Shown: positions 1 through 64,000 of the stretch, one piece after another
Position numbering within the stretch: the first letter of the stretch is position 1
How the letters are laid out: the number at the start of each line of letters is the position of its first letter
Program-made: the position numbers and the translations under genes
The notes under the pieces: model-generated
What the model was told of the DNA's origin: nothing
Databases searched by the model: none
What the model saw: only the letters and a program-made list of their open reading frames with translations
Source of the DNA: a phage
Direction: 5' to 3' (one strand)
Length of the DNA stretch: 64,000 nt
Assembly: GCA_036253495.1 (NCBI GenBank)
Contig: GCA_036253495.1_4125.1

Positions 1-89
1 AGTACTGGATTAAATTATCCATTACTCAAACGTATTCCTCCAACCAATTTCTTTGGGTATAAAGAATATAAAATTAAAAAGGATAAGGA

Positions 90-482
90 ATGAAACCATA
101 TACGTTCTACACTATTAATACCGTTGTAGATATAGGTGATGGTAGTACTCCAACTATAATCGATTCAAAATTCACAGGTGCTATGAATTTGTCCCGATTA
201 CTTGAAGCAATCATGGTGCATGATTATCCAATGATGGTAAGTGTTGTTAGAGATGAAGTTGATTTGACTAAAGGAAACAATTCTGAATTTTACAGCTTAC
301 CATCGTCATGGGGAAAATGTATTGTTAGTACTTTCAAATTTGCATTACCAGTTGATGTTAATTTGAGATTAAATGGAATACCATTAGTACTACCTACAGT
401 GGTTAATAATAACCGCATTACAAAATTTATCACAACGAATTGTACTCGTAATATTAGCATCAGTAAACAGACCTTTTCTTAA
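90..482 (+). CDS. hypothetical protein
   Basis: 130-aa ORF; ATG preceded by AAGGA; no recognisable motif. Confidence 0.5.
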   Translation: MKPYTFYTINTVVDIGDGSTPTIIDSKFTGAMNLSRLLEAIMVHDYPMMVSVVRDEVDLTKGNNSEFYSLPSSWGKCIVSTFKFALPVDVNLRLNGIPLVLPTVVNNNRITKFITTNCTRNISISKQTFS

Positions 483-535
483 TTGTGATAAATATCATAA
501 AGCAAGACTAAGGTCTTTTTTATTTTGGAGAATAT

Positions 536-1492
536 ATGGACATGCAACAAACCGCAAGCGAACTACAGAAGTTTGCTGATGCTCATGGAATGAACATCGA
601 TGTGGCAATTATTATTGATAATATGGATGCAGGTGATTTCGTTGCTCTTAATGGTGCAATGGATAATTCAGACAACCGTACAATTATGCAATTGCTACAA
701 AAATATAAAGCACATATGAGTGAGAGTTATAATTATTTTAGCCCAACCAATTTTATGAAACACATCAATGAATCATCTGAATTGTGTTCTAAAGTTGACT
801 CAATGAGTGCGAAAGAATTAACCGAACATTATCGTTCAATGAACACCTACTGTGATGTATCCAGTCTTAGTATTCAAGAACTTAAAGCTTTGGTTTTTGA
901 AGATATCACTTCACAGCTAAAATCAAATCAAGCCGTGAATATGAACAATAATACGCAACAAATGAATCCACAAACACAAGCAAAACTTAAACAAGCGGAA
1001 TTACAAAAGAACGCTAATAATATGCAAGTTACTGTTCCTGGGTCACAATCTGGAACTGATGCTGTTGAGCCAGTCGTTGGTGTTGATATTGGTGCAACCC
1101 CAGACCAATCTTTGGTTATTACAAAAAATGGTAATAAACCAAATGAATTAAATGTATTTTCACTTGATGATGTAACTCCGGTTGATATGCAAAATCAAAA
1201 AGTTACTGAAGATCAAGAAACCCGTGTTTCTGATGAAAAAGACCCCAATGAAATCAATGATGAATTGATGGCTCCCCCTGATAATGCAGGTCTTTCAACC
1301 GATGAGCCAAGTGACTCACCATTGACCAATCATCAGCCTGGTATGGGTGAGATGATTCATGCAATCAATGATATTGAGAAAGAAGAAGACCTTTCTGGTG
1401 AAGAAAGTCAAATGGGTAATAGTGCTCAATCGGATAATGATGATATTATTAACCAAATTATTGATGCTTGTTCGAGAATGAGAGGACTATAA
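536..1492 (+). CDS. hypothetical acidic protein
   Basis: 318-aa ORF, GGAG before ATG; D/E/N/Q-rich low-complexity C-terminal half. Confidence 0.55.
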   Translation: MDMQQTASELQKFADAHGMNIDVAIIIDNMDAGDFVALNGAMDNSDNRTIMQLLQKYKAHMSESYNYFSPTNFMKHINESSELCSKVDSMSAKELTEHYRSMNTYCDVSSLSIQELKALVFEDITSQLKSNQAVNMNNNTQQMNPQTQAKLKQAELQKNANNMQVTVPGSQSGTDAVEPVVGVDIGATPDQSLVITKNGNKPNELNVFSLDDVTPVDMQNQKVTEDQETRVSDEKDPNEINDELMAPPDNAGLSTDEPSDSPLTNHQPGMGEMIHAINDIEKEEDLSGEESQMGNSAQSDNDDIINQIIDACSRMRGL

Positions 1493-1710
1493 TGCGTACT
1501 GTTCCGAATTTACACGGACACAATACTATGGTTTCCAACGAAGAATATAAGTTATTACAAAAAATAAAGGCACGCGGTACTGTGCCTGTTAAAAATGTCA
1601 ATGAATACTATGAAGAATTGGCTGAAAAACTTGTATCTCGTGGTGTTCTAAATAAGGAACAGAACGATGATGGTGATGAAGTATATGTGTCAATAAGGAG
1701 TAAGAAATGA
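1492..1710 (+). CDS. hypothetical protein
   Basis: Start moved to ATG 1492 (TAATG overlap with upstream stop, GAGAGGA SD 8 nt upstream); track ORF began at 1468. Confidence 0.45.
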   Translation: MRTVPNLHGHNTMVSNEEYKLLQKIKARGTVPVKNVNEYYEELAEKLVSRGVLNKEQNDDGDEVYVSIRSKK

Positions 1711-2396
1711 ATTACGAATATGACCAAAAATCGGTTGACATGATGACTAACTTACTAAGTGGTTTGAATGATATCGAGTCTGGTAATGTGTCTGCATCAT
1801 CTGGTGCACATTATAATACTGGTGGTGATATTGGGGCAATGACTGATATTTTGACCTCATTAAATGAGGCTGGTATGAATTACGGTGAACCAGTACAACA
1901 GGTACACCAAGAACATCCTCATGTAACAACATATAATAGCCCTTACAATGAACACATTATGGGGCATCCAGCGTCCACACCACAATACGCACCTAGTGCC
2001 AGTACTAAACCAAAAACCAACTGGAGTTTAGTAGAAGAGAAAGTTCCAGGAACTAAAAATACAAAAACCTATAGTATCAAAAGTAATCATAGCTCACAAA
2101 TACTAATGAATAATATCATGATGTACGAAGCTGCACTTACTTTAGTTAACTTATTAAATGAAGGTCGAGTATTGACTGATGCTAAAATTTTAGGTATCAT
2201 TAGCTCTGGGATGCAATTCACTCATGTGATGAACGAAGCACTTAATGCTGCAAAGAAGAGACAACAAGTATTGAATGAGTCTAAGTACGATGAAGCTAAA
2301 GATCTAGACGTACTAATTGCTGAAAAGAAAGCAGAAGCATTTAAACTTAAAGAACGTGTTATGAACTTCCTCAAGAGTGAAGGTTATATCAAGTAA
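1707..2396 (+). CDS. hypothetical protein
   Basis: 229-aa ORF, ATGA overlap with upstream gene. Confidence 0.55.
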   Translation: MNYEYDQKSVDMMTNLLSGLNDIESGNVSASSGAHYNTGGDIGAMTDILTSLNEAGMNYGEPVQQVHQEHPHVTTYNSPYNEHIMGHPASTPQYAPSASTKPKTNWSLVEEKVPGTKNTKTYSIKSNHSSQILMNNIMMYEAALTLVNLLNEGRVLTDAKILGIISSGMQFTHVMNEALNAAKKRQQVLNESKYDEAKDLDVLIAEKKAEAFKLKERVMNFLKSEGYIK

Positions 2397-2429
2397 ATAA
2401 ATTTAGGATATTTTTATAAGGAAATACAA

Positions 2430-3059
2430 ATGTCAAATTACAAAAAACTAATGGAGTCTTCTTCTAAGGCTGAAGCAATGACTTTTATTAAACTCAACGA
2501 ATCCAATATCGAAAAAGCAGAAATTGTTTTGGCAGTTAAAGGTGAAATCGTTGATAAGCTACAACGTCAATCTGAAGTTATCAACAACATGGGCGTTGAC
2601 GTACTAGGCCCACTACTTGACCGTATCAAAGCTGAGCAAGGTCTAGATGCAGCAGAAAACTTTAAAAACAGCGTTAGTGGTTTACTACAACAAGCAGTAA
2701 CAACACTAATGGATGTTAAGGACAAGATCAGTACTGAAACTCTAAAGCTAACTGGTGATATCACTGATGCACCAGACGTATCCGATTTGGGTGCTGATGA
2801 GTTTGATGTTGATGTAACTTCTGAACCATCTTTTGATATGGGTGCAGATGCAGATTTCGAAGAAGACCTAATTTCAGAACCAATCCCAACCGAACGTGAA
2901 ATGAAAGAATCAGTACAATTCACAAAAATTGGTGTTGAGATGGAAAGTGTTCGTGGCACTATTGGTACTAAGTACTTCTCGAATAAAGCAGAAATGAATT
3001 CTTGGCTAACTGAAAACCAACACAAAATCAAAAAAGTTTTGGGCGTTGTGAAGAAATAA
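2430..3059 (+). CDS. hypothetical protein
   Basis: 209-aa ORF; predicted coiled-coil N-term, acidic middle. Confidence 0.55.
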   Translation: MSNYKKLMESSSKAEAMTFIKLNESNIEKAEIVLAVKGEIVDKLQRQSEVINNMGVDVLGPLLDRIKAEQGLDAAENFKNSVSGLLQQAVTTLMDVKDKISTETLKLTGDITDAPDVSDLGADEFDVDVTSEPSFDMGADADFEEDLISEPIPTEREMKESVQFTKIGVEMESVRGTIGTKYFSNKAEMNSWLTENQHKIKKVLGVVKK

Positions 3060-3069
3060 GGATATAATT

Positions 3070-3402
3070 ATGAAATTCAGTGATCTAACTGAAGATGCAC
3101 CACCAAAAGACATTCGCAACATGATCACATCTATTGCATTGTCTCTGGTATCTTCTGGTCGTGAAGAAGTGAATTTGCAATCCTTAATTTCCGAAATTAA
3201 AAAAAGAACTAACATCGACGTACCTTACAATGTGATGATGGATATTCTTAACACATTGCCATTTGTACAAGATGTTAATTCTGATATAGTGAAATTTGCA
3301 GGTGCTGATGGGGACACAAATCCATCACCTGATGGACAAGAAAATTCAGAAGAACAGGTTACCGACTGGGCTACTAAAGCTGCATCTGTGACTAAAGATT
3401 AA
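3070..3402 (+). CDS. hypothetical protein
   Basis: 110-aa ORF directly after upstream stop. Confidence 0.5.
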   Translation: MKFSDLTEDAPPKDIRNMITSIALSLVSSGREEVNLQSLISEIKKRTNIDVPYNVMMDILNTLPFVQDVNSDIVKFAGADGDTNPSPDGQENSEEQVTDWATKAASVTKD

Positions 3403-3450
3403 AAAAATTGAGACAAACAAAAATATAGTGCTATAATTAGGAGTACACGG

Positions 3451-4170
3451 ATGTACACACCACCGATTGTTAGCAGATATACTTATGTTGATTATAAAAG
3501 AATTGAAGGCGGCTCTGAAGGTCGCCTTTATTCTACTCCAACGGGTAATCTGCCGTCAGTAACAACAATACTTAGTGCCACTTCAGATAATGAAGGTTTG
3601 AAGAAATGGCGTGAGTTTGTTGGAGAAGAAAAAGCAAATGAGATAACGTTGGAAGCCTGTACTGTTGGTACTTTCATGCATGAAAATTTAGAATTCCGTT
3701 TGGAAGGTAAACCGGACCATGAAGGTGGAATGCCAATACGAGTTCTTGCACGAAAAATGGCTGATAAAATCCAGTCAGAAGCATGGCCTCGAATCAACGA
3801 GGTATGGGGTCAAGAAGTTCCTTTATTCTATGAAGGTTTGTGGGCAGGAACAACAGATTTAGTTGGTGTTCATGATGGTATACCTACGATAATGGATTAT
3901 AAAAACTCCCGAAAACTCAAAACATGGGAACATATTGAAAATTATCGTATGCAAATCGCCGCGTATGCATTAGCACATAATCAAATGCATGGTACTAACA
4001 TTGAGCGTGGTGTGATTTTTATTTGTGTAAGAAAAGATCCACAAAATTTACAATATCAAGAATTTGTTATTGAAGGACAAGACTTTAAAGACGCAGTTGA
4101 TATGTGGATTGGTCGTGTAGAACAATATTATATTTTACGTGGAGAAATTGAAGCCAATGGAGCAGCATAA
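3451..4170 (+). CDS. putative PD-(D/E)XK family nuclease (RecB/Cas4/YqaJ-like)
   Basis: 239 aa; AGGAG SD; motifs ...IMDYKNSRK... and QIAAYALAH (QxxxY) typical of RecB-fold exonucleases. Confidence 0.5.
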   Translation: MYTPPIVSRYTYVDYKRIEGGSEGRLYSTPTGNLPSVTTILSATSDNEGLKKWREFVGEEKANEITLEACTVGTFMHENLEFRLEGKPDHEGGMPIRVLARKMADKIQSEAWPRINEVWGQEVPLFYEGLWAGTTDLVGVHDGIPTIMDYKNSRKLKTWEHIENYRMQIAAYALAHNQMHGTNIERGVIFICVRKDPQNLQYQEFVIEGQDFKDAVDMWIGRVEQYYILRGEIEANGAA

Positions 4171-4717
4171 ACAAATGAAACAAGACTTATATATTATCAA
4201 AGCACTACGTAGTAAAGGTTATGAAATTGATGAAGTTATGGCAATGAGCATTGAGGAAATCGAAGCATTACCACTACCACAGCGTATCATTGAAAACGCA
4301 AAGGATTACAAAGCTCGTGGTGCTAAGCCAGTAGAAGTAATCAAAGAAAAGATTTTTGAAGATATTAGTGTAGATGAAGCATCTCGTAATGTTAAACCTG
4401 AAGTTATCGAAGAATACGTAGAAAATTCAGAAGATCAAGAAAAAGCACTAGAAGAAGTAAAACAAATTGTAGAAGAACAACAAGAATCTGTTGAATCCGA
4501 AGAAGATGTTGTTGTTATTGAGCGTATCGAAGCTTCCAAAGAAGATCTAGATATCATCAAAACTTCTCTACAATCAAAAGAACTAAAAACTGTAGCAGCA
4601 TATATCAAACACCTAAAAGCTGAAGTTCCAGAAGCAATTCTTGCAGCGGTTGATAGTTCAGTTGTATCTCGTTTAGTTAACGAGCGTATTGCTGAAGTAA
4701 AAGAAAATGCTAAATAA
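4139..4717 (+). CDS. hypothetical acidic protein
   Basis: 192-aa ORF; start uncertain (ATG at 4139, 4157 or 4175); glutamate-rich. Confidence 0.45.
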   Translation: MEKLKPMEQHKQMKQDLYIIKALRSKGYEIDEVMAMSIEEIEALPLPQRIIENAKDYKARGAKPVEVIKEKIFEDISVDEASRNVKPEVIEEYVENSEDQEKALEEVKQIVEEQQESVESEEDVVVIERIEASKEDLDIIKTSLQSKELKTVAAYIKHLKAEVPEAILAAVDSSVVSRLVNERIAEVKENAK

Positions 4718-4745
4718 TCCTATAATACTATAGGAGAACATTAGT

Positions 4746-5327
4746 ATGGCACAACAACAGATTGCGTTGCAGCAAATTAGAACTGGCAAACAGCGTGATT
4801 TACCAGATGCATTAGAAAAAGGTCAATTGGCATTCAGTACTGATGTAGGTCGTATGTTTGTTGGTTTACCTTCTTCATCTGACCCAGCTAGTATTGTAGC
4901 GGGTAGAACATGGGAAACTGACCCTAATTCTGGTAAAGAAAACGTGGAAATCATCACAGAATTTACCCCGTGGCAAACTGTTTCTAAAATTATAAATCGA
5001 CCATTCGTTTATGATTTACTTAAAGATGTAGAGACGTATGACATTTATATTCAAAGTCAAAGTCGTGTATTCGTTGATTACATTGCTTATAATACCAGTA
5101 ATACAATTCTTGAATCAGGAACTATTCAAATTGTAACGATTGGTGGAAACACTCTACTAACCCAATTTAACAATACCAACAGACCAGATGCTATTATATC
5201 TATTACATTCGAAAATCCAAGTTACGATGAACAAACTAAAAATATGAGTTTCACAGTTCGTAATAATGATTTTGCAGAATCAGGATATACTTTAGAATTT
5301 GTATACCGTGGGTGGGACAAACCTTAA
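4746..5327 (+). CDS. hypothetical protein
   Basis: 193-aa ORF; TATAAT-like box and GGAGA SD upstream. Confidence 0.55.
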   Translation: MAQQQIALQQIRTGKQRDLPDALEKGQLAFSTDVGRMFVGLPSSSDPASIVAGRTWETDPNSGKENVEIITEFTPWQTVSKIINRPFVYDLLKDVETYDIYIQSQSRVFVDYIAYNTSNTILESGTIQIVTIGGNTLLTQFNNTNRPDAIISITFENPSYDEQTKNMSFTVRNNDFAESGYTLEFVYRGWDKP

Positions 5328-5346
5328 AAGGCGTCCCGCCTTTTTC
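5327..5346 (+). terminator. intrinsic terminator
   Basis: GGCG-TCC-CGCC hairpin followed by TTTTT. Confidence 0.55.
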
Positions 5347-5406
5347 TTCCCCATAATTTTGCAGTACTAAATATTGAACTGAAATAATGAGTAACAAGGA
5401 TGATAA

Positions 5407-7725
5407 ATGATTAACGTAACCAAACGTGATGGTTCAAAGGAACCGTTGAATCTGGACAAAATTCACCAAATTTTATTCTTTTCGTGTGAAGGTCTAAGTG
5501 GTGTGTCTGTATCTGAAATCGAGATTAAAGCACAACTACAATTTTATGAAGGTATTGAAAGTAGTACTATTCATGATATTCTTATTAAATCCGCTGCTGA
5601 ACTAATCACAGAGGATACCCCGAATTATCAATACGTTGCTGGTCGCCTACTAAACTATAGTATTCGTAAGCAAGTATATGGACAATATGAGCCAATTAAA
5701 TATTCTGCTCATCTACAGGAGATGGTAGACACTAAGATTTATGATCCTGAAATCCTAGAAAAATACACCCTACAAGAAATCGAAGAACTGGGTAAGTATA
5801 TCAAGCATAAGCGTGATGACCGTTTCACCTATGTCGCAATGCGTCAATGGGAAGGGAAGTATTTGTGTAAGAACCGTGTAACCAAAAAGATTTATGAATC
5901 CCCGCAAATGGCATACATGACCATTGCCGCAATTATCTTTATGGGTTATGATAAAGACGTTCGTATGTCATATGTTAAGAAGTTTTATGATGCAATCAGT
6001 AACTTCGACATTAGTCTACCTACACCAATCATGGCTGGCTTACGTACTAATACACGTCAGTTTAGCTCATGTGTAGTACTAAACGTTGGTGATAGTCTAG
6101 ATAGTATTGGTTCATCAAACCATGCTATTTTGCGTTATATCTCACGCAAAGCAGGACTTGGTATCAACATGGGACGTATTCGTGCACTTGATTCTGAAAT
6201 CCGTGGTGGTGATGCAGTACATACTGGTTTGATTCCATTTATCGCAAGTACTGCAAAAACCGTTAAAAGCTGTTCACAAGGTGGTGTGCGTGGTGGTGCA
6301 GCAACTGTGCATTTCCCATTGTGGCATTTAGAATTTGAAAGTTTAGTTGTATTAAAGAATAACAAAGGTACTGAATTTAACCGAGTACGTCAACTAGATT
6401 ATTGTTTCCAGATTAATAAAACTTTATATCAACGTTTGGTTGATAATAAAAATATTAGTTTCTTTAGTCCTGGTGATGTTCCTGGGTTATATGAAGCATT
6501 CTGCTCTAACCAAAAAGAATTCGAGCGTCTATACAAGAAATATGAAGCAGACCCAAGTATTCGTAAGAAAGTGGTTCCAGCATTGGAAGTATTCAGTACT
6601 TTAATGCAAGAGCGTGCAGAAACTGGTCGTATCTATATTCAAAATATTGACCATGCAAATACGCATTCACCATTTGATGAAGTTGTTGCACCTGTTGAGC
6701 AATCCAACTTATGTCAAGAAATCGCACTACCGTCAGTGCCATTTGATGATATTAATAATGGTGATGGTCTAATTAGCCTATGTACTCTAAGTGCAATTAA
6801 CTGGGGTAATTTTGAAAATCCAGAAGATATGGAGTTGGCGTGTGAGTTGTCAGTTCGTGCATTAGACTCTCTATTAGACTATCAGGACTACCCCGTATTG
6901 CACGCAGAACGAGCTACAAACCTCTATCGTCCATTGGGTGTGGGTATCATTAACTTCGCTTACTTCTTAGCTAAGCGTGGCTTACGTTACGATTCTAAAG
7001 CATTGGATACCGTAAACACATGGACTGAAGCATGGTCATATTATTTGCTTAAGGCATCCGTCCAACTGGCAAAAGAAAAAGGCCGCTGTGAAGGTTTTGA
7101 AAATCTGAAATATGCAAAAGGTATTTTGCCTATCGATACCTATAAATCAGATATTGATGAATTAGTTTCTTCTGAGTTGAAACAAGACTGGGAATCATTA
7201 CGTGCTGATATCAAACAATATGGTATTCGTAACGCAACAACTATGGCATTAATGCCAGCAGAAACTAGTGCACAAATCAGTAATAGTACTAATGGTATCG
7301 AAAAACCGCGTTCGCTAGTATCACGTAAAATATCCAAAGATGGTATTTTGAAACAAGTAGTTCCTGAGATTGGTAAATTGAAGAATAAGTACGATCTACT
7401 ATGGGATCAAAAAGATAATATTGGTTATCTACAAATCTGTGGTATTCTTCAGAAGTATATTGATCAAAGTATTAGTGTCAACACTAGTTACAATCCTGAG
7501 CATTTCCCAGAAGGGAAATTACCAATGTCTACACTTTTGACCGAATTGATGTATGCGTACAAAGTAGGTCTTAAGAACCTTTACTATCATAACACCAATG
7601 ATGGTTCAGATGAAATCGACGTTGAGAAACTACTAAATGAATCAGCACCAAAAGAGAAAGGTGGTTTTGTATTACCTGACCTCACTGGAATGGATGCTGA
7701 TGACTGCGACAGTTGCAAAATCTAA
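5407..7725 (+). CDS. nrdA: ribonucleoside-diphosphate reductase large subunit (class Ia NrdA)
   Basis: 772 aa; N-terminal ATP-cone (VTKRDGSKEPLNLDKIHQIL), NLCQEI catalytic region, C-terminal CDSCKI redox cysteine pair; uninterrupted. Confidence 0.9.
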   Translation: MINVTKRDGSKEPLNLDKIHQILFFSCEGLSGVSVSEIEIKAQLQFYEGIESSTIHDILIKSAAELITEDTPNYQYVAGRLLNYSIRKQVYGQYEPIKYSAHLQEMVDTKIYDPEILEKYTLQEIEELGKYIKHKRDDRFTYVAMRQWEGKYLCKNRVTKKIYESPQMAYMTIAAIIFMGYDKDVRMSYVKKFYDAISNFDISLPTPIMAGLRTNTRQFSSCVVLNVGDSLDSIGSSNHAILRYISRKAGLGINMGRIRALDSEIRGGDAVHTGLIPFIASTAKTVKSCSQGGVRGGAATVHFPLWHLEFESLVVLKNNKGTEFNRVRQLDYCFQINKTLYQRLVDNKNISFFSPGDVPGLYEAFCSNQKEFERLYKKYEADPSIRKKVVPALEVFSTLMQERAETGRIYIQNIDHANTHSPFDEVVAPVEQSNLCQEIALPSVPFDDINNGDGLISLCTLSAINWGNFENPEDMELACELSVRALDSLLDYQDYPVLHAERATNLYRPLGVGIINFAYFLAKRGLRYDSKALDTVNTWTEAWSYYLLKASVQLAKEKGRCEGFENLKYAKGILPIDTYKSDIDELVSSELKQDWESLRADIKQYGIRNATTMALMPAETSAQISNSTNGIEKPRSLVSRKISKDGILKQVVPEIGKLKNKYDLLWDQKDNIGYLQICGILQKYIDQSISVNTSYNPEHFPEGKLPMSTLLTELMYAYKVGLKNLYYHNTNDGSDEIDVEKLLNESAPKEKGGFVLPDLTGMDADDCDSCKI

Positions 7726-7730
7726 TAATT

Positions 7731-7755
7731 AATCCCACTTCGGTGGGATTTTCTA
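7731..7755 (+). terminator. intrinsic terminator
   Basis: ATCCCAC-TTCG-GTGGGAT hairpin plus TTTTCT. Confidence 0.7.
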
Positions 7756-7770
7756 CAAAAAGGAATATAA

Positions 7771-8895
7771 ATGTCAGTCTTTAAAATTAACGAAAAATCA
7801 CACTTAGAAAAAAATATGTTTTTTGATGAAAGTGTTGACATTCAACGATTTGAAAGTGTAAAATATTCAGCACTAGAGAAACTAACTGAGCAACAAAAAA
7901 GTTTCTTCTGGACACCTGGTGAAGTTGATGTAACCAAAGATAAGATTGATTTTGCAGGTTTATCACCATCTGAAAAGCATATCTTTGATTCGAATCTAAA
8001 GCGTCAAATCTTACTTGATTCGGTTCAGGGTCGCGGTCCAAACTTGATGCTTCTCCCCTATGCATCATTACCAGAATTAGAAAACTTCATTGAAACTTGG
8101 GCATTTTTCGAAGGTGCAATCCACAGTAAGTCATATACGCACATCATTCGTAATATCTATGCAAATCCATCAGAAATTTTTGATACTATGCTTGATATTC
8201 CAGAAATCACCGATTGTGCGGCAGATGTGTCTAAGTACTATGATGAACTGGATGAGCTAGGTACATGGTACAAAGTACTGGGTGAAGGAACACATAATGT
8301 CAATGGTAAAACTATTGTCGTTGATATGTACGAACTTAAAAAGAAAATGTGGCTGTGCTTGAATAGTATCAACATTCTTGAAGGCGTTCGTTTTTACGCT
8401 TCTTTTGCTTGTTCCTGGGCTTTTGCTGAAAATAAATTGATGGAAGGTAACGCAAAGATTATCCGTCTAATCTGTCGTGATGAAAACCTACATCTTGCCG
8501 CAACCCAAATGATTCTACGTCTTCTTAAGAAAGAAGATCCAGACTTTGCAAAAATTGCAGAAGAGTGCTATGATACAGTACAAGCAATGTTCATTGATGC
8601 CATTGAACAAGAAGAAAAGTGGGCAGACTATCTATTCAAAGATGGTTCTATCATTGGGTTGAATGCAGAAATCCTAAAACAATATGTTCGTTGGATTGGT
8701 TCTAAACGTATGTCCGGTGTTGGTGTTAAATGTCCGTACAGTGTATCAAAGAACAATCCACTACCTTGGACTGAACACTGGATTACAAGTGCAGATGTTC
8801 AAGTCGCACCACAAGAAACTGAAATCAGTTCATATATCATTGGTGGTATTGTGAACGATGTGAATGAAGATACTTTTACTCCATTCAAACTATAA
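7771..8895 (+). CDS. nrdB: ribonucleoside-diphosphate reductase small subunit (NrdB)
   Basis: 374 aa; di-iron/tyrosyl-radical signatures (EGVRFYASFA, DENLHL); immediately downstream of nrdA. Confidence 0.9.
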   Translation: MSVFKINEKSHLEKNMFFDESVDIQRFESVKYSALEKLTEQQKSFFWTPGEVDVTKDKIDFAGLSPSEKHIFDSNLKRQILLDSVQGRGPNLMLLPYASLPELENFIETWAFFEGAIHSKSYTHIIRNIYANPSEIFDTMLDIPEITDCAADVSKYYDELDELGTWYKVLGEGTHNVNGKTIVVDMYELKKKMWLCLNSINILEGVRFYASFACSWAFAENKLMEGNAKIIRLICRDENLHLAATQMILRLLKKEDPDFAKIAEECYDTVQAMFIDAIEQEEKWADYLFKDGSIIGLNAEILKQYVRWIGSKRMSGVGVKCPYSVSKNNPLPWTEHWITSADVQVAPQETEISSYIIGGIVNDVNEDTFTPFKL

Positions 8896-8906
8896 TAATC
8901 TAACCT

Positions 8907-8932
8907 AGGGGATTCAACTGAATCCCCTTTTA
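8907..8932 (+). terminator. intrinsic terminator
   Basis: AGGGGATTCA-AC-TGAATCCCCT perfect hairpin then TTTT. Confidence 0.75.
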
Positions 8933-8946
8933 CATGGGTATATTTT

Positions 8947-9120
8947 ATGAATGATATTTTTTCAATTGAGCCTGGTATCGTCTATGAGTTTGTTGTTGTA
9001 GGTGGATACAAAATTACTGGTTCTGTGATTGCAGTACGTGATAATGGTATGATCTTAAATGATGGTACACATCTCGTGCAAGCACATGTGATAATGTTTA
9101 CACCTAAAATTGAAGAATAA
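8947..9120 (+). CDS. small hypothetical protein (57 aa)
   Basis: ORF below 60-aa track cutoff filling the intergenic gap. Confidence 0.35.
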   Translation: MNDIFSIEPGIVYEFVVVGGYKITGSVIAVRDNGMILNDGTHLVQAHVIMFTPKIEE

Positions 9121-9145
9121 TCTGGTACTGTGTGTTTTATGGTGA

Positions 9146-14728
<5,583 letters not shown>

Positions 14729-14772
14729 CAATAAATAATCAAAAGTGCTTTGTATAATGGAGAAAATATACA

Positions 14773-15339
14773 GTGAACAATTTATTAAAAGTATTTAAAA
14801 TCAGTGTGTCTGGTACAAATCTAGATAACAAAATGTATAATCAATATGATGATTATGATTCATCAGATGCAACACTAGCACCAACTGATGCAGAAACTAA
14901 AGCGAAAAGTATTGCTTACTTGCGTATGCAATATGTAACTCGTTTACTATCTGAATATTCAGTACCTACCTATTATACCGTAGAATTCGGTACTGAAGGT
15001 ACAGCAAAAACCATCCCTTCTGATGCAACTATTCATGTTGGGTATATTAGTTATGAGCCATTCTTAAGTACATTGAGTGCCGAAGAACAAAAAGAACTCA
15101 CAACTGAAGATCTAAAAACTGCCGCAGCAGCTAAAGTTATTCAGGATATGCTAAATGCAGCATTAACTGGTAACGGTACTAATGCATTAGAACAAGAACA
15201 AATTTCAGTTCAAAAAACCATCCAACGTATTGATAATGCTTTTGAAAAAACCACCATTGATTTTGTGGAATATGAAAACATTTACGTTGATGTGCCATCT
15301 TTGGCTGATGCAACCGAAGTAACATACGTTAAACTATAA
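14773..15339 (+). CDS. hypothetical protein
   Basis: 188 aa; GTG start 9 nt after GGAGA; TATAAT box upstream. Confidence 0.5.
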   Translation: MNNLLKVFKISVSGTNLDNKMYNQYDDYDSSDATLAPTDAETKAKSIAYLRMQYVTRLLSEYSVPTYYTVEFGTEGTAKTIPSDATIHVGYISYEPFLSTLSAEEQKELTTEDLKTAAAAKVIQDMLNAALTGNGTNALEQEQISVQKTIQRIDNAFEKTTIDFVEYENIYVDVPSLADATEVTYVKL

Positions 15340-15363
15340 TTTTTATTACATGGAGTTCTTGAC

Positions 15364-15558
15364 ATGGAAGACAAATCATTCTATGATCGTATCATTGATG
15401 ACAAAGGTGTATTCGACAAAGTTGTATATGACCTTGACATTATGATTAAAAATGCACCAAATCCACGAGTTCGTACTCAAGCTGAGTTTGCAAAAACTTA
15501 TCTCATTCAAGTACAAGCTATTTGTGATGCATTAAAAAAACACAATAATGGAGCTTGA
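15364..15558 (+). CDS. hypothetical protein
   Basis: 64-aa ORF with GGAG SD. Confidence 0.45.
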   Translation: MEDKSFYDRIIDDKGVFDKVVYDLDIMIKNAPNPRVRTQAEFAKTYLIQVQAICDALKKHNNGA

Positions 15559-15631
15559 CAGAAATCAATTATTGTTATACAATCTTTACTGTAACCAACA
15601 CCTATTACAAACTATTTGGAGCTTTTATTAC

Positions 15632-18875
<3,244 letters not shown>

Positions 18876-18876
<1 letters not shown>

Positions 18877-19730
18877 TGCCATCTAAATCAAAATCACAAG
18901 CAAGACTATTTGCTGCTATGGCTCATGATCCAGAGATAGCAAAGTCACACGGCGTATCCACTGATACTGCGAAGGAATGGAATCATGCTGATGAAAAAGC
19001 TGGAAATCTTAAAAAAGGGGCGAAGTTGCCCCAACACGTTAAAAAGAAAACTACTGAATCTTCAATGAAAGGTTGGGTGGATATCATTCAAGATGCAGAA
19101 ATTGCACAGGACAATCCTGAAATTGATGATACAATGGATGTACACGCAGATGATTGTGAGTGTGAACAGTGTTGTCAAAATAAAGAACATCACTTCTATG
19201 AAAATACTGAGAAGTTGGAAGAAATGCCACAACGCTTTGATAGTTTTCAGGGCCAAGACCGTGATGAGTTTGTAGATAAGACAGCAGAAATGACAGGTAA
19301 GCATAACATGGTAATCTTTGCTAAGCACAATGATTATGACGTTTATCAGAATAAGAATGGTACTGGTTTTATCGCATATGATAAGAGCGGTAAACAACTA
19401 GCTATTGTTAGTGGTTATACTTCTAATGATGCAGTACTAGGTGTTCAGAATGTTTTCGAAATCGCAGCAACTGCATCTAAAACAGGCACAAAAGGTATCA
19501 TTTACACTATCTTTATGGATATGCTAAAGCACGGCTACGCTATACTTAGTGATAGTTTACACACTGATGATGCAATTAAATTTTGGACTAGACTAATTGG
19601 ATCACATCAAGTGTACATTGTTGGTGGTGGTGAAGTTTTAGCAAAGGCAACACCAGAAAAAGTTCACAAATATTGGAGTGATGATGAGACAAGCCCAAGT
19701 GCTGAGTTACAATTACTCCTTGTTAAATAA
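18876..19730 (+). CDS. hypothetical protein
   Basis: 284 aa; start overlaps upstream stop; Cys cluster CECEQCC. Confidence 0.55.
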
Positions 19731-19739
19731 GGATACTAT

Positions 19740-20126
19740 ATGAGTATACTTTTAGTTTTTGGGCTATTGGCATTATTTCAAATAAAACATTTTCTGTGTG
19801 ATTATATATTCCAAGGCAAATACATGCTTGGTAAATTTAAAGAGCATGGGTGGTTTCTACCATTGGCAGCACACGTTGCTGTTCATGTATTAGGAACTGC
19901 AATAATTATTGCAATTTTTGCTTGTTATATTGGAACAACGTGGAAGGTGTTTTTCATGCTTCTTGCAATTGATGCAGTTGTTCATTTTGTAATGGACCGA
20001 GTTAAAGTTGTTGGCTCTAAACAACACACACCACAAGATGCTGAATTTTGGTGGTGGTTAGGGTATGATCAAATGATTCATCATTTTACCCATTATGTTA
20101 TCATTTTTGGATTACTTCTTTTGTAA
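19740..20126 (+). CDS. hypothetical multi-pass membrane protein
   Basis: 128 aa with about four hydrophobic segments. Confidence 0.55.
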   Translation: MSILLVFGLLALFQIKHFLCDYIFQGKYMLGKFKEHGWFLPLAAHVAVHVLGTAIIIAIFACYIGTTWKVFFMLLAIDAVVHFVMDRVKVVGSKQHTPQDAEFWWWLGYDQMIHHFTHYVIIFGLLLL

Positions 20127-20130
20127 TTAT

Positions 20131-20165
20131 ATTCGGGGGGCTTTATGCTCTCCGAATTCTTTTTG
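20131..20165 (+). terminator. intrinsic terminator
   Basis: ATTCGGGGGG...CTCTCCGAAT stem with wobble pairs, then TCTTTTT. Confidence 0.55.
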
Positions 20166-20226
20166 AGACAAATAAACTTTTCGTGATACAATATCACAAG
20201 ACACAGAGACACTAAAAGGAATTAAA

Positions 20227-22191
20227 ATGGCTAAGAAAGAAAGTGCTGTTCTACAAGAACATGACGTTCAACGTCTAAACGATTATCAACATGCTCGTCT
20301 ACGTACTGAGATGTATCTTGGTTCTCGTTCTATTCACGAAAGTCAAGTACTGATTTTTGGTGAAAATGATTATGCTGTAAAAAATATGGAATGGGTTCCT
20401 GCAATTCTTACTGCAACTCGTGAAATTATTGATAACAGTCTTGATGAATTCAAAAAAGCTGGTACGAAAGAACCAGTACTGAAAGTTGATTTCAATGAAG
20501 AAGACCTTTCCTTCGAAATCAGTGATAATGGTCGTGGTATTCCGATTGATTATGTCCCAGAGTATGAGAAAAACCTCTGTACGATGGTAATGACTGAAAC
20601 TAAAACTGGTCGTAACTTTGATGATTCTAAGCGTGATGAAACAATCGGTCAAAACGGTCTAGGTGGTTCTGTGGCTATGATTGTTAGCTCTAAAGCAGAA
20701 CTTGAAATTCACCGAACTGGACGTCCATATAAAACGCAATCCAGTAATGACGGTTATGATGGTATGTACAAATATACACAGAAGTTTGAAGAAGGTACAA
20801 TTATGTTCCCTGAACTTCATGTACATGAACCAACTATTCGAAAAGTACAATCCGATAAAACTGGTACAACTATTCGCTTTACCCTAAGTAAAGAAGTATT
20901 TCCTAATCGCAAGCTACCAACTGAATTACTTTATAGTATTCTAAAAGAAATGGCAGCAGCGAACCCAACATACAAAATCTTCTTGAATGGTAAACGTATT
21001 GCAATTAAAGGAAGCACAGAAAAGGCACTCTTTAATGCTTCAAAACTAATGTCATTGAATGTTAAAGATGAATCATTCAATTTCAATAGTACTTTTTATA
21101 TTGTACCTAATGCTGTATCTGGTATGAACACAAACTTCCATATGCATGGTCTTGTGAATAATGCTCCAGCATTTGATGGTGGTACACATCTAGATACCTT
21201 CAAGAAATTCTTTTCTTTAGGGGTAGGAACTGCATTAGAGAAAGAAGCGAAGAAGCGTAAGATGAAACCAAACCGTTCTGATATTGAAGAAGGTTTGTTG
21301 ATTTACAATGTAACTACAATGAAAGCACCATCATTCAACTCACAGATTAAATCTAAGTTGACTAATGAAAATGTAATTCGTCCTATTCAGCAAGCTATGA
21401 GTGCTGACTGGTTTGATGAATTGGTCAAGAAAAATAAAGAATGGGTTGATGAGATTTTTGAACGTTGTGCTGCCCGTACTAATAAGAAAGACGCAGAAGA
21501 AGACCGTCGCCTTGCCAAGAAACTTTTGAAAGGTAAAGTTGCAAAACTACTTGATAGTACTGGAACTGACCGTTCACAATGTATTCTATTGGTTGCGGAA
21601 GGTGACTCTGCTATTTCCAACATGGCAAGTGCTCGTATTCCTAGTATTCATGGTATCCTCCCATTGCGTGGTAAGATTATGAACGTTAGTGGGAATGAGA
21701 AAACCAAAGAATTAATGGATTCTATGGCATTGCATGATATAATGGCAAGCATCAACTTGGTCCCTGGAGTTAAAGCTGAACGTGCTGATTTGAATTACGG
21801 TAAGCTATATATCTGTGCGGACGAAGATGAGGATGGTAAGAACATTGGTGCACTAGTTTGTAACTTCTTGTACAAATTCTGGCCCGAATTATTCCAAGAT
21901 CCTGATAATCCGTTTGTATACGTATTCAAAACTCCATTTATTATCTTGGAGAAAGGTAAGGAATCTAAGTATTTTTATGGTCATAACGTCCATGAATATA
22001 TTCCTGAAGATTGGAAAGGGTGGAAAGCAACTCGTGCGAAAGGTTTAGGAACACTCGAAAAAAGTAACTTCCGCGATGCATTTACGAATAGTGTTGCAGT
22101 AGCAATTACTGATGACGGTCGTCTTGGTGAAACATTAGATTTGATTTTCAACAAGAAACGTGCTGATGATCGTAAAAACTGGATGGAATAA
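20227..22191 (+). CDS. 39: DNA topoisomerase II large subunit (GyrB-like ATPase + Toprim; T4 gp39/gp60 equivalents fused)
   Basis: 654 aa; GHKL box EIIDNSLDE, QNGLGGS, Toprim LLVAEGDSA and PLRGKIMN, acidic ICADEDEDG. Confidence 0.9.
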   Translation: MAKKESAVLQEHDVQRLNDYQHARLRTEMYLGSRSIHESQVLIFGENDYAVKNMEWVPAILTATREIIDNSLDEFKKAGTKEPVLKVDFNEEDLSFEISDNGRGIPIDYVPEYEKNLCTMVMTETKTGRNFDDSKRDETIGQNGLGGSVAMIVSSKAELEIHRTGRPYKTQSSNDGYDGMYKYTQKFEEGTIMFPELHVHEPTIRKVQSDKTGTTIRFTLSKEVFPNRKLPTELLYSILKEMAAANPTYKIFLNGKRIAIKGSTEKALFNASKLMSLNVKDESFNFNSTFYIVPNAVSGMNTNFHMHGLVNNAPAFDGGTHLDTFKKFFSLGVGTALEKEAKKRKMKPNRSDIEEGLLIYNVTTMKAPSFNSQIKSKLTNENVIRPIQQAMSADWFDELVKKNKEWVDEIFERCAARTNKKDAEEDRRLAKKLLKGKVAKLLDSTGTDRSQCILLVAEGDSAISNMASARIPSIHGILPLRGKIMNVSGNEKTKELMDSMALHDIMASINLVPGVKAERADLNYGKLYICADEDEDGKNIGALVCNFLYKFWPELFQDPDNPFVYVFKTPFIILEKGKESKYFYGHNVHEYIPEDWKGWKATRAKGLGTLEKSNFRDAFTNSVAVAITDDGRLGETLDLIFNKKRADDRKNWME

Positions 22192-22239
22192 TGTAATAAG
22201 GGGGACATGGTGTTCCCCGCTTAACAAAGAGACAATGGA

Positions 22240-23652
22240 ATGGCTAAAAGTAAGAAAAACACTAATACAAATGTTGATGAATTAACTCTAACTTTACTTG
22301 ATTATAAAAGTTCAGATTATGTCAATACTACATCATTAGAATACTCAATGTACACACTTGACCGTGCTATCCCAGGGATTGACGGACTCAAGAGTTCTCA
22401 ACGTAAAGCAATCTTCACATTATCCAAAATCAGTGGGGAGATTAAAACTGTTTCATGTGCAGGTCGTATGATCAGTGATGGGATTTACGTTCATGGTGAC
22501 ACATCTGCATCAGGAACATTACAAAACCTAGCTAGTCCAGTTGCTAACAACTACCCACTGATTGGTAAGCGTGGTGGTTTCGGTACACAAGTTAACAGTA
22601 CTCCGGCATCTGCTCGTTATACCTACGTCAAAAAGACAAAAACGACTGAAGCATTAGTTCTACGTGATATGGATATAATTCCAATGAAAGAGAACTATGA
22701 TGGTACAACAATGGAACCAGCACACTTCCTTCCTATCATCCCATTAGCATTGTTTGGTAATGATAGTATGTCAGTAGGATATAAGAGTACAATTCTACCT
22801 CATAAAATTGAAGATGTAATCAAGAACTGTATTCGTGCAATAGAAGGAAAACCACTCAAAGAGATGACACCATATTATGCATCTGTTGGTGCTAGTGATG
22901 TGGTAACTAAACTAGACGAAAACAAATATGAATTTTATGGTAAAGCACAGGTAATTGATGCAAGTACTGTTAAAGTTACAGGGCTTCCACCTAATTATAG
23001 TATTGAAAAGTTCATTGAAAAACTAATCAAGATGAGTGATGATGGTGATATACGTGATTACGATAATGACAGTACTGATGTTATTGATATCACCATTAAA
23101 CTACCACGTGGTATTTCTCAAAAATGGACAGAGGCAGATGTAATTGAGTATTTTGGATTGAATAAAAAGATGACTCAATTGTTAACTGTTTTGGGTGAAA
23201 ATGGTAAAGTTCGCGTATATGACAGCACACTGGACCTTATTAAAGATTTCGTCAATTTCCGTTTCAAATATTATGTGAAACGTTACGAGAAGAAGCTTGA
23301 AGACTGTGCAGCAGAAGTTCGTTATAAAATTCTCATCAAAGAGTGTTTTGATAATGATATGATCGGTAAAGTGAAAGGATTTGCAAACCGTGCTGAAATG
23401 GTTGATTTTGTAACTTCACTCAATACTGAAATTGAAGCAACAAATGAGAATATCCAAAGTATCGTAAACTTCCCATCATATCGTTGGACTAAAGATAATT
23501 ATGATGCAGTACTAAAAGATATTCAAGATAATCTAGACCTAATGGATAGTTATAATGATTTACTTAACAATCATGATAAAATCTGGAATATCTATAAAGA
23601 AGAATTACAAGAATTACTAAAAATGGACTTTACACCTAAGTCTGAAGATTAA
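22240..23652 (+). CDS. 52: DNA topoisomerase II medium subunit (GyrA-like, T4 gp52 equivalent)
   Basis: 470 aa; LDRAIPGIDGLKSSQRKAIF resembles the GyrA/ParC N-terminal signature. Confidence 0.85.
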   Translation: MAKSKKNTNTNVDELTLTLLDYKSSDYVNTTSLEYSMYTLDRAIPGIDGLKSSQRKAIFTLSKISGEIKTVSCAGRMISDGIYVHGDTSASGTLQNLASPVANNYPLIGKRGGFGTQVNSTPASARYTYVKKTKTTEALVLRDMDIIPMKENYDGTTMEPAHFLPIIPLALFGNDSMSVGYKSTILPHKIEDVIKNCIRAIEGKPLKEMTPYYASVGASDVVTKLDENKYEFYGKAQVIDASTVKVTGLPPNYSIEKFIEKLIKMSDDGDIRDYDNDSTDVIDITIKLPRGISQKWTEADVIEYFGLNKKMTQLLTVLGENGKVRVYDSTLDLIKDFVNFRFKYYVKRYEKKLEDCAAEVRYKILIKECFDNDMIGKVKGFANRAEMVDFVTSLNTEIEATNENIQSIVNFPSYRWTKDNYDAVLKDIQDNLDLMDSYNDLLNNHDKIWNIYKEELQELLKMDFTPKSED

Positions 23653-23659
23653 TATATAA

Positions 23660-23690
23660 GGGAAGACCCAATGGGTCTTCCTTCCTCCTT
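23660..23690 (+). terminator. probable intrinsic terminator
   Basis: GGAAGACCC-AAT-GGGTCTTCC stem; weak T-tract. Confidence 0.5.
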
Positions 23691-23692
23691 TA

Positions 23693-23700
23693 TATAAATA
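23693..23700 (+). promoter_or_regulatory. T4-type late promoter box TATAAATA
   Basis: Exact TATAAATA about 34 nt upstream of ATG 23734; the only exact copy noticed. Confidence 0.35.
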
Positions 23701-23733
23701 ATCTATAGATATTAGTAGCTATGGAGAAATAAA

Positions 23734-26121
23734 ATGGCATCTTTTACCCCGTATTGGGATTTAAAGGCTGATACTCAATATATTCAAGAAGGAACTGACA
23801 TTCTTATTAGATTAAGTATCAATAAAGAAGGAACTACAGGTGATAGCTATACACTAAGTGAAAATGAATACTTAGAGATGATTTTCACTATACAATGTTT
23901 AGATAATGTTGGTAATGTTTTTAATGCTGAAACCCACTATTCATTATTTGTTGGAAATGACCCGAACAATCTAGTGCCATTATCTGATGGAACAACTGGA
24001 AATAAGTTTTTAAATGGAAGACATAAGTGTAGAATACAAAAGAATAATTTTTATCTTCCAAGTACAATAATCAGTGAAGATGTGTATTATTTAAAACTAC
24101 ATTGTAAGCGTGATGGTACATTTAACAACGTGGAAAGTGTTGTTTTCAATTTACAGGCTATTAACGTCATGCATTTTGGGAACATTTCACCATCAGGATT
24201 ATTGCGTGCCAACAAAGCAACTGTTACATTTGATAGTAAAGAAATATGGGTAACACCTGGATTAACTGTTACCGATGATGAACAGTTATATTGTATTGGA
24301 GACATAGAGTATGGTTCAGATAGTACTTTATTCATTCAAGGCTTCGGTCGTAAACGTCCGTATCAGCCAAATGTAGATAGTGCCGTTGACACCAGTCCAC
24401 GTGTATTCTTCCCCGCTTATCGCTTGCTTGATATAACAGAACAAGATTTACCGTCTCGACATATTACAGGTAAAGCAGCTTACTTACGTCCAGATGACTT
24501 AGCGTTTCCTGTGGACGGAATTAATAAAGAAGTTAAAGTTAATATAGTTGATGATACTGGTAAGATTACAAAAAGTGGGCTTTCTTTTAACCCGAATGGA
24601 CAATTCTTACAAACATTTTTACATGAATCAGAACCAACTGACGTTTACTTTAAGGTTGAAATCGTAGATATTCTCAAAACCTACATTACACTTGCTGAAC
24701 GTTTTGCTATTGATCAGCGTTTTAAAGCATATCAAATGTGGGTATGTCCAAACGATGTATCTACTATTGCTGCTACTGATGAAAAACCAAAACCTAATCA
24801 TTTATATCAATTAAGAGATAACGTTGTGTATCCATATGTTATTAGTGGTGAATATGATGAAGGTATGATCAAACCATTATTCAAAAGTTCTGATTGGAAT
24901 GATTTGGGTTATTATGATGTGTCATTGGGTAGTGGTATTATTGGTGAAAAGCGTATGTTCCGTTTCTTGGAAAACGCCGCTGAAGGTTCATCTATACAAA
25001 TAATTACCGATCCTGACTTGGGAACTATACACGTTGGGGAATACTTCGGTCATACAGTATATCCTCAAATACTTACTAATAGTAAGAATCAAGTATCTTG
25101 TGTATTAGTGGGTGGTGATGACATAACAAAATATGGATTAGATCTTACACCTGATGGGTATCTTGTAGGTACAGCATATGCATTAAGCACTGATTTTAGT
25201 GCCAATGATGATATAAAATTGAATTTCCAGGTTGAAGTTTATGACACTGAAGGTAGTAGTGTTATTGGTGATTTCAAATTAAAAATCGTTCGCGGGTTGG
25301 GGCAAAATCATTTGAGTTCACATATTGTTCCATCTGTTCAATTTGAACGTGAATGGTTTAAATGTATCAGTACTCAAACATTTGCTAATTTTGGTTTCCA
25401 TCGTCAATCTGATGACAGATATGGTTTACAGAAAGTTCCTAGGATTCTTCTAAAAGAAAACTTTGTTAGTCAAAACTATAATTACACTAACTTAAATGAT
25501 TTGAAAAAAGTTCTCCGTGAGAATATAATAGATCCATCAGGGGCGACAATCCCTAACGGTAAATTCAAGATGGTTATTGGTAATTACAAAATCATGTCAG
25601 CACTTGACAACAAAGGAAACCTTTTGTATGATTTAGTGTTTAGAGAGTTACATCCAGAAGGAACACAAGTTGCTGTTTCTACCAATCCCAGAATCTACAC
25701 AAACGTAGATAACGGACTACTTGCCGAATTATTTGGTTTACGCCAGAATATTTACAAGGCTGTCGGTGAAGACACAACCAACTTGGTAAAAGACCCAACC
25801 GACTTAGTTAACCGTGGATTGTATGTTGATGCTATACCCGGTATCAGTGATGAGATGATTGATACTGTTCCACGCTTCATGAATCATCCATACATTGAAG
25901 ATTGGATTGAGAAAAAATTTATGCCTATCATTCCAGTAGCATACTGCTTACCTGGTAAGGGTGAAGCGTTTTTCCAAATGTTATTACAAAACAACGAACA
26001 TAGTTCAATGGTTAGTACTGAATTTGAAGTAACAGCAGTTGAATTCGGATACTTTGCTCAAGAACATGAGCGTTATGTACATGATACATTTAGAATTGCA
26101 TTACAGAATGATATAATATAA
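23734..26121 (+). CDS. large hypothetical protein (795 aa), possibly late/structural
   Basis: Long ORF with GGAGA SD behind a late-type promoter box; no recognised motif. Confidence 0.6.
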   Translation: MASFTPYWDLKADTQYIQEGTDILIRLSINKEGTTGDSYTLSENEYLEMIFTIQCLDNVGNVFNAETHYSLFVGNDPNNLVPLSDGTTGNKFLNGRHKCRIQKNNFYLPSTIISEDVYYLKLHCKRDGTFNNVESVVFNLQAINVMHFGNISPSGLLRANKATVTFDSKEIWVTPGLTVTDDEQLYCIGDIEYGSDSTLFIQGFGRKRPYQPNVDSAVDTSPRVFFPAYRLLDITEQDLPSRHITGKAAYLRPDDLAFPVDGINKEVKVNIVDDTGKITKSGLSFNPNGQFLQTFLHESEPTDVYFKVEIVDILKTYITLAERFAIDQRFKAYQMWVCPNDVSTIAATDEKPKPNHLYQLRDNVVYPYVISGEYDEGMIKPLFKSSDWNDLGYYDVSLGSGIIGEKRMFRFLENAAEGSSIQIITDPDLGTIHVGEYFGHTVYPQILTNSKNQVSCVLVGGDDITKYGLDLTPDGYLVGTAYALSTDFSANDDIKLNFQVEVYDTEGSSVIGDFKLKIVRGLGQNHLSSHIVPSVQFEREWFKCISTQTFANFGFHRQSDDRYGLQKVPRILLKENFVSQNYNYTNLNDLKKVLRENIIDPSGATIPNGKFKMVIGNYKIMSALDNKGNLLYDLVFRELHPEGTQVAVSTNPRIYTNVDNGLLAELFGLRQNIYKAVGEDTTNLVKDPTDLVNRGLYVDAIPGISDEMIDTVPRFMNHPYIEDWIEKKFMPIIPVAYCLPGKGEAFFQMLLQNNEHSSMVSTEFEVTAVEFGYFAQEHERYVHDTFRIALQNDII

Positions 26122-26133
26122 TAGGAGAAAAAT

Positions 26134-26442
26134 ATGTTCAATCCATTTTTTGACCCTTCTGGTATGAGTGATAAAGAACTCCAACAAAAGATTAATGATC
26201 AAAGTTTACGTATTAGTTCCGCTCGTGCCGCTGGCTTGAGTGATTCTATCATTGGTAACATGCAAATAGTACTGAATCAGTGCTATGAAGAAATGACTTT
26301 ACGACAAGGTAGAAAAGAGAAAGACACATACGAAGATACTGATCCATGTATTTTTGATATGAATTCTTATCTATCAGATGAAGAGGATAGTAAAAAGAAA
26401 AATGAAAGTTCAAGGAAACAGATATATAAGTCCCAATGGTGA
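26134..26442 (+). CDS. hypothetical protein
   Basis: 102-aa ORF; 3' end overlaps next ORF in another frame. Confidence 0.4.
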   Translation: MFNPFFDPSGMSDKELQQKINDQSLRISSARAAGLSDSIIGNMQIVLNQCYEEMTLRQGRKEKDTYEDTDPCIFDMNSYLSDEEDSKKKNESSRKQIYKSQW

Positions 26443-26920
26443 TGTTAAATGTAATTTGAATGCTGTAGTTTATGCTATGAATTGTGGGTCTGATATACAG
26501 TACCTACAATTACAAGATATAGATGAACAAGAGCGTTTGAAGTTTAACGATAACTGTAAAAAATTTGGACTAGAGCAACGTATGTTGGATTATACAATTG
26601 ACCATGATAGTAATCATGAGTTATGGCGTTATGATCCAATGTATGACAATATCAATCTAAGAGAATTCTTTTTACAAAAGTGTTCCACACCTGAAGCAAG
26701 ACAGCGTGTGGAATACGAAATTGATTTATACGAACAATATAATATGACAAAGCTATTGCGTTGTATGATATGGTTGGTAGATTATATGGAAGAGCACAAC
26801 ATCTTCTGGGGCTTAGGGCGTGGTAGTTCTGTAGCCTCATATTGTCTGTTTCTGATTGGTTTGCATATGGTTGACTCATTGAAGTATGATCTCGATGTGA
26901 ACGAATTTCTGAAATGGTAA
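26402..26920 (+). CDS. hypothetical protein ending in a DnaE-like GRGSxxxS...D motif
   Basis: Start tentative (ATG 26402); C-terminal WGLGRGSSVASYCLFLIGLHMVDSLKYDLDVNEFL resembles the Pol III alpha palm GRGSAAGSLVAYALGITDVDP block (recall). Confidence 0.4.
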   Translation: MKVQGNRYISPNGDVKCNLNAVVYAMNCGSDIQYLQLQDIDEQERLKFNDNCKKFGLEQRMLDYTIDHDSNHELWRYDPMYDNINLREFFLQKCSTPEARQRVEYEIDLYEQYNMTKLLRCMIWLVDYMEEHNIFWGLGRGSSVASYCLFLIGLHMVDSLKYDLDVNEFLKW

Positions 26921-26978
26921 CGAAACATGTGATATAATGGTTGTTGTGACGTTATAGCACTTAGAAAAGGGATTTTAT

Positions 26979-27341
26979 ATGTCAAAACATACTACTTATC
27001 GTGGCACTATCATTGATATGGATATGCTAAAATATCAGAACCAACATCAGGTTGCATTGGGTAATGCTAAACTAAATGCTCGTGGTGATAAAATTGGTTC
27101 TGGTGGAACTGTAATTAAAACTCGTGAAGAACTACTTCAAGAGAAAGAACGTGAAATGCAAATTCCTGACTATATTCCAGAACATCAGGCACAAAGCACT
27201 GATTATTCTGATGATGGTTGGGATGATGCAAGCTTTGAAGTTGAGCATGTCGTTGTACAAAACGAAGAAACAGTTGATCCTTCAGTTGCACCTGAAGAGA
27301 AGAAAGCACCACGCAGAGCAAAAACTAAAGATCAGGAGTAA
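26979..27341 (+). CDS. hypothetical protein
   Basis: 120-aa ORF; extended -10 TGATATAAT about 40 nt upstream. Confidence 0.5.
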   Translation: MSKHTTYRGTIIDMDMLKYQNQHQVALGNAKLNARGDKIGSGGTVIKTREELLQEKEREMQIPDYIPEHQAQSTDYSDDGWDDASFEVEHVVVQNEETVDPSVAPEEKKAPRRAKTKDQE

Positions 27342-27346
27342 TACAA

Positions 27347-27670
27347 ATGTCTAAAGTTATGACAGCATGTAAGGGAAAAGTACTGGTTACTGATTTAGAA
27401 CATGGCGAACGAAAAACTGCTGGTGGAATTGTTTTAACAAATGATGACGGTAAAATTCGTGGTATTCGTTGTCGTTGGGCTAAAGTTTATTCAGTTGGTG
27501 AAGATATAACTGATATTAAAGAAGGTCAATGGATTCTTATTGACCACGGTCGCTGGTCCAGAACTATTGAGGTTGATGGTGTTCAATTAAACTTAGTTGA
27601 TTACCCAGCCGCAGTATCTTTGGTTTCCGATGAAGACCCACGTACTTCAGTACAAACATTTGGACGTTAA
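27347..27670 (+). CDS. GroES-like co-chaperonin (T4 gp31 functional analogue)
   Basis: 107 aa; KVLVTDLEHGERKTAGGIVLTNDDGK parallels the GroES mobile-loop region; AGGAG SD. Confidence 0.7.
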   Translation: MSKVMTACKGKVLVTDLEHGERKTAGGIVLTNDDGKIRGIRCRWAKVYSVGEDITDIKEGQWILIDHGRWSRTIEVDGVQLNLVDYPAAVSLVSDEDPRTSVQTFGR

Positions 27671-27680
27671 TTATAAAAGT

Positions 27681-27712
27681 AAGCTCGGAATATATATTCT
27701 GGGCTTTTTATT
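27681..27712 (+). terminator. probable intrinsic terminator
   Basis: Imperfect palindrome AAGCTCGGAATATATATTCTGGGCTT followed by TTTTTATTT. Confidence 0.5.
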
Positions 27713-27724
27713 TGGTTATATAAT

Positions 27725-27994
27725 ATGATTACAGATAATGATAAGTTTAGCTTTTCGGATATTCGACTTGTTTCAAAGAATAATAGATTTTTGTTTGAAG
27801 ATAGGAAGAATACCAAATATGTTTATGAAGTATCTCACGATGTATTTAAGCACTTACTTGTAGTTGCTGCAAATGCAAAAGCACGTGGCATTGACAATAA
27901 AGTAAATTCTTTTGACTATCTCTTTAATCAGTTGGAGATGACAGAAGACCTATTCACCGCACTACTATACCATCTATCAGATTGGACTCACTAA
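27725..27994 (+). CDS. hypothetical protein
   Basis: 89-aa ORF. Confidence 0.5.
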   Translation: MITDNDKFSFSDIRLVSKNNRFLFEDRKNTKYVYEVSHDVFKHLLVVAANAKARGIDNKVNSFDYLFNQLEMTEDLFTALLYHLSDWTH

Positions 27995-28013
27995 TTTACA
28001 TGAGGAATAATAA

Positions 28014-28967
28014 ATGACTACACTATGGACTGAAAAATATCGCCCACAAACCCTAGAAGATTACGTTTTCAAAAATGATGCTCTTCGTAAAAAGATGGAA
28101 GAATGGATTTGTACTGGCAATATTCCACATATTGGATTCTTTGGTCCCGCTGGTACAGGAAAAACTTCAGCGATTAAAGTACTACTAAATGGACTTGAAG
28201 CTAATGGTCACCTGGACCCAAGTGATGTAACAACTCTAAACATGTCAGATGAGGGTATTGATGCTGTGCGTGATAAGATTGACGCAGCCGCAAAACTATC
28301 ATGTTTTGGACGTTATCGTGTGTTTGTTCTGGAAGAAATGGAACAGATGAACCACAAAGCACAAGGTAGCCTGAAGCGTGTAATGGAAGATTATCACGAG
28401 AATGCTCGTTTTATTCTAACCAGTAATGAGCCACATAAAATTTTGAAACCTATTATTTCTCGTGTGCAAGTAATTACAATCGAGAAGCATGATATGGAAC
28501 AGTTTATGACCCGTATCATCAACGTACTGTTAGCTGAGGGTGTAGATTTATCATCAGAAGAAAGTATTGATCAAGTGCAGCAATACATCAATGCATCGTA
28601 CCCTGACTTCCGTAAAACATTAAACGTATTGCAGAGTTCAGTAGTTGATGGTAAACTAGTAAAACTAGAAGACAGTATTGAGAATTCTGCTGGGTATCGC
28701 ACGGCAATCGTTGATGCATTAAAGGCGGGAAACATTCGTCAGATGCGTGAGCAGATTGTTCAAAATATCCCTGATGACGAAATGGATGCATTTTTCTCGT
28801 ATCTGTATCGTAATGCAGAAATGTTCAGTACTGATGAAATCACACTAATGAAAATCAAGGTTAAAATCCGTGATGCAGTTGTCAAACAATCAACAGTTTC
28901 TGATCGTGAGATGAACCTGAGTGCATTACTATGTGAAATTGACTTGATTTGTTCAGGAAATATGTAA
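28014..28967 (+). CDS. 44: sliding-clamp loader AAA+ subunit (T4 gp44 / RFC small-subunit-like)
   Basis: 317 aa; EKYRP box, Walker A GPAGTGKT, DEAD-like LEEMEQM, sensor ISRVQV, PDFRKT. Confidence 0.85.
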   Translation: MTTLWTEKYRPQTLEDYVFKNDALRKKMEEWICTGNIPHIGFFGPAGTGKTSAIKVLLNGLEANGHLDPSDVTTLNMSDEGIDAVRDKIDAAAKLSCFGRYRVFVLEEMEQMNHKAQGSLKRVMEDYHENARFILTSNEPHKILKPIISRVQVITIEKHDMEQFMTRIINVLLAEGVDLSSEESIDQVQQYINASYPDFRKTLNVLQSSVVDGKLVKLEDSIENSAGYRTAIVDALKAGNIRQMREQIVQNIPDDEMDAFFSYLYRNAEMFSTDEITLMKIKVKIRDAVVKQSTVSDREMNLSALLCEIDLICSGNM

Positions 28968-29593
28968 TGAAACAACGTTGTGTAGTATGGGATTGTGATG
29001 AAGTGCTATTGGACCACATTGGTGGTCTATATAATTTTGTTAAAGAACATTATGATATTCATCCAGAAACACCATATCCAGAAAAATATGATTTGTGTCA
29101 GTGGTTGGGTGGAATTACTCAACCTGAAGTGCAAGAGATTCTAAAACACTTCAACCATCGTTCTTATGAGTTTGGTCTACTTGACCCAGTAGAACATAAC
29201 ACGGTTGGAATTATGCAAGAATTACGTGATAAGTTCCCATATGATAAATTTGTAGTACTGACTAAATCGGGTACATTCGGTCACGGGGAAGTTCTCCGTA
29301 AGGTGAATCTCATTAATGTCTTTGGTGAGGGTATTTTTGATGATATCATTATCATTGAAATGTATGAATCCAAAAAATCAGCACTAATGAAATTAAAAGC
29401 TCAATATGACGTTAAATTTTTGATTGACGATTATATTAAAAATATAGAAACGGCTATAGAGTTGGATATACCTGCTGTTATGATGTGTGCGTGTCATAAC
29501 CATGAATACAAGCATAACAACGGCTTTGATTATGTTAATAATTGGAGCGAACTTCGTCTAAAAATTTACGAACTAATGAAAAAATTACAATAG
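28967..29593 (+). CDS. HAD-superfamily phosphatase, probable 5'(3')-deoxyribonucleotidase
   Basis: Start moved to ATG 28967 (TAATG overlap); VVWDCDEVLLD is a DxDx(T/V) HAD motif I. Confidence 0.5.
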   Translation: MKQRCVVWDCDEVLLDHIGGLYNFVKEHYDIHPETPYPEKYDLCQWLGGITQPEVQEILKHFNHRSYEFGLLDPVEHNTVGIMQELRDKFPYDKFVVLTKSGTFGHGEVLRKVNLINVFGEGIFDDIIIIEMYESKKSALMKLKAQYDVKFLIDDYIKNIETAIELDIPAVMMCACHNHEYKHNNGFDYVNNWSELRLKIYELMKKLQ

Positions 29594-29617
29594 GGGAACT
29601 TGATTCCCCTTTCATTG
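29593..29617 (+). terminator. intrinsic terminator
   Basis: GGGGAA-CTTGA-TTCCCC hairpin then TTTC. Confidence 0.6.
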
Positions 29618-29670
29618 TTTTCAAAGTAGTAAATAATATAAATGTTCAAGTTTTTAAGGGAATAAAAAAC

Positions 29671-30246
29671 ATGGAAGATATGAATACAACAGACAATGCT
29701 ATCCAGCAATTATATGATAATTCTGGAATGTTAGACATTCTTCTGGCGGTTGAAAAATATTTTGATGACAATGATTTATATGCCTATACTGGTGTAATTG
29801 AAGGTGAACTAGTTGAGGGACCAAATGTTACTAAGTACTGGTGTACTGTTACATTCAAATATTATAGAGAAAACTTTCCAGATCCAACAGCATTCACAGT
29901 TTTAGAAAAACACGGCACTAAAGTTCAAGTTAAAGCGGATTATGAAATACGACCAATTGCGAAGCCTCGTAGTCGTAATGATATGAAAACACAAGCAACT
30001 CAACATGGATCAGTGAATGTACCAAGAACCGAAAGAGTACCAGTACTACTAGTTCGTTTTCAAATACCGCGAAATCTAATTAATCCAGAAAGCTTTGATG
30101 AATACAAACTCATGGCATCTGAATTTAATAGTAATCCAATGAACTTAGATCAAAACACGCCTGATATGAGTATGGAAGATGAGCAGGATGTTCAAGAATT
30201 AGATGCAGAATTTGGTGCACCTGATGAACAAAAAGGAGGAATGTAA
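29671..30246 (+). CDS. hypothetical protein
   Basis: Start moved to ATG 29671, downstream of the terminator that the track ORF would span. Confidence 0.5.
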   Translation: MEDMNTTDNAIQQLYDNSGMLDILLAVEKYFDDNDLYAYTGVIEGELVEGPNVTKYWCTVTFKYYRENFPDPTAFTVLEKHGTKVQVKADYEIRPIAKPRSRNDMKTQATQHGSVNVPRTERVPVLLVRFQIPRNLINPESFDEYKLMASEFNSNPMNLDQNTPDMSMEDEQDVQELDAEFGAPDEQKGGM

Positions 30247-30926
30247 TGTCTAAACAATTAAATGAACAGGGATTGCGTCCTGAAGTGCTTAAAGACCTGA
30301 TTTACCCTATTATCAGTGTTGATGAATATACGCCTAAAATTGAAGATGGTAATATCGTTGTTATGTTTCAGGTGTTGAATAATTTTGATGCTGCATATGA
30401 TTTGTCCTCTTTCATTGAGAAATCACCAATCACTGCGGTAGATACTGAAGCTGCTGAAACACCTAACCTAGATGGTAGATATCAAGTATTTGTTGAAATG
30501 GAACGTAATGCAGAGTTTCCAGAAAAATTACTAACTCTAATTAAGACTATTGAAAACATTTGTCCAAATCCAGGATGGAAAATACAGCTTTATGGTGTTA
30601 ATGATCCAATTGATGTAGACTTTGATGAAGTTCAGCAACGTGTTGAATTGGGAACACCAGATGCACTAAGTGAGTTTTTGGATTATGCTGGCATAACTGT
30701 ACTCAAAGAGGGTAATAACCTAAAACTACAAACCGTGTATGGTGATTTATGTTATAGCACTGGTAGTGGTTTTGCATCTGAGGAATACATCAAATCTATG
30801 CTGAAAACTGAAACCAAATTAGATACATCAAGACTTAGTTCTATATTAGGTGAAAACTATACAGTACTACGTAGTGGTAATCAGTATATAGTTGGTAGAG
30901 ATGGGAAGTATCTGGTGCTAAGATGA
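30246..30926 (+). CDS. hypothetical protein
   Basis: 226-aa ORF, ATG overlapping upstream stop. Confidence 0.55.
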   Translation: MSKQLNEQGLRPEVLKDLIYPIISVDEYTPKIEDGNIVVMFQVLNNFDAAYDLSSFIEKSPITAVDTEAAETPNLDGRYQVFVEMERNAEFPEKLLTLIKTIENICPNPGWKIQLYGVNDPIDVDFDEVQQRVELGTPDALSEFLDYAGITVLKEGNNLKLQTVYGDLCYSTGSGFASEEYIKSMLKTETKLDTSRLSSILGENYTVLRSGNQYIVGRDGKYLVLR

Positions 30927-31741
30927 GAATTTTAAATATGTTGAAATCTCTACATGAAAGTACTAAATTGGTTCAGGATGAAAAGTATCGTCGCAGTACT
31001 ACAAAAGATTTAGCTTGTAGAATGTATATGCGTAGATTTGAGATTTCAAGGATTGGTAAGGGATGGGATGACATTAAACGTGATGATATCGATCCCGATG
31101 CAATCTTTAAAGCATATATGGCACGAAAGGTTTTCATTAATGAAAAAACATTTTATATTGACAGTGATAGAGAACGTGAAGTACAATTCACAAAAGGATT
31201 GTGGAAAATCTGGTGCATTGAGACATTTGGTGAGTTGTTACCTGAACCACCAGTACCAGAGACGTACAAAGAACTAAAGAACATCTTTGATAATGAACAT
31301 ATACATATGAATTTTTCATTATATGAGACTGTCAATGAGGCATTGTTCTATGGTGAACTACACGGTCATAATGAATATTTTAGTTCTATGGTAGAGTTTG
31401 ATTTGTTTTGTCATTTACCTGGGGTACAAAGCTGGACATCTGATCAGTACAGAGCCAGTAAGGTTGACAAACGTAAATTTTCAGCACAGAGATTTGTACA
31501 AGCAGCAATGGGTATGTATAAACTGGACTATCTAAACTGTCCAGAACCATATAAACATTTTTGGAAAGAAAGAGCACAGAAATGTTTAAACTATGCTATC
31601 ATACGTCTTATGGAAGTTTACATTTTAAAATTTAGGAATGCAACGGTGTATGATATGCCGGAGCCACCTAAAGATGAGAAGTACCCACCAGTTAAGGGTT
31701 TCAACTGGTACAGAGAGAAGAACAACAAAGGGACGTGCTAA
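30923..31741 (+). CDS. hypothetical protein
   Basis: 272-aa ORF, ATGA overlap. Confidence 0.55.
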   Translation: MRILNMLKSLHESTKLVQDEKYRRSTTKDLACRMYMRRFEISRIGKGWDDIKRDDIDPDAIFKAYMARKVFINEKTFYIDSDREREVQFTKGLWKIWCIETFGELLPEPPVPETYKELKNIFDNEHIHMNFSLYETVNEALFYGELHGHNEYFSSMVEFDLFCHLPGVQSWTSDQYRASKVDKRKFSAQRFVQAAMGMYKLDYLNCPEPYKHFWKERAQKCLNYAIIRLMEVYILKFRNATVYDMPEPPKDEKYPPVKGFNWYREKNNKGTC

Positions 31742-31757
31742 GGTGCGTCCTTTTTTT
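31731..31757 (+). terminator. intrinsic terminator
   Basis: GGACGTGC...GTGCGTCC stem followed by TTTTTTT. Confidence 0.65.
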
Positions 31758-31767
31758 CATTTAGGTG

Positions 31768-31796
31768 TTGACAATACTAATCAAGTTAGATAGAAT
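31768..31796 (+). promoter_or_regulatory. sigma70-type promoter (TTGACA-17-TAGAAT)
   Basis: Consensus -35 with 17-nt spacer; about 40 nt upstream of ATG 31833. Confidence 0.55.
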
Positions 31797-31832
31797 AGCA
31801 TTATTGATTTACTATTAATTAAAAAGAGGCTG

Positions 31833-32954
31833 ATGATGAAAGGAAAATATTTTTTCATTGAGAACAAACAAGAAATTGAAATCCAAGAGTTTGATTACCA
31901 GTTTGTGTTGAATTCATTACTGAAAAAGTATGATCGTCGCGACAATAAAAAGTACTTTTATAATGTAATCGTAAAACGTACTTATGATTCAATGGGAAAT
32001 CCCGAATTTGATGTTCGTAATTTAGAACTATCAAAAATTTACTATTCAAACACACGTTTGAATATGTTAGATCTCATGAAAGATGAAATTCATTTTAAAA
32101 ATATTCAGATTCGTGATTTACCAGTGCCCCCACTTGAGCGTGAATACGAAGCATGGAAAGAAGGTCGTCTTAAACCACGTCCAGAACTTGCAGTGGTTGA
32201 AGTGCCAGCACCAATTGTTCTGACTAAAACACCAATTGATCCAGAAGATGAACGCATTGCGGATATCGAACAATGGATGGAATTTCCTGAAACTATTAAA
32301 AAGGATTCTGTAAAAGTACTGGATTGGTTCGTAAACTTACCAGTATGTGCACAGGAAGTTGGTGTGAAGATTCAAAAAATTTCAGAGCGTCAATTGGACC
32401 TTAATGATGCATTACATAAGCATAGTGATTATGTTAGAACATTAATGAATAACTTAACCACTGCACTTGAATCGTTATTCCCATTGAAACCAACATTTAC
32501 ACAAAAACTGTTTGGTAAAGCTGATATAAAGGTTCAACAGGCCGATTTACCTAAAGTAATGAAAGCATTGAATGATGCAGTGAAATATGATACGAATAAG
32601 TTTAGTGGTTTAACTTCATTGTTTAATGAAATTCGAACTGAAGTTCGTGATATTAAAGATGAATTAGAATACGGAAAAATTGGGTGTGAGTATGCTATTC
32701 GTCGTTTGGATGATGCATTTGAATATGAACTGACTCTTGAACGTATCATGAAAATGAGCATTACCGCCGCAATGACTGAAGCTAGTATCGTTAATGTGAG
32801 TAAACAGTATCAGATTGATATGAATAGAATGGTAGATATCCAAACTATTACTATTCCGTTGATTATCAATCGTTTACAGACACAAGTTGGAAAAGCAGTA
32901 GACGCAGATACCGCCGCGATCATTCGCAACTTAGCTTACGGCGATAAAGAGTAA
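31833..32954 (+). CDS. hypothetical protein
   Basis: 373-aa ORF downstream of promoter. Confidence 0.55.
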   Translation: MMKGKYFFIENKQEIEIQEFDYQFVLNSLLKKYDRRDNKKYFYNVIVKRTYDSMGNPEFDVRNLELSKIYYSNTRLNMLDLMKDEIHFKNIQIRDLPVPPLEREYEAWKEGRLKPRPELAVVEVPAPIVLTKTPIDPEDERIADIEQWMEFPETIKKDSVKVLDWFVNLPVCAQEVGVKIQKISERQLDLNDALHKHSDYVRTLMNNLTTALESLFPLKPTFTQKLFGKADIKVQQADLPKVMKALNDAVKYDTNKFSGLTSLFNEIRTEVRDIKDELEYGKIGCEYAIRRLDDAFEYELTLERIMKMSITAAMTEASIVNVSKQYQIDMNRMVDIQTITIPLIINRLQTQVGKAVDADTAAIIRNLAYGDKE

Positions 32955-32963
32955 AAATAGTTG

Positions 32964-32992
32964 TTGACATAACTGTGTGTTGCTCGTATAAT
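32964..32992 (+). promoter_or_regulatory. sigma70 consensus promoter (TTGACA-17-TATAAT)
   Basis: Perfect -35 and -10; flanked by inverted repeat GTGTTGCTC ... GAGCAACAC. Confidence 0.6.
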
Positions 32993-33039
32993 GTTTATCA
33001 CAGAGCAACACTATTTTAAATTAAATGAGGAATAACCTA

Positions 33040-34167
33040 ATGTCCGAGAAAGAAATCAATCCAAAAAAAGCAACTACCAAAACTTCTAAGCGTACTACGA
33101 CCAAAACCAAAGGTAATACTTTTGATGCGAGTGATATTTTCGACCAACAGTCTAAGACGTTACCAGTACTGAAAGATACAAAAGGTAACACTATGTCTTT
33201 AACTGTTCAGAACATTAACACCATTGGAACAACTGCTGGTGCAGGTGTCGGACGACTGGCTGATGAAATCATGTCAAAAGTGAACGTCACTGATGACAAT
33301 ACTGAATTTGGTAAATCAATTACCACAATTTTATCACTAACCCGTGCTGTTGATATTGACAGTCTACAAGATGATAAATCAATTGTAGGTTGGGTCAAAA
33401 AACTCTTTGTCAATGCAAAACAGAAAGTTGGTGATCAGTACAAGAATAGTAAAGAGCAGATTGATGAAATCATGAACACACTCCAGGTTGGTATCAATCG
33501 CCAACATAGTGAATGTGAGTGGTTGGATACTGCTTACAATGAGAATAAAGCCTATCTATTTGAATTACGCGATACGCTGGTTGAATTGGAACAAGTTACA
33601 AAAACTCAAGATGCTAAACTGGAAGAAATGCAAGCGAACCCTGATGTGGATTCTTTCGCAATCCAAGAGCAGAAGATGATTTGTGAAGCATTGTCTAAAC
33701 AGGAAGATAAGATTCGCCGTCTTATCATGATGTGTGAGCTTAGTGGCCCTCGTCTGATGAGTATGAAGAAAGTGAATCTAAACACTGTATCTAAATTTGA
33801 AGATCTGAAATCTGTTGTCATCCCTGCATGGAAATCACAACTAGCAGAACAATTGATTTCTGAACGCCAACGCAAAGATAATGAGTTGGGTAATTTGATT
33901 GATAATGAAACTAACCGTTTACTTGAAGTGAACTCCAAAATGGTAGCAACTAATATGTTAGATGCTGCTAAAGCTAATAACCGTGGTATTGTGGATATTA
34001 AAACATTGCGTAACGTACACAAAACAATGATCGATAGCATCGAAGCAGTACTGATTGAAGAGAAGAAAGGTAAGGAAGAACGTGAACGTGCTAAACATGA
34101 AATTGCACAGTTGTCCTACGAACTTGAAGAAACTCTTCGCGAAATTGCTGACAAAGCTAACAAGTAA
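33040..34167 (+). CDS. hypothetical coiled-coil protein
   Basis: Start moved to ATG 33040 (GAGGA SD 8 nt upstream); K/E-rich helical-looking sequence. Confidence 0.55.
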   Translation: MSEKEINPKKATTKTSKRTTTKTKGNTFDASDIFDQQSKTLPVLKDTKGNTMSLTVQNINTIGTTAGAGVGRLADEIMSKVNVTDDNTEFGKSITTILSLTRAVDIDSLQDDKSIVGWVKKLFVNAKQKVGDQYKNSKEQIDEIMNTLQVGINRQHSECEWLDTAYNENKAYLFELRDTLVELEQVTKTQDAKLEEMQANPDVDSFAIQEQKMICEALSKQEDKIRRLIMMCELSGPRLMSMKKVNLNTVSKFEDLKSVVIPAWKSQLAEQLISERQRKDNELGNLIDNETNRLLEVNSKMVATNMLDAAKANNRGIVDIKTLRNVHKTMIDSIEAVLIEEKKGKEERERAKHEIAQLSYELEETLREIADKANK

Positions 34168-34170
34168 TAG

Positions 34171-34199
34171 TTGACATATAGATGTGCCCATTGTATAAT
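34171..34199 (+). promoter_or_regulatory. sigma70 consensus promoter (TTGACA-17-TATAAT)
   Basis: Perfect boxes; -10 embedded in palindrome ATGTGCCCATTGTATAATGGGCACAT. Confidence 0.6.
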
Positions 34200-34232
34200 G
34201 GGCACATATTTTATTAATTATCTAAGGATAAT

Positions 34233-34934
34233 ATGATGGCAGATAAAGTTACACACTATGCAGTTGATATTGAATCTTTCGGAACTCCAGAACGTAGTGG
34301 TTATGATATTATCATTCCAAATTACGCAATTGTTTTAGTTCCAACTAACCCAATGAAAGATATCTCACGTTATGCATATGTTAAACTACCATTCCAAAAA
34401 CAAATTGATGCTGGTCTTAAAGTTGATGCAGGTTCAATGAACTTTTGGATGAATATGTGTCAAAATGATCATAAAGGTGCATATGAAGAAGTAGTTAGTA
34501 CACTCACGTTGTCAGAACCTGAGATTATTTCCGGTAGTCAAAACAATTTGTATAAAACAAAAAATGTACTTGATTTGTGGAATGCACTTCGTTATGATCT
34601 TAATGGAAATGAGAACAATATTGAAATTTGGGGTAATGGCTGTCACTTCGATTGTAGTATTCTTCAAGCAAACCATCGTAAAATGTTTGGTGTGGGCGAA
34701 TTGTGGAAATACAATGCACCACAGAATGCCCGAAGTGTTAAGAATCGCCTAACTGAAGATGAAAAATTTGACATGGATTCCATTGTTGATGTACAATTGA
34801 AAAAGTTTGTGGAGATGGTTGCTGATCATGGTCTTTATGGTCTAGAACTTCACCACCCATTATTCGATGCAGCACGTGAAGCTATCCAGGTTTCATATTG
34901 CTTAAATGCAATCAACGAACGCGGAAACTATTAA
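34233..34934 (+). CDS. dexA: DEDDh 3'-5' exonuclease (T4 DexA-like)
   Basis: 233 aa; Exo I VDIESFG, Exo II HFDCSIL, Exo III HHPLFDAAREA. Confidence 0.65.
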   Translation: MMADKVTHYAVDIESFGTPERSGYDIIIPNYAIVLVPTNPMKDISRYAYVKLPFQKQIDAGLKVDAGSMNFWMNMCQNDHKGAYEEVVSTLTLSEPEIISGSQNNLYKTKNVLDLWNALRYDLNGNENNIEIWGNGCHFDCSILQANHRKMFGVGELWKYNAPQNARSVKNRLTEDEKFDMDSIVDVQLKKFVEMVADHGLYGLELHHPLFDAAREAIQVSYCLNAINERGNY

Positions 34935-34944
34935 AGGTAACACA

Positions 34945-36042
34945 ATGAACTTAGCAATTCTTCTAATACCAAGTTTGATAGTTGTTCTAATCATGAAGTT
35001 CAAATACCATACTGCCATAACAACAAAGGAATTGCTAATTCATACTGGAATTTGCTTTCTTGCAGCGGTGTTGGTATTGGGAACATCATACTTGATAAAC
35101 TACAGCCAACTTCGTGATGTTGAAATTCTAAATGGTCAGGTTACAGAGAAATACAGCCAACGTGAGAACTGCACATCACAATCAAGTTCTTGTAAACACT
35201 ATACTTGGCATGAGCGTTGCTGGACTACCTATGATTCTAAAGGTCGCTCACAACGTGAATGTGAATCTTATAAGGTATTCGACTATCCGTATGAGATTGA
35301 TTGGTACGTTAAAAGCACTGTTGGTAAGTTTGAGATTGAAAGGGTCAATAGACAAGGAACACAAACTCCACCACGCTGGCAAGAAGTGAAAATTGGTGAT
35401 TATGCAGCAGCAGAAAACACATACATAAATTATCTATTTGCAGATAAACACTCATTATTCAGTACTGAAGATTTGATTTCTATGTATGATAAAGAATATC
35501 TGGAATCTTTACCTGAATATCCAAGTATTAGTGATTATTATAAAACACACCACGTTATTAATAAAACTGATTACGATGTGAGTGGGTATGATGAATATTT
35601 ACGTGAAGTGTTAAAAACATTAGGTGCACAAAAGCAAGTAAACATTCAAGTACTAGTATATGATTATCATGACGTGAATTTTGTTGATGCAGTAACCTCA
35701 ATCTGGCGTGGTGGCAAGAAGAACGATGTTATTATGTTCTTTGGTATCAGTAATGATGGTGTCGTTAAATCATTCAATAGTACGTCATTCGCTAAAGGTA
35801 TGAATAATGAAGAATTGCATTCTAAAATGCGAATGGATGCGTTAAATGAAGTATTAACACTTGACTTACTTAAAGTTCAGGTTCATAATATACAGACTAA
35901 GTTTGAACGTCTGTCTAATAAAGAGTTTGAATACATGGCAGTTAAAATGGAACCACGAAAAGATGTTATGATTGCTGCATCGTTGATTCTCATTGTACTG
36001 TCGATTGTTGTTGGTCTTTATATGAAGGAAAATAATGTATGA
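34945..36042 (+). CDS. hypothetical membrane protein (N- and C-terminal TM segments)
   Basis: Start moved to ATG 34945; hydrophobic stretches at both ends. Confidence 0.5.
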   Translation: MNLAILLIPSLIVVLIMKFKYHTAITTKELLIHTGICFLAAVLVLGTSYLINYSQLRDVEILNGQVTEKYSQRENCTSQSSSCKHYTWHERCWTTYDSKGRSQRECESYKVFDYPYEIDWYVKSTVGKFEIERVNRQGTQTPPRWQEVKIGDYAAAENTYINYLFADKHSLFSTEDLISMYDKEYLESLPEYPSISDYYKTHHVINKTDYDVSGYDEYLREVLKTLGAQKQVNIQVLVYDYHDVNFVDAVTSIWRGGKKNDVIMFFGISNDGVVKSFNSTSFAKGMNNEELHSKMRMDALNEVLTLDLLKVQVHNIQTKFERLSNKEFEYMAVKMEPRKDVMIAASLILIVLSIVVGLYMKENNV

Positions 36043-36593
36043 ATAAGCCTCTGATTTTGTTGGTTGGTGTGTTGGTGATTTTTGTTATTGGTGTGTTTGC
36101 AACTGTAAGTATGTATAGTTCAGCACATGATAGTGCAGTGAATTTTGAAGGTAATATTAAAAAGTACTACGATGCATCTGAAAGTCAACTGAGCAGTTAT
36201 ACACTAACTATTCAAGAAAAGGTTCAAGTATCGGACAAATATAAGGATGCATTGAAAGAGACAATCGAAGCGTACTTTAAGGGACGTGAAGGAGTTGATC
36301 AGAAATTTGTAATGTCACAGATTCAACAGCAAGTTCCAAATCTTGATCCTAAGATTTATCAAGAGTTGATGGTTACAATTGATGCAGGGCGTGAGAAGTT
36401 CAATAACTTGCAGAAAATGAAAATTGAACAATGTACTGATTATGAGAAATTCCGCAAAGGATTCTGGAACTCCAAAATCATCGATTCTAATACATTCCCA
36501 AGTAAAGATATTGAACATTTGTGTACTGTCGTTTCTGATACTCGCACTAAGAAAGCAATGGAAACTGGTATTCAGGAAGTAATTAAATTGTAA
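36039..36593 (+). CDS. membrane-anchored protein, possibly LemA-like
   Basis: 184 aa; N-terminal TM anchor then helical domain; LemA resemblance weak. Confidence 0.4.
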   Translation: MNKPLILLVGVLVIFVIGVFATVSMYSSAHDSAVNFEGNIKKYYDASESQLSSYTLTIQEKVQVSDKYKDALKETIEAYFKGREGVDQKFVMSQIQQQVPNLDPKIYQELMVTIDAGREKFNNLQKMKIEQCTDYEKFRKGFWNSKIIDSNTFPSKDIEHLCTVVSDTRTKKAMETGIQEVIKL

Positions 36594-36600
36594 GTATTTG

Positions 36601-36628
36601 GGGAGTACATTATTGTACTCCCTTTTTA
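36601..36628 (+). terminator. intrinsic terminator
   Basis: GGGAGTACA-TTAT-TGTACTCCC perfect hairpin then TTTTT. Confidence 0.8.
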
Positions 36629-36644
36629 ATAGGATATATAAACT

Positions 36645-37226
36645 ATGTTTTATAATGAAACTCTTAAGTTGTTCGAGCGTATAGCAGAAATCAAAAAGCG
36701 TGCATATGATAATATAATTCTTCCTTATAGTTTTGAATCAGATACTATAATTTTTAAAATGAAACATCATGCTCGTCATTATGAATTTATTTTAGGGATA
36801 AAAGAACCTAAAATTGAATCCAATGTTCCAAATATATCATCATCTATCGCAGTTCCAAGCGGTGTAAATATTACCCACGGTCATCCAATGACAATTGCGG
36901 CAACTTCATCCAATACGATTATTGAGCGTTATATTAAAGTTTGTACAACAACAGCTATGCAAAATATCATATCAGTTGAGTGGAGTGAACTACCAAGTAA
37001 GTTCATTTACTTCACCAATAGTAATGGTACAACGCCTGAGAAAGAATATATGGGTAATAAGATTATGTCAGCTATGATTCTACATGAAAAAACGCTTATC
37101 AATGGTGAAATATATTCATTAGAAGACAATCCAGATGCATTTATTAAAGACATTGAGGGTTCCAATAAATTTAGTATTTTAGAAGTATTAAATCTTGAAA
37201 AGGATTATAAACATGCAATACGATAA
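36645..37226 (+). CDS. hypothetical protein
   Basis: 193-aa ORF. Confidence 0.5.
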   Translation: MFYNETLKLFERIAEIKKRAYDNIILPYSFESDTIIFKMKHHARHYEFILGIKEPKIESNVPNISSSIAVPSGVNITHGHPMTIAATSSNTIIERYIKVCTTTAMQNIISVEWSELPSKFIYFTNSNGTTPEKEYMGNKIMSAMILHEKTLINGEIYSLEDNPDAFIKDIEGSNKFSILEVLNLEKDYKHAIR

Positions 37227-37743
37227 TAAAGATCTACCATATCTCCCCGATCTGGAAAGAGGTGTTAATGAGTTCGTTCAGGTAATATCAGAGTGGGATG
37301 TATCAGTATTTTCATATAATCGTAAGAAGGATTTCGAATATAAAGGCGTTCATTTTTTTATCACGGATAATTTAATAACCCTGCAATCTAAAATAGAAAT
37401 GTTTGGATCTTTAGACCCCATATATCGTCAGCCATATTCTGATCCATACAAAGAAAATATTGCAAGAATGTTTGAAAATAGAACAAGACAATATACCCGA
37501 AATTATTTTGGCACTTTCGATTTCACTAAAAAAGGTACATTGGTTGGATATACCATATCAACAGAATCTTTCACATCTATACATAGTGTGATTCTTGGTG
37601 AGAAAAAAATGTTAGTTAATAATGAATATTGGTTAGACCGTGAAAATTTTCATGAATATGCATTTCAGCATTCTGTAGCAAATCCAAAAGAACCATTTGA
37701 TGTGTTCTTTATTTCTAATGTATTAAGAATGTTAGGAGAATAA
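37213..37743 (+). CDS. hypothetical protein
   Basis: Start moved to ATG 37213 (AAGGA SD 8 nt upstream). Confidence 0.5.
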   Translation: MQYDNKDLPYLPDLERGVNEFVQVISEWDVSVFSYNRKKDFEYKGVHFFITDNLITLQSKIEMFGSLDPIYRQPYSDPYKENIARMFENRTRQYTRNYFGTFDFTKKGTLVGYTISTESFTSIHSVILGEKKMLVNNEYWLDRENFHEYAFQHSVANPKEPFDVFFISNVLRMLGE

Positions 37744-37744
37744 T

Positions 37745-38098
37745 ATGTTGATTTACTTATGTGTGCTTTTGGTTTCATTGGTTGTAGCAGTATTAGTACT
37801 GAAAACTATTTCAACTATTCGTTCTAAAATTGATAAACATCAAGAAAATTCTGTTATCGATTTAGTTATGGATTTTCCTAAAATCAGTGCAGCCGTTGTT
37901 TTTGTTGTTATGTTATTTGGAACATACTGCGTAAAAGGCTACCTCTATGGTATGTATGATTGTAGCGTTCGTTCATATTCACAAGGTGTTGAAACTGACT
38001 ATAGCTGGTACTATGGTAAGTGTCGTTTTAAAAATGAACATGGTATTTGGGTAGATTTTGATAAACTACGCGGAACACCATCAGGTGATGAAGAATAA
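37745..38098 (+). CDS. hypothetical membrane protein
   Basis: 117 aa; two hydrophobic segments. Confidence 0.5.
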   Translation: MLIYLCVLLVSLVVAVLVLKTISTIRSKIDKHQENSVIDLVMDFPKISAAVVFVVMLFGTYCVKGYLYGMYDCSVRSYSQGVETDYSWYYGKCRFKNEHGIWVDFDKLRGTPSGDEE

Positions 38099-38592
38099 TG
38101 TTTGAATTTCCTGATGAACAACCAAAAAACTACATTGACTGTACTGAAGATGGATACACGCATATCAATATCTACAGTAAAGGGAAAACTAAGCTAGGGA
38201 GAGATTTATCTAATTTTTCTCCCCATAGCTTTACACTAGAACCATATGGATGGTTTCCTTCGGTTGAGTCTTTTTATTTCTGGTTCCTCACTGGACAACA
38301 GCATGAAGAACTTAGAAAGGTATCAGGAGCCGCAGCGAAAGCCGCTGCAAACAAATATATGCATGACCGTATAGAGATGACACCTGAGCGATTAAATGTA
38401 ATCCAGGATGCGATATGTGCTAAAATAATGCAGAATCCTGAACTTGCTGAACGATTGCGTAAAAGTACTCTGAAGTTTGAGCATTATTATTTGTATGGTG
38501 GTAAGATTATTGATGTTAGTGATGACCACCGTTGGTTTGTTCAGACCTTTGAGGATATCAGAACAGTACTGAAGGAGATGAATAATGGATAA
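38098..38592 (+). CDS. possible NADAR (YbiA/DUF1768-like) domain protein
   Basis: 164 aa; INIYSKGKTKLGRDLSNFSPHSF, FPSVESFYFWF, ELRKVSGAAAKAAANKY parallel YbiA blocks (recall, not searched). Confidence 0.4.
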   Translation: MFEFPDEQPKNYIDCTEDGYTHINIYSKGKTKLGRDLSNFSPHSFTLEPYGWFPSVESFYFWFLTGQQHEELRKVSGAAAKAAANKYMHDRIEMTPERLNVIQDAICAKIMQNPELAERLRKSTLKFEHYYLYGGKIIDVSDDHRWFVQTFEDIRTVLKEMNNG

Positions 38593-38860
38593 AGTGAAAA
38601 TTTGTTGTCTTGAATGTGAGATGTTTGTCACTCCGTCTGATACAATGTTGACAATAGAGGAACAAGTCTTTCCATTAAGAGGTGGCTATATAAAATTACC
38701 AACACCATTTTATAGTACATCTTGTTCAATATGTGGTAATGAACTTGTTCTTCATGAGTTGAATTGCGTTAATATTATGGTTGTAAATGCAATTAGTTCG
38801 TATGCAAAAGAATTGGTTAGAAATGACAGTTCATTTGCACATTTATGGGGTTTCAACTGA
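38585..38860 (+). CDS. small Cys-rich protein (putative zinc ribbon)
   Basis: 91 aa; CCLEC ... CSICG cysteine pairs. Confidence 0.45.
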   Translation: MDKVKICCLECEMFVTPSDTMLTIEEQVFPLRGGYIKLPTPFYSTSCSICGNELVLHELNCVNIMVVNAISSYAKELVRNDSSFAHLWGFN

Positions 38861-38861
38861 T

Positions 38862-39134
38862 ATGAATCATTCAAGAACTTGTTGGATATGTTACAATAAG
38901 GATGTAGATCATACTCTTGAACTTGAATATATGGAGATGAACTATGCAACAGACGTAAGATCATTTTCTGCTGGTCGTGTTATAATAAAAACACCACAAT
39001 ATCAGTGTTTGTGTTCAGTGTGTGGTGGGAATGGTGTATATCGCAATGAGGTTCAAATGGTAAATGATGCTATTGAGCTTTATTTTGGACAATATGTTTT
39101 GGATTTATATAAAAATGAACAAACTAACATTTGA
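38862..39134 (+). CDS. small Cys-rich protein (putative zinc ribbon), paralog-like of 38585..38860
   Basis: Start moved to ATG 38862; CWICYNKD ... CLCSVCGG. Confidence 0.45.
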   Translation: MNHSRTCWICYNKDVDHTLELEYMEMNYATDVRSFSAGRVIIKTPQYQCLCSVCGGNGVYRNEVQMVNDAIELYFGQYVLDLYKNEQTNI

Positions 39135-39345
39135 TGCAACCCCAATAAATGAACTTTTAGTGCCAAGTGAAGGAAGCACTGTTAAAATGAACATGTACTG
39201 GATTGTCAAAGATGGAAACGTATTCAGACATAAAATAACAAAAGTATGGCAATGTAACAAAAATGAAAGTATTGTTAAGATGATAGCTGATACTGTAGAT
39301 GGTGCTGAAGTTGTTTTTATGCCGTATGCATATATTAAGGAATAA
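39115..39345 (+). CDS. hypothetical protein
   Basis: Start tentatively ATG 39115; overlaps upstream gene by 20 nt. Confidence 0.35.
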   Translation: MNKLTFDATPINELLVPSEGSTVKMNMYWIVKDGNVFRHKITKVWQCNKNESIVKMIADTVDGAEVVFMPYAYIKE

Positions 39346-39510
39346 ACATGAAAAAAGAGTTGACAATATTCGTCATTCCAACTATAATGTTGATATTGGC
39401 TCTGGTGTTCCCACAATCACATGTGGTTATGCTTAACATCATAGAACTAATTTTATTGGTAATACACTGTATTGTCTGTTACTATTACATTAACAGTAAT
39501 GAGGATCGTG

Positions 39511-39933
39511 ATGAAGTATTATAAAATTCGTATCATTACCAGTTCAGGGGCATCAGCGTGGATTTTTTATGATCTTCCAGATTCATATACCATCGATGAT
39601 GTAAAAGATTTATACTACGAAGATAACAATTGGGTTTTTGATTTAGAATCCAAAAGTGTAGAGATTGATGAGATTACTGAACAAGAATACAAGATTGGCA
39701 CACAAGCTATGAAGTACTTTGAACGTAATCTTAAAATGTTACAGGAAAATGTGTTCCCTGTAAAAGAATGGGCAATTCTCCTTGCTAATTCCAATAAACC
39801 TGTTAGAATTGGTTATCCAAACTTTCATATGGTATATCGTATGAATGAAAATCGTGAATTGAGTTATCAATTTGATTACGATGCTGCTAAGTTTGGTGTT
39901 CTGAAATCGTTTGAAAAGGCATATCCAGTATGA
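39511..39933 (+). CDS. hypothetical protein
   Basis: Start moved to ATG 39511 (GAGGA SD). Confidence 0.5.
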   Translation: MKYYKIRIITSSGASAWIFYDLPDSYTIDDVKDLYYEDNNWVFDLESKSVEIDEITEQEYKIGTQAMKYFERNLKMLQENVFPVKEWAILLANSNKPVRIGYPNFHMVYRMNENRELSYQFDYDAAKFGVLKSFEKAYPV

Positions 39934-40265
39934 GTAAAGATAGCAAAGAGTTTATGTTGCGTTGTACTTGTGGTGATAAAAATGAACATTGTGTTCACAT
40001 TGCACAATTTGACTTGACAGAAGAACACGGTGATGATAAACTTGGTCAATGTACAGTCAGTATGCGTTTGAATCCTTTTCTTAAATGGTACAAGCGTGTA
40101 TGGGTTGCAGTGAAGTATGTTTTTGGTCGCAATGACTTTCATTACGTAGAAGCTGAAATTGATGTTGACATTCTTAAAGAAGTTGTGTTACAATTAGATG
40201 ATACACGAACTGATGAGGAAAAGAAAGACGCACGAGATAAACGTACTGATGTGAAGGTTTTATGA
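39930..40265 (+). CDS. hypothetical Cys-containing protein
   Basis: 111-aa ORF; ATGA overlap. Confidence 0.5.
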   Translation: MSKDSKEFMLRCTCGDKNEHCVHIAQFDLTEEHGDDKLGQCTVSMRLNPFLKWYKRVWVAVKYVFGRNDFHYVEAEIDVDILKEVVLQLDDTRTDEEKKDARDKRTDVKVL

Positions 40266-40456
40266 ACGTCGAGTTGATTGAAAAAAAGTACTGTACAAAT
40301 TGCAATACAGCGTATACAATACAAGGTATGTTAGTTTGTACAACATGTCAGGCAACAGAAACAGCAACATTTTTGGTTGATGACCGATTCAGTGATTTGA
40401 AACAATTCAAAGCTAATCGCAATCTCCGTAACTTTAGTGATATGAATAAGGAATGA
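40262..40456 (+). CDS. small zinc-ribbon-like protein
   Basis: 64 aa; CTNCN...CTTCQ. Confidence 0.45.
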   Translation: MNVELIEKKYCTNCNTAYTIQGMLVCTTCQATETATFLVDDRFSDLKQFKANRNLRNFSDMNKE

Positions 40457-40890
40457 ATATGAATCTTGAACAAGTAATCCGTAACAACCCATTCTTCGCA
40501 GAAAACCCTTCTCGTGTAATTGAAGCGATTAAAGTTGAAGAGCTAATGATTACCGTCAAATATAAAGAAGAAGGTGATGAAATTAGTAGCGTAGTATGTG
40601 CTCTTCGTGCACCTTTCCGTAAAGAAGCAGCTAAGAAACCAGCATATGTACTATCTATCTGCTTGGGTTGTGTAGTTAAACTGGTTGTTGATGAAAATAG
40701 TTTCAACATCAAGGTTGCACCAACTAATGATGATGAGAATGTTGATCTCAACTTTGATGGTGGGTTGCCAGAAGAAGAATTCTTCCAACAGTCACTTGTT
40801 GTAGATTTCCGTTCAGTAACTTATGACCATATCAAACTAATCAATGAAATGGTTGATATCGTCGCTAAGTTCGAAGAAGAAACCGCATAA
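40453..40890 (+). CDS. family-1 paralog (C-terminal PEEEFFQQSLVV motif)
   Basis: 145 aa; shared motif [ST]EEx[YFL]F[QM]xS[LT][VI] about 40 aa from C-terminus. Confidence 0.55.
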   Translation: MNMNLEQVIRNNPFFAENPSRVIEAIKVEELMITVKYKEEGDEISSVVCALRAPFRKEAAKKPAYVLSICLGCVVKLVVDENSFNIKVAPTNDDENVDLNFDGGLPEEEFFQQSLVVDFRSVTYDHIKLINEMVDIVAKFEEETA

Positions 40891-40903
40891 TATAAAAAGA
40901 AAT

Positions 40904-40930
40904 AAGGCTCTCAATCGGGAGCCTTATATT
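40904..40930 (+). terminator. probable terminator
   Basis: AAGGCTC-loop-GAGCCTT hairpin; weak T-tract. Confidence 0.45.
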
Positions 40931-40967
40931 CATTTGTTAAATAAGACAAAGTAAAGGAGTACTTAAT

Positions 40968-41519
40968 ATGATCGAACAAATTCAAAAATTCACGAACCAA
41001 ATTGTAAATTTCCTAGCAGATAAAGAAGGATTCAGTACTGAAGTTACACATCACGGTGTTAACCTTAACGTTACTGCACCAAGCGGTGATGTAACGTCAT
41101 ATGACATGTATGAGTTATTGCTTTATACAATGGCAGTACGCAAAATAGGTTCTGATATAGAGCTAAACATCAATACTGATGACAAAGGGAACAATATTTT
41201 TGCTATTAATACGGATGCTAAACTTGATGTAATTGCAGAAATTCAAAAAATTAACGAGTCATTTATTAATTTCCAACATGATACGATACAATCCGTTTTT
41301 ATTGGTCATCAAACATCTGAAAGTGTTTGCCCTTTTTGTGTAATGACTCTCTATAAGAATGGTAATTGGATGCGTCATGATTTGGCTAAAGCTGAAGTTC
41401 TTTATGCCATTACACATGGTATGAAACTTGAACTAGATGACAGTGCTTTTGTCTTTAAGAAACTAAGAAAATTAACACTAGATGTTCAGACTAAATTAAA
41501 AGAGCTTAATGATAAATAA
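40968..41519 (+). CDS. hypothetical protein
   Basis: 183-aa ORF with AAGGAG SD. Confidence 0.55.
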   Translation: MIEQIQKFTNQIVNFLADKEGFSTEVTHHGVNLNVTAPSGDVTSYDMYELLLYTMAVRKIGSDIELNINTDDKGNNIFAINTDAKLDVIAEIQKINESFINFQHDTIQSVFIGHQTSESVCPFCVMTLYKNGNWMRHDLAKAEVLYAITHGMKLELDDSAFVFKKLRKLTLDVQTKLKELNDK

Positions 41520-41630
41520 TTATGCCAGTAATGGCTAACATATTATTATGTTATTTTTCCTCCCTTCTATAATAAAATTAATTTATTATATTTTCCATTT
41601 CTTATTGTACATTTTATATCTTTTCGTACT

Positions 41631-41653
41631 GCCCCTCCCAGGGGCATTTTTTA
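41631..41653 (+). terminator. intrinsic terminator
   Basis: GCCCC-TCCCA-GGGGC hairpin then ATTTTTT. Confidence 0.6.
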
Positions 41654-41667
41654 TATTAGGATAAAGT

Positions 41668-42063
41668 ATGTTAGGTAGTAGAATAGGCAGCATCGTCACA
41701 ATTAAACTTTCTTATTATCTAAATGATTTTTCAAAGATCGATTTATCAAAATATCAGCAATCATCATTCTATTATGAATCATCTGAGCATAAATTTTCTA
41801 TCAGCAAAGAACCGGTAAAACTAAAGTATCAGGGGGTTGCAGAAAAGAATGAATTCGTGTATGATTATGGTATGGACAAAATTGTATTCACTGAATATAC
41901 TAAGGGTACAAGACCTACATGGAAAGCGGATTATCATAGAAAATCATTCATCAATATACATAAGTATCTTGATGAAGAGCATTACTTTCAACAGTTGCTT
42001 TTGGAGGATTTACCATTCACTATTGATGATCTAAAAACATTATTTAAGTACTATGCGATATAG
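41668..42063 (+). CDS. family-1 paralog (DEEHYFQQLLL motif)
   Basis: 131 aa; divergent copy of the family motif. Confidence 0.5.
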   Translation: MLGSRIGSIVTIKLSYYLNDFSKIDLSKYQQSSFYYESSEHKFSISKEPVKLKYQGVAEKNEFVYDYGMDKIVFTEYTKGTRPTWKADYHRKSFINIHKYLDEEHYFQQLLLEDLPFTIDDLKTLFKYYAI

Positions 42064-42080
42064 TACTAAAGGAGATACAT

Positions 42081-42515
42081 ATGATTATATCATTCAAAAA
42101 AGTACTAAAATATTTCCAAAATAATAAACTTAAAGATATGAAAGTACGTGTCAATTTCTTTGCTAAAAGTGTGTGGTTTTGTACAGAGGATGAAATTAAG
42201 GTTAATGTAAGATTAACTGATTCATATGAAATAATTCGCCTGTACGCAACCATTGATGGTGTGGATACCAAGATATCATACATTTCAACTAGTGGTACGT
42301 TGATCATGAGTACGCGAGAAAATGAAACTGATACATTCAATGAAATTAAGATAGAAAACATCCATGAAATCACATCTGAAGAGATACTATTTCAACGTTC
42401 ACTTGTTGACAATGTACTAGATTTAACATATGATAATATCATACTAATTCACAAACTGCATGATGAGGCAAAAGCGTTTGCTCTAACCAAATTCGGAGAA
42501 TTGGATGATAAGTGA
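42081..42515 (+). CDS. family-1 paralog (TSEEILFQRSLV motif)
   Basis: 144 aa; family motif plus conserved following helix. Confidence 0.55.
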   Translation: MIISFKKVLKYFQNNKLKDMKVRVNFFAKSVWFCTEDEIKVNVRLTDSYEIIRLYATIDGVDTKISYISTSGTLIMSTRENETDTFNEIKIENIHEITSEEILFQRSLVDNVLDLTYDNIILIHKLHDEAKAFALTKFGELDDK

Positions 42516-42930
42516 CCTGTTGAATATTGATATCACTAAACTAAAAATTACCGATTGTGGTATGTGTGTCAATGATAAACGTAAGATTGATTATGCTATA
42601 CTTACTGATGGCAATAAATCTCTTTGGTATGATAAATCTGTAGGAATTCAATTTAGACATAGTTCTAGTATTGAAAAGTATTCAGAGACATTAGATTACA
42701 TAAGTAATGGTAGTATTATCTATGTAAAATATTCAGAATCTGGAAAAATTACAAATACCATTACATTCAATGAAAAGAAGTACACTGAAGAAGAATTCTT
42801 TATGGTTAGTACTTTGTATGATTTTGGGTGTATCAGATACTGTGATTATGTTAAAACATTGGACATTTCCAATAAGATCTATTCGATACTTGAGCAATAT
42901 GAAAAGGAGATAGTAGATGACAGTAAGTAA
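42505..42930 (+). CDS. family-1 paralog (TEEEFFMVSTL variant)
   Basis: 141 aa; Q replaced by M. Confidence 0.5.
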   Translation: MISDLLNIDITKLKITDCGMCVNDKRKIDYAILTDGNKSLWYDKSVGIQFRHSSSIEKYSETLDYISNGSIIYVKYSESGKITNTITFNEKKYTEEEFFMVSTLYDFGCIRYCDYVKTLDISNKIYSILEQYEKEIVDDSK

Positions 42931-43327
42931 ATGTTACATTATCATTCGTGAAGACTTAGATATGCCAGTTGGGAAGCTTGCTGCTCAGGCGGGTCATGCG
43001 GTTGATTCTATCTGGTCCACGATTACCGTTGCTGGTACATCAATTCGTGGTTGTAATGCTGTTGGTGAGAACCCAAGAGATGAAGATGAAAAGATCCTGA
43101 ACGATTTCAGTACTTGGGTACAGGACGGTCGTCGCAAGATTATCTTAAAGGCTAAATCTGAAGAACAGATGCTTAATCTATTCGATAAAGTGAAAGCTGA
43201 AGGATTCACTGCAACTAAGATTCATGATTATGGATTCAACCATTTTGATGGTCTAACATTAACTGGATTCGTTGTGTTCCCGTGCACTGACGAAGTTAAA
43301 GCATTGAAAAGGGTAAGATTATGGTAG
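42917..43327 (+). CDS. peptidyl-tRNA hydrolase, PTH2 family
   Basis: 136 aa; CYIIIREDLDMPVGKLAAQAGHAV and KIILKAKSEEQMLNLFDKVKAEGF...TGFVVFP parallel archaeal/eukaryotic Pth2 (recall). Confidence 0.7.
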   Translation: MTVSKCYIIIREDLDMPVGKLAAQAGHAVDSIWSTITVAGTSIRGCNAVGENPRDEDEKILNDFSTWVQDGRRKIILKAKSEEQMLNLFDKVKAEGFTATKIHDYGFNHFDGLTLTGFVVFPCTDEVKALKRVRLW

Positions 43328-43701
43328 ATGAATTGGATAGAAAAATTGATGCTTTGTATAAATCAATTGAAACCAATGAGGTTACTGTATATTATGGGAG
43401 ACAGAGTGTACAACAATCAAATTCATGTTTACGTTTAACCATAACCTTAGATTCAAGAGATAATCCATATACTTGTGTTTTCAAAGAAAGAAACACCATT
43501 GAATGGATTGGTTGGTATATAGATGACCGTCTTTCATACCTTTATGATTTTGAAAATTATGATAGTTCAGAAGTTTACTTGAATTCAACTGAAGAAGAAT
43601 TATTTCAACTATCATTAATTGAAAAACATGTAATGTCATATGACAATTTACAAAAAATCAAGTCAATAATGAATTATGCTCTATCTAAGGTAAAGCAATG
43701 A
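43321..43701 (+). CDS. family-1 paralog (STEEELFQLSLI)
   Basis: 126 aa; family motif. Confidence 0.55.
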   Translation: MVDELDRKIDALYKSIETNEVTVYYGRQSVQQSNSCLRLTITLDSRDNPYTCVFKERNTIEWIGWYIDDRLSYLYDFENYDSSEVYLNSTEEELFQLSLIEKHVMSYDNLQKIKSIMNYALSKVKQ

Positions 43702-44138
43702 ACATTAAATTAGTTAAAAAATATATCAGTACTTTTAATAAAATTAAATTTATCAACGATGGTTTGACTGATCCTGAAGAACAAATTAAAAATACCACAT
43801 ACGTAGGTCAGAATTGCTTTAAGATTATTATTGAAAATAATGTATTATCATTATCAGTTAATAATCTGGTATATGGTGATCAGATGTATATCGTGCACAA
43901 TGTTAATAACAATAACTTAGAAATTATGCTTCGTGATGATAATGTTATCAAAATATATCAGGTACAAAATGTAAGTGAATGCACTACTGAAGAGGGGTAT
44001 TTCCAGGAATCACTGGTTCAAACATTTAATATTGATTTCAAGGATTTAAAATATCTCATGAGTACGCTAACAAAAATGCGTTCAGCTATCTTTAACATCT
44101 TTTTTATTGATGAACAGCGACAAATGGATGTAAAATGA
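43698..44138 (+). CDS. family-1 paralog (TTEEGYFQESLV)
   Basis: 146 aa; family motif. Confidence 0.55.
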   Translation: MNIKLVKKYISTFNKIKFINDGLTDPEEQIKNTTYVGQNCFKIIIENNVLSLSVNNLVYGDQMYIVHNVNNNNLEIMLRDDNVIKIYQVQNVSECTTEEGYFQESLVQTFNIDFKDLKYLMSTLTKMRSAIFNIFFIDEQRQMDVK

Positions 44139-44557
44139 ACCCAAGAGATTGTTTTGATTTGTTAAAGGGAATGCCTATAGATTCACTAGTACCTGATAAT
44201 AGGTTTGAGCACAATCTTGATTTTCATGGTGAAAATTACAATGTATATATAAGCTACAGTGATGATGAGAGTGAAGAACTAACATTTGTGTTCATTTATA
44301 ATGTTTTTGAAGGTGATAAGTTGTTGGATGTTGAAATTGCATCATATACTGTCACAAATCAATACGTTATCGAAGATGATCTTCGAAACAAATTTGATAT
44401 AACACTGTACAGTACTGAAGAAGAGTTGTTTCAGTTAAGTACTATCAGTGATGTGTGCACAACTGTCGAAGAGTTAGCAGACGTTAAGAAAATCATTGAC
44501 ACTGTGTACAACAAGATATACAATACATTCCATATTGAGAAACAATTAAAAGGGTAA
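44135..44557 (+). CDS. family-1 paralog (STEEELFQLSTI)
   Basis: 140 aa; family motif. Confidence 0.55.
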   Translation: MNPRDCFDLLKGMPIDSLVPDNRFEHNLDFHGENYNVYISYSDDESEELTFVFIYNVFEGDKLLDVEIASYTVTNQYVIEDDLRNKFDITLYSTEEELFQLSTISDVCTTVEELADVKKIIDTVYNKIYNTFHIEKQLKG

Positions 44558-44561
44558 CAAA

Positions 44562-44822
44562 GTGACTACAGTTGTTCGTAAACGCCACATGATGAATATG
44601 GATGAATTCCGTACATTTGACAAATATCGCACTATGTTTCGTATGCTGACACAGGGGCGACCAATTGTCATTGTAACAGAAAATTACATGTCACCTGAAA
44701 TCATGTTTGGTAATTATGAAAAGGTTTTCATGTTGTATGTGAAGCGTGGATTGTTAACTATCAAGACCTTAGCAGAAGCAACTGATGAAGACATGGATGG
44801 TGATAACACATTCACTATGTGA
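44562..44822 (+). CDS. hypothetical protein
   Basis: 86 aa; GTG start 8 nt after AAGGG. Confidence 0.45.
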   Translation: MTTVVRKRHMMNMDEFRTFDKYRTMFRMLTQGRPIVIVTENYMSPEIMFGNYEKVFMLYVKRGLLTIKTLAEATDEDMDGDNTFTM

Positions 44823-44898
44823 GGAACTATGAGCGAAAAACCAAAAGAACCATTAGATCGTGATGATGATTACTACGACGAACGTTATGGTGATAAAG

Positions 44899-45150
44899 AT
44901 GAGTGAACATAATGCAGTACTAAAAAAGATTTTAAATGATTTGGGTAGTGAATTTGAAGTTTCAGACGAAGAATATGAATTTTGGAAAAAGGATTTTGAA
45001 CAACTGTCCGAGAGTGATAAAGTGTTCAATATGATTGGTGTTGTCAGTCAGTACTTACTCGGTGGTGGTCGTGCTAGTGCTTCAATCCTTGCATCGGCAA
45101 TCATCTGTACTGCCCGATGGTGTCAAGAAAAAAGTATTGACGCTTTCTAA
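44899..45150 (+). CDS. hypothetical protein
   Basis: Start moved to ATG 44899. Confidence 0.4.
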   Translation: MSEHNAVLKKILNDLGSEFEVSDEEYEFWKKDFEQLSESDKVFNMIGVVSQYLLGGGRASASILASAIICTARWCQEKSIDAF

Positions 45151-45208
45151 ATTAGGAGATATAATGTTTGTATCAGAGAGAAAGAATGTATAAGGAATTA
45201 TATTTTGC

Positions 45209-45237
45209 TTGACAATGGAGCAATAATATTATACAAT
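45209..45237 (+). promoter_or_regulatory. sigma70-type promoter (TTGACA-17-TACAAT)
   Basis: Consensus -35, 17-nt spacer, in 290-bp intergenic region before the methyltransferase gene. Confidence 0.5.
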
Positions 45238-45387
45238 TAATCAATCTTATACAACGAGGAAACTCCAATTGAAATATGTAATGCTCCTTATTCCAGTGGG
45301 GTCATTCCGTGAAATTCTACCTACTGATGTACTGGATGGTCTTAAAAAGAGAAATCCACATAAGTTTTAAATAGTATTAAAAAGGAC

Positions 45388-45424
45388 AATACTGGGCGAA
45401 TATTCGTCCAGTATTTTATTTTAT
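45388..45424 (+). terminator. intrinsic terminator
   Basis: AATACTGGGCGAATATTCGTCCAGTATT palindrome followed by TTATTTTA. Confidence 0.6.
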
Positions 45425-45436
45425 AAAGGATTATAG

Positions 45437-47335
45437 ATGGAACCGATACGTGTACTATCACTATTCAATGGGATGAGTGTTGGGTATATGGCCTTGCAAA
45501 GTGCAGGAATACCAGTTGAAAAGTACTACTCATCTGAAATTGATAAATTTGCTATAGCTGAATCCCAGGCTAACTTTCCTGATATCATCCAATTGGGTGA
45601 TGTAACTAGATGGAAAGAATGGGATATCGAATGGGACAAGATAGATCTTCTGATGGGTGGTTTTCCTTGCTTCCCAGCAGGAACCATGATCATGACAAAT
45701 GAAGGTCATAAAGATATAAAAGATATAAAAATTGGTGATATGGTTCTTACACACACTGGACAATACCAAAAAGTATTGAGTATTGGTAGCAAGATTGCAC
45801 CAACAAGAATCATCACAGGTCAGGGACATATACCAATTGAATGCACTGATAATCATCCATTTTATGCGAGAAAAATGAGCAAGAAGTGGGATAATGAAAA
45901 ACGACAATATGTTCGTGAATATACAGAACCTACATGGATCGATGCACATGAACTCACAGAAGAACATGCTATATGTAATGTTCGTTGTAATGTGAATTTT
46001 CAACATAACAAGAGTGAAAGCTTTTGGTATTTCATGGGTAGATTTATGGGTGATGGATGGACTTACAAAGTAAAACGACAAAATAGAAAAAATAGTTATC
46101 AATATCGTGTTTTTATTTGCTGTGCTCATGATGAATTTGATGAATTGGTTTCATGTTTTGATGGTATGAATATGAAATATAATTTTGTTAAAGAAAGAAC
46201 ATCTTATAAATTCTATATTTGTTCAAAAGAACTAGTTGAATTTTGTGAACAAATGGGTAAGGGTGCTTCAAATAAACAAGTACACCCCACACTTTTCACT
46301 GAAAGTATCGCTAATCAGAAAGCATTCATTGATGGTTATTTTGACGCAGATGGTCACCATGACAAGAAAGATGATTGTTTAAAATTTACATCAACATCAA
46401 AGAATGTTATTCTTGGTATACAACAACTAATTATGAATGTGTATGGTCGTCATTCTAACATAACATACTTTAAACCGTCTGAAACAAAAGTTATAGAAGA
46501 ACGTGTTGTTAATCAGAAGCCGTATTACGTATTAACATACAAAAAAGAAAAGCACCGAAAAGATGAAGCATTCTATGATGATGGGTCATATTCATGGGTA
46601 AAAGGTGTTAAATCGAACACCACAACCGGAGAATGGAAAACCGTTTACAATATTGAAGTTGCAGTAGATAACACATATACGGCGAACAATATTGTAGTTC
46701 ATAACTGCCAAGCGTGGTCAGTTGCTGGGAAACAAGGCGGTGTGAATGATCCTCGTGGTATGTTATTCCATACAATGGTTGATATTTACCAGCACATAAA
46801 AAGTCTCAATCCTAACTTGAAAGTTCTTTTTGAGAATGTTAAGATGAAGGAAGATTTCAAGGATTATATCAATGGCGTGTTGGAAATGACACCAATTTTG
46901 ATAAACTCCCAGCATTACACGCCTCACTTCAGGCAACGTTACTACTGGTACAGTACTGATAAGTTATTCATACCACCTGCAATATCCAAAGCCCCAAAGC
47001 TTCAAGATATACTTGATGATGGTTGGTACACAGACAGAACCGCTTCGTACTGTATTGATGCCAATTACTTCAAGGGTGGAGATCCGAATCAGTACTTCAA
47101 TAAGTCAAGAAGACAAATCGTTTTCAAAGACCCTGATATCAACAGGAACTTCCTGATTGAGAAGGGTAAACGAAATGTGGACTATCGACATTTGACAGTG
47201 CAAGAGTGTTGCATTTTACAGGGAGTTGATGTAAACTATTTCAAAGTGTCAAGTAACACACAAGCGTACAAAATGCTTGGTAATGGCTGGACAGCACCTG
47301 TTATAGAACATTTACTTCGTGATATATTCTTTTAA
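45437..47335 (+). CDS. DNA (cytosine-5)-methyltransferase precursor interrupted by an intein
   Basis: 632-aa ORF; exteins carry motif I LFNGMSVG, IV GGFP|CQAWSVAG (split), VI LFENV, VIII RQRYYW, X GNGWTAPV; mature enzyme about 286 aa. Confidence 0.8.
   Translation: MEPIRVLSLFNGMSVGYMALQSAGIPVEKYYSSEIDKFAIAESQANFPDIIQLGDVTRWKEWDIEWDKIDLLMGGFPCFPAGTMIMTNEGHKDIKDIKIGDMVLTHTGQYQKVLSIGSKIAPTRIITGQGHIPIECTDNHPFYARKMSKKWDNEKRQYVREYTEPTWIDAHELTEEHAICNVRCNVNFQHNKSESFWYFMGRFMGDGWTYKVKRQNRKNSYQYRVFICCAHDEFDELVSCFDGMNMKYNFVKERTSYKFYICSKELVEFCEQMGKGASNKQVHPTLFTESIANQKAFIDGYFDADGHHDKKDDCLKFTSTSKNVILGIQQLIMNVYGRHSNITYFKPSETKVIEERVVNQKPYYVLTYKKEKHRKDEAFYDDGSYSWVKGVKSNTTTGEWKTVYNIEVAVDNTYTANNIVVHNCQAWSVAGKQGGVNDPRGMLFHTMVDIYQHIKSLNPNLKVLFENVKMKEDFKDYINGVLEMTPILINSQHYTPHFRQRYYWYSTDKLFIPPAISKAPKLQDILDDGWYTDRTASYCIDANYFKGGDPNQYFNKSRRQIVFKDPDINRNFLIEKGKRNVDYRHLTVQECCILQGVDVNYFKVSSNTQAYKMLGNGWTAPVIEHLLRDIFF
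45668..46705 (+). mobile_element. intein with LAGLIDADG homing-endonuclease domain
   Basis: 346 codons in frame; starts Cys (CFPAGT), block B TDNH, LAGLIDADG-like FMGRFMGDGW and FIDGYFDADGH, ends VVHN before extein Cys; removal restores GGFP-CQAWSVAG. Confidence 0.75.
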
Positions 47336-47350
47336 CCATTAGAGGCACAA

Positions 47351-48735
<1,385 letters not shown>

Positions 48736-48739
<4 letters not shown>

Positions 48740-49179
48740 CAGTACTGCACCAATTAAAGAAAGTTAAACATCCGGTAGTTTATAATGATTGGCTACGCCA
48801 GAAGGAGATGGGGGACTTTTACTACCCAAAGTCTAAAGTACTGGCAACGTCAAAAACTATATACCTGAAATATAACGATGAAGATTGTTTGTGTATTCAA
48901 ATGGGATTCCATCCTAAAGTTGGATTGTTTACATCAAATCAAACATTTTATAAATTTAGAATTCAAAAAGATACATTTAGTATTCACATTGAAAAGCATG
49001 ACGTAGAAGATACAATATATCGTGTGGAAAGTGAGCCTTTGAATCTTGTTGGGATTCCGTACAATAATTTAGAAGAAATGTACTTTCAGCAGTTGACAAT
49101 ACAAGAAGACTTTGGTATGATAGGACTTCAAGAGTTAGAGATGATTAAACAAATTCGTGATATCTACTTTAAGGAGTAA
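48736..49179 (+). CDS. family-1 paralog (LEEMYFQQLTI)
   Basis: Start moved to ATG 48736 (ATGA overlap); family motif. Confidence 0.5.
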
Positions 49180-49181
49180 TT

Positions 49182-49325
49182 ATGCCAGTGCGTAACAGTA
49201 CATCACGCTTTACACTTCAACAGAAAGCAGATCTTCTGAATATGGCTAATAAAGATTCTAATTTTTACTATCTAGTACTTGGTGGTTCAGTTGAAAAGAT
49301 TGATCTACGCGAGTGTATGAAATAA
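49182..49325 (+). CDS. small hypothetical protein (47 aa)
   Basis: Strong AAGGAG SD; below track cutoff. Confidence 0.4.
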   Translation: MPVRNSTSRFTLQQKADLLNMANKDSNFYYLVLGGSVEKIDLRECMK

Positions 49326-49337
49326 TAAGGGGACAAA

Positions 49338-49508
49338 ATGAGTCTGAGTGAATCCTGGAAACAGTTCAAAGAAGAGATTGGTTATCGTGGTGTATCGAGT
49401 GAACCAATCAATCGTACTGAAAGCATTAAGGCCAGTACTAACGGTACTACCTATGACCGATATGACCCACGATACGGGTTACATGAAGAAGTCAAAAAAG
49501 AAGATTGA
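49338..49508 (+). CDS. small hypothetical protein (56 aa)
   Basis: ATG with AAGGGGA SD; preferred over overlapping track ORF 49348..49548. Confidence 0.4.
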   Translation: MSLSESWKQFKEEIGYRGVSSEPINRTESIKASTNGTTYDRYDPRYGLHEEVKKED

Positions 49509-49571
49509 CAATATATCGAGAGTGTGTGATAATACTCTCGTCTTTTAATTAAACAAAAAGGTAAAATAAAA

Positions 49572-50138
49572 ATGGCTGGATGTGAAAAGATTTGTGAATA
49601 CTGTGATGAATACATTGGACATGAAATGTATCACCATAAACGTAACCATATTCAAGTACTATCTAAGCACAGAAAACATTTCCGTGGTAAAGAGGCAACT
49701 CTTTTTGTTTTTGAAAATGGTTTGAAAGAAGTTTGGAAATCAGGTGGTAAATCCGACGCATCATTGGAATGTGTGAATCCCAATCCTACAGAAGAGAATT
49801 GGGATAATTATGAATACTTCCGCATGTTTAAACGTACACCGTGGGGTAAATCCGAATGCTATGCTGTGTTTTTTGAAAACCTCGATGAATACAAAGCTGC
49901 ACTGAAACAGATCCAGCAACGACTGGTAATGGAATATGCATATTACCTGTATGTACCAGATGTACCAGGTAAAGTCGGTGGTATGTATCTTAACTTCTCA
50001 ACTGATCTGAGTGCAGTTAAGCGTCGTTTGCGTCGTCTGGTAGGCACACGCAATCTTAAAATCAAATACATGAAAGGTGATTTCTGCGATTTCTATAATG
50101 AACAGAAATTGGTTAGAATCGGTTCAGAGGACATGTAA
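49572..50138 (+). CDS. hypothetical protein
   Basis: 188 aa; N-terminal Cys/His cluster (CEKICEYCDEYIGHEMYHHKRNH). Confidence 0.5.
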   Translation: MAGCEKICEYCDEYIGHEMYHHKRNHIQVLSKHRKHFRGKEATLFVFENGLKEVWKSGGKSDASLECVNPNPTEENWDNYEYFRMFKRTPWGKSECYAVFFENLDEYKAALKQIQQRLVMEYAYYLYVPDVPGKVGGMYLNFSTDLSAVKRRLRRLVGTRNLKIKYMKGDFCDFYNEQKLVRIGSEDM

Positions 50139-50392
50139 TGGAACATCTTAAAACTATATGGGAACAAGTGAAAATCATCGTTGAATGTGTGGTATTCGCT
50201 CTTATGTCCTTAATCACAATTGTAGTTGCTTTGATTCCATCCATCATTTATCAATATAATGGTGGAACTAACACTGATATTGACTTAGCATTGCGTATAT
50301 TAGGTTTTGTGATTTGGCTCCTATTTGTTGTTTGGGTGATGAACCGTAAAAGTCCATATGAGCAAGATGAGAAATCGGATAATGAGTATTGA
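50138..50392 (+). CDS. small membrane protein
   Basis: 84 aa; two hydrophobic helices. Confidence 0.45.
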   Translation: MEHLKTIWEQVKIIVECVVFALMSLITIVVALIPSIIYQYNGGTNTDIDLALRILGFVIWLLFVVWVMNRKSPYEQDEKSDNEY

Positions 50393-51176
50393 AAAGATAT
50401 TAAAAGATAACTTAACAAAGTACTTGATGAATTGCGACCGTGATGTACGCCGTAAATTTAACGGGTACTTAAAACGTTATCCTTACATCATGTTTTGTCC
50501 TATTAAAATTAATAACGAGGAAGAACACGATTGTCTTCACATTGGATTCACAAATCGTGTACTGAAAAAAAGTGAATTGTCTGAATCGGACGTATGGATT
50601 GAAACAGATGCACATGAGACTAATGTTTTCTATCTGTATACTCCATATGCAGAGATTGTACATAACATATGTGATGCTGTATTCATTAGTACTGATGAGT
50701 TTCCAAAACTTTATATAAAGCCAGCACCACTTAAAGTTGCTATCAATGCACCATCTGTCGGGGAGGATGTATTTGGTACAATACAGTACTGTGTAGAAGA
50801 ACATTTGGATCGTGAGATTTCAATTGAAATGGCAGACATGCTTGCTGATGCTGTATCTGAATGTACGGCCCTTGAAAGTTACCTTATATATGATAAATCG
50901 TATTATAATTTGAATAACATTGTTGAAGGTGAAATCACAGTATGTATCAAATACAACAGTGAAGTTATTGGGTTTGTTCATTGTAAAGGGCATGATTTGT
51001 ACCGTAAAAACATATCAGTGGTTGATCTACAGAAATGGAATCAGGTGATGGATTTAATCATTGACAACAGCGGTGTAAATGATATACTCGTTAAACAATA
51101 TAGAGTAATCAACCCTAAAGATGACTGTGATTTGTACTTCCCAGTACAAGGTGTAACTGACGAGGATAAGCGATGA
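50382..51176 (+). CDS. hypothetical protein
   Basis: Start moved to ATG 50382 overlapping upstream stop. Confidence 0.5.
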   Translation: MSIEKILKDNLTKYLMNCDRDVRRKFNGYLKRYPYIMFCPIKINNEEEHDCLHIGFTNRVLKKSELSESDVWIETDAHETNVFYLYTPYAEIVHNICDAVFISTDEFPKLYIKPAPLKVAINAPSVGEDVFGTIQYCVEEHLDREISIEMADMLADAVSECTALESYLIYDKSYYNLNNIVEGEITVCIKYNSEVIGFVHCKGHDLYRKNISVVDLQKWNQVMDLIIDNSGVNDILVKQYRVINPKDDCDLYFPVQGVTDEDKR

Positions 51177-51436
51177 AAATTTTAGAATACGTATATGGCA
51201 GTGAACATCAAAGCACTCTTTATGTTGGTAATGAATTCAGTCCAGACCCTCTGGATATGTTACAACGCATTCAAGGGTTGAAGAAAGATATCAGTACTAA
51301 GGAACCGTTTGTTAAGCGTGTTGACGTTCAATCACGCAATCCAGAAGAATATATTACCACAGATGCTGATATTAAAAAACTTCTTGCAAAGAATGGTTAT
51401 GTTGAGTATAATCCTCACATCGTCAATCTTCAATAA
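51173..51436 (+). CDS. hypothetical protein
   Basis: 87 aa; ATGA overlap. Confidence 0.5.
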   Translation: MKILEYVYGSEHQSTLYVGNEFSPDPLDMLQRIQGLKKDISTKEPFVKRVDVQSRNPEEYITTDADIKKLLAKNGYVEYNPHIVNLQ

Positions 51437-51446
51437 GGGAAAGCGA

Positions 51447-51722
51447 ATGACTGAATCAACAGAAGTACTGAAAGAACGCCTATCTAAACTCCGTGAAGAA
51501 CGCCGCATTGTTCGTCTGGATTGGGATATTCTTAACCGCAAGGATGAACAATCCTATGCCAACTGGAGTTCAGATAAAGTTCGTAACGAACGTTCTAAAG
51601 AAGATGCTAAACAATTTTCAGCACTGTCCAAGCGTCTATCATGTCTGAATAGTGAGATTACTGGAATTCAAAAAGAAATCACTGAGCGTTTACTATCTGA
51701 ACTGAGATCAATGTATGAATAA
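51447..51722 (+). CDS. hypothetical coiled-coil protein
   Basis: Start moved to ATG 51447 (AAGGGA SD). Confidence 0.45.
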   Translation: MTESTEVLKERLSKLREERRIVRLDWDILNRKDEQSYANWSSDKVRNERSKEDAKQFSALSKRLSCLNSEITGIQKEITERLLSELRSMYE

Positions 51723-52011
51723 ACATGAAGTTCTAGTTTTTGATAATAAGTTCTATGTACCAACATGTGGAAGTACTGAATCATATTATCTAATTAATAA
51801 TATCATGTCAGCAACCCAAACGTGTTGCCGTCAACGTCCAGGTGAGTACGAGTTCAGCCAGACTATCGGGTATTACCGTTATACTGAGTTGGAAAGTTTC
51901 ACAATTGATTCTAAAAAAGTTATTGACGTTCTTATCAGTAACGGTTACAATGAACAAGAATCAAATAACACTGATTTACCTGTAGTTGAGATTGTTCTAA
52001 AAAATTCTTAA
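51715..52011 (+). CDS. hypothetical protein
   Basis: 98-aa ORF overlapping upstream stop. Confidence 0.45.
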   Translation: MNKHEVLVFDNKFYVPTCGSTESYYLINNIMSATQTCCRQRPGEYEFSQTIGYYRYTELESFTIDSKKVIDVLISNGYNEQESNNTDLPVVEIVLKNS

Positions 52012-52130
52012 GAAGTTGTGGAACAATTTCGAATCCAATGATATAATGTTTTCATCGGCAGATGTTAAAATGCAAATCACTTCCTCAATGATTGAGGGTT
52101 CTATAAAAAAGAAATAAAAGGGTATTAACA

Positions 52131-52340
52131 ATGGCACAAGAAATTAAAGCACAAGTACTAGACGTAACTGATTTTGACCGCACTGTAAACTACATTCAGT
52201 TCCAAATTCACCAAGCGGAAGAAGCACTTGCTCAATTCCACGGTACTGGTGCTAAGCCAATCATGTTCGCTCATCTCATCACTTGGAAGAAAAATCTCCA
52301 AGAAGAACTACACGAACTGCGTAAAGCAAATCGTAAGTAA
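52131..52340 (+). CDS. hypothetical protein
   Basis: 69-aa ORF. Confidence 0.45.
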   Translation: MAQEIKAQVLDVTDFDRTVNYIQFQIHQAEEALAQFHGTGAKPIMFAHLITWKKNLQEELHELRKANRK

Positions 52341-52351
52341 TTAGGGTTTAT

Positions 52352-52378
52352 GCCCTGTCCATATGGATGGGGCTTTTT
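52352..52378 (+). terminator. intrinsic terminator
   Basis: GCCCTGTCC-ATAT-GGATGGGGC hairpin then TTTTT. Confidence 0.65.
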
Positions 52379-52405
52379 AATCAAAAGTATAGAGGAAAAA
52401 AGAAA

Positions 52406-52945
52406 ATGGGTGTAGAATATTATTTTTTATTTGGATGCCTTAGTGTTCTGGTGTTGATAACAGTAGGATTAATTATTAATACATGCATAAGTGGTTCTAA
52501 ATATTTTCGTTCTTTCCAGTTTCTTATGTCAGCTATGTCATATAATAAAGAAGCTGATACAGCCATTAATCTATTACTAGATAAGACTGAAGCTGGAATA
52601 CTTATTGCGAAATTATCACCATCTGATGACACGATTATGTTTGTCAATCCAAACGATGAAGAAACAACACTTGTAGCAAATCAATATCGCACTAGTCATG
52701 CAGATCCACGTTATGTTAAAGTTCTTAATTCAGAAGGTGAAATCTGGATTGGTTCTAAATACTATGCTTATGGATACATCCATCGTTACTACGGTCAACG
52801 AAAGGAAGAATTTTATAAGAAACGTCCAAGTTTAAATACATTTAAACGTATTCTAAAACTTGAACACGAGTTAAAGAAACCAAGTTCAGAAAACGCAGCA
52901 CCAAATCATGTGCATAAGCGTGATAGTGATATCGTGGAGTTATAA
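52406..52945 (+). CDS. hypothetical membrane protein
   Basis: Start moved to ATG 52406 (AGAGG SD); track start lies inside the terminator hairpin. Confidence 0.45.
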   Translation: MGVEYYFLFGCLSVLVLITVGLIINTCISGSKYFRSFQFLMSAMSYNKEADTAINLLLDKTEAGILIAKLSPSDDTIMFVNPNDEETTLVANQYRTSHADPRYVKVLNSEGEIWIGSKYYAYGYIHRYYGQRKEEFYKKRPSLNTFKRILKLEHELKKPSSENAAPNHVHKRDSDIVEL

Positions 52946-53241
52946 TGTCACCAGATGAAGCAAGTAAAGTCCTCGTTGAAGTTCAAAATCGACTTCTACA
53001 CGTAATGGACGCAGTAAAAGATTTACCACAAGGATATCAGTATAAGGTTCGCGAAATGCTTTCTTGTGCTGAAACCGTAGTCTCGATGTATTGTGATGTT
53101 CAACACGGAATTATCCCTGAAGTTCTGAAGAAAGATGTAACAGAAGAACGAGAAATCCCTGAAGAAGTTCAGGTAACACAAGTTGTTAAACAAAAAACAA
53201 TCCTTGATATTAGTGATATCAATCTAGACTTAGGAGATTAA
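52945..53241 (+). CDS. hypothetical protein
   Basis: 98-aa ORF. Confidence 0.45.
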   Translation: MSPDEASKVLVEVQNRLLHVMDAVKDLPQGYQYKVREMLSCAETVVSMYCDVQHGIIPEVLKKDVTEEREIPEEVQVTQVVKQKTILDISDINLDLGD

Positions 53242-53243
53242 AA

Positions 53244-53387
53244 ATGAGTTCACAGAAAGTTGATTTGGTTTTAAAACTCCAAGAGATTCAAGCACTTGCA
53301 AAAAATCTCGATGAAAAAAGTACTAAAATGGTAGACGACCTCTGTGCATCTATTTTAGTAGTGTTTGCTGAAGCAGAAAAGAAATAA
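53244..53387 (+). CDS. small hypothetical protein (47 aa)
   Basis: ATG with TAGGAGA SD; below track cutoff. Confidence 0.4.
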   Translation: MSSQKVDLVLKLQEIQALAKNLDEKSTKMVDDLCASILVVFAEAEKK

Positions 53388-53394
53388 AATATAT

Positions 53395-53425
53395 TACCCA
53401 GTACTTAGATACTGGGTATTTTTTT
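53395..53425 (+). terminator. intrinsic terminator
   Basis: TACCCAGTA-CTTAGA-TACTGGGTA perfect hairpin then TTTTTTT. Confidence 0.75.
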
Positions 53426-53436
53426 AAGGAAAATTC

Positions 53437-53829
53437 ATGACTGATACTGACTTACAAAAACTCATTGATTACATCTATGAAATGGTTCAAGATAAAAACA
53501 ATATAAATTACATAGCTTCCGGCTCAAAACCAATTGGAAATGTAATGACATATTCTTTGTCTTTGTGGTTACATCAGTACTATAAGGTTGATTGTGTGTA
53601 TTATCGCCCAGATATCAATGCATTTTATTTTGTGAACCCAGCAGTATTGTTTGACCGAACAAAGAAGCTTCCAGATGATGAATCATTTATACCTAGTCCA
53701 TTCTATGTATCCGAATCAGACGAAGACGAGTTCCAAAAAAATACTTCTTTAGAGCGTGATGCGGGATGTATCCCTTATAAACTCAAAGATAAAATTGATT
53801 TCATTGTAGAAGTTATGAAAACATGTTGA
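53437..53829 (+). CDS. hypothetical protein (weak family-1-like SESDEDEFQK segment)
   Basis: 130-aa ORF. Confidence 0.45.
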   Translation: MTDTDLQKLIDYIYEMVQDKNNINYIASGSKPIGNVMTYSLSLWLHQYYKVDCVYYRPDINAFYFVNPAVLFDRTKKLPDDESFIPSPFYVSESDEDEFQKNTSLERDAGCIPYKLKDKIDFIVEVMKTC

Positions 53830-53855
53830 TAAGTACAGTGAAACTCTGATATAAT
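53826..53855 (+). promoter_or_regulatory. sigma70-type promoter with extended -10 (TTGATA-18-TGaTATAAT)
   Basis: TGATATAAT recurs before several genes (also near 26931, 52039, 57584). Confidence 0.45.
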
Positions 53856-53879
53856 ACTATGACTTACTAAGGAGAACAT

Positions 53880-54449
53880 ATGAACTTTATTAAATTCAAC
53901 ACATATGAGTCAGAAGCATACTTTAATACAAATAATAAATTTAATATTATTCTTAAAGACGGAACGGTTGTTATCGGAGTATCATTGCTTTCATTTGATG
54001 GCGAAAAACTCAAAACTGTTTATAAATTCACCAATCTTGATGGTGATTACTGGGATACGTCAGATGTATCTAAAATTTGCACACATTATGTATTTGAATC
54101 TATTGAAGTTGGTGATGGCTGGGCATTGACCTGTAATGGTAATAAAGTATTTTCTGGTAACATATTTGGAGTAATTTCCAGTAAAGAAATCGTAGACCAT
54201 CATCTTCATGTTCTCAATAATAACGCCAACACTTATACACCTGATAATATCAAAATTCACGATATTGTAACATACACTGATTATAATGGTTTCAGACATA
54301 AAGCAATCGTAACTGAAGTTAAAAAACCAAAAAATTATTTCGACCACGGTTTAATTGAAGTATATATGGTAGGTGGCGAAAAACAATACTTTGATCATTT
54401 CACTTATACTGGTTGGGATAGATTCCTAACCGTTATTGAGGAATACTAA
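53880..54449 (+). CDS. hypothetical protein
   Basis: 189-aa ORF. Confidence 0.5.
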   Translation: MNFIKFNTYESEAYFNTNNKFNIILKDGTVVIGVSLLSFDGEKLKTVYKFTNLDGDYWDTSDVSKICTHYVFESIEVGDGWALTCNGNKVFSGNIFGVISSKEIVDHHLHVLNNNANTYTPDNIKIHDIVTYTDYNGFRHKAIVTEVKKPKNYFDHGLIEVYMVGGEKQYFDHFTYTGWDRFLTVIEEY

Positions 54450-54450
54450 C

Positions 54451-54927
54451 ATGCCGATTCGTGGTGTGCCAGAACCATTAATTGAAGTTATTAAGCATGT
54501 CAATGTTGGAACACGAGAAGTTAATCAGCGACGTGGTAATATATATTACTTTAAAACTACAGGAATGAGTTCTATACAGGTTGTTATTGGCACATCTATT
54601 GCGGTCACGCGTGTTCTTGATGGTAGTACTGACTTCGTTGGATACAATGTACTTACTAATAAAGTAACACATACATATAAATGGAGTGGTTATAAAACCA
54701 TCACATATGAGTTTGACTTAGCTAGAACTGAAGAAGAACGATTTATGTTGAGTACTATTAATCCAGCAAACTATCCTGACCTTGATGCATTTTTGCTAAT
54801 TTTAAAATTGTATAATGAAGCAAATGAGAAAGCTAAAGAGTATGATAGAATCATGTATGAACGTAGAAAAGAACGTTCTCAAAAAAGTTATGATCTGTAT
54901 GAAAGTTACATTCATAGATCCAAATGA
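54451..54927 (+). CDS. family-1 paralog (RTEEERFMLSTI variant)
   Basis: Start moved to ATG 54451 (GAGGA SD). Confidence 0.5.
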   Translation: MPIRGVPEPLIEVIKHVNVGTREVNQRRGNIYYFKTTGMSSIQVVIGTSIAVTRVLDGSTDFVGYNVLTNKVTHTYKWSGYKTITYEFDLARTEEERFMLSTINPANYPDLDAFLLILKLYNEANEKAKEYDRIMYERRKERSQKSYDLYESYIHRSK

Positions 54928-54965
54928 AATAAATAGTTACCTATAGATTAATCTAAGGAGTAACT

Positions 54966-55316
54966 ATGTTTAAAAGTAATCTTAAAGTAGAATTAATTAA
55001 TAACGAAGGTCAACGTTGGAAAGTTCTAGAAGATCTAGAATACGAGTATAACGGTATTAAAATTGTTGTTCCCGCAGGTTTCAAAACTGATTTTGCAAGC
55101 GTCCCACGTATTCGTGGTATATTTGAACTAGTCGGTAATATGGGTCACGCCGCAGCAACAATACATGACTACTTGTATAGTACTGGTATGCTATCCCGTA
55201 AAGATAGTGATAAGGTGCTACTACAGGCTCTACGTGCTACTGAAGTTGGTAAGCCACGTAGTATGATTATGTATGCTGGTGTTCGTGTATTCGGTTGGTT
55301 GTTTTACAAAAAATAA
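54966..55316 (+). CDS. DUF1353-like protein
   Basis: 116 aa; GFKTDFASVPR matches the F-x-TDG-ASIPR signature of DUF1353 (recall). Confidence 0.5.
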   Translation: MFKSNLKVELINNEGQRWKVLEDLEYEYNGIKIVVPAGFKTDFASVPRIRGIFELVGNMGHAAATIHDYLYSTGMLSRKDSDKVLLQALRATEVGKPRSMIMYAGVRVFGWLFYKK

Positions 55317-55324
55317 AACTATTT

Positions 55325-55357
55325 ATGAGTACTGCTTGCAGTACTCATTTTTTTTTT
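55325..55357 (+). terminator. intrinsic terminator
   Basis: ATGAGTACTG-CTTG-CAGTACTCAT perfect hairpin then TTTTTTTTT. Confidence 0.8.
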
Positions 55358-55371
55358 ACTCCGAGGTACAT

Positions 55372-55587
55372 ATGAAAGTTATTATTAATCCAGCATCAAA
55401 CTTTTTTGGTGAGGTTTTCGGTGCAGACATTATTGTGCATAATTTTCCACGAATTGAAATCGACGGAATTGAAGTCCAACGATATGGCAACCTGTACTAT
55501 GTAATAGATGAAAATGGTTCTATTGTACACGACAGTGCATTCTTTACCGAAGAAGAGATGAAACACTTGATAGTACTGGACAAATAA
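55372..55587 (+). CDS. hypothetical protein
   Basis: Start moved to ATG 55372. Confidence 0.45.
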   Translation: MKVIINPASNFFGEVFGADIIVHNFPRIEIDGIEVQRYGNLYYVIDENGSIVHDSAFFTEEEMKHLIVLDK

Positions 55588-55588
55588 A

Positions 55589-55774
55589 ATGACACTAGAT
55601 GAATGGCATAAAAGAAACGATAAGCTGTATGAAAATGATATTTTCTTCTTCGCATTCGGTGGTCTTGGAAGTATTTTACGTGATAGTGATGATTACTTCA
55701 ATTCGATCATTAGCTATTATGATTGCTATGGGACTATGTACGCCATAGCACGAACAACGGGATGTTACAAATGA
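55589..55774 (+). CDS. hypothetical protein
   Basis: 61-aa ORF. Confidence 0.4.
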   Translation: MTLDEWHKRNDKLYENDIFFFAFGGLGSILRDSDDYFNSIISYYDCYGTMYAIARTTGCYK

Positions 55775-55950
55775 CACATCAAGAATGGTTAGATGAATTA
55801 AAATTCAAACATGATCATTTTGGCTTTGGTGTACGCCAGGGTCATTATGATATTTTAAAAGATAAGAACAAGTTTAAATCATTTATCTTGGATGATGATA
55901 GTAATCGCTGGTTCATCTATGAGCTTGCGGTTAGAGGTAAAAAAAAATGA
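55771..55950 (+). CDS. MTH-EW mini-protein family member (MTHQEWLDEL...)
   Basis: 59 aa; one of five paralogs starting MTH(E/Q/A)(E/D)W. Confidence 0.45.
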   Translation: MTHQEWLDELKFKHDHFGFGVRQGHYDILKDKNKFKSFILDDDSNRWFIYELAVRGKKK

Positions 55951-55999
55951 CTAGTACTGATATATATGCTATTCTTTTGTTTTAATCAGGAGAACAATA

Positions 56000-56499
56000 A
56001 TGCTCATTACGCATGTACCGGAAAGTATTACTGAAATTTTAAATAAAATTAATGTTAATGAGTTTGAACGAACAGTTCGAAAACAGGGCACTTATCACTA
56101 TAAGCACAAAGATGGTGAACATCGAATAAGCTTAGATCAGAATTATCAAACTTTAACAATTACAATGGTTACTCGCTGGAATTTCGTTCGTAAAGACACT
56201 ATTATCTGTGATTTTGGTAAAAATCTACTTAGAAAATGTTTCTCTGAAACAAATGGCATCTATCCAAACCCGAATAGAATTTTTACATATCGATACATCA
56301 CAGATGAAGATGTACATTTCCAAGAGAGTTTGGTATGCGATAATAAGTACTTTCCCGCATTTTCTGATAATTTGAAGTTAAAAGAACTATATAACTATTT
56401 CTTAAATGACAATATCCTGTGGGATGAAGAATTAAAAAAACGACAGATAGAACGTGAAAAGAAAAAAGTATGGACTGGCTCACATTGGATGCAACGTAA

Positions 56500-56503
<4 letters not shown>
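56000..56503 (+). CDS. family-1 paralog (ITDEDVHFQESLV)
   Basis: 167 aa; family motif. Confidence 0.5.
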
Positions 56504-56687
<184 letters not shown>

Positions 56688-56688
56688 G

Positions 56689-56825
<137 letters not shown>

Positions 56826-56838
56826 CGAGGAATCCAAA

Positions 56839-57036
56839 GTGACTAAAGCAGAACTTGTAGCATTATTGGAATCATATCCCGATGATGCATGTATTGAAGT
56901 TGTTCATAGTGCGAGACATTTTGACATTGAAGATGTAGTACGTTATAATGACAAAGGTGTACTCATCATGGAACTATGTATTGGTGAAATGAAAACTGTA
57001 CCCGAATCAGAAAAACGTAAAAATAGTAAACCGTAA
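56839..57036 (+). CDS. hypothetical protein
   Basis: 65 aa; GTG start with GAGGAA SD. Confidence 0.45.
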   Translation: MTKAELVALLESYPDDACIEVVHSARHFDIEDVVRYNDKGVLIMELCIGEMKTVPESEKRKNSKP

Positions 57037-57046
57037 GGAAAATAAA

Positions 57047-57265
57047 ATGGAATCTACTCTATTAGAAGTTATTAACTCATTAAACGCTGGCGACAATGTT
57101 CAAGTACTCCTACAGGGATACCGTGTAAAAGGTTCAGTAGTTTTAGTTAATGACACCACTGTTGTTGTAACTGAAACTAACCCGTTTGACAGTAATGAAC
57201 TTGCTAATATCCATATTGATATTAAAAGTATTATTGGTGTTGGTGTAACTAAACCACAAGAATAA
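57047..57265 (+). CDS. hypothetical protein
   Basis: 72-aa ORF. Confidence 0.45.
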   Translation: MESTLLEVINSLNAGDNVQVLLQGYRVKGSVVLVNDTTVVVTETNPFDSNELANIHIDIKSIIGVGVTKPQE

Positions 57266-57286
57266 CAATTGTTATTGGGGATTACT

Positions 57287-57559
57287 ATGCATTTTGAAAA
57301 ATTCAATACAAATCGTAACACACGCATTGACGTTCTTTATGAAACACAAGACTCAATAAGCATTCGTACACGTAGTGGTGATGTATATCATGACTGTACT
57401 ATTGGTTGGGAACAGGGAAGAACACGTAGTGCAGAATTCGATAACTATCGCTTCTACCAAGGGGACACCACAATCTGGCCTGAAGACGTAGAAGATATTG
57501 CGATTGAAGATGAACATAAAGATGAATTTATAAAATTTAATCCCGAAACCGAATCATAA
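57287..57559 (+). CDS. hypothetical protein
   Basis: Start moved to ATG 57287 (track start is TTG). Confidence 0.45.
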   Translation: MHFEKFNTNRNTRIDVLYETQDSISIRTRSGDVYHDCTIGWEQGRTRSAEFDNYRFYQGDTTIWPEDVEDIAIEDEHKDEFIKFNPETES

Positions 57560-57599
57560 ATATTGGAACAGACTATAAAGATGTGATATAATTATTATC

Positions 57600-58018
57600 A
57601 TGATAACAAAATACATGGAACGTAAAATGTGGGGAAACGAATATAAATCAAAACAAGGAAATATTGGAGTTGCTCGTGCAATAGATTACTATGTCACAAA
57701 TGGTTATTCAGTGTCTATACCCATGAATGATACACAATCATATGACTTGATAGTTGATGATAATATTAAATTGTATAGAGTATCAGTAAAACAACATCAT
57801 ATAAAGCACCATCTGGAAATTATAATGTTCAACTAAAAAATAGTGGTGGTTCTAGCGGTAAAAGTGTTATACGAAATTTTGATAAAACATCGTGCGACAT
57901 ACTGTTTGTGTTGTGTGATAACAACGACATATATATCATCCCAATTGATGACATTGATGCACATTCAGCACTTACATTAACTGAAGAACGTAAGAAATAT
58001 ATTAGAAAATTATATTAA
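57600..58018 (+). CDS. Hjc-like PD-(D/E)XK endonuclease gene, apparently interrupted by a -1 frameshift
   Basis: Frame 0 (57600..57836) gives GNIGVARAIDYYVTNGYSVSIP...YDLIVDD...YRVSVK then stops; -1 frame from the GTAAAAC run continues TTSYKAPSGNYNVQLKNSGG...IYIIPIDDI to TAA at 58018; joined length about 138 aa. Confidence 0.4.
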
Positions 58019-58025
58019 AAAATAT

Positions 58026-59714
<1,689 letters not shown>

Positions 59715-59717
59715 TTC

Positions 59718-59873
<156 letters not shown>

Positions 59874-59901
59874 CAAAACGAAATGATAATAGGAAATTAA
59901 A

Positions 59902-60087
59902 ATGCAACTTTTAATTCTTTCAATATTGTATATTATTATAATGGTTCCTATATCAATACGTTTAATTATACTTGAACGATTTTTATCGAAACATGGAAAT
60001 AGATCTATGATATTTGTACCAATCGGGCTTATATTGTTTGGTATATTTGCATTTATAATGGGAATTAACGCTACATTCATTTCATAG
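59902..60087 (+). CDS. small hydrophobic protein
   Basis: 61-aa ORF after the tRNA cluster. Confidence 0.35.
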   Translation: MQLLILSILYIIIMVPISIRLIILERFLSKHGNRSMIFVPIGLILFGIFAFIMGINATFIS

Positions 60088-60096
60088 GAAACAAAT

Positions 60097-60578
<482 letters not shown>

Positions 60579-60585
60579 AAGAACG

Positions 60586-60618
<33 letters not shown>

Positions 60619-60619
60619 C

Positions 60620-60675
<56 letters not shown>

Positions 60676-60676
60676 T

Positions 60677-60807
<131 letters not shown>

Positions 60808-60808
60808 A

Positions 60809-60883
<75 letters not shown>

Positions 60884-60926
60884 GGTTCAAGAAGAAAACT
60901 GGGGTTTTTAACCTAACGAGGTCAAT

Positions 60927-61069
<143 letters not shown>

Positions 61070-61070
61070 A

Positions 61071-61201
<131 letters not shown>

Positions 61202-61202
61202 T

Positions 61203-61631
<429 letters not shown>

Positions 61632-61639
<8 letters not shown>

Positions 61640-61994
61640 TCTAATAGTACGTATAATGCAAGATGTTCGAAAGAACCTTTATACAGGCAATTTTGACGAT
61701 TCGAACATTAAACTATTATGTTATGATGGTTTTACCTTGGTACATCCATCTGAATCAAATAATATATACATATCATATACTTCCAAAAATCAATTATATC
61801 AATTTGATATATATAGCACAATGGCTAAAATAACTTTGGACGTATCCAAGCAGCCTATTCTTATCGCTGTACCAGAATGCAATTACACTGAAGAATCACT
61901 GTTTCAGTACTCAATGATAAATGACATTGGCGACTTGACATTAGAAGAGATTAACGCTATACTAGATGTATCACGTTTGATTAATGCCTACTAA
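61632..61994 (+). CDS. family-1 paralog (YTEESLFQYSMI)
   Basis: 120 aa; family motif. Confidence 0.5.
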
Positions 61995-62199
61995 TTTGGA
62001 GATTAATATGTTCTGGAATTTGTTATGTCTTTTTGGTCGTACCTTTGTTCTTGCAATTATTCATACACCAGGTATTCGTAATTTTGTTTCTTATGAATTT
62101 AAGAAAAATTATCACAACAATACTGAAGTTCGTGCCACTAAAATGTGCAAAGACTTCAATGTAACAGTACCACCATTTAAGAAGTACGAGGATGAATAA
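61984..62199 (+). CDS. hypothetical protein
   Basis: 71-aa ORF. Confidence 0.4.
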   Translation: MPTNLEINMFWNLLCLFGRTFVLAIIHTPGIRNFVSYEFKKNYHNNTEVRATKMCKDFNVTVPPFKKYEDE

Positions 62200-62477
62200 T
62201 GGAATTCATTGTAGCTCCTGAAGAACTCAAGACCTTTAAGTTCAAAGATAATTATACGTATTCAAATCATTCCTTGAATTCAATTCATGTAATTGCAATG
62301 GTTGCATCTGAATATAAAGATAACCCGTGTATTGATTTTAAAACCACTGATGGTGAATATACATGGGTGATCCCACGAGATAAATATAGTTATCAAGGGG
62401 CAGTAGAAATTCGTGACTCGATTCTAAAACAAATCGAAGATGGACATACTCATCCTAAACTAAACATTCAGTACTGA
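62199..62477 (+). CDS. hypothetical protein
   Basis: 92-aa ORF; stop lies inside an ATTCAGTACTGAA palindrome. Confidence 0.45.
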   Translation: MEFIVAPEELKTFKFKDNYTYSNHSLNSIHVIAMVASEYKDNPCIDFKTTDGEYTWVIPRDKYSYQGAVEIRDSILKQIEDGHTHPKLNIQY

Positions 62478-62727
62478 AAATGTTATACCGATAGCTTCTG
62501 GAGCAGTACTGAATCCTCCTTTTTCTTTCAGAAGCTATCACATATTTTGTCGTAAAATGGTACTGTGAGTGTTTTGTCTTTCCATTCTCTCCAGGTCCAG
62601 TACCTATCATTGTAGTTCTGGAGAGATATAACATGTATAATGTTTTTTACCTCCTGTTTATCATTATATATGTCACTAAACGAGTAATAACTACCCTCCC
62701 TCTAGGTTATTACTTTTGATTTTGGTA

Positions 62728-62756
62728 TTGACTTTCAATGCCGCAAATGTTATACT
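62728..62756 (+). promoter_or_regulatory. sigma70-type promoter (TTGACT-17-TATACT)
   Basis: Consensus-like boxes directly upstream of a terminator hairpin. Confidence 0.45.
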
Positions 62757-62759
62757 TAA

Positions 62760-62795
62760 GGCTGATTCAAATTGAATCGGCCTTTTTTTCTTTTT
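62760..62795 (+). terminator. intrinsic terminator overlapping the predicted transcription start
   Basis: GGCTGATTCA-AAT-TGAATCGGCC 10-bp stem then TTTTTTTCTTTTT; sits between -10 and the RBS of CDS 62808. Confidence 0.6.
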
Positions 62796-62807
62796 AAGGA
62801 GAACACC

Positions 62808-63203
62808 ATGAATTTGGTTGTAGAAGACGATATCTTTTCCGATGCTATTGAGTATATGTACAATCTTGTTAGACTTAATGAATTTGTACAACGTCATACA
62901 TTGACACATAAGGATGGGATTATTACTGTTGGTGCATACAATAATGGATACTTAACCGAGTTTTACAATTGTGATAACATTTTTATAACCATTGATAATA
63001 TCACTACGACTAATGACATATCCATTGATTTATTCAAAGATCATATTGAAATTGATATAGACAAGATGATTGCCATCGATATTGATCCTGTAATGTATGA
63101 GTTACAAGAAGAAATGTATGAGCAATTATGCTTTGTGTATGATTTGAGTAAAATTTCATTCTTTGACTTACGCAGAATCTGTTACGTAGTAGGTAAGTTA
63201 TGA
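62808..63203 (+). CDS. hypothetical protein
   Basis: Start moved to ATG 62808 (AAGGAGAA SD). Confidence 0.45.
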   Translation: MNLVVEDDIFSDAIEYMYNLVRLNEFVQRHTLTHKDGIITVGAYNNGYLTEFYNCDNIFITIDNITTTNDISIDLFKDHIEIDIDKMIAIDIDPVMYELQEEMYEQLCFVYDLSKISFFDLRRICYVVGKL

Positions 63204-63673
63204 CAAATATACGTGATGTATTAATGCAGTACGGTATCAGTACTGAAATGCTTTCAGTTGAAATTATTAAAAACTCTAAGATAGAATTTATGTTTAATAG
63301 ACACCGTTATCCAGGTGTTTATATTAATCGATCCTGTTCATTAATTTACTTTGAATACATGGATGAATATGTTATCATTGAAGAAATCAAACTCAATGGA
63401 TGGCACTGTACAATTGAGTTAACGAAACCAAGAACCAAGAACAAAATAGTGATTAGTATTAATATCTATTACGATATTAGTACTGAAGATGGAGCCTCAC
63501 ACTTTGTTCGAGTTTTGTCATCTGATGATAATTTAAAGTTAGATTATAAATCAGAAGAAGAATACTTTCAGGAAAGTTTAATCAATGATTTAGTTTTTGA
63601 TTATAACTTTTATAAAGAACTATCAAAAAACTTCGTTGAATGTATCAAACTATATGAGGAAGAGGACGAATGA
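63200..63673 (+). CDS. family-1 paralog (KSEEEYFQESLI)
   Basis: 157 aa; motif encoded at 63551..63580. Confidence 0.5.
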   Translation: MTNIRDVLMQYGISTEMLSVEIIKNSKIEFMFNRHRYPGVYINRSCSLIYFEYMDEYVIIEEIKLNGWHCTIELTKPRTKNKIVISINIYYDISTEDGASHFVRVLSSDDNLKLDYKSEEEYFQESLINDLVFDYNFYKELSKNFVECIKLYEEEDE

Positions 63674-64000
63674 AAAATTATAAGTTAAGTACAGAATACA
63701 ATGAAATGATCATCAATGCACTTGATAATCATGGTGAGTTTCGTTATCCAGGTGAAGGATTGAACGTTTACTTCGGAGATGAAAACTGGTGCTATCTGAA
63801 TAATGGTGTTCTGACTATCCATATTCAGGATATTAAAAGTGATGTATCATTTGGAATTCACCTAGTTCCCGGTACATTGGTTAATGACGCACGTATCAAT
63901 GTTATTGTCAATGAGAACGAATTCTTTCATGATGATTTTGAAGATGTTAAAATGGCAGCTAGTAAGTTGTATACTACTGAAGAAGAGTACTTTCAGGATA
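63670..64000 (+). CDS. family-1 paralog, 3'-partial (TTEEEYFQD... runs off window)
   Basis: ATG 63670 (ATGA overlap); motif at window end; truncated by the window edge. Confidence 0.45.
   Translation, partial: MKNYKLSTEYNEMIINALDNHGEFRYPGEGLNVYFGDENWCYLNNGVLTIHIQDIKSDVSFGIHLVPGTLVNDARINVIVNENEFFHDDFEDVKMAASKLYTTEEEYFQD

Follow-up and report, generated by a model that had tools for sequence, protein, structure and literature searches.

Probable N-terminal subunit of a two-piece, minimal DNA polymerase III alpha-like enzyme of T4-like jumbo phages

Introduction

Bacterial DnaE, the polymerase III (Pol III) alpha of the C family, is a single chain of about 1160 residues. In cyanobacteria, it is split over two distant genes, the products of which are joined by a natural split intein. 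A "minimal split DNA polymerase III alpha" was predicted for the group 2.2 jumbo phages by Iyer, Anantharaman, Krishnan, Burroughs, and Aravind (2021, Viruses 13:63; PMC7824862). They described two stand-alone units with genes far apart, an N-terminal one that binds NTP and a C-terminal one that binds Mg2+ and the template (here N-unit and C-unit); the phages concerned also possess a family B polymerase. In the literature that we searched, no experimental test of this split enzyme was found.

The roles of the residues that matter here have been described for the E. coli alpha subunit, partly by cryo-EM (bioRxiv 10.64898/2026.06.29.735100). When DNA binds, palm residues 271-393 remain rigid, whereas the part bearing D401 and D403 moves. 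D401, D403, and D555 are the metal ligands, and K553 contacts the primer terminus (the K553A variant is dead). The GS motif is found at no more than 4 A from the incoming dNTP, and activity is lost in the R362A variant; R390 also contacts the dNTP, its replacement by alanine lowering the efficiency 27-fold. Finally, the RPG motif touches the templating nucleotide, and the F...H motif is located in the pocket of the nascent base pair.

The stretch of phage DNA considered here (64,000 nucleotides, contig GCA_036253495.1_4125.1, hereafter the window) contains, on its + strand at 26402-26920, a gene for a protein of 172 aa. The window stems from an Asteriusvirus jumbo myophage; a megablast search with positions 25500-28500 gave 99.3% identity to Escherichia phage A4 (ON286972.1) and about 78% identity to 121Q, PBECO4, and relatives. 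The gene corresponds to A4_84 of phage A4, and we read its product as the N-terminal (dNTP-binding) subunit of a two-piece, minimal C-family (Pol III alpha/DnaE-like) nucleotidyltransferase of the T4-like group 2.2 jumbo phages, with a probability of roughly 0.85.

Compared with the system of Iyer et al., nothing essential is different, and RaK2- and 121Q-type phages carry both units. An N-unit of about 170 aa ends before the Mg2+-binding strand, a distant C-unit is present in A4, the two units co-occur, and a family B polymerase (in A4) and an RFC-like clamp loader (in the window) accompany them. Since the same split enzyme had been predicted in 2021, the identification of the N-unit is a correct re-discovery. 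What we add is a residue-by-residue comparison with the E. coli cryo-EM study of 2026, the replacement of R390 by Glu, selection statistics, the size of the family in metagenomes, and the gene blocks. Also added are the position of the split at the boundary near residue 393 and the occurrence of an intron or homing endonuclease at the same spot in other phage dnaE genes, as well as two features shared by three genera, a 41-nt overlap of the N-unit with an upstream ORF and a TGnTATAAT element behind the N-unit stop.

The N-unit and its relation to the DnaE palm

The N-unit reading frame runs from ATG 26402 to a TAA stop at 26918-26920 (+ strand). The mechanically called frame begins further upstream, at ATG 26378, yielding a version of 180 aa; the start at 26402 is supported because the homologues are almost all 172 aa long. 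The coordinates agree with those of A4_84, which is annotated in A4 as "DNA polymerase III alpha subunit". A strong Shine-Dalgarno sequence proper to the N-unit was not found.

The preliminary description of this locus had pointed to a resemblance between the C-terminal block of the protein and the nucleotidyltransferase block of Pol III alpha and Pol-beta. Profile searches and structure prediction bear this out. The N-unit matches Pfam PF07733 (Pol III alpha NTPase/palm) with E=1.3e-9 and 38.5 bits (gathering cut-off 23.9), whereby residues 100-179 of the 180-aa version cover profile positions 16-95 of 260 only. In hhalign comparisons, residues 97-172 align with E. coli DnaE 319-396 (E=2.9e-6), and a small DnaE profile is matched with a probability of 97.7% (E=1.8e-12). 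When a family profile built from 50 members was compared with the PDB, the sole match was Taq Pol III alpha (E=0.0067). [quoted passage not shown] Because this homology to the Pol-beta-like block of the DnaE palm is real, the coincidence that had also been considered for the resemblance is excluded.

The structural model (AF2, pLDDT 86.8) is helical past the first ~17 residues and has no palm beta-sheet. A Foldseek search of the PDB with this model returned DnaE or PolC for all ten top matches, each of them weak (best E=0.08, TMq 0.44). Residues 1-95 are specific to the family, with W75 as the only invariant position; no DnaE counterpart was found for them by sequence, and the Foldseek alignments over this region are poor (rmsd above 10 A).

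The C-terminal block WGLGRGSSVASYCLFLIGLHMVDSLKYDLDVNEFL (residues 136-170) contains the GS motif R140-G141-S142 (26819-26827, + strand, codons CGT GGT AGT), which is invariant in 50 out of 50 aligned members and equals R362-G363-S364 of E. coli in an ungapped hhalign register. More broadly, a GxGRGSSVxS...EF block is invariant in the alignment of these 50 members. The protein closes with E168-F169-L170-K-W-stop (26903-26920, + strand), a conserved end that equals E. coli 390-392; the tails following EFLK are variable and 0-7 residues long. The terminus lies at the equivalent of E. coli residue ~392-394, immediately ahead of the strand with the catalytic D401/D403 and about nine residues short of their position, in agreement with the earlier remark that the frame stops right after the block. 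The fission point thus falls on the boundary between the rigid and mobile parts of the palm, at residue ~393.

With regard to membership of the C-family Pol III alpha enzymes, the N-unit has the GS motif and PF07733, whereas Arg390 is not kept and the triad D401, D403, and D555 is not in this polypeptide (it sits in A4_42, described below). The column of Arg390 is occupied by E168 (codon 26903-26905), and Glu is present there in all 50 family members examined. This replacement suggests that triphosphate binding may be changed or, alternatively, that basic residues ahead of the DIDID motif in the C-unit may compensate for it; the C-unit consensus just before that motif reads K-A-x-T-DIDID.

Conservation of the N-unit

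The N-unit gene is under strong purifying selection: compared with 121Q, RaK2, and GAP32, its dN/dS is 0.03-0.075, with dS saturated. At 90% clustering, 140 homologues were found, ranging from 89% down to ~38% identity, many of them encoded on contigs 300-520 kb long. Of the 120 listed, nearly all measure 166-187 aa, and a few are shorter and fragment-like. A profile search of 1.84 billion representatives yielded 479 clusters (50% identity) at E<=1e-30. Among the best 150 of 3008 profile matches, all are stand-alone proteins of 157-196 aa that end at the last profile position, and no fused "Rosetta-stone" chain of N- and C-unit was seen. As a separate observation, Escherichia phage CMSTMSU (MH494197.1, ~229549-229962) shows an N-unit tblastn match in two places (81% covered, 64% identity), which may reflect a faulty assembly or a copy that is interrupted or frameshifted.

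The catalytic partner, A4_42

In the flanking frames, where the preliminary description had proposed to look for further polymerase-like segments, none were found, and the catalytic half turned out to be a separate gene outside the window. A Pfam search of the larger unannotated ORFs and HMMs of both families detected no C-unit within the 64-kb window, and a phmmer search with E. coli DnaE against all A4 ORFs recovered only the N-unit. The partner came to light when A4 was scanned for a DxD motif with [KRH]xD[hydrophobic] further on. It is A4_42 (ON286972.1 242008-242646, 212 aa, annotated as "hypothetical" in A4); its distance from the N-unit in the A4 genome is ~31 kb, which puts it upstream of the window, ~4.4 kb before position 1. 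A partner gene is presumed for the phage of the window too, by its near-identity with A4 (99.3% over the 3 kb compared). The HMMs of the N-unit and C-unit families each find one ORF across the A4 genome plus the window. The C-unit family counts 592 homologues, and the 120 listed, which have no Pfam domain, are almost all 190-220 aa long.

The invariant residues of the C-unit are D16, D18, D20, K80, D82, R149, P150, K152, H190, and Y194. D16/D18 correspond to D401/D403 of E. coli, K80/D82 to K553/D555, and R149-P150-G151 to R639-P640-G641, while F186...H190 equals the helix-loop-helix motif F756...H760 (FKKxH). The register of K80/D82 and of R149-P150-G151 is set by an hhalign comparison with a DnaE profile (E=1.6e-4). 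Against the PDB, the C-unit profile has a single sequence match, M. tuberculosis DnaE1, which is marginal (E=0.21) and consists of four colinear motif blocks: DIDID pairs with PDIDIDF, GYxKxD...RPxK with GLLKMDFLG...RPGP, and FKKxHAxAY with FNKSHAAGY. The match to the Pfam finger domain is likewise marginal (E=0.19). The AF2 model of A4_42 has a pLDDT of 94.1 and a pTM of 0.81, and in a Foldseek search of the PDB, each of the top ten matches is a DnaE structure, seven of them with a probability of 1.00 (E from 2e-3).

The C-unit is strongly reduced compared with E. coli alpha. From DIDID to KxD, it has 61 residues versus about 150 in E. coli, the thumb being missing, and from RPG to F...H it has 36 versus 116, lacking most of the index finger. 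Ahead of DIDID, the family has 0-16 variable residues, and some members begin directly with M-DIDID. No PHP, beta-clamp-binding, or OB domain was detected by Pfam in either unit.

Another A4 protein annotated as "putative nucleotidyltransferase" (A4_502, ON286972.1 118284-119525, outside the window) was considered as a partner and rejected; it belongs to the RlaP RNA-repair family, which is Pol-beta-like (E=2e-17).

Co-occurrence and gene neighborhood

By tblastn, 96 phage records contain the C-unit and 124 the N-unit; the surplus is largely full-length DnaE of Streptomyces, Bacillus, and Clostridium phages. Both units are common to Asteriusvirus, Alcyoneusvirus, GAP32, CBB, PA5oct-like phages, Atu_ph07, SCTP-2, Xoo-sp13, and RAS14, and they also occur in Yersinia, Erwinia, Serratia, and Xanthomonas jumbo phages. 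A4 contains one copy of each; across the phages, the distance between them ranges from 14 to 182 kb. RefSeq labels the genes of both units as "DNA polymerase" in 121Q, RaK2, GAP32, and others.

The N-unit start overlaps with a + strand ORF of 102 aa (26134-26442) in another frame, as the preliminary description had correctly seen; the overlap measures 41 nt. This ORF, of unknown function, has no Pfam match and a dN/dS of 0.26-0.47; it is unannotated in A4 and annotated in 121Q, RaK2, and GAP32. When the locus was compared in these three related phages, both the N-unit and the 41-nt overlap proved to be kept. Judged from the arrangement of the reading frames, the overlap fits co-transcription and perhaps coupled translation. 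The conserved C-terminal KKNESxRKQIYKSQW of the 102-aa ORF may reflect dual coding with the start of the N-unit.

Directly 3' of the N-unit stop lies an extended -10-like element, TGATATAAT (26930-26938, + strand), a consensus match only. TGnTATAAT recurs at the equivalent position in 121Q, RaK2, and GAP32, and it is counted 12 times on the + strand of the whole window. A second extended -10-like element, also TGATATAAT, is situated at 26109-26117 (+), upstream of the 102-aa ORF.

The next gene, Y (26979-27341, + strand), encodes an uncharacterized 120-aa protein that contains the motif ALGNAKLNARGDKIGSGG. This gene is a conserved neighbor, following directly 3' of the N-unit in A4, 121Q, RaK2, GAP32, PA5oct (E=4e-15), and Atu_ph07 (E=7e-8), and it could be a further partner in the replication module. 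Further on come a Cpn10/GroES-like protein (27347-27670, +) and, as the last gene of the block, an RFC/gp44-like clamp-loader ATPase (28014-28967, +). The order N-unit, Y, Cpn10, (Z), clamp loader is conserved from the E. coli phages to PA5oct and Atu_ph07. On the side of the C-unit, a structural gene and then a primase gene and a gene annotated as helicase follow 3', an arrangement that is also conserved. With the N-unit beside the clamp loader and the C-unit beside primase and helicase, each would be part of a conserved replication module.

A4 also encodes a complete family B polymerase with an exonuclease domain, as well as a DnaQ-like exonuclease. The latter is of the DnaQ/RNase T type (ON286972.1 236862-237680; Pfam RNase_T, E=6e-14), lies 4.3 kb upstream of the C-unit, and is annotated as "putative DNA polymerase III epsilon subunit". 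It is a candidate for the proofreading of the mini Pol III, given that no PHP or exonuclease domain is detectable in the two units.

A two-piece enzyme and its alternatives

On this reading, the split cuts through a Pol-beta-like nucleotidyltransferase core, after the GS motif and ahead of the DxD strand. Neither protein can be a complete enzyme. Most probably, N-unit and C-unit associate noncovalently and rebuild one Pol-beta-like active site between them. We infer a noncovalent heterodimer since there is no space for split-intein halves and no detectable intron. Such a heterodimer would act as an auxiliary DNA polymerase alongside the family B replicase of the phage.

Several other readings have to be weighed against this two-piece enzyme. 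One would see in the N-unit the decaying remnant (a pseudogene fragment) of a former full-length dnaE, as had been suggested before. Its frame does break off inside a Pfam domain, at profile position 95 of 260, and it overlaps the upstream ORF while having no strong Shine-Dalgarno sequence of its own. A decaying gene, however, would hardly keep a dN/dS of 0.03-0.075 with saturated synonymous sites, nor a length and end point that are fixed in nearly all homologues (89% to ~38% identity) and in 479 clusters. Moreover, apart from the C-unit, dnaE-like sequence is absent from the flanking frames and from the rest of the genome, and we consider this idea as good as excluded. A self-sufficient minimal nucleotidyltransferase (MNT-like, with a Pol-beta fold), which had been another suggestion, fares only slightly better. 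What stands of it is the invariant, dNTP-binding GS motif typical of the Pol-beta-like superfamily. However, the protein ends before any DxD/DxE strand, its model is almost all helical and has no palm beta-sheet, and the carboxylate triad resides in the co-occurring C-unit. Since it has no catalytic carboxylate strand, the N-unit cannot be a complete enzyme, and self-sufficiency is very improbable. It is no more credible that the halves are rejoined into one chain by a split intein or RNA trans-splicing, for which the naturally split, intein-joined cyanobacterial DnaE and the group I intron or homing endonuclease at the same site in other phage dnaE genes could be quoted. Intein halves need roughly 100 and 35 aa, whereas the tails available here measure 0-7 residues in the N-unit and 0-16 in the C-unit. 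For 25500-28500, the part behind the N-unit stop included, a search with Rfam (E<=1) returned no intron. Moreover, 14-182 kb lie between the two genes, and in A4 the C-unit is upstream of the N-unit.

A more serious objection accepts the pair as real and questions its being a templated DNA polymerase. It could be a specialized nucleotidyltransferase (for tailing, priming, gap-filling, or making a small nucleotide product), or the N-unit could be a noncatalytic factor or decoy directed at the host Pol III or replisome. The absence of the thumb, most of the index finger, the beta-binding motif, OB, and PHP speaks for this, as do the exchange of R390 for Glu and the complete family B replicase, with its exonuclease domain, that the phage already owns. 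Having lost the thumb, most of the fingers, and the regions for clamp binding, the pair need not be able to copy a template processively, and it may use another substrate. On the other hand, the contacts to the templating nucleotide (RPG) and to the base-pair pocket (F...H) are invariant, which argues for template-directed synthesis, and both genes are situated within replication modules. On balance, we regard a nonpolymerase role as unlikely, yet deserving serious attention.

Relation to other DnaE enzymes and origin of the split

The jumbo-phage enzyme shares with bacterial DnaE/PolC the palm segment with R-G-S (in the N-unit) and the Asp triad, K553, RPG, and F...H (in the C-unit). Unlike these single-chain enzymes, it consists of two polypeptides that lack PHP, thumb, ring and little fingers, the beta-binding motif, and OB, and R390 has become Glu. 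Like the cyanobacterial DnaE, it is split into distant genes, but the split site differs and intein halves are absent, so re-association must be noncovalent.

Interruptions close to the same site are found in other phages. In Clostridium phage CS266P1 (dnaE locus examined, 3032-6600), an ORF for an I-HmuI-like HNH endonuclease lies between ...RFMRKEKKKLP and (M)DIDVDF. No Rfam intron was detected in this gap, so the CS266P1 gene may itself be a fission. The dnaE of Bacillus phage vB_BceM_WH1 (locus examined, 2960-7158) is annotated in three pieces, the first gap coming right after PDVDTD. Compared with the full-length group I intron model of Rfam, both gaps give matches below the gathering score (E=9e-5 for the first, 7.5e-6 for the other), and this dnaE is presumably spliced. 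In both phages, the interruption and the fission point of the jumbo phages are no more than a few codons apart, but the DnaE is full-size and its pieces are adjacent. The DxD site looks like a hot-spot for mobile elements, and the jumbo-phage split may have begun as the insertion of such an element. Taking this one step further, the heterodimer could be a working second DNA polymerase of the PolB-based replisome (e.g., for one strand or for primer hand-off), arisen by HEG or intron insertion at the DxD hot-spot that led to a permanent fission at the palm hinge near residue 393. We put this forward tentatively, as a possible but doubtful extension.

Significance

A fitting annotation for the gene is "N-terminal subunit of a split Pol III alpha-like enzyme", instead of "DNA polymerase III alpha subunit" or a fragment. 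The residue map and the partner gene make reconstitution straightforward. If the two-piece reading is true, a split replicase-type site with no thumb, PHP, clamp-binding, or OB parts would represent a minimal C-family core. The jumbo phages would then harbor a bacterial-type polymerase module within a replisome that is otherwise of the T4/archaeo-eukaryotic type (PolB, RFC-like). Should the heterodimer moreover be a working second polymerase, as ventured above, no smaller core of a C-family polymerase would be known, and it would offer a natural example of a Pol-beta-fold active site made of two pieces.

Follow-up and report, generated by a model that had tools for sequence, protein, structure and literature searches.

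The A4_101 gene and its reading frame

The window analysed here is a stretch of 64,000 nucleotides of phage DNA, and its plus-strand open reading frame at 38098–38592 raises the question of whether it encodes a NADAR protein and on which substrate such an enzyme could act. The original prediction had proposed, from three segments of the translation, that the product was a possible YbiA-like NADAR protein and a candidate anti-defense factor. The reading frame, A4_101, runs from ATG to TAA and encodes a protein of 164 amino acid residues (the end coordinate takes in the stop codon). A likely ribosome-binding site, AGGTGA, was read from the sequence at 38083–38088 (plus strand), 9 nt before the ATG. 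The ATG itself overlaps the TAA of the upstream gene of 117 amino acid residues (TAATG), and the ATG of the downstream gene at 38585 overlaps the end of A4_101. These two overlaps suggest translational coupling with both neighbours, and A4_101 sits in a tightly packed and probably translationally coupled array of same-strand genes.

The region matches Escherichia phage A4 (ON286972, Asteriusvirus, 355.5 kb) at 99.5% identity, and the A4_101 frame is 98–99% identical to a CDS annotated there as a 'hypothetical protein'. When a 3-kb query was compared with other Asteriusviruses (such as PBECO4, slurp01 and Sharanji), nucleotide similarity (∼76%) was observed only across A4_101. The protein shares 79% identity with its PBECO4 ortholog, with a pN of 0.13, a pS of 0.85 (saturated) and a pN/pS of ∼0.15, and the nearby genes A4_98, A4_99 and A4_102 show less than 31% identity to PBECO4. 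As judged from the annotated phage A4 CDS, the wide range of homologs and the pN of 0.13 against a pS of 0.85, A4_101 is a real gene under selection and not a chance ORF; the frame had been predicted with its exact coordinates. Two minus-strand ORFs (38011–38163 and 38392–38631) were rejected as spurious because the phage A4 record does not annotate them and they overlap A4_101, which is conserved and under selection.

Two perfect sigma-70 consensus promoters (TTGACA–17 nt–TATAAT, 12/12 matches) were observed on the plus strand at 34171–34207 and 39360–39388. The total number of promoter-like sites in the region was not above the shuffled expectation; these two sites are nonetheless exact. The first lies in the gap between a TelA-like gene and an exoribonuclease gene, and is embedded in a hairpin with an 11-bp stem (34182–34207) that places the −10 hexamer in the loop region. 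A terminator-like hairpin with a 10-bp stem and a T-rich tail was found at 36600–36623 (plus strand), between a gene ending at 36593 and another starting at 36645. This hairpin and the promoter at 39360 may delimit a putative transcription unit holding A4_101.

NADAR fold and relation to AdfN

When the single A4_101 protein was searched against Pfam (E up to 10) or against PDB sequences, no match was obtained, and the cut-off of PF08719 was not reached. The NCBIfam YbiA model TIGR02464 gave a sub-threshold match (E 0.01, 16.1 bits against a cutoff of 73.7), and PF08719 was matched by only 3 of 16 A4_101 relatives (best E 0.035). Given that the single-sequence searches were empty, profiles and fold comparison were required. 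A profile built from 16 A4_101 homologs (A1) was run against 177,635 distinct PDB sequences and matched three of them, each a NADAR: YbiA (2b3w, E 1.1e-3), P. nicotianae NADAR (8bau, 1.4e-3) and G. lovleyi NADAR (8bat, 0.42). Profile searching for the NADAR/DUF1768 family was therefore divided in outcome, since the library models gave no Pfam match and a sub-threshold TIGR02464 score but the A1 profile reached NADAR chains of the PDB. In the A1 profile–PDB alignment, all three segments on which the original prediction rested, INIYSKGKTKLGRDLSNFSPHSF (residues 23–45), FPSVESFYFWF (residues 53–63) and ELRKVSGAAAKAAANKY (residues 71–87), line up with conserved YbiA/NADAR blocks, and the resemblance claimed for them was thus confirmed. 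The AlphaFold2 model of A4_101 was confident (pLDDT 88.7, pTM 0.82). When this model was compared with viral models by Foldseek, unnamed phage relatives ranked at the top, followed by annotated giant-virus NADAR proteins.

NADAR subfamilies are told apart by a residue of the last strand, which is Glu in the YbiA type, Asp in the DarT1-associated type (BC4488/DarG1) and His in phage gp30.3 (PMC11543638, PMC11125620). The gp30.3 protein of T4, namely AdfN, neutralises DarTG1 by clearing ADP-ribose from phage DNA, and its mutants E36A and K43A are inactive (PMC11257639). The alignment of the gp30.3 family (A3) was compared by hhalign with a 54-sequence alignment of the A4_101 clade, which gave a probability of 97.6% and an E of 4.3e-12 over 141 columns. 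In this comparison, E57 of A4_101 paired with E36, residue 64 with K43, K81 with the 'AAK' Lys of the gp30.3 family, and H129 with H123. In addition, phrog_652 holds A4_101 (5e-43), T4 AdfN (9e-51) and a Kuttervirus homolog. No match for A4_101 was obtained in a search with PF08010 (Phage_30_3); weak sub-threshold matches were seen in 2 of the 16 A1 relatives (best E 0.012) and in 2 of 80 long clade members (best E 4.4e-6, 27 bits against a cutoff of 36). As judged from the hhalign score, the residue pairings and the common phrog_652, A4_101 is read here as a His-type phage NADAR of a sister clade of AdfN that lies outside PF08010 as currently drawn. That the protein adopts the NADAR fold and shares full-length homology with AdfN is held with very high confidence.

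Membership of the YbiA type was ruled out given that the defining Glu is His129, followed by YYLYGG instead of D..WG. The DarG1 (BC4488) type was ruled out as well, since His129 stands in place of Asp and neither the 20 A4 neighbours scanned nor the 127 neighbours pooled from 46 dereplicated viral loci include an ART or DarT domain. PADLOC gave no meaningful match for A4_101, nor for T4 AdfN, and a library that misses AdfN itself is uninformative here. The proposal of a possible NADAR protein and candidate anti-defense factor was supported overall. Of the YbiA-like reading, the NADAR fold stood, but the YbiA type did not, the last-strand residue being His, and the canonical essential Lys is absent.

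Comparison with the closest known systems placed T4 AdfN nearest. Besides the full-length profile homology and the common phrog_652, both are free-standing phage genes of similar size (152 and 164 amino acid residues), and both have the catalytic Glu, the last-strand His and the G-x-x-A-K-x-x-G helix. They differ in that identity is only ∼21–23% and A4_101 falls below the PF08010 threshold; K43 of AdfN corresponds to Leu64, and an Arg of its family to Asn85. The A4_101 clade has signatures of its own (DG.xHINiYSKGKTxLGR and HYYvYG) and is often fused to DUF4326, SLOG or Macro domains. AdfN occurs in Tevenvirinae, whereas the A4_101 clade occurs in jumbo phages, Ackermannviridae and Vibrio phages. 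The DarG1-type proteins (E. coli C7 NADAR; G. lovleyi, 8BAT; BC4488) have D171 where A4_101 has His and the Glu+7 Lys (K95) that A4_101 lacks; A4_101 also lacks the N-terminal extension and an adjacent DarT gene. From E. coli YbiA (2B3W; PF08719/TIGR02464), A4_101 differs by the last-strand Glu replaced with His and by HYYvYG in place of E...D..WG, with a score far below the thresholds.

NADAR-Bas32 (T5-like) and NADAR-Bas60 (Vequintavirinae) are, like A4_101, stand-alone coliphage NADARs, and both counter DarTG1; their anti-DarT1 activity has been proven on unmodified DNA (PMC11257639). They were found by conserved-domain searches, and the authors placed them near archaeal and bacterial NADARs, not near AdfN (PMC11257639). 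By these descriptions they are set apart from A4_101, which groups with AdfN and escapes the Pfam NADAR model.

Active-site residues and the absent lysine

Column conservation was computed across 166 clade sequences. The clade signature comprises D18, G19, H22, I23, N24, Y26, S27, T31, L33, G34, R35, L37, N39, F40, G51, F53, S55, E57, W60, R73, G77, A80, K81, G84, K109, L125, P126, H129, Y130, Y131, W146 and R155. The block from D18 to F40 (38149–38217, plus strand; DG.xHINiYSKGKTxLGRxLSNF) takes in the first strand together with a basic loop and the 'SNF' motif of NADARs, and aligns to IINFYSTSDDYGDFSNF of YbiA and to LEISSKSKTTLGVDLSAF of the G. lovleyi NADAR in the A1 profile–PDB alignment.

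The roles of the individual residues in NADARs, such as the distal-ribose Glu and the essential Lys, have been described previously (PMC11543638, PMC11257639). In the structure of PnNADAR with ADPr, E43 and E125 hold the distal ribose, K75 shields the pyrophosphate, K50 binds the pyrophosphate and the adenine, and R79 binds the pyrophosphate (PMC11543638). The distal-ribose residues are kept in A4_101 as E57 and H129. Glu57 (codon GAG, 38266–38268, plus strand) was found in 166 of 166 relatives and corresponds to E43 of PnNADAR, E88 of E. coli C7 NADAR and E36 of AdfN. His129 is part of the 'HYY' motif (His129-Tyr130-Tyr131, 38482–38490, plus strand), is conserved in 164 of the 166 sequences and aligns with H123 of T4 AdfN. 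Lys81 (codon AAA, 38338–38340, plus strand), in the G-x-x-A-K-x-x-G helix, is likewise kept (165/166) and corresponds to K75 of PnNADAR and K115 of E. coli C7 NADAR. Lys109 (codon AAA, 38422–38424, plus strand), in the NADAR 'aKf.Q' helix, is Lys or Arg in 165 of the 166.

In contrast, two ligand-binding positions are lost. Leu64 (codon CTC, 38287–38289, plus strand) lies at Glu+7, the place of the essential phosphate- and adenine-binding Lys (K50 in PnNADAR, K95 in E. coli C7 NADAR, K43 in AdfN), and Asn85 (38350–38352, plus strand) lies at the position of the phosphate-binding R79 of PnNADAR, with K86 adjacent. Function is abolished by K95A in E. coli C7 NADAR and by K43A in AdfN (PMC11543638, PMC11257639). 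Across the 166 clade sequences, position 64 is most often Ser (38), Leu (30), Lys (27) or Gly (19), whereas the gp30.3 family keeps the Glu+7 Lys in at least 90% of its members (A3 alignment). Because the Lys is absent in 137 of the 166 members, its loss is, as read from the alignment, a property of the clade and not a decay of the A4_101 copy. Of the 137 members without Lys or Arg at position 64, 110 have one within residues 63–69, usually at 67 or 68, and the PBECO4 ortholog has K68. A4_101 and the ∼85%-identical P0002 have no Lys or Arg within residues 63–69, and all invariant residues are kept in both. A check for co-variation with the loss of K64 revealed no position at which the frequency of Lys or Arg shifts enough to name a replacement. 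Given that both the canonical Lys and the canonical Arg are absent, the ADP moiety must be held differently in A4_101; it is probably contacted by conserved basic residues specific to the clade, for which K28, K30 and R35 (SKGKTxLGR loop), R73, K81, K86 and K109 are candidates.

Clade context, proposed substrate and alternatives

A HMMER search over 1.84 billion cluster representatives (clusters at 50% identity) yielded 2,069 matches with E ≤1e-3, 640 of them with E ≤1e-30. By tblastn, the clade was found in 577 phage records, with homologs down to ∼30% identity. Its carriers include Ackermannviridae and Vibrio phages besides Asteriusviruses and further jumbo phages (of Erwinia, Serratia, Klebsiella, Ralstonia and Xanthomonas), and nearly all of the records are annotated 'hypothetical'. 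Among 80 long clade members (A2), DUF4326 was found in 29, YAcAr-SLOG in 19, DprA-like SLOG in 13, DUF488-N3a in 5 and Macro in 3, and the architectures Macro-DUF4326-NADAR and Metallophos-NADAR were observed. One metagenomic protein of 1,415 amino acid residues (P0092) contains a canonical Pfam NADAR domain (residues 10–143), a domain of the A4_101 clade (548–699) and DUF4326 (1185–1274); the presence of both NADAR types in one polypeptide implies that their specificities differ. Seven viral loci of IMG/VR (L024, L025, L030–L033 and L035) each have two ORFs matching the A4_101 clade, and such tandem paralogs suggest that specificity has diversified within single phages. Fusions of viral NADARs with SLOG, Macro and DUF4326 were catalogued by Iyer, Burroughs and Aravind in 2021/2022, as far as the available text of these surveys goes (PMC7824862, PMC9503650). 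Because the fusion partners are the same as those catalogued there, the A4_101 clade, of which A4_101 itself is an unfused member, was probably already counted as NADAR in these surveys, though public annotation does not show so. The surveys are computational and predict soluble-ADPr substrates, and their available text does not mention that this clade has lost the canonical Lys.

In phage A4, A4_101 stands alone in a long run of small same-strand genes without assigned function, and replication and nucleotide-metabolism genes lie upstream of this run. Pfam scans of 20 neighbouring A4 proteins revealed no ADPr-related, ART or DarT gene; their yield was limited to an Rv2179c-like exoribonuclease and a PTH2 hydrolase. 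The gene of the former, a 3′–5′ exoribonuclease, lies at 34238–34936 (plus strand; Pfam E 1.6e-8), 3.2 kb upstream of A4_101. One metagenomic clade member is fused to an Rv2179c-like exoribonuclease domain (E 2.6e-47), and the neighbour and the fusion together hint at a functional link with the clade. The PTH2-type peptidyl-tRNA hydrolase gene lies at 42917–43327 (plus strand; Pfam E 2.5e-18), 4.3 kb downstream, and in two unrelated viral loci a PTH2 gene is likewise one of the two genes closest to the NADAR homolog. Among all six-frame ORFs of the 64-kb window, no paralog of A4_101 and no unfused Macro, SLOG or DUF4326 partner domain was found.

The neighbours were also pooled over 46 dereplicated viral loci (127 proteins). 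Metallophos was the most frequent (3), followed by PTH2 (2) and one each of Macro, SIR2, RNA ligase, Thg1 and DUF488-N3a; neither a DarT nor a conserved partner was observed in this tally. A conserved operon around the clade was rejected, since no partner was consistent across the 46 loci. Metallophos, cREC_REC, nucleoside hydrolase and deoxyribosyltransferase genes are among the neighbours on two metagenomic contigs. A 952-kb metagenomic contig (L007, 8001–12608) has Metallophos, SocA_Panacea and cREC_REC genes no more than 4 kb from a distant homolog (P0015); cREC_REC has been linked to NAD/ADPr processing by its defining authors. The homolog of Kuttervirus SFP10 lies in the rII-proximal early region and adjoins a MazG-like pyrophosphatase and topoisomerase II. 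The context thus puts the gene in nucleotide/ADP-ribose biochemistry and does not fix the substrate.

The preferred reading is that A4_101 would be a free-standing phage NADAR with the activity of an N-glycosidic ADP-ribosylhydrolase. The Glu57/His129 pair would keep the distal ribose in place at the scissile N-glycosidic bond, as in AdfN, and during infection the enzyme would hydrolyse the linkage of ADP-ribose to a nucleic-acid base. The likeliest substrate would be N2-ADP-ribosyl-guanine set on phage DNA by E. coli DarT1-type toxins, and removal of this guanine adduct would allow phage replication to proceed. An anti-DarT1 role is proposed by analogy, given that the scissile-bond pair, Lys81 and Lys109 are kept and that the AdfN, Bas32 and Bas60 NADARs work in this way; we give such a role on phage DNA an even chance. 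Leu64, Asn85, the lack of any Lys or Arg within residues 63–69, the missed Pfam and NCBIfam thresholds, the lack of a DarT-like or other consistent neighbour and the view of Iyer et al. on phage NADAR substrates (PMC9503650) speak against it.

Several other activities were weighed against the anti-DarT1 reading. Iyer et al. argue, in the text available, that soluble ADPr derivatives are the substrates of most phage NADARs (PMC9503650), and A4_101 might accordingly degrade a soluble ADPr-derived molecule, such as cyclic or base-linked ADPr signals or toxic by-products of TIR, SIR2 and ART defences, as one step of a phage 'ADPr clean-up' together with Macro, SLOG, DUF4326 and phosphoesterase domains. 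The domain fusions of the long clade members, including the Macro-DUF4326-NADAR and Metallophos-NADAR architectures, are consistent with this role, as are the polyprotein with both NADAR types, the loss of the canonical ADP-binding Lys and Arg (which fits an altered ligand), and the neighbours, with Metallophos the commonest, Macro and SIR2 found once each and a cREC_REC gene 4 kb away on one contig. It is also the role proposed by Iyer et al. in the text available (PMC9503650, PMC7824862). However, each NADAR assayed, including those of three phage clades, acts on base-linked nucleic-acid ADPr (PMC11257639, PMC11125620, PMC11833690), and no soluble-signal substrate has been demonstrated for any NADAR. 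Moreover, the phage A4 gene is alone, with no Macro, SLOG or DUF4326 gene in the 64-kb window, and the neighbour associations are rare (3/127 at most); a soluble substrate, the foremost alternative, is considered rather unlikely. A related and equally tentative thought is that the 'HYY' clade may be a biochemically distinct NADAR lineage whose ADP-binding half was rebuilt for a substrate other than DarT1-modified guanine; its candidates, a soluble ADPr immune signal or an undescribed base adduct, are put forward with the same reserve. Protection of phage transcripts or tRNAs instead of DNA is more doubtful still. RNA carrying guanosine-ADPr is a known NADAR substrate (PMC11833690), and cytidine-ADPr is one for some NADARs (PMC12945103), so A4_101 could act on guanosine-ADPr in RNA or on cytidine-ADPr from pierisin/ScARP-like or YarT-like toxins, and the exoribonuclease fusion and neighbour, together with PTH2, RNA ligase and Thg1 among the neighbours, would suit such a target. 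Yet these RNA-related associations are single or double occurrences, no ART defence of such kind is known to restrict Asteriusviruses, and AdfN, the closest characterised relative, acts on DNA in vivo.

Loss of activity would be compatible with the abolished function of the K43A (AdfN) and K95A (E. coli C7 NADAR) mutants, given Leu in place of the Lys, Asn in place of R79 and a stretch 63–69 free of basic residues; a catalytically weak or dead A4_101 would then function as a binder, shielding or sponging up ADP-ribosylated DNA, ADPr or a host protein. The conservation of E57 (166/166) and H129 (164/166) across divergent relatives is hard to square with a pure binder, and the Glu+7 Lys is missing clade-wide (137/166) rather than from one decayed copy; P0002 has the same Lys-less loop with its invariant residues kept, and pN/pS is ∼0.15. 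This explanation is therefore judged improbable. The least probable of all, with hardly any likelihood, is a YbiA-like N-glycosidase acting on riboflavin-pathway intermediates in metabolic housekeeping: TIGR02464 scores far below its threshold (16 against 73.7 bits), the YbiA-defining Glu is His in A4_101, and the phage context and the fusions to ADPr domains do not suit riboflavin metabolism.

Phage NADARs are a recently proven enzymatic class of counter-defence (AdfN against DarTG1), and Asteriusvirus jumbo phages of E. coli, together with hundreds of large phages, carry an unannotated sister clade of AdfN that standard domain models miss. If A4_101 is active against DarT1, it would partly explain the resistance of therapeutic-candidate phages to a common E. 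coli defence, and the 'essential' NADAR Lys would be dispensable. If it is inactive against DarT1, the conserved catalytic pair and the Macro, SLOG and DUF4326 fusions would point to a novel ADP-ribose-linked substrate in the conflict between phage and host. Should the rebuilt site of the 'HYY' clade prove true, it would be the first NADAR-type counter-defence beyond DarTG1, found in hundreds of jumbo, Ackermannviridae and Vibrio phages.

Other features of the window were recorded as well. Several genes for small Cys-rich proteins lie directly downstream of A4_101 on the plus strand (38585–38860, 38862–39134, 39930–40265 and 40262–40456), and their products contain paired CxxC motifs (such as CLEC...CSIC and CWIC...CSVC) with the look of a zinc ribbon. 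The product of the first of these genes has 27% identity to its PBECO4 counterpart, a strong divergence unlike that of the NADAR gene. According to the phage A4 record, a homolog of translation initiation factor IF3 is encoded at 15434–15937 (plus strand), and five tRNA genes (Ser, Ser, Met, Asn and Thr) lie among small ORFs at 56809–59877 (plus strand). The same record lists a protease adapter, a GroES co-chaperone and a DUF3307 protein elsewhere in the window, and on contig L010 a DUF3307 gene was found two positions upstream of the NADAR homolog.

Follow-up and report, generated by a model that had tools for sequence, protein, structure and literature searches.

Does a jumbo phage of Escherichia coli encode a peptidyl-tRNA hydrolase of the archaeal and eukaryotic type (Pth2), and if so, what would such an enzyme do in a host that uses Pth1? 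The question is raised by pth2, an open reading frame (ORF) encoding 136 aa at 42917..43327 on the + strand of a 64,000-nucleotide stretch of phage DNA, hereafter referred to as the window. An earlier reading of the sequence, which we call the original prediction, assigned the encoded protein to the Pth2 family, placed its gene inside an array of paralogues, and suggested that it recycles tRNA during infection or counters a host system that stalls translation. It further named Pth1, which is unrelated, as the usual enzyme of bacteria, in accordance with the literature (PMC3488237, PMC4929431).

The pth2 Gene and Its Phage Lineage

The pth2 ORF is intact, and its 136-aa translation includes CYIIIREDLDMPVGKLAAQAGHAV, KIILKAKSEEQMLNLFDKVKAEGF, and GFVVFP, confirming the reading frame and the residue strings quoted in the original prediction. 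A Shine-Dalgarno sequence (AAAGGAG, 42904..42910, + strand), read from the sequence, is located ~7 nt 5′ of the pth2 ATG, within the 3′ end of the upstream gene. The start of pth2 overlaps this upstream gene by 14 nt and its stop overlaps the start of the downstream gene by 7 nt, an arrangement typical of translationally coupled phage genes. The Rfam scan detected no RNA family at pth2, its matches in the window being tRNAs elsewhere only. A gene on the opposite strand was also considered and rejected; the overlapping minus-strand ORFs are short and without support.

The GC content of pth2 (40.6%) ranks third among the 108 genes of the window, in comparison with a mean of 34.1 ± 3.1%. Despite this raised value, recent horizontal acquisition was rejected as the main explanation. 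An old residence of pth2 is favoured because its syntenic position is conserved across genera, and the Ala/Gly-rich conserved motifs can account for the higher GC content.

The region is ~99% identical (98.9–99.0%, BLAST) to the genome of Escherichia phage A4 (ON286972.1; Asteriusvirus; 355,528 bp; host E. coli LF82), and the 12.4 kb around pth2 show 160 ungapped mismatches to A4 (~1.3%). Judged by this nucleotide identity, the window is a near-identical isolate of the A4 phage lineage. The corresponding A4 gene, A4_114 (USL83781.1), has the same neighbours and encodes a protein 100% identical over 136 aa; at the DNA level, the two genes are separated by two synonymous and zero non-synonymous differences. 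A4_114 is already annotated as "peptidyl-tRNA hydrolase" in GenBank ON286972.1, and in this respect the original prediction overrated the novelty of the gene.

Homologues of pth2 were identified by tblastn in 40 phage records, all but two of which are jumbo phages, and many of them are already annotated as peptidyl-tRNA hydrolase. The identity to pth2 is 59% for RaK2, K64-1, and Muenster; 40–44% for GAP32, CBB, Serratia BF, Erwinia Eneladusviruses, Yersinia fHe-Yen9, and Salmonella Munch; and 34% for XacN1. In BFVD, the same fold is present in Agrobacterium Atu_ph07, Sinorhizobium phiN3, mycobacteriophage Myrna, Caulobacter CcrBL9, Klosneuvirus, Pithovirus, and Fowlpox virus, among others. The RaK2 paper named ORF188 "Pth2" and remarked on its archaeal/eukaryotic distribution (PMC3622015), the CBB (PMC5259590) and XacN1 (PMC5852040) papers assigned Pth2 to tRNA turnover, and Iyer et al. 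proposed for jumbo-phage PTH2 a role in resolving the peptidyl linkages that are left on tRNAs after cleavage (PMC7824862). Both tRNA recycling and the countering of translation-stalling host systems are roles already proposed for jumbo-phage PTH2 (PMC7824862, PMC5259590, PMC5852040), and the contrast between an archaeal-type Pth2 and the host Pth1 in jumbo phages is likewise already published. With a GenBank annotation on the identical protein and several publications on the concept, the finding is not new. The small additions made here are the conserved position of the gene within a paralogue array, its loss in 121Q-type phages, the clade Asn and helical extension, the sub-equivalog profile scores, and the tRNA-gene linkage in sister genera. 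Our searches of the literature yielded no phage Pth2 that had been tested biochemically or genetically.

Family Assignment and Predicted Fold

The original prediction proposed an HMM search against the PTH2 family, a missing hit being taken to speak against the assignment. Pfam PF01981 (PTH2) matched pth2 with E = 2.5e-18 and 66.8 bits (gathering cutoff 23), aligning residues 5–126 with profile positions 2–103 of 115. No match to the Pth1 family (PF01195) was obtained in the Pfam (E ≤ 10) or NCBIfam (E ≤ 1) scans. The protein also matched PHROG 1866, a function-unknown family, at 8.5e-30. A phmmer search against PDB sequences identified seven solved Pth2 proteins, the best being 2zv3 (M. jannaschii Pth2; E = 3.4e-13), and a profile of the phage clade recovered the same seven proteins in the PDB.

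The AlphaFold2 model of the pth2 protein, which was computed as a monomer from the 140-sequence family alignment described below, has a mean pLDDT of 97.7 and a pTM of 0.90. In the Foldseek comparison with the PDB, all 14 significant matches were Pth2 chains (1rlk, 2zv3, 3erj, 1wn2, 1q7s, 1xty, and 1rzw; probability 1.00; target-normalised TM-score ≤ 0.86), and the next match had an E value of ~0.5. The sequence profile, the predicted fold, and the conserved residues all bear out the PTH2-family assignment of the 136-aa protein. As judged from sequence and model, pth2 is a real, intact gene of the archaeal/eukaryotic-type Pth2 family in a jumbo E. coli phage.

The NCBIfam Pth2 equivalog models, for which passing the cutoff means that the same function can be assumed, matched pth2 below their cutoffs (TIGR00283 arch_pth2, 63.0 vs 82 bits; NF003314 PRK04322, 64.9 vs 126 bits). 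The protein is therefore a divergent member of the superfamily and no certified functional equivalent. These scores would fit an alternative in which the Pth2 fold has diverged toward another substrate, for example, a different acyl ester carried by RNA or a small molecule, or toward a non-catalytic role, for example, ribosome or tRNA binding via the extended helical hairpin. If so, the annotation "peptidyl-tRNA hydrolase" would be wrong in detail. The identity of pth2 to solved Pth2s, only 23–28%, points in the same direction, as do the moonlighting roles of human PTRH2, which may or may not depend on catalysis (PMC7661711).

Conserved Residues and the Helical Extension

Searched exhaustively with HMMER, 1.84 billion representative proteins yielded 566 matches at E ≤ 0.001. 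The family alignment comprised the pth2 protein and 139 HMMER matches (140 sequences), and closer relatives were aligned too. H27 and D104 are invariant among the 140 sequences and present in pth2, and K20, Q24, H27, and D104 are all either invariant or at least 99% conserved. R11, D13, K20, Q24, W67, K74, G106, T114, T116, and P122 are at least 90% conserved, and pth2 has all of them; with H27, D104, and N108 they constitute the key residues of the protein. The conserved pth2 residues are kept in phage relatives down to ~40% identity. In these sequence comparisons, purifying selection on pth2 is evident, as the residues are kept across relatives and no non-synonymous change separates the gene from that of A4.

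The catalytic residues of pth2 were mapped by conservation analysis combined with earlier work on Pth2. K20, D104, and N108 occupy the positions of K18, D86, and T90 in S. solfataricus Pth2, residues that were reportedly implicated by mutagenesis in the work of Fromant et al. in 2005. On this basis, we designate K20 and D104 of pth2 as putative catalytic residues.

Position 108 is Thr in 119 and Asn in 17 of the 140 sequences, and Asn occupies it in pth2 and in 12 of the 13 close phage relatives. The replacement of the motif Thr by Asn would favour an altered role. However, Asn and Thr interchange within the phage clade, since one close relative, P0003 (66% identity to pth2), carries Thr at this position where 12 of the 13 relatives carry Asn, and N108 is also seen in short, archaeal-length family members. 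Furthermore, all other residues conserved throughout the family are retained, among them the Lys and the invariant His and Asp, which argues against an altered role.

The other distinguishing feature of the phage clade is an expansion at pth2 residues ~37–60 (43025..43096, + strand), which is apparent as a gap in the 2zv3 and 1wn2 alignments, in the insert length, and in the model. The segment from helix 1 to the conserved Trp spans 28–34 residues in the phage clade vs 9–13 in archaeal-type proteins. In the model, the expansion corresponds to a longer helix 1 (residues 18–48) and the start of helix 2 (residues 55–69), and archaeal Pth2s have ~20 residues fewer. In the crystal structures of archaeal and eukaryotic Pth2, the homodimer is reported to form via helix 1. 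Because the modelled extension sits in helices 1 and 2, this clade-specific feature could alter the dimer interface. An extension of ~20 residues in helix 1 and helix 2 would also be in keeping with an altered role, but among all family members this insert varies in length between 9 and 43 residues; the expansion is therefore not unique to phage proteins and no special phage feature. With the low profile scores on one side and the retained residues on the other, we regard a changed substrate or a non-catalytic role as distinctly unlikely.

Gene Order in the Paralogue Array

The claim that pth2 is embedded in an array of paralogues was examined with an HMM seeded from the motif-bearing neighbours of pth2 in the window. 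The HMM identified a family of 15 paralogues (~117–158 aa) between 40453 and 63673, all on the + strand, which share the C-terminal motif TEEExFQxS[LT]. pth2 is located between the third and fourth members of a six-gene array run (41668–44557), with three paralogues directly 5′ and three directly 3′, and the claimed embedding is thereby confirmed. The three upstream genes (41668..42063, 42081..42515, and 42505..42930, + strand) matched the family HMM at E values of 1e-25 to 1e-29 and belong to PHROG unknown-function families. The three downstream genes (43321..43701, 43698..44138, and 44135..44557, + strand) were likewise assigned by the family HMM and carry the TEEExFQxS[LT] motif.

The upstream array genes probably share a transcription unit with pth2. 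Terminator-like hairpins at 41630–41646 and 45388–45415 flank the region, and it is plausible that they bracket this unit. The total count of sigma-70-like sites showed no excess over shuffled sequence, and we therefore claim no promoter for pth2. The eight strongest sigma-70-like matches in 38000..48000 of the window (11 or 12 of 12 consensus positions) are all on the + (coding) strand, and such matches may reflect early promoters for the host RNA polymerase across the small-ORF region. In another part of the window, a TelA-like (toxic anion resistance) protein is encoded at 33025..34167 (+ strand; Pfam PF05816, E = 5e-38), downstream of a replication/nucleotide block that contains the RNR large subunit, an SF1 helicase, topoisomerase II subunits, and a clamp-loader-like ATPase.

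The order array, pth2, array, and C5 DNA methyltransferase is common to A4, K64-1/RaK2, GAP32, and two metagenomic relatives.

Distribution and Absence from 121Q

In Asteriusvirus 121Q (NC_025447.1 56669–66878), the array and the methyltransferase are syntenic with those of the window, and gp85 and gp86 abut without pth2. No 121Q or PBECO4-type genomes were found among the tblastn matches to pth2. As pth2 is cleanly missing from the same position in 121Q, it is an accessory gene. The simplest reading of these comparisons is that pth2 was ancestral to the phage group and was then lost in the 121Q lineage. Since 121Q infects E. coli without pth2, any benefit of the gene would be conditional. A4 (with pth2) and 121Q (without it), which are otherwise syntenic E. 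coli phages, form a handy natural pair for experiment.

The clean absence of pth2 from this position in 121Q-type Asteriusviruses might also be expected if the gene were a decaying, non-functional remnant on its way out of the phage group. We consider this highly improbable: the ORF is intact, has a strong ribosome-binding site, and is translationally coupled to its neighbours; the conserved residues are all retained at 40–100% identity; the differences from A4 are only synonymous; and the fold prediction is very confident.

Related loci were searched for with patterns built from a 13-sequence clade alignment. The scan with these clade-specific patterns identified 13 IMG/VR loci, most on contigs of 340–380 kb. 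Among 185,579 species-representative prokaryotic genomes, the clade patterns, which are blind to distant bacterial Pth2-like proteins, detected no pth2 relatives. On the sequence level, this result fits a clade that is restricted to phages.

The C5 DNA cytosine methyltransferase (632 aa; 45437..47335, + strand) carries a 346-aa intein at 45668..46705 with Hint and LAGLIDADG homing-endonuclease domains. The intein is inserted exactly within catalytic motif IV (GGFP|CFPAGT...VVHN|CQAWS), so that the catalytic Cys of the PCQ motif doubles as the +1 Cys of the C-extein. The predicted spliced methyltransferase has 286 aa, the length of the intein-less orthologue 121Q gp91; intein-less orthologues in two metagenomic relatives have 269 and 286 aa. 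121Q is without both pth2 and the methyltransferase intein, and at least two discrete gene-content events relative to the A4-like lineage have therefore occurred within 5 kb.

tRNA Genes, Codon Usage, and Proposed Function

In GAP32/CBB-like loci, pth2 is linked to tRNA genes: tRNA-Leu(UAG) lies ~60–500 bp downstream in 7 of the 16 examined loci, and tRNA-Thr(UGU) ~3–5 kb upstream in 8 of the 16. PTH2-like genes have also been described in cluster C mycobacteriophages, where ~96% of the tRNA arrays contain them (PMC5966550). The nearest tRNA cluster in the window lies 16 kb downstream of pth2 (58026..61191, + strand) and comprises Gly(UCC), Ser(GCU), Met/Ile-type(CAU), Asn(GUU), and Thr(UGU) tRNA genes interleaved with array-family ORFs. 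A weak sixth tRNA-like match at 58026..58104 was obtained with Rfam only (32.6 bits; cutoff 29). Just upstream of the tRNA cluster, we observed a second family of tiny paralogous ORFs (55–64 aa, ≤ 60% identical) at 55762..55950, 56500..56676, 58130..58297, 58264..58458, and 58425..58619 (+ strand).

The 108 ORFs of the window are AT-rich (34.5% GC) and mostly short. Per 1000 codons, the genes of the window contain 15.3 AUA and 7.6 AGA, and at codons 2–8 these values rise to 23.8 AUA and 14.6 AGA. The corresponding E. coli values are approximately 4.3 for AUA and 2.1 for AGA. Where hungry codons lie close to the start, peptidyl-tRNA drops off as it does with minigenes, and tRNA is sequestered (PMC2490762); host Pth is a known bottleneck for phage lambda via bar minigenes (PMC8012679).

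Alongside the observed family membership, fold, retained residues, conserved position, sister-lineage loss, and tRNA linkage in relatives, we infer for pth2 an enzyme activity, a substrate, and a physiological benefit. In the reading that we favour and consider probable, pth2 encodes a catalytically competent Pth2-type esterase that adds peptidyl-tRNA hydrolase capacity, by which tRNA is recycled during infection. The pth2 product would hydrolyse the ester bond of peptidyl-tRNA, and also that of N-blocked aminoacyl-tRNA, that has dropped off host ribosomes. Free tRNA would thereby be released, and the limited activity of the host Pth1 would be supplemented. The need for such an activity would probably arise from the AT-rich genome, the many short ORFs, and the codons that are rare in E. 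coli. The gene would represent an accessory, non-essential piece of a translation-support kit, beside the phage tRNA genes. Archaeal Pth2 is said to complement an E. coli pth(ts) mutant (reported by Rosas-Sandoval et al. in PNAS in 2002), and a Pth2 can therefore act on bacterial peptidyl-tRNA.

The same ester hydrolysis could instead undo host immunity that targets translation, either by stripping the N-acetyl-aminoacyl groups installed by GNAT toxins (TacT, AtaT, and ItaT) or by clearing ribosome-bound peptidyl-tRNA fragments after the action of anticodon nucleases. Such a counter-defence enzyme overlaps the reading favoured here, from which it differs solely in the selective pressure. In E. 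coli and Salmonella, TacT-acetylated aminoacyl-tRNA is detoxified when Pth is overproduced (PMC4942678), as is also the case in M. tuberculosis (PMC9241777), and Iyer et al. tie PTH2 to anticodon-nuclease damage (PMC7824862). Additionally, the accessory pattern (present in A4, RaK2, and GAP32; absent from 121Q) is typical of anti-defence genes, and the pth2 region is rich in small, fast-evolving ORFs of unknown function. Conversely, the position of pth2 is stably syntenic and outside variable hotspots, and the genes that accompany it in phage genomes are tRNA genes rather than known anti-defence genes. PADLOC gave no match for pth2 or three array members, a null result of little weight here because PADLOC models defence systems, not anti-defence proteins. 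Counter-defence as the driving pressure is a possible but unlikely reading.

A more specific proposal would join the clade features with this pressure. The phage Pth2 clade, with Asn in place of Thr and a longer helix 1/helix 2 hairpin, may have been re-specialised for counter-defence, stripping toxin-installed acyl groups from tRNA or acting on ribosome-bound stalled peptidyl-tRNA, and it might work together with the surrounding array paralogues. We put this forward as a speculative and improbable scenario; if true, the protein would be the first of a new class of anti-defence factors, one that operates on tRNA acylation.

If the recycling enzyme favoured here is active, a bacterial virus would bring an archaeal/eukaryotic-type tRNA-recycling enzyme into a host with a single essential Pth1. 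This would bear on how jumbo phages translate AT-rich genomes with rare codons, on the origin of Pth2, and possibly on the evasion of tRNA-targeting toxins. These implications of Pth2 are already in the literature for RaK2-, GAP32-, CBB-like, and other jumbo phages.

Comparison with Known Peptidyl-tRNA Hydrolases

The closest counterparts of pth2 beyond A4 are the jumbo-phage PTH2 proteins discussed previously (PMC3622015, PMC5259590, PMC5852040, PMC7824862). RaK2 ORF188/K64-1 gp231, GAP32_382, CBB_392, XacN1 ORF295, and the Serratia BF and Erwinia Eneladusvirus proteins belong to the same Pfam family, have the expanded helix 1/helix 2, and carry Asn where the motif has Thr. In RaK2, K64-1, and GAP32, the gene likewise resides inside a paralogue array upstream of a DNA methyltransferase. 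The GAP32-like copies differ in having an insert of 28 vs 34 residues and an extra loop before strand 3, and they adjoin tRNA-Leu(UAG). The XacN1 copy is located among head genes, without the array.

Archaeal and eukaryotic Pth2 proteins (2zv3; P. horikoshii 1wn2; S. solfataricus 1xty; A. fulgidus 3erj; human PTRH2/Bit1 1q7s) share the α/β fold with the phage protein, with target-normalised TM-scores of 0.72–0.86. The motifs R-x-D-L-x-M-x-x-G-K-x-A-A-Q-x-x-H and D-x-G, including the Lys, His, and Asp, are common to both. In comparison with these proteins, phage pth2 shows 23–28% identity, ~20 extra residues, and Asn in place of Thr in D-x-G-x-T. Unlike them, it comes from a bacteriophage, and the host of this phage employs Pth1.

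Bacterial Pth1 (E. coli Pth), with the catalytic residues His20/Asp93/Asn10, presumably shares the reaction and the substrate with pth2, namely, hydrolysis of the peptidyl-tRNA ester for tRNA recycling. The fold and the catalytic residues of Pth1 are unrelated to those of Pth2 (PMC3488237, PMC11202043).

What the first reader, a model, noticed from the sequence alone, without database searches (positions are those of the whole stretch)
45668..46705. LAGLIDADG intein inserted exactly at the catalytic Pro-Cys of a cytosine-5 DNA methyltransferase
ORF 45437..47335 has C5-MTase motifs I, VI (ENV), VIII (QRYY) and X (GNGWTAPV), but motif IV reads GGFP then a 346-codon in-frame insert then CQAWSVAG. 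The insert starts with Cys (CFPAGT), has a TxxH block (TDNH), two LAGLIDADG-like motifs (FMGRFMGDGW, FIDGYFDADGH) and ends HN before the extein Cys. Deleting 45668..46705 restores a canonical PCQ active site, so the enzyme can only be active after protein splicing. Phage inteins are better known in RNR, polymerase, helicase and terminase genes; one in a DNA MTase active site is unusual to my knowledge.
Basis: partly seen in the sequence, partly recalled or inferred. Interest (0 to 1): 0.75.

Follow-up and report, generated by a model that had tools for sequence, protein, structure and literature searches.

The report
Mobile intein splitting a phage cytosine methyltransferase
A jumbo coliphage DNA cytosine-methyltransferase gene is interrupted, exactly in front of its catalytic cysteine, by a self-splicing, self-spreading protein element (an intein with a homing endonuclease); it is real and looks active, but it is an ordinary kind of element that sits at this same site in many other phages.

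Summary
ORF 45437..47335 (632 aa) is a C5 DNA methyltransferase. Codons 78-423 (45668..46705) are a 346-aa class-1 intein with a double-motif LAGLIDADG homing endonuclease, inserted between Pro and Cys of motif IV.

- **Domain and fold evidence:** Pfam Hint_2, LAGLIDADG_3 and split DNA_methylase all hit. The AlphaFold model has pLDDT 93.5 and matches the TliVMA, PI-SceI and PI-PfuI inteins.
- **Empty-site orthologues:** 121Q, Turkey5 and RaK2 have a gap that equals the predicted boundaries exactly.
- **Evidence of mobility:** only 5 of about 50 related jumbo-phage records carry the intein. TH47 and JNE01 inteins are far more alike than their host genes. JNE01 differs from intein-free Turkey5 almost only in the 115 nt just 3' of the intein, a co-conversion tract. 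The endonuclease domain has dN/dS of about 0.08.

The rarity claim is overstated. Related inteins occupy this same Pro|Cys site in at least 34 metagenomic C5 methyltransferases, and in P1-like dmt, Erwinia Y3, Lactobacillus Nyseid, Pseudomonas Lana and Mannheimia phages. Phage A4 carries a nucleotide-identical copy, not annotated as an intein. Inteins in phage N6/N4 methylases are published; I found no paper on the C5 site. It is a new member of a known kind, of modest interest.

The parts
45437..47335 (+). Precursor ORF: 632 codons plus stop, 73.7 kDa. C5 DNA methyltransferase interrupted by an intein.
   Evidence: Collinear with A4_120 of Escherichia phage A4.
45437..45667 (+). N-extein, aa 1-77. 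Holds motif I LFNGMSVG (45461-45484), SEID (45533-45544), and the first half of motif IV, GGFP (45656-45667).
   Evidence: Pfam DNA_methylase stretch aa 4-79. 91-100% identical to the N-termini of intein-free 121Q and Turkey5 genes. Motif coordinates.
45668..46705 (+). Intein: 346 aa, 40.5 kDa, class 1 (Cys1 ... His-Asn | Cys+1).
   Evidence: Pfam Hint_2, Intein_splicing and LAGLIDADG_3. The gap in intein-free orthologues equals these coordinates. AF2 pLDDT 93.5. Foldseek to TliVMA, PI-SceI and PI-PfuI inteins, E 3e-18 to 1e-13.
45668..45982 (+). Hint N-lobe, about intein aa 1-105. Block A is CFPAGTMIMT (45668-45697). Block B is ECTDNHPF with T60/H63 (45839-45862).
   Evidence: C1, T60 and H63 are nearly invariant in 37 relatives. 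phmmer match to the gp41-1 intein N-lobe. All-beta secondary structure in the model.
45983..46591 (+). LAGLIDADG homing-endonuclease domain, about intein aa 106-308. Motif 1 is FMGRFMGDGW (46031-46060, D129). The block D Lys is K203 in ASNKQVHP (46265-46288). Motif 2 is FIDGYFDADGH (46325-46357, D228).
   Evidence: Pfam LAGLIDADG_3. D129, K203 and D228 are conserved in relatives. The alpha-beta-beta-alpha-beta-beta-alpha pattern occurs twice in the model. Foldseek to I-DmoI, E 5e-9, TM(target) 0.6-0.7. dN/dS 0.07-0.10.
46592..46705 (+). Hint C-lobe. Block F is VYNIEVAVDNTYTANN (46643-46690). Block G is IVVHN (46691-46705).
   Evidence: N346 is invariant; V326, Y327 and N328 are conserved. Weak TIGR01443 intein_Cterm match, below cut-off.
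46706..47335 (+). C-extein, aa 424-632, plus stop. Cys+1 (46706-46708) is the motif IV catalytic Cys. Also holds CQAWSVAG, FENV (46829-46840), RQRYYW (46931-46948) and GNGWTAPV (47279-47302).
   Evidence: The joined exteins (286 aa) match DNMT3B/3A and M.HhaI catalytic domains.
46706..46820 (+). Flanking-extein haplotype that travels with the intein (co-conversion tract).
   Evidence: JNE01 (intein+) versus Turkey5 (intein-free): 27 of 36 extein mismatches fall in these 115 nt, binomial P 7e-17. All intein+ alleles share ...NDPRGMLFHTMVDIY...; all intein-free alleles share ...NDIRGQLFLVMV.IF....

Best explanation
The gene encodes a 73.7-kDa precursor. A 346-aa class-1 intein is embedded in the catalytic loop of a small (286 aa) DNMT3-like C5 DNA methyltransferase, between Pro77 and the catalytic Cys of motif IV.

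Shown: the anatomy, the fold, the residues, empty-site orthologues and homing footprints.

Inferred mechanism of splicing:
1. After translation, Cys1 of the intein attacks the Pro77-Cys1 peptide bond (N-S acyl shift, assisted by block B Thr60/His63).
2. The thioester is transferred to the +1 Cys. This residue is also the methyltransferase's own nucleophile.
3. Asn346 cyclises, assisted by His345, and releases the intein.
4. An S-N shift creates the native GGFP-CQAWS active site, giving a 33-kDa enzyme.

Before splicing the enzyme is expected to be inactive.

Inferred mechanism of spread: the released 40.5-kDa intein is a monomeric double-LAGLIDADG endonuclease. During mixed infection it is expected to cut the uninterrupted GGxTTyCCA^TGyCAAGC... 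site in intein-free alleles of related phages. Repair from the intein-containing copy then copies the intein, plus roughly 100 nt of adjacent extein, into the recipient (homing).

The host enzyme is most likely an orphan methylase that protects phage DNA from restriction. Its sequence specificity is unknown.
For: - **Families:** DNA_methylase split into 3 stretches around Hint_2, LAGLIDADG_3 and Intein_splicing.
- **Fold:** AF2 pLDDT 93.5, pTM 0.90. The best PDB matches are HEN-containing inteins: TliVMA at 3e-18, PI-SceI, PI-PfuI and PI-TkoII. I-DmoI matches the middle domain.
- **Exact boundaries:** intein-free Turkey5 and 121Q (286 aa) and RaK2 (297 aa) read GGFP|CQAWSVAG or GGSP|CTDVSFAG, with a gap equal to aa 78-423.
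- **Catalytic residues:** C1, T60, H63, D129, K203, D228, H345, N346 and C+1 are all present and conserved in 37 relatives.
- **Sporadic distribution:** 5 intein+ records against about 45 intein-free among Asteriusvirus and relatives.
- **Horizontal transfer:** TH47 versus JNE01 gives intein dS 0.25 against extein dS 1.0-1.3, with 93-100% nt identity across the intein and 72-88% in the exteins.
- **Co-conversion tract:**, P 7e-17. Most differences in it are synonymous (27 nt changes, 6 aa changes).
- **Purifying selection:** dN/dS 0.07-0.17 across the three intein domains in window versus TH47 and JNE01, and 0.04-0.09 in the unsaturated pair TH47 versus JNE01.
- **Not an intron:** no intron-like RNA family in the region.
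- **Restored enzyme:** the joined exteins align end to end with DNMT3B catalytic domains (E 5e-22) and with M.HhaI and M.HaeIII.
Against: - Nothing was expressed. Splicing, endonuclease activity, the cleavage site and methyltransferase activity are all inferred.
- Block F has Asn (N328) and Asn (N336, VDNTY) where many class-1 inteins have Asp and His. N328 is family-typical, so this is probably not decay, but splicing kinetics cannot be predicted.
- The -1 residue is Pro. From memory of intein engineering work, Pro at -1 disfavours N-terminal cleavage in several model inteins. This was not checked in the library.
- Synonymous sites are near saturation in the window versus TH47 comparison, so that dN/dS value is approximate.
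- No intein-free allele closely matching the window/A4 backbone exists in the collections. The direct before/after comparison therefore comes from sister variants (JNE01 and Turkey5, TH47 and 121Q), not from the window itself.
Confidence: 0.88

Rival explanations
1. The insert is a decaying or dead intein. It no longer splices or no longer homes, so the methyltransferase gene is effectively inactivated in this phage and is being carried as a pseudogene.
For: Methylases of this kind are dispensable, and relatives show decay stages. P0003 and Erwinia phage Y3 have lost the LAGLIDADG acidic residues. P0039 and P0040 are mini-inteins. The Mannheimia phage gene is frameshifted just after the intein. 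Block F of the window intein is non-canonical (N328, N336).
Against: The 632-codon frame is open in a 35% G+C genome. All nucleophiles and both nuclease Asp residues are intact. dN/dS is about 0.08 in both intein and exteins. The intein is 100% identical in nt to that of A4 while the background differs by about 0.5-1%. Co-conversion and transfer footprints point to recent activity in sister variants.
Confidence: 0.07
2. The insert is a domesticated, non-excising domain. On this view the protein works as a 74-kDa fusion, for example a methyltransferase with a built-in DNA-binding or nuclease module, like the in-frame LAGLIDADG domain without Hint lobes reported in actinophage methylase Taj_79 (PMC9957025).
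For: In-frame endonuclease domains without splicing function do occur in phage methylases.
Against: Both Hint lobes are present with the full set of splicing residues. The insert splits the Pro-Cys catalytic dipeptide, which is incompatible with catalysis in the unspliced form. Most orthologues work without it. The predicted fold is that of splicing inteins.
Confidence: 0.02
3. The insert is an RNA-level element: a group I or II intron carrying a homing-endonuclease ORF that happens to be in frame.
For: Phage genes often carry group I introns with homing-endonuclease genes, and sporadic distribution and co-conversion look the same for introns.
Against: No Rfam intron family matches at E <= 1 in 45000-47800. 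The ends of the insert encode the two halves of a Hint domain that close into one fold. The boundaries are codon-exact at Cys1 and Asn|Cys.
Confidence: 0.01
4. Add-on reading, not exclusive of the best explanation: splicing is conditional, for example on redox state through Cys1/Cys+1, on temperature, or on DNA. The intein would then act as a post-translational switch that times methyltransferase activity during infection.
For: The intein sits on the catalytic Cys, so splicing is an obligatory activation step. Two reactive cysteines flank the junctions. Conditional splicing is documented for other inteins (from memory, not tested here).
Against: No evidence here. About 90% of related phages lack the intein and presumably regulate the same enzyme without it. 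The pattern of spread is that of a selfish element.
Confidence: 0.1

Closest known systems
Escherichia phage A4 gp A4_120 (ON286972, USL83787), annotated only as 'DNA-cytosine-methyltransferase'
   Same: Same gene and same site. The intein is 100% identical in amino acids, and there are no nucleotide differences from 45310 to 46905.
   Different: The C-extein differs in a patch: aa 491-540 are 72% identical, with about 60 mismatches in 46906-47065. The record does not annotate an intein.
Class-1 LAGLIDADG inteins with solved structures: TliVMA (7qsu/7qss), PI-SceI (1vde, 1ef0), PI-PfuI (1dq3), PI-TkoII (2cw7)
   Same: Hint splicing domain with an inserted double-LAGLIDADG endonuclease, Cys1, TxxH, and C-terminal HN plus a +1 nucleophile. 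Foldseek E 3e-18 to 2e-9, TM(query) 0.55-0.69.
   Different: Only 10-18% sequence identity. Different host proteins (V-ATPase, RNR, DNA polymerase). No extra DNA-recognition region like that of PI-SceI is evident, since the window intein is shorter (346 versus 454 aa). Block F has Asn in place of Asp and His.
Inteins of actinophage and mycobacteriophage DNA methylases (DNMT-1/2 of Kelley et al. 2016, PMC5050341; Dorothy_75 family of Gosselin et al. 2023, PMC9957025)
   Same: [quoted passage not shown] They are detectable relatives, about 26% identical over the full length.
   Different: The host enzyme there is an N6/N4 amino-methyltransferase (N6_N4_Mtase) and the site is different. Here the host is a C5 enzyme and the +1 residue is the catalytic Cys itself.
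Undescribed inteins at the same motif IV Pro|Cys site of other C5 methyltransferases
   Same: Identical insertion point (...P|CF..GT ... (H/Y/F)N|C(Q/T)..S) and the same domain layout, at 24-54% identity. Examples: P1-like dmt (RCS47, Ro157c2YLVW, P1 isolate OP279344), Erwinia phage Y3 and relatives, Lactobacillus phage Nyseid, Pseudomonas phage Lana, Mannheimia phage 587AP2, Paenibacillus cisolokensis, and at least 30 metagenomic proteins.
   Different: Very different methyltransferase subfamilies and hosts. Several have a decayed endonuclease (Y3, P0003), none at all (P0039, P0040), or a frameshifted host gene (Mannheimia).
Bacterial intein-like (BIL) domains and Hedgehog Hint modules
   Same: Hint fold; weak Pfam Hint and PT-HINT signals.
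   Different: BIL and Hog domains lack the endonuclease and do not ligate their flanks, and BIL domains typically lack a +1 nucleophile. The window element has HN|C and a full homing endonuclease, and it sits in a conserved catalytic motif.

Membership tests
Intein (class 1) | N-terminal nucleophile (Cys/Ser/Thr) as first residue, block A | tested here: met
   Cys1 in CFPAGTMIMT at 45668. C1 is nearly invariant in 37 relatives.
Intein (class 1) | Block B TxxH | tested here: met
   T60-D-N-H63 at 45845-45856. T60 and H63 are conserved in relatives.
Intein (class 1) | C-terminal (His)-Asn followed by a +1 Cys/Ser/Thr | tested here: met
   IVVHN|C at 46691-46708. N346 is invariant. All 36 relatives that include the C-terminal junction read N|C.
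Intein (class 1) | Block F with conserved Asp (F:4) and His (F:13) | tested here: inconclusive
   The window has VYN...VDNTY, with Asn at both positions. N328 is typical of this whole intein family. The canonical residues are recalled from memory, and the consequences for splicing are unknown.
Intein (class 1) | Hint fold formed by the N- and C-terminal parts of the insert | tested here: met
   AF2 pLDDT 93.5 and pTM 0.90. Foldseek to TliVMA, PI-SceI and PI-PfuI inteins, prob 1.00. Pfam Hint_2 is above its gathering score.
Intein (class 1) | In-frame insertion in a conserved site of a host protein, absent from orthologues, whose removal restores the motif | tested here: met
   Turkey5, 121Q and RaK2 lack exactly aa 78-423, and the joined flanks give GGFPCQAWS.
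Intein (class 1) | Autocatalytic protein splicing | not testable with these tools
   Needs expression and mass spectrometry of the ligated junction.
LAGLIDADG homing endonuclease (monomeric, double motif) | Two LAGLIDADG motifs, each ending in a catalytic acidic residue | tested here: met
   FMGRFMGDG (D129) and IDGYFDADG (D228). Both are conserved in relatives. Pfam LAGLIDADG_3 at 33.8 bits against a cut-off of 22.5.
LAGLIDADG homing endonuclease (monomeric, double motif) | Pseudo-dimeric alpha-beta-beta-alpha-beta-beta-alpha fold | tested here: met
   Secondary-structure order in the model: H117-129, E130-136, E144-152, H154-166, E, E, H187..., then H214-228, E, E, H245-259, E, E. I-DmoI matches at E 5e-9.
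LAGLIDADG homing endonuclease (monomeric, double motif) | Homing: site-specific cleavage of the empty allele and copying of the element with flanking markers | tested here: met
   Footprints only. These are the co-conversion tract, an intein much less diverged than its host gene, and sporadic distribution. Cleavage itself is not testable here.
C5 cytosine DNA methyltransferase (PF00145) | Conserved motifs I (FxGxG-like), IV (PCQ), VI (ENV), VIII (QxRxR-like) and X (GN..) | tested here: met
   LFNGMSVG, GGFP|CQ, FENV, RQRYYW and GNGWTAPV. Pfam E 3.6e-29. The joined exteins hit DNMT3B at 5e-22 and M.HhaI at 1.6e-17. TIGR00675 scores 95.9 bits on the precursor, just below its 100.65 cut-off.
C5 cytosine DNA methyltransferase (PF00145) | m5C formation at a defined sequence | not testable with these tools
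   Needs methylome sequencing of phage DNA or an in vitro assay.
Group I / II intron with homing-endonuclease ORF | Conserved intron RNA core | tested here: not met
   Rfam scan of 45000-47800 at E <= 1 gave only a chance sRNA hit at 25 bits.
Bacterial intein-like (BIL) domain | Hint domain without an endonuclease, usually without a +1 nucleophile, in variable non-conserved proteins | tested here: not met
   The endonuclease is present, the +1 Cys is present, and the host site is a universally conserved catalytic motif.

The most novel reading that the evidence does not exclude
The inteins that occupy the motif IV Pro|Cys site of C5 methyltransferases may be a distinct, so far undescribed intein allele family. 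Their chemistry would be adapted to an invariant -1 proline and to using the host enzyme's own catalytic cysteine as the +1 nucleophile. In the phage, splicing may be conditional (redox or DNA dependent), so that it gates when the methyltransferase becomes active during infection.
Probability: 0.1. Interest if true: 0.55.

Novelty: new member of a known kind. Interest (0 to 1): 0.3.

Why it matters
The practical value is modest.

- **Annotation:** the finding corrects the annotation of a set of phage genes. A4_120, the JNE01 'hypothetical protein', UE-S1, ph0011, P1-like dmt, Erwinia Y3 and Nyseid all lack an intein call.
- **Insertion-site catalogue:** it adds the catalytic Pro-Cys of C5 DNA methyltransferases to the list of intein insertion sites.
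- **Experimental system:** it offers a convenient E. coli system for studying homing, co-conversion and intein decay. Culturable intein+ phages (A4, TH47, JNE01, UE-S1) and intein-free phages (121Q, PBECO4, phAPEC6, Turkey5) of one genus are available.
- **Protein engineering:** the invariant -1 Pro may interest protein engineers, because several model inteins tolerate Pro at that position poorly (from memory).

It does not open a new kind of biology.

Tried and rejected
- **Origin of the window:** an exact-sequence look-up of the 632-aa protein in the assembly collection found nothing on record. The origin stays 'close relative of phage A4'.
- **Intron rival:** an Rfam scan found nothing.
- **Literature:** Hits for 'intein' plus C5, Dcm or cytosine methyltransferase were nearly all papers that use intein purification tags. 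The phage papers that contained both words (PMC6266608, PMC11437467, PMC3610870, PMC4465626, PMC7824862) do not link them. Novikova et al. 2016 (PMC4760082) does not mention methylases in its main text, and its supplements are not held.
- **-1 proline:** a search for published data on -1 Pro effects returned nothing usable. That point rests on memory.
- **Upstream insert:** I folded the 233-nt insert as an RNA. The z-score was only -1.95, which is not convincing as a structured RNA.
- **Not run:** I considered predicting the full precursor structure and running a second large protein search with the joined exteins. Neither could test activity, and the distribution question was already answered by tblastn.
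Full report
**Observation.** The + strand ORF 45437..47335 is open for 632 codons. Its product begins like a C5 DNA methyltransferase, with motif I LFNGMSVG and then SEID. It reaches ...LLMGGFP at codon 77. It then runs through 346 codons that begin with Cys (CFPAGTMIMT, 45668) and end IVVHN (to 46705). It resumes with CQAWSVAG..FENV..RQRYYW..GNGWTAPV (coordinates).

Pfam finds DNA_methylase (E 3.6e-29) in three stretches separated by the insert. Inside the insert it finds Hint_2 (36.8 bits, cut-off 28.4), LAGLIDADG_3 (33.8 bits, cut-off 22.5) and sub-threshold Intein_splicing, Hom_end_hint and Hom_end. NCBIfam gives only sub-threshold matches to intein-bearing archaeal proteins and to the intein C-terminal model. 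phmmer against PDB sequences finds the gp41-1 intein for the N-lobe, and PI-PkoII, the V-ATPase intein and I-DmoI for the middle.

**Source and orthologues.** The window is a close relative of Escherichia phage A4, a 355-kb jumbo myovirus of the genus Asteriusvirus. It is collinear with A4 and about 99% identical from about 36.5 kb onward. A4_120 is the same gene and is annotated only as a DNA-cytosine-methyltransferase.

tblastn of the precursor against 50,697 phage records shows two groups:
- A4, TH47, JNE01, UE-S1 and ph0011 carry a gene of about 1.9 kb.
- About 45 related records carry an 850-890-nt gene. These include 121Q, PBECO4, phAPEC6, Turkey3/5, GAP32, CBB, Erwinia and Xanthomonas relatives, and RaK2-like Klebsiella phages.

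In the protein alignment the short genes read GGFP|CQAWSVAG (121Q, Turkey5) or GGSP|CTDVSFAG (RaK2). Their gap is exactly residues 78-423 of the window protein, and the nucleotide junctions agree. Removing 45668..46705 therefore restores a normal motif IV. The 286-aa product aligns end to end with the catalytic domains of DNMT3B/3A (E 5e-22) and with M.HhaI and M.HaeIII.

**Is it an intein?** A search with the 346 residues alone returned 42 proteins. Almost all are 550-600-aa C5 methyltransferases from metagenomes and run assemblies, plus one from Paenibacillus. In 33 of the 34 relatives that include the upstream junction the insert lies between Pro and Cys of motif IV; one has Asp in place of Pro. 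All 36 relatives that include the downstream junction read N|C. The following are conserved: Cys1, Thr60, His63, Asp129, Lys203, Asp228 and Asn346. The penultimate residue is His, Tyr or Phe.

An AlphaFold model built on that alignment is confident (pLDDT 93.5, pTM 0.90). It has two beta-rich terminal lobes around a twice-repeated alpha-beta-beta-alpha-beta-beta-alpha core. Its best PDB matches are the TliVMA intein (E 3e-18), PI-SceI, PI-PfuI and PI-TkoII, with I-DmoI matching the middle domain. No intron RNA family is detectable.

The element meets all sequence and fold criteria of a class-1 intein carrying a monomeric double-LAGLIDADG homing endonuclease. One oddity is block F, where Asn replaces the Asp and His common in other inteins. 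This is typical of the whole family.

**Is it mobile and functional?** Four lines of comparative evidence say yes, at least recently and in this phage genus.
1. Distribution is sporadic, at about 10% of records.
2. The inteins of TH47 and JNE01 are 93-100% identical in nucleotides across the element, while their exteins are 72-88% identical. Intein dS is 0.25 against extein dS of 1.0-1.35. The intein therefore moved between diverged methyltransferase alleles.
3. JNE01's exteins are 98-100% identical to those of intein-free Turkey5, except in the 115 nt immediately 3' of the intein. That stretch holds 27 of the 36 differences (binomial P 7e-17). Most of those differences are synonymous, and there JNE01 resembles TH47. 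This is the co-conversion tract expected from homing. TH47 versus 121Q shows the same on both sides. All intein+ alleles, the window included, share this flank haplotype (...NDPRGMLFHTMVDIY...), and all intein-free alleles share another.
4. dN/dS is 0.07-0.17 across the three intein domains against TH47 and JNE01, about 0.07-0.08 for the whole intein, similar to the exteins (synonymous sites are near saturation for window versus TH47, so that value is approximate).

The window's own intein is nucleotide-identical to A4's, with no difference between 45310 and 46905.

**Mechanism (inferred).** The standard four-step class-1 splicing pathway uses Cys1, the +1 Cys and Asn346. The +1 nucleophile is also the catalytic thiol of the methyltransferase, so the precursor should be inactive and the 33.2-kDa ligated product active. 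The 40.5-kDa free intein (masses) should cut the uninterrupted motif IV coding sequence of co-infecting intein-free relatives and be copied in by repair. None of this was or can be tested with these tools.

Related full-length inteins occur in 86 phage records. I verified the same Pro|Cys site in these phages:
- Lactobacillus phage Nyseid.
- Mannheimia phage 587AP2, whose gene is frameshifted after the intein.
- Erwinia phage Y3, whose nuclease motifs are decayed.
- Pseudomonas phage Lana.
- The C5 domain of Dmt in P1-like phages RCS47, Ro157c2YLVW and a laboratory P1 isolate. The reference P1 and P7 lack it.

Relatives also sit in NrdD, ThyA and mycobacteriophage N6/N4 methylases. Inteins in phage DNA methylases of the N6/N4 class are published (PMC5050341; PMC9957025). 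Most hits were papers using intein purification tags. The library covers open-access papers and bioRxiv preprints only, so absence there is not proof of absence. I therefore file this as a new member of a known kind. It is a well-supported and probably active intein at a site common in sequence data but apparently undescribed in the searched literature.

**Rivals.**
- A dead intein or pseudogene (0.07) is argued against by the intact frame, intact residues and purifying selection.
- A domesticated non-excising domain (0.02) is argued against by the full splicing apparatus and the split catalytic dipeptide.
- An in-frame intron (0.01) is argued against by the Rfam result and the Hint lobes at both ends.
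- Conditional splicing as a regulatory switch (0.1) is an untested add-on.

**Side observations.** These are listed separately and cover:
- a 233-nt insert with a promoter, a mini-ORF and a terminator just upstream of the gene, unique to the window and A4;
- a recombination patch in the C-extein relative to A4;
- a mosaic relation between the window and UE-S1 inteins, with identical ends and a diverged core;
- the DNMT3-like character of the extein;
- the full range of decay stages among relatives.

Noticed in passing
window 45190-45436: A roughly 233-nt intergenic insert lies directly upstream of the methyltransferase ATG. It is present only in the window and phage A4 among 50,697 phage records; 121Q, UE-S1, JNE01 and Turkey5 have a 52-nt spacer instead. 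It holds a sigma70-like promoter (TTGACA-17-TACAAT, 45209-45237), a GAGGA plus a 33-codon TTG ORF (45269-45370), and a 12-bp terminator-like hairpin with a T-run (45388-45415) ending 21 nt before the ATG. It could be a tiny moron, small gene or sRNA, and it places a terminator between the promoters and the methyltransferase. The RNA fold z-score is only -1.95.
   Followed up: partly
window 46906-47065 and 47188-47257: Against phage A4 the window has no mismatch from 45310 to 46905. It then has about 60 mismatches in 160 nt and about 15 in 70 nt inside the C-extein, between motif VIII and the C-terminal motifs (the likely target-recognition region). In the patch the window resembles 121Q and UE-S1 (92% aa), while A4 differs (72%). 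This is a recombination patch that may change specificity.
   Followed up: partly
window 45557-45736 and 46637-46820, versus L002 (UE-S1): The window and UE-S1 inteins are mosaic. The ends of the intein and the adjacent exteins are mostly 95-100% identical in nucleotides (one junction bin 88%), but the central roughly 850 nt (part of the Hint N-lobe plus the endonuclease) is only 45-67% identical, 39% in amino acids. This suggests replacement of the intein core by recombination between two intein lineages at the same site.
   Followed up: partly
window 45437-45667 + 46706-47335 (joined exteins): The 286-aa spliced methyltransferase is closer in sequence to the mammalian DNMT3B/3A catalytic domains (full-length alignment, E 5e-22) than to M.HhaI or M.HaeIII (E 1e-17, N-terminal half only). 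Its motifs resemble those of DNMT3: LSLFxG..GY, RxRYxW and LG..W..PVI.
   Followed up: no
L016:2270-5311 (P1 isolate OP279344 dmt); also RCS47 and Ro157c2YLVW: The bifunctional Dmt methyltransferase of some P1-like phages carries a related LAGLIDADG intein (27% identical) at the same motif IV site (LVGGTP|CFTAGH...AVVHN|CQAFSIAG), giving a 1013-aa protein. Reference P1 (NC_005856, 2265-nt gene), P7, SJ46 and others lack it. The records do not annotate it.
   Followed up: partly
P0003 (L012:4053-5708), P0039, P0040, L015:1213-3342 (Erwinia Y3), L014 (Mannheimia 587AP2): Relatives show all stages of the intein life cycle at this site. P0003 is from the same methyltransferase lineage but has a truncated endonuclease lacking both acidic residues. 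Erwinia Y3 has degenerate LAGLIDADG motifs. P0039 and P0040 are mini-inteins without an endonuclease. The Mannheimia phage gene is frameshifted right after HN|CQS and annotated as three CDSs.
   Followed up: partly
window 45665-45670 (Pro77|Cys78 junction): The residue before the intein is Pro in 33 of the 34 relatives that include the N-terminal junction; one has Asp. From memory, Pro at -1 is poorly tolerated by several engineered inteins, so this family may be adapted to it. I did not verify this in the literature (searches were unhelpful).
   Followed up: no
L006:1001-2890 (JNE01), L001:3438-5336 (A4), L002, L007: Public annotations of the intein-containing genes call them 'hypothetical protein' (JNE01) or plain cytosine methyltransferase (A4, UE-S1, ph0011). 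None mentions the intein or the homing endonuclease.
   Followed up: yes

What the first reader, a model, noticed from the sequence alone, without database searches (positions are those of the whole stretch)
57600..58018. Hjc-like nuclease gene interrupted by a -1 frameshift at an A-run
Frame 0 reads an Hjc/restriction-endonuclease-like N-terminus ending YDLIVDDNIKLYRVSVK and stops 16 codons later. The -1 frame entered at GTAAAAC (about 57786..57792) continues with TTSYKAPSGNYNVQLKNSGG... for 73 more codons to 58018, giving a protein of about 138 aa. This is either a pseudogenised homing-type nuclease, a programmed frameshift, or a homopolymer sequencing error. It sits directly before the tRNA-like element at 58026.
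Basis: seen in the sequence. Interest (0 to 1): 0.45.

Follow-up and report, generated by a model that had tools for sequence, protein, structure and literature searches.

The report
Frameshifted homing nuclease gene in phage
A small selfish DNA-cutting enzyme gene in the tRNA gene cluster of a giant E. coli phage is broken by the loss of one A from a run of five, which is ordinary decay of a selfish gene (or a single base-calling error) and not programmed frameshifting.

Summary
One reading frame runs from 57600/57627 to Lys-55 (AAA 57789-57791). The -1 frame then continues from 57791 to the stop at 58016-58018.

The joined 130-aa protein is a full-length member of Pfam PF11645, the I-Ssp6803I family of PD-(D/E)XK homing endonucleases (77 bits, spanning the junction). 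It is only distantly Hjc-like.

Thirteen other copies of the gene all carry GTAAAAAC (A5) and a single ORF. They include phage WPEC5, two allele clades in metagenomes, and a 377-nt E. coli WGS contig that matches the window at all 376 compared bases apart from that one extra A. The window's A4 is therefore a private one-base loss. Programmed frameshifting is effectively excluded: it is not conserved, there is no heptamer, and there is no downstream structure.

Whether the loss is a real recent mutation or an error cannot be settled without reads. I lean towards real (about 0.6), because 62 kb of the window compared with phage A4 shows no other gene-breaking indel.

Context: the gene is a free-standing cassette (57598-58020). 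It sits exactly where related phages carry tRNA-Ser(UGA), at the edge of an imported recombination patch. Its homologues in unrelated phages also abut tRNA genes.

The finding is ordinary, and interest is low.

The parts
57563..57592 (+). Sigma-70-like promoter TTGGAA-N18-TATAAT with a TG extended -10. In related phages the same promoter drives tRNA-Ser(UGA).
   Evidence: Best site in the scan, 10 of 12 matches with TG. The sequence is shared with Turkey3 and WPEC5 up to 57597.
57598..58020 (+). Nuclease cassette: the segment that occupies the slot where A4, Turkey3, 121Q, L028, L029 and L030 carry tRNA-Ser(UGA).
   Evidence: Identity to Turkey3 (99.6%) ends at 57597. Homology to A4, L029 and L030 resumes at 58021.
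57627..57791 (+). N-terminal coding part (residues 1-55, MWGNEYK...RVSVK) from the conserved start codon, in frame 0.
   Evidence: The upstream in-frame ATGs at 57600 and 57615 are out of frame in the other alleles.
57788..57791 (+). A4 run, the frameshift site. All other copies have A5 here.
   Evidence: Alignments of 13 homologous loci.
57792..57836 (+). Out-of-frame tail (QHHIKHHLEIIMFN) and premature stop TAA 57834-57836. The product as encoded is 69 aa from ATG 57627.
57791..58018 (+). C-terminal coding part in the -1 frame (residues 56-130, TTSYK...RKLY, stop 58016-58018).
   Evidence: It is 100% identical to WP_262846241.1 (P0065).
58026..58108 (+). Adjacent tRNA-Arg(UCU)-like gene without a D-arm, 8 nt after the nuclease stop. 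It forms the right-hand homology arm of the cassette.
   Evidence: Rfam tRNA model 32.6 bits against a gathering score of 29, with the 15 D-arm model positions replaced by 4 nt. It is 100% conserved in four phages. ARAGORN does not call it.
56770..57597 (+). Imported left flank (three small ORFs plus the promoter). It is absent from the A4-type backbone and, within the 56695-57597 alignment, 99.6% identical to nuclease-less phage Turkey3.

Best explanation
The locus is a free-standing homing-endonuclease gene of the I-Ssp6803I family (Pfam PF11645, PD-(D/E)XK fold, 130 aa). It lies in the tRNA gene cluster of an Asteriusvirus-type jumbo coliphage. It is transcribed from the promoter that in sister phages drives tRNA-Ser(UGA), and it occupies exactly that tRNA's slot. 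Shown: in this sequence the gene has lost one A from an A5 run (57788-57791). Translation therefore ends after 55 native residues plus 14 out-of-frame residues. The 69-aa product keeps the Asp and Lys of the active-site motif but lacks six of the nine predicted beta-strands and the invariant residues T56, L70, G74, F85, D91 and F94, so it should be inactive. Shown: the loss is private to this sequence and sits on an otherwise identical allele. Inferred: I read it as a very recent, genuine loss-of-function mutation, the first step of the decay expected of a homing endonuclease gene that no longer meets empty target sites. Inferred: in its intact form the enzyme would cut nuclease-less sister genomes in or next to the tRNA-Ser(UGA)/tRNA-Arg-like region during co-infection, and would be copied in by recombinational repair together with flanking DNA.
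For: Family: PF11645 at 77.2 bits against a cut-off of 26.1, spanning the junction. PDB 2OST matches at E = 5e-5 by sequence. The AF2 model of the 95%-identical intact homologue (pLDDT 89.5) matches 2OST at E = 6e-9, TM 0.76. Private lesion: 12 loci in two allele clades have A5. Contig JAHTWN010000358.1 is identical to the window over 376 nt except for A5 against A4. Recent selection on the joined frame: dN/dS is 0.03-0.06 on both sides of the shift. Genuine rather than error: against phage A4 (98.5-99.7% identical over about 62 kb), every 1-2 nt indel is intergenic or falls in the last two codons of a small ORF, and coding indels are multiples of 3, even though the window has 359 homopolymers of 5 nt or more. 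The only mid-gene frameshift is in the one gene expected to be dispensable. Homing-type behaviour: the gene is present in 1 of 45 related phage records. It is mutually exclusive with tRNA-Ser(UGA). It lies at the right edge of a 1.25-kb imported patch whose left part is 99.6% identical to a nuclease-less phage. Homologues in Tequintavirus, Vequintavirinae, Thalassavirus, a mycobacteriophage and four metagenomic contigs all sit within tRNA clusters, most of them 0-12 nt upstream of a tRNA.
Against: There is no substitution between the window and the intact JAHTWN copy, so a real mutation would have to be extremely recent. No independent assembly carries A4, and the truncated 78-aa and 69-aa products are not on record anywhere. 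Loss of one base from a homopolymer is also the commonest kind of base-calling error, and reads are not available here. Endonuclease activity, target site and homing have not been demonstrated for this clade. The middle residue of the (D/E)xK motif is Ser, where I-Ssp6803I has Gln.
Confidence: 0.58

Rival explanations
1. Sequencing or assembly artefact: the phage really has A5 and an intact, functional 130-aa homing endonuclease gene, and one A was dropped in base calling or consensus polishing.
For: The only difference from an independent copy of the same allele is the homopolymer length. dN/dS of 0.03-0.06 shows the frame was under selection until essentially now. A4 has not been seen in any other assembly.
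Against: The run is short (5 to 4). The rest of the window shows no error-like gene-breaking indel in about 62 kb with 359 runs of 5 nt or more. A single random error would have to fall in a 390-nt selfish gene that makes up 0.6% of the window.
Confidence: 0.36
2. Programmed -1 ribosomal frameshift (or deliberately low-level slippage on A_AAA_C) that limits production of a toxic nuclease.
For: tRNA-Lys can re-pair perfectly one base back on A_AAA, so a trace of full-length protein is conceivable (read from the sequence; inference).
Against: All 13 other copies encode the protein in one frame with A5. There is no X_XXY_YYZ heptamer in the zero frame. There is no downstream structure (MFE -8.4 kcal/mol, z = 0.35). 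A run of four A's is, from general knowledge, too short for transcriptional slippage.
Confidence: 0.03
3. Two independent small genes (a 69-78-aa N-terminal protein and a separate C-terminal ORF) rather than one broken gene.
For: ORFs of 78 aa and 36-45 aa can be listed mechanically.
Against: No relative has two genes here. The Pfam match and the 2OST fold run continuously across the junction. The C-terminal piece has no conserved start codon.
Confidence: 0.01

Closest known systems
I-Ssp6803I (PDB 2OST), the PD-(D/E)XK homing endonuclease of Synechocystis and founding member of Pfam PF11645
   Same: Same Pfam family. It is the best sequence hit and the best fold hit. Size is similar (130 against 150 aa). 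The aligned motif is YDL...V(Q/S)VK. Both are associated with tRNA genes: I-Ssp6803I is encoded in the intron of tRNA-fMet (PMC1995217, PMC13011429).
   Different: Identity is about 24%. The gene here is free-standing, not intron-encoded, and no group I intron model matches in 56500-59900. It lies between genes of a phage tRNA cluster rather than inside a tRNA. The middle motif residue is Ser, not Gln. The copy here is frameshifted. Activity and target are untested.
SegB of phage T4 (GIY-YIG free-standing homing endonuclease in the T4 tRNA gene cluster; PMC2330249)
   Same: Same lifestyle: a free-standing nuclease gene inside a phage tRNA cluster. It causes preferential inheritance of the tRNA region with co-conversion of flanks. 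This matches the sporadic distribution and the recombination boundary seen here.
   Different: The catalytic fold is unrelated (GIY-YIG against PD-(D/E)XK). Homing is demonstrated experimentally for SegB and only inferred here.
Stand-alone PDDEXK_5 genes counted among the homing endonucleases of Jug jumbo gut phages (PMC12880540)
   Same: Same Pfam family, stand-alone genes, jumbo phages.
   Different: The host and phage lineage differ. That paper (in the passage read) does not report the tRNA-abutting position or the replacement of a tRNA gene.
Archaeal Holliday junction resolvase Hjc
   Same: Same PD-(D/E)XK superfamily core fold. The literature notes the Hjc / I-Ssp6803I similarity (PMC3384342).
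   Different: There is no Pfam Hjc hit at E of 1 or below. Foldseek gives E about 0.03 and TM 0.43-0.58 for Hjc, against E 6e-9 and TM 0.76 for 2OST.

Membership tests
PF11645 / I-Ssp6803I-family PD-(D/E)XK homing endonucleases | Sequence match to the family profile above the curated threshold over most of its length | tested here: met
   The joined protein scores 77.2 bits (cut-off 26.1) over profile positions 5-121 of 138. The N-terminal fragment alone scores 45.5 bits.
PF11645 / I-Ssp6803I-family PD-(D/E)XK homing endonucleases | Restriction-endonuclease-like alpha/beta core fold resembling 2OST | tested here: met
   The AF2 model of the 95%-identical intact homologue P0001 has pLDDT 89.5. 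Foldseek places 2OST chains at ranks 1-4 (E 6e-9 to 3e-6, TM 0.68-0.77). The window's own joined sequence could not be submitted.
PF11645 / I-Ssp6803I-family PD-(D/E)XK homing endonucleases | Catalytic Asp and Lys of the D...(D/E)xK motif | tested here: met
   D40 and K55 are invariant in 57 homologues, and D35 and D91 are also invariant. The middle position is S53, where I-Ssp6803I has Q. The catalytic role of these residues is inferred, not tested.
PF11645 / I-Ssp6803I-family PD-(D/E)XK homing endonucleases | Uninterrupted reading frame encoding the whole domain | tested here: not met
   An A4 instead of A5 at 57788-57791 truncates the product to 69 aa.
PF11645 / I-Ssp6803I-family PD-(D/E)XK homing endonucleases | [quoted passage not shown] | tested here: not met
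   No group I intron model matches in 56500-59900 at E of 1 or below. The gene lies between a promoter and a tRNA-like gene, so it is free-standing.
PF11645 / I-Ssp6803I-family PD-(D/E)XK homing endonucleases | Site-specific cleavage of a long, pseudo-palindromic target and homing into it | not testable with these tools
   Only indirect evidence is available: sporadic presence (1 of 45 records), mutual exclusion with tRNA-Ser(UGA), and a position at a recombination boundary.
Programmed -1 ribosomal frameshift sites | Slippery heptamer X_XXY_YYZ in the zero frame | tested here: not met
   The zero frame reads GUA_AAA_CAA, so only a single-tRNA slip on A_AAA is possible.
Programmed -1 ribosomal frameshift sites | Stimulatory downstream RNA structure | tested here: not met
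   Bases 57792-57870 have an MFE of -8.4 kcal/mol, z = 0.35, and 131 of 200 shuffles fold at least as well.
Programmed -1 ribosomal frameshift sites | Frameshift conserved among homologues | tested here: not met
   All 13 other copies have A5 and a single ORF. All 56 database homologues in the alignment are single ORFs of 127-178 aa.
Hjc Holliday junction resolvases | Sequence or fold closer to Hjc than to other PD-(D/E)XK families | tested here: not met
   There is no Hjc Pfam hit. The Hjc structures rank below 2OST by about seven orders of magnitude in E-value.
Free-standing phage homing endonuclease genes (SegB-like lifestyle) | Sporadic presence between conserved genes and coincidence with a boundary of genetic exchange | tested here: met
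   Only WPEC5 among 45 related records carries it. The imported patch 56770-58020 ends exactly at the right edge of the cassette.

The most novel reading that the evidence does not exclude
The phage branch of PF11645 seen here may be a lineage of free-standing homing endonucleases specialised on tRNA gene clusters. The copies examined sit within tRNA clusters, and most abut the 5' end of a tRNA gene, in unrelated phage families (Asteriusvirus, Tequintavirus, Vequintavirinae, Thalassavirus, a mycobacteriophage and metagenomic large phages). They may exploit the inverted-repeat DNA of tRNA stems as pseudo-palindromic targets. By cassette replacement they can delete or swap tRNA genes, here tRNA-Ser(UGA), which would make them a driver of turnover in phage tRNA repertoires.
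Probability: 0.45. Interest if true: 0.45.

Novelty: new member of a known kind. Interest (0 to 1): 0.2.

Why it matters
For annotation, this should be called one disrupted PD-(D/E)XK (I-Ssp6803I-family) homing endonuclease gene, or a frameshift to be checked against the reads. It should not be called two hypothetical proteins or a recoding site.

For biology, the frameshift itself is routine. The context gives a tidy natural example of a selfish nuclease cassette that took the place of a tRNA gene and marks a recombination boundary in a jumbo phage. It also suggests that this nuclease family is tied to tRNA clusters across very different phages.

Tried and rejected
Programmed frameshift was rejected: it is not conserved, there is no heptamer, and there is no downstream structure.

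A group I intron context was rejected: Rfam finds only tRNAs in 56500-59900.

Pervasive homopolymer error in the assembly was rejected by the indel census against A4.

I searched for an independent A4 allele, or for the source genome, by several routes.
- Exact-pattern scans of viral, genome and metagenome contigs found nothing.
- Complete E. coli genomes gave no match.
- Exact look-ups of the truncated 78-aa and 69-aa products found nothing on record.

NCBIfam gave no hit, and PHROGs gave only phrog_5018, of unknown function.

The window's own joined protein could not be submitted for structure prediction, so the 95%-identical intact homologue was modelled instead.

Zhao et al. 2007 (the I-Ssp6803I structure paper) is not held, so the catalytic-residue assignments for 2OST were not checked against the primary paper.

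My first dN/dS run had the repair base misplaced by one position. It was corrected.

Full report
**Observation**

The window comes from an Asteriusvirus-type jumbo coliphage (the 121Q/PBECO4 group).
- It is 98.5-99.7% identical to Escherichia phage A4 over 88-56769 and 58293-64000.
- At the flagged site, frame 0 from ATG 57600 reads ...YDLIVDDNIKLYRVSVK, followed by 14 unrelated residues and a stop at 57834-57836.
- The -1 frame reads TTSYKAPSGNYNVQLKNSGG...RKLY to the stop at 58016-58018.
- tblastn of the joined protein against the window finds just these two collinear pieces in two frames and no second copy.

**What the gene is**

The joined protein matches Pfam PF11645 (PDDEXK_5) at 77.2 bits against a curated cut-off of 26.1. 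The match covers profile positions 5-121 of 138 and runs continuously across the junction.
- By sequence, the only solved structure that matches is 2OST (E = 5e-5). The fold-search library identifies 2OST as the homing endonuclease I-Ssp6803I.
- The window's own joined sequence could not be submitted for modelling. I therefore modelled P0001, an intact homologue that is 95% identical (pLDDT 89.5, pTM 0.84).
- Foldseek puts the four 2OST chains first (E = 6e-9 to 3e-6, TM up to 0.77). Hjc resolvases appear only at E about 0.03.
- 'Hjc-like' is therefore right at superfamily level. The literature notes the Hjc / I-Ssp6803I resemblance (PMC3384342). The family, however, is the I-Ssp6803I family.
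- In an alignment of 57 homologues, D35, D40, K55, T56, G74, F85, D91 and F94 are invariant. K55 is the last residue encoded before the shift and T56 the first after it, so the invariant SVKT motif exists only in the joined reading.

**Start codon**

Three in-frame ATGs (57600, 57615, 57627) exist in the window. In the WPEC5-type alleles an extra A puts the first ATG out of frame. In the L007/L008 alleles another indel puts the second out of frame. All homologues start MWG(N/S)EYK. The conserved start is therefore 57627 and the intact product is 130 aa, not 138.

**Is the frameshift conserved?**

It is not.
- Phage WPEC5 has an intact CDS (XUI95342.1) with GTAAAAAC.
- Eleven further loci from genome and metagenome assemblies also have A5. 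They represent two allele clades, 96% and 88% identical to the window.
- The most telling case is a 377-nt contig from an E. coli WGS assembly (JAHTWN010000358.1). Its product, WP_262846241.1, is named 'group I intron-associated PD-(D/E)XK endonuclease, partial'. It matches the window at all 376 compared bases (57730-58106) and shares every window-specific SNP. The only difference is that it has A5.
- With the missing A restored, dN/dS against WPEC5 is 0.04 upstream and 0.03 downstream of the junction. Against the distant allele it is 0.02 and 0.06. The joined frame has therefore been under strong purifying selection on both sides until essentially the present.

**Programmed frameshifting is excluded for practical purposes**

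- The shift is not conserved among homologues.
- The zero frame reads GUA_AAA_CAA, which is not an X_XXY_YYZ heptamer.
- The 79 nt downstream fold no better than shuffled sequence (z = 0.35).
- Four A's are, from general knowledge, too few for transcriptional slippage.
- At most a trace of single-tRNA slippage on A_AAA could occur.

**Real mutation or error?**

This cannot be decided without reads, but the window can be audited.
- Against A4, about 62 kb of alignment contains about 490 substitutions and only 14 indel events.
- Checked against the A4 CDS coordinates, the 1-2 nt indels at window positions 26133, 26977, 33034, 36638 and 62783 are all intergenic.
- The one at 55939 only changes the last two codons of a small ORF, in an A-run that also varies in Turkey3.
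- The remaining indels inside coding sequence are multiples of three, apart from a 3+5-nt pair at 59575-59583 that only reshapes the extreme C-terminus of one ORF.
- The window contains 359 homopolymers of 5 nt or more. Random homopolymer errors would mostly hit coding sequence, yet the only mid-gene frameshift is in the one gene expected to be dispensable. That pattern is what selection-filtered real variation looks like.
- Against this, the lesion sits on a background of zero other differences. It has never been seen in another assembly. It is also the commonest type of base-calling error.
- My estimate is about 0.6 real, about 0.35 artefact.

**Context**

The gene is a cassette, and it sits in a slot that other phages use for a tRNA.
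- A4, Turkey3, 121Q and three further contigs (L028-L030) have tRNA-Ser(UGA) in this position. It lies between the same promoter (TTGGAA-N18-TATAAT with an extended -10, 57563-57592) and the same downstream tRNA-like gene.
- The nuclease-bearing loci checked with ARAGORN (L001, L007, L009, L010) all lack that tRNA.
- Only 1 of 45 related phage records carries the nuclease.
- In fine mapping, window 56695-57597 is 99.56% identical, without gaps, to nuclease-less Turkey3 right up to the swap point. Homology to the nearest backbones (A4, L029, L030) stops at 56769 and resumes exactly at 58021, the right end of the cassette.
- The window is therefore an A4-type backbone with a 1.25-kb imported patch, and the nuclease gene forms its right edge.
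- This is the signature described for free-standing phage homing endonucleases: co-conversion of flanks, and nucleases at boundaries of genetic exchange (PMC2330249 for SegB in the T4 tRNA cluster; PMC10448857).
- It is evidence for recent mobility by recombination. It does not prove that this enzyme made the break.

**Wider pattern, noticed while looking for relatives**

I inspected ten loci carrying more distant homologues (about 40-70% identity). They represent nine distinct contexts, and all lie inside tRNA clusters.
- In six of the nine contexts the nuclease ORF ends 0-12 nt before, or overlapping, a tRNA gene.
- L019 abuts tRNA-Arg(UCU).
- L021 and L022 (one context) abut tRNA-Ser(UGA).
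- UPEC06 and a Klebsiella phage abut tRNA-Tyr.
- The Tequintavirus SelmaRatti abuts tRNA-Ser(GCU).
- Mycobacteriophage Wilder lies between tRNA-Gly and tRNA-Lys.
- Vibrio phage AG74 (between tRNA-Met and tRNA-Asn) and L020 (after tRNA-Ser(UGA)) lie within about 100 nt of a tRNA.
- The founding members of PF11645 are encoded in group I introns of tRNA-fMet (PMC1995217, PMC13011429). I-Ssp6803I recognises a pseudo-palindromic target (PMC3384342).
- It is a reasonable inference that the phage branch also targets tRNA-gene DNA, but this is untested.
- Stand-alone PDDEXK_5 genes have already been counted among the homing endonucleases of other jumbo phages (PMC12880540), so the kind is known.

**Verdict**

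The interpretation narrows to a single broken I-Ssp6803I-family homing endonuclease gene carrying a private one-base loss in an A-run. That loss is either very recent decay of a selfish gene or a single consensus error. It is not recoding. This is an ordinary finding, a new member of a known kind. The tRNA-slot replacement and the cross-phage tRNA association are the only parts worth a follow-up.

Noticed in passing
window 58026-58108: A tRNA-like gene with an Arg(UCU) anticodon loop (CUUCUAA), a normal acceptor stem, T-arm and CCA end, but no D-arm (15 model positions replaced by 4 nt) and a variable region of about 21 nt. It scores 32.6 bits on the Rfam tRNA model, just above the gathering score of 29. 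ARAGORN misses it. Public records annotate it inconsistently, as tRNA-Leu(taa) in 121Q and tRNA-Arg in others. It is 100% identical in the window, WPEC5, Turkey3 and 121Q even though their flanks diverge.
   Followed up: partly
L019-L027 (homologue loci) and window 57627-58108: PF11645 homologues in unrelated phages (Tequintavirus, Vequintavirinae, Thalassavirus, a mycobacteriophage and four metagenomic contigs) all lie inside tRNA clusters. Most end 0-12 nt before a tRNA gene.
   Followed up: partly
window 55772-55954, 56500-56676, 58130-58297, 58264-58458, 58425-58619: A family of small paralogous genes (54-64 aa, starting MTH(E/Q/A)(E/D)WL) is scattered through the tRNA region, partly as overlapping tandem copies. 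Copy number differs between phages: two copies after the tRNA-like gene in A4, three in the window, WPEC5 and Turkey3. Many short-read contigs end about 145 nt after the nuclease stop, just inside the first copy of this array.
   Followed up: no
window 56695-58020: Mosaicism: an A4-type backbone carries a 1.25-kb patch. The left part (three small ORFs) is 99.6% identical to Turkey3. The right part is the nuclease cassette.
   Followed up: yes
window ~55939: An A-run of variable length (A9 in the window, A7 in A4 and WPEC5, A8 in Turkey3) changes the last two or three codons and the stop of a small MTHQEW-family ORF.
   Followed up: partly
window ~59378 (ORF 59123-59596): An in-frame 18-nt tandem repeat expansion (AAAGAAATA units, giving KEIKEIKEI) relative to A4. 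The ORF also has a different C-terminal end at 59575-59590.
   Followed up: no
window ~46975-46990: A short, locally divergent stretch with compensating 3-nt deletion and insertion relative to A4. It lies inside the orthologue of the A4 DNA-cytosine methyltransferase gene.
   Followed up: no
L006 (WPEC5) 2327-2722 and 4524-5066; L009 5912-6393: Other homing-type nuclease genes (HNH, NUMOD4/HNH_3) sit in the same tRNA region of related phages but not at the corresponding places in the window. The tRNA cluster therefore appears to be a hotspot for different selfish nucleases.
   Followed up: no
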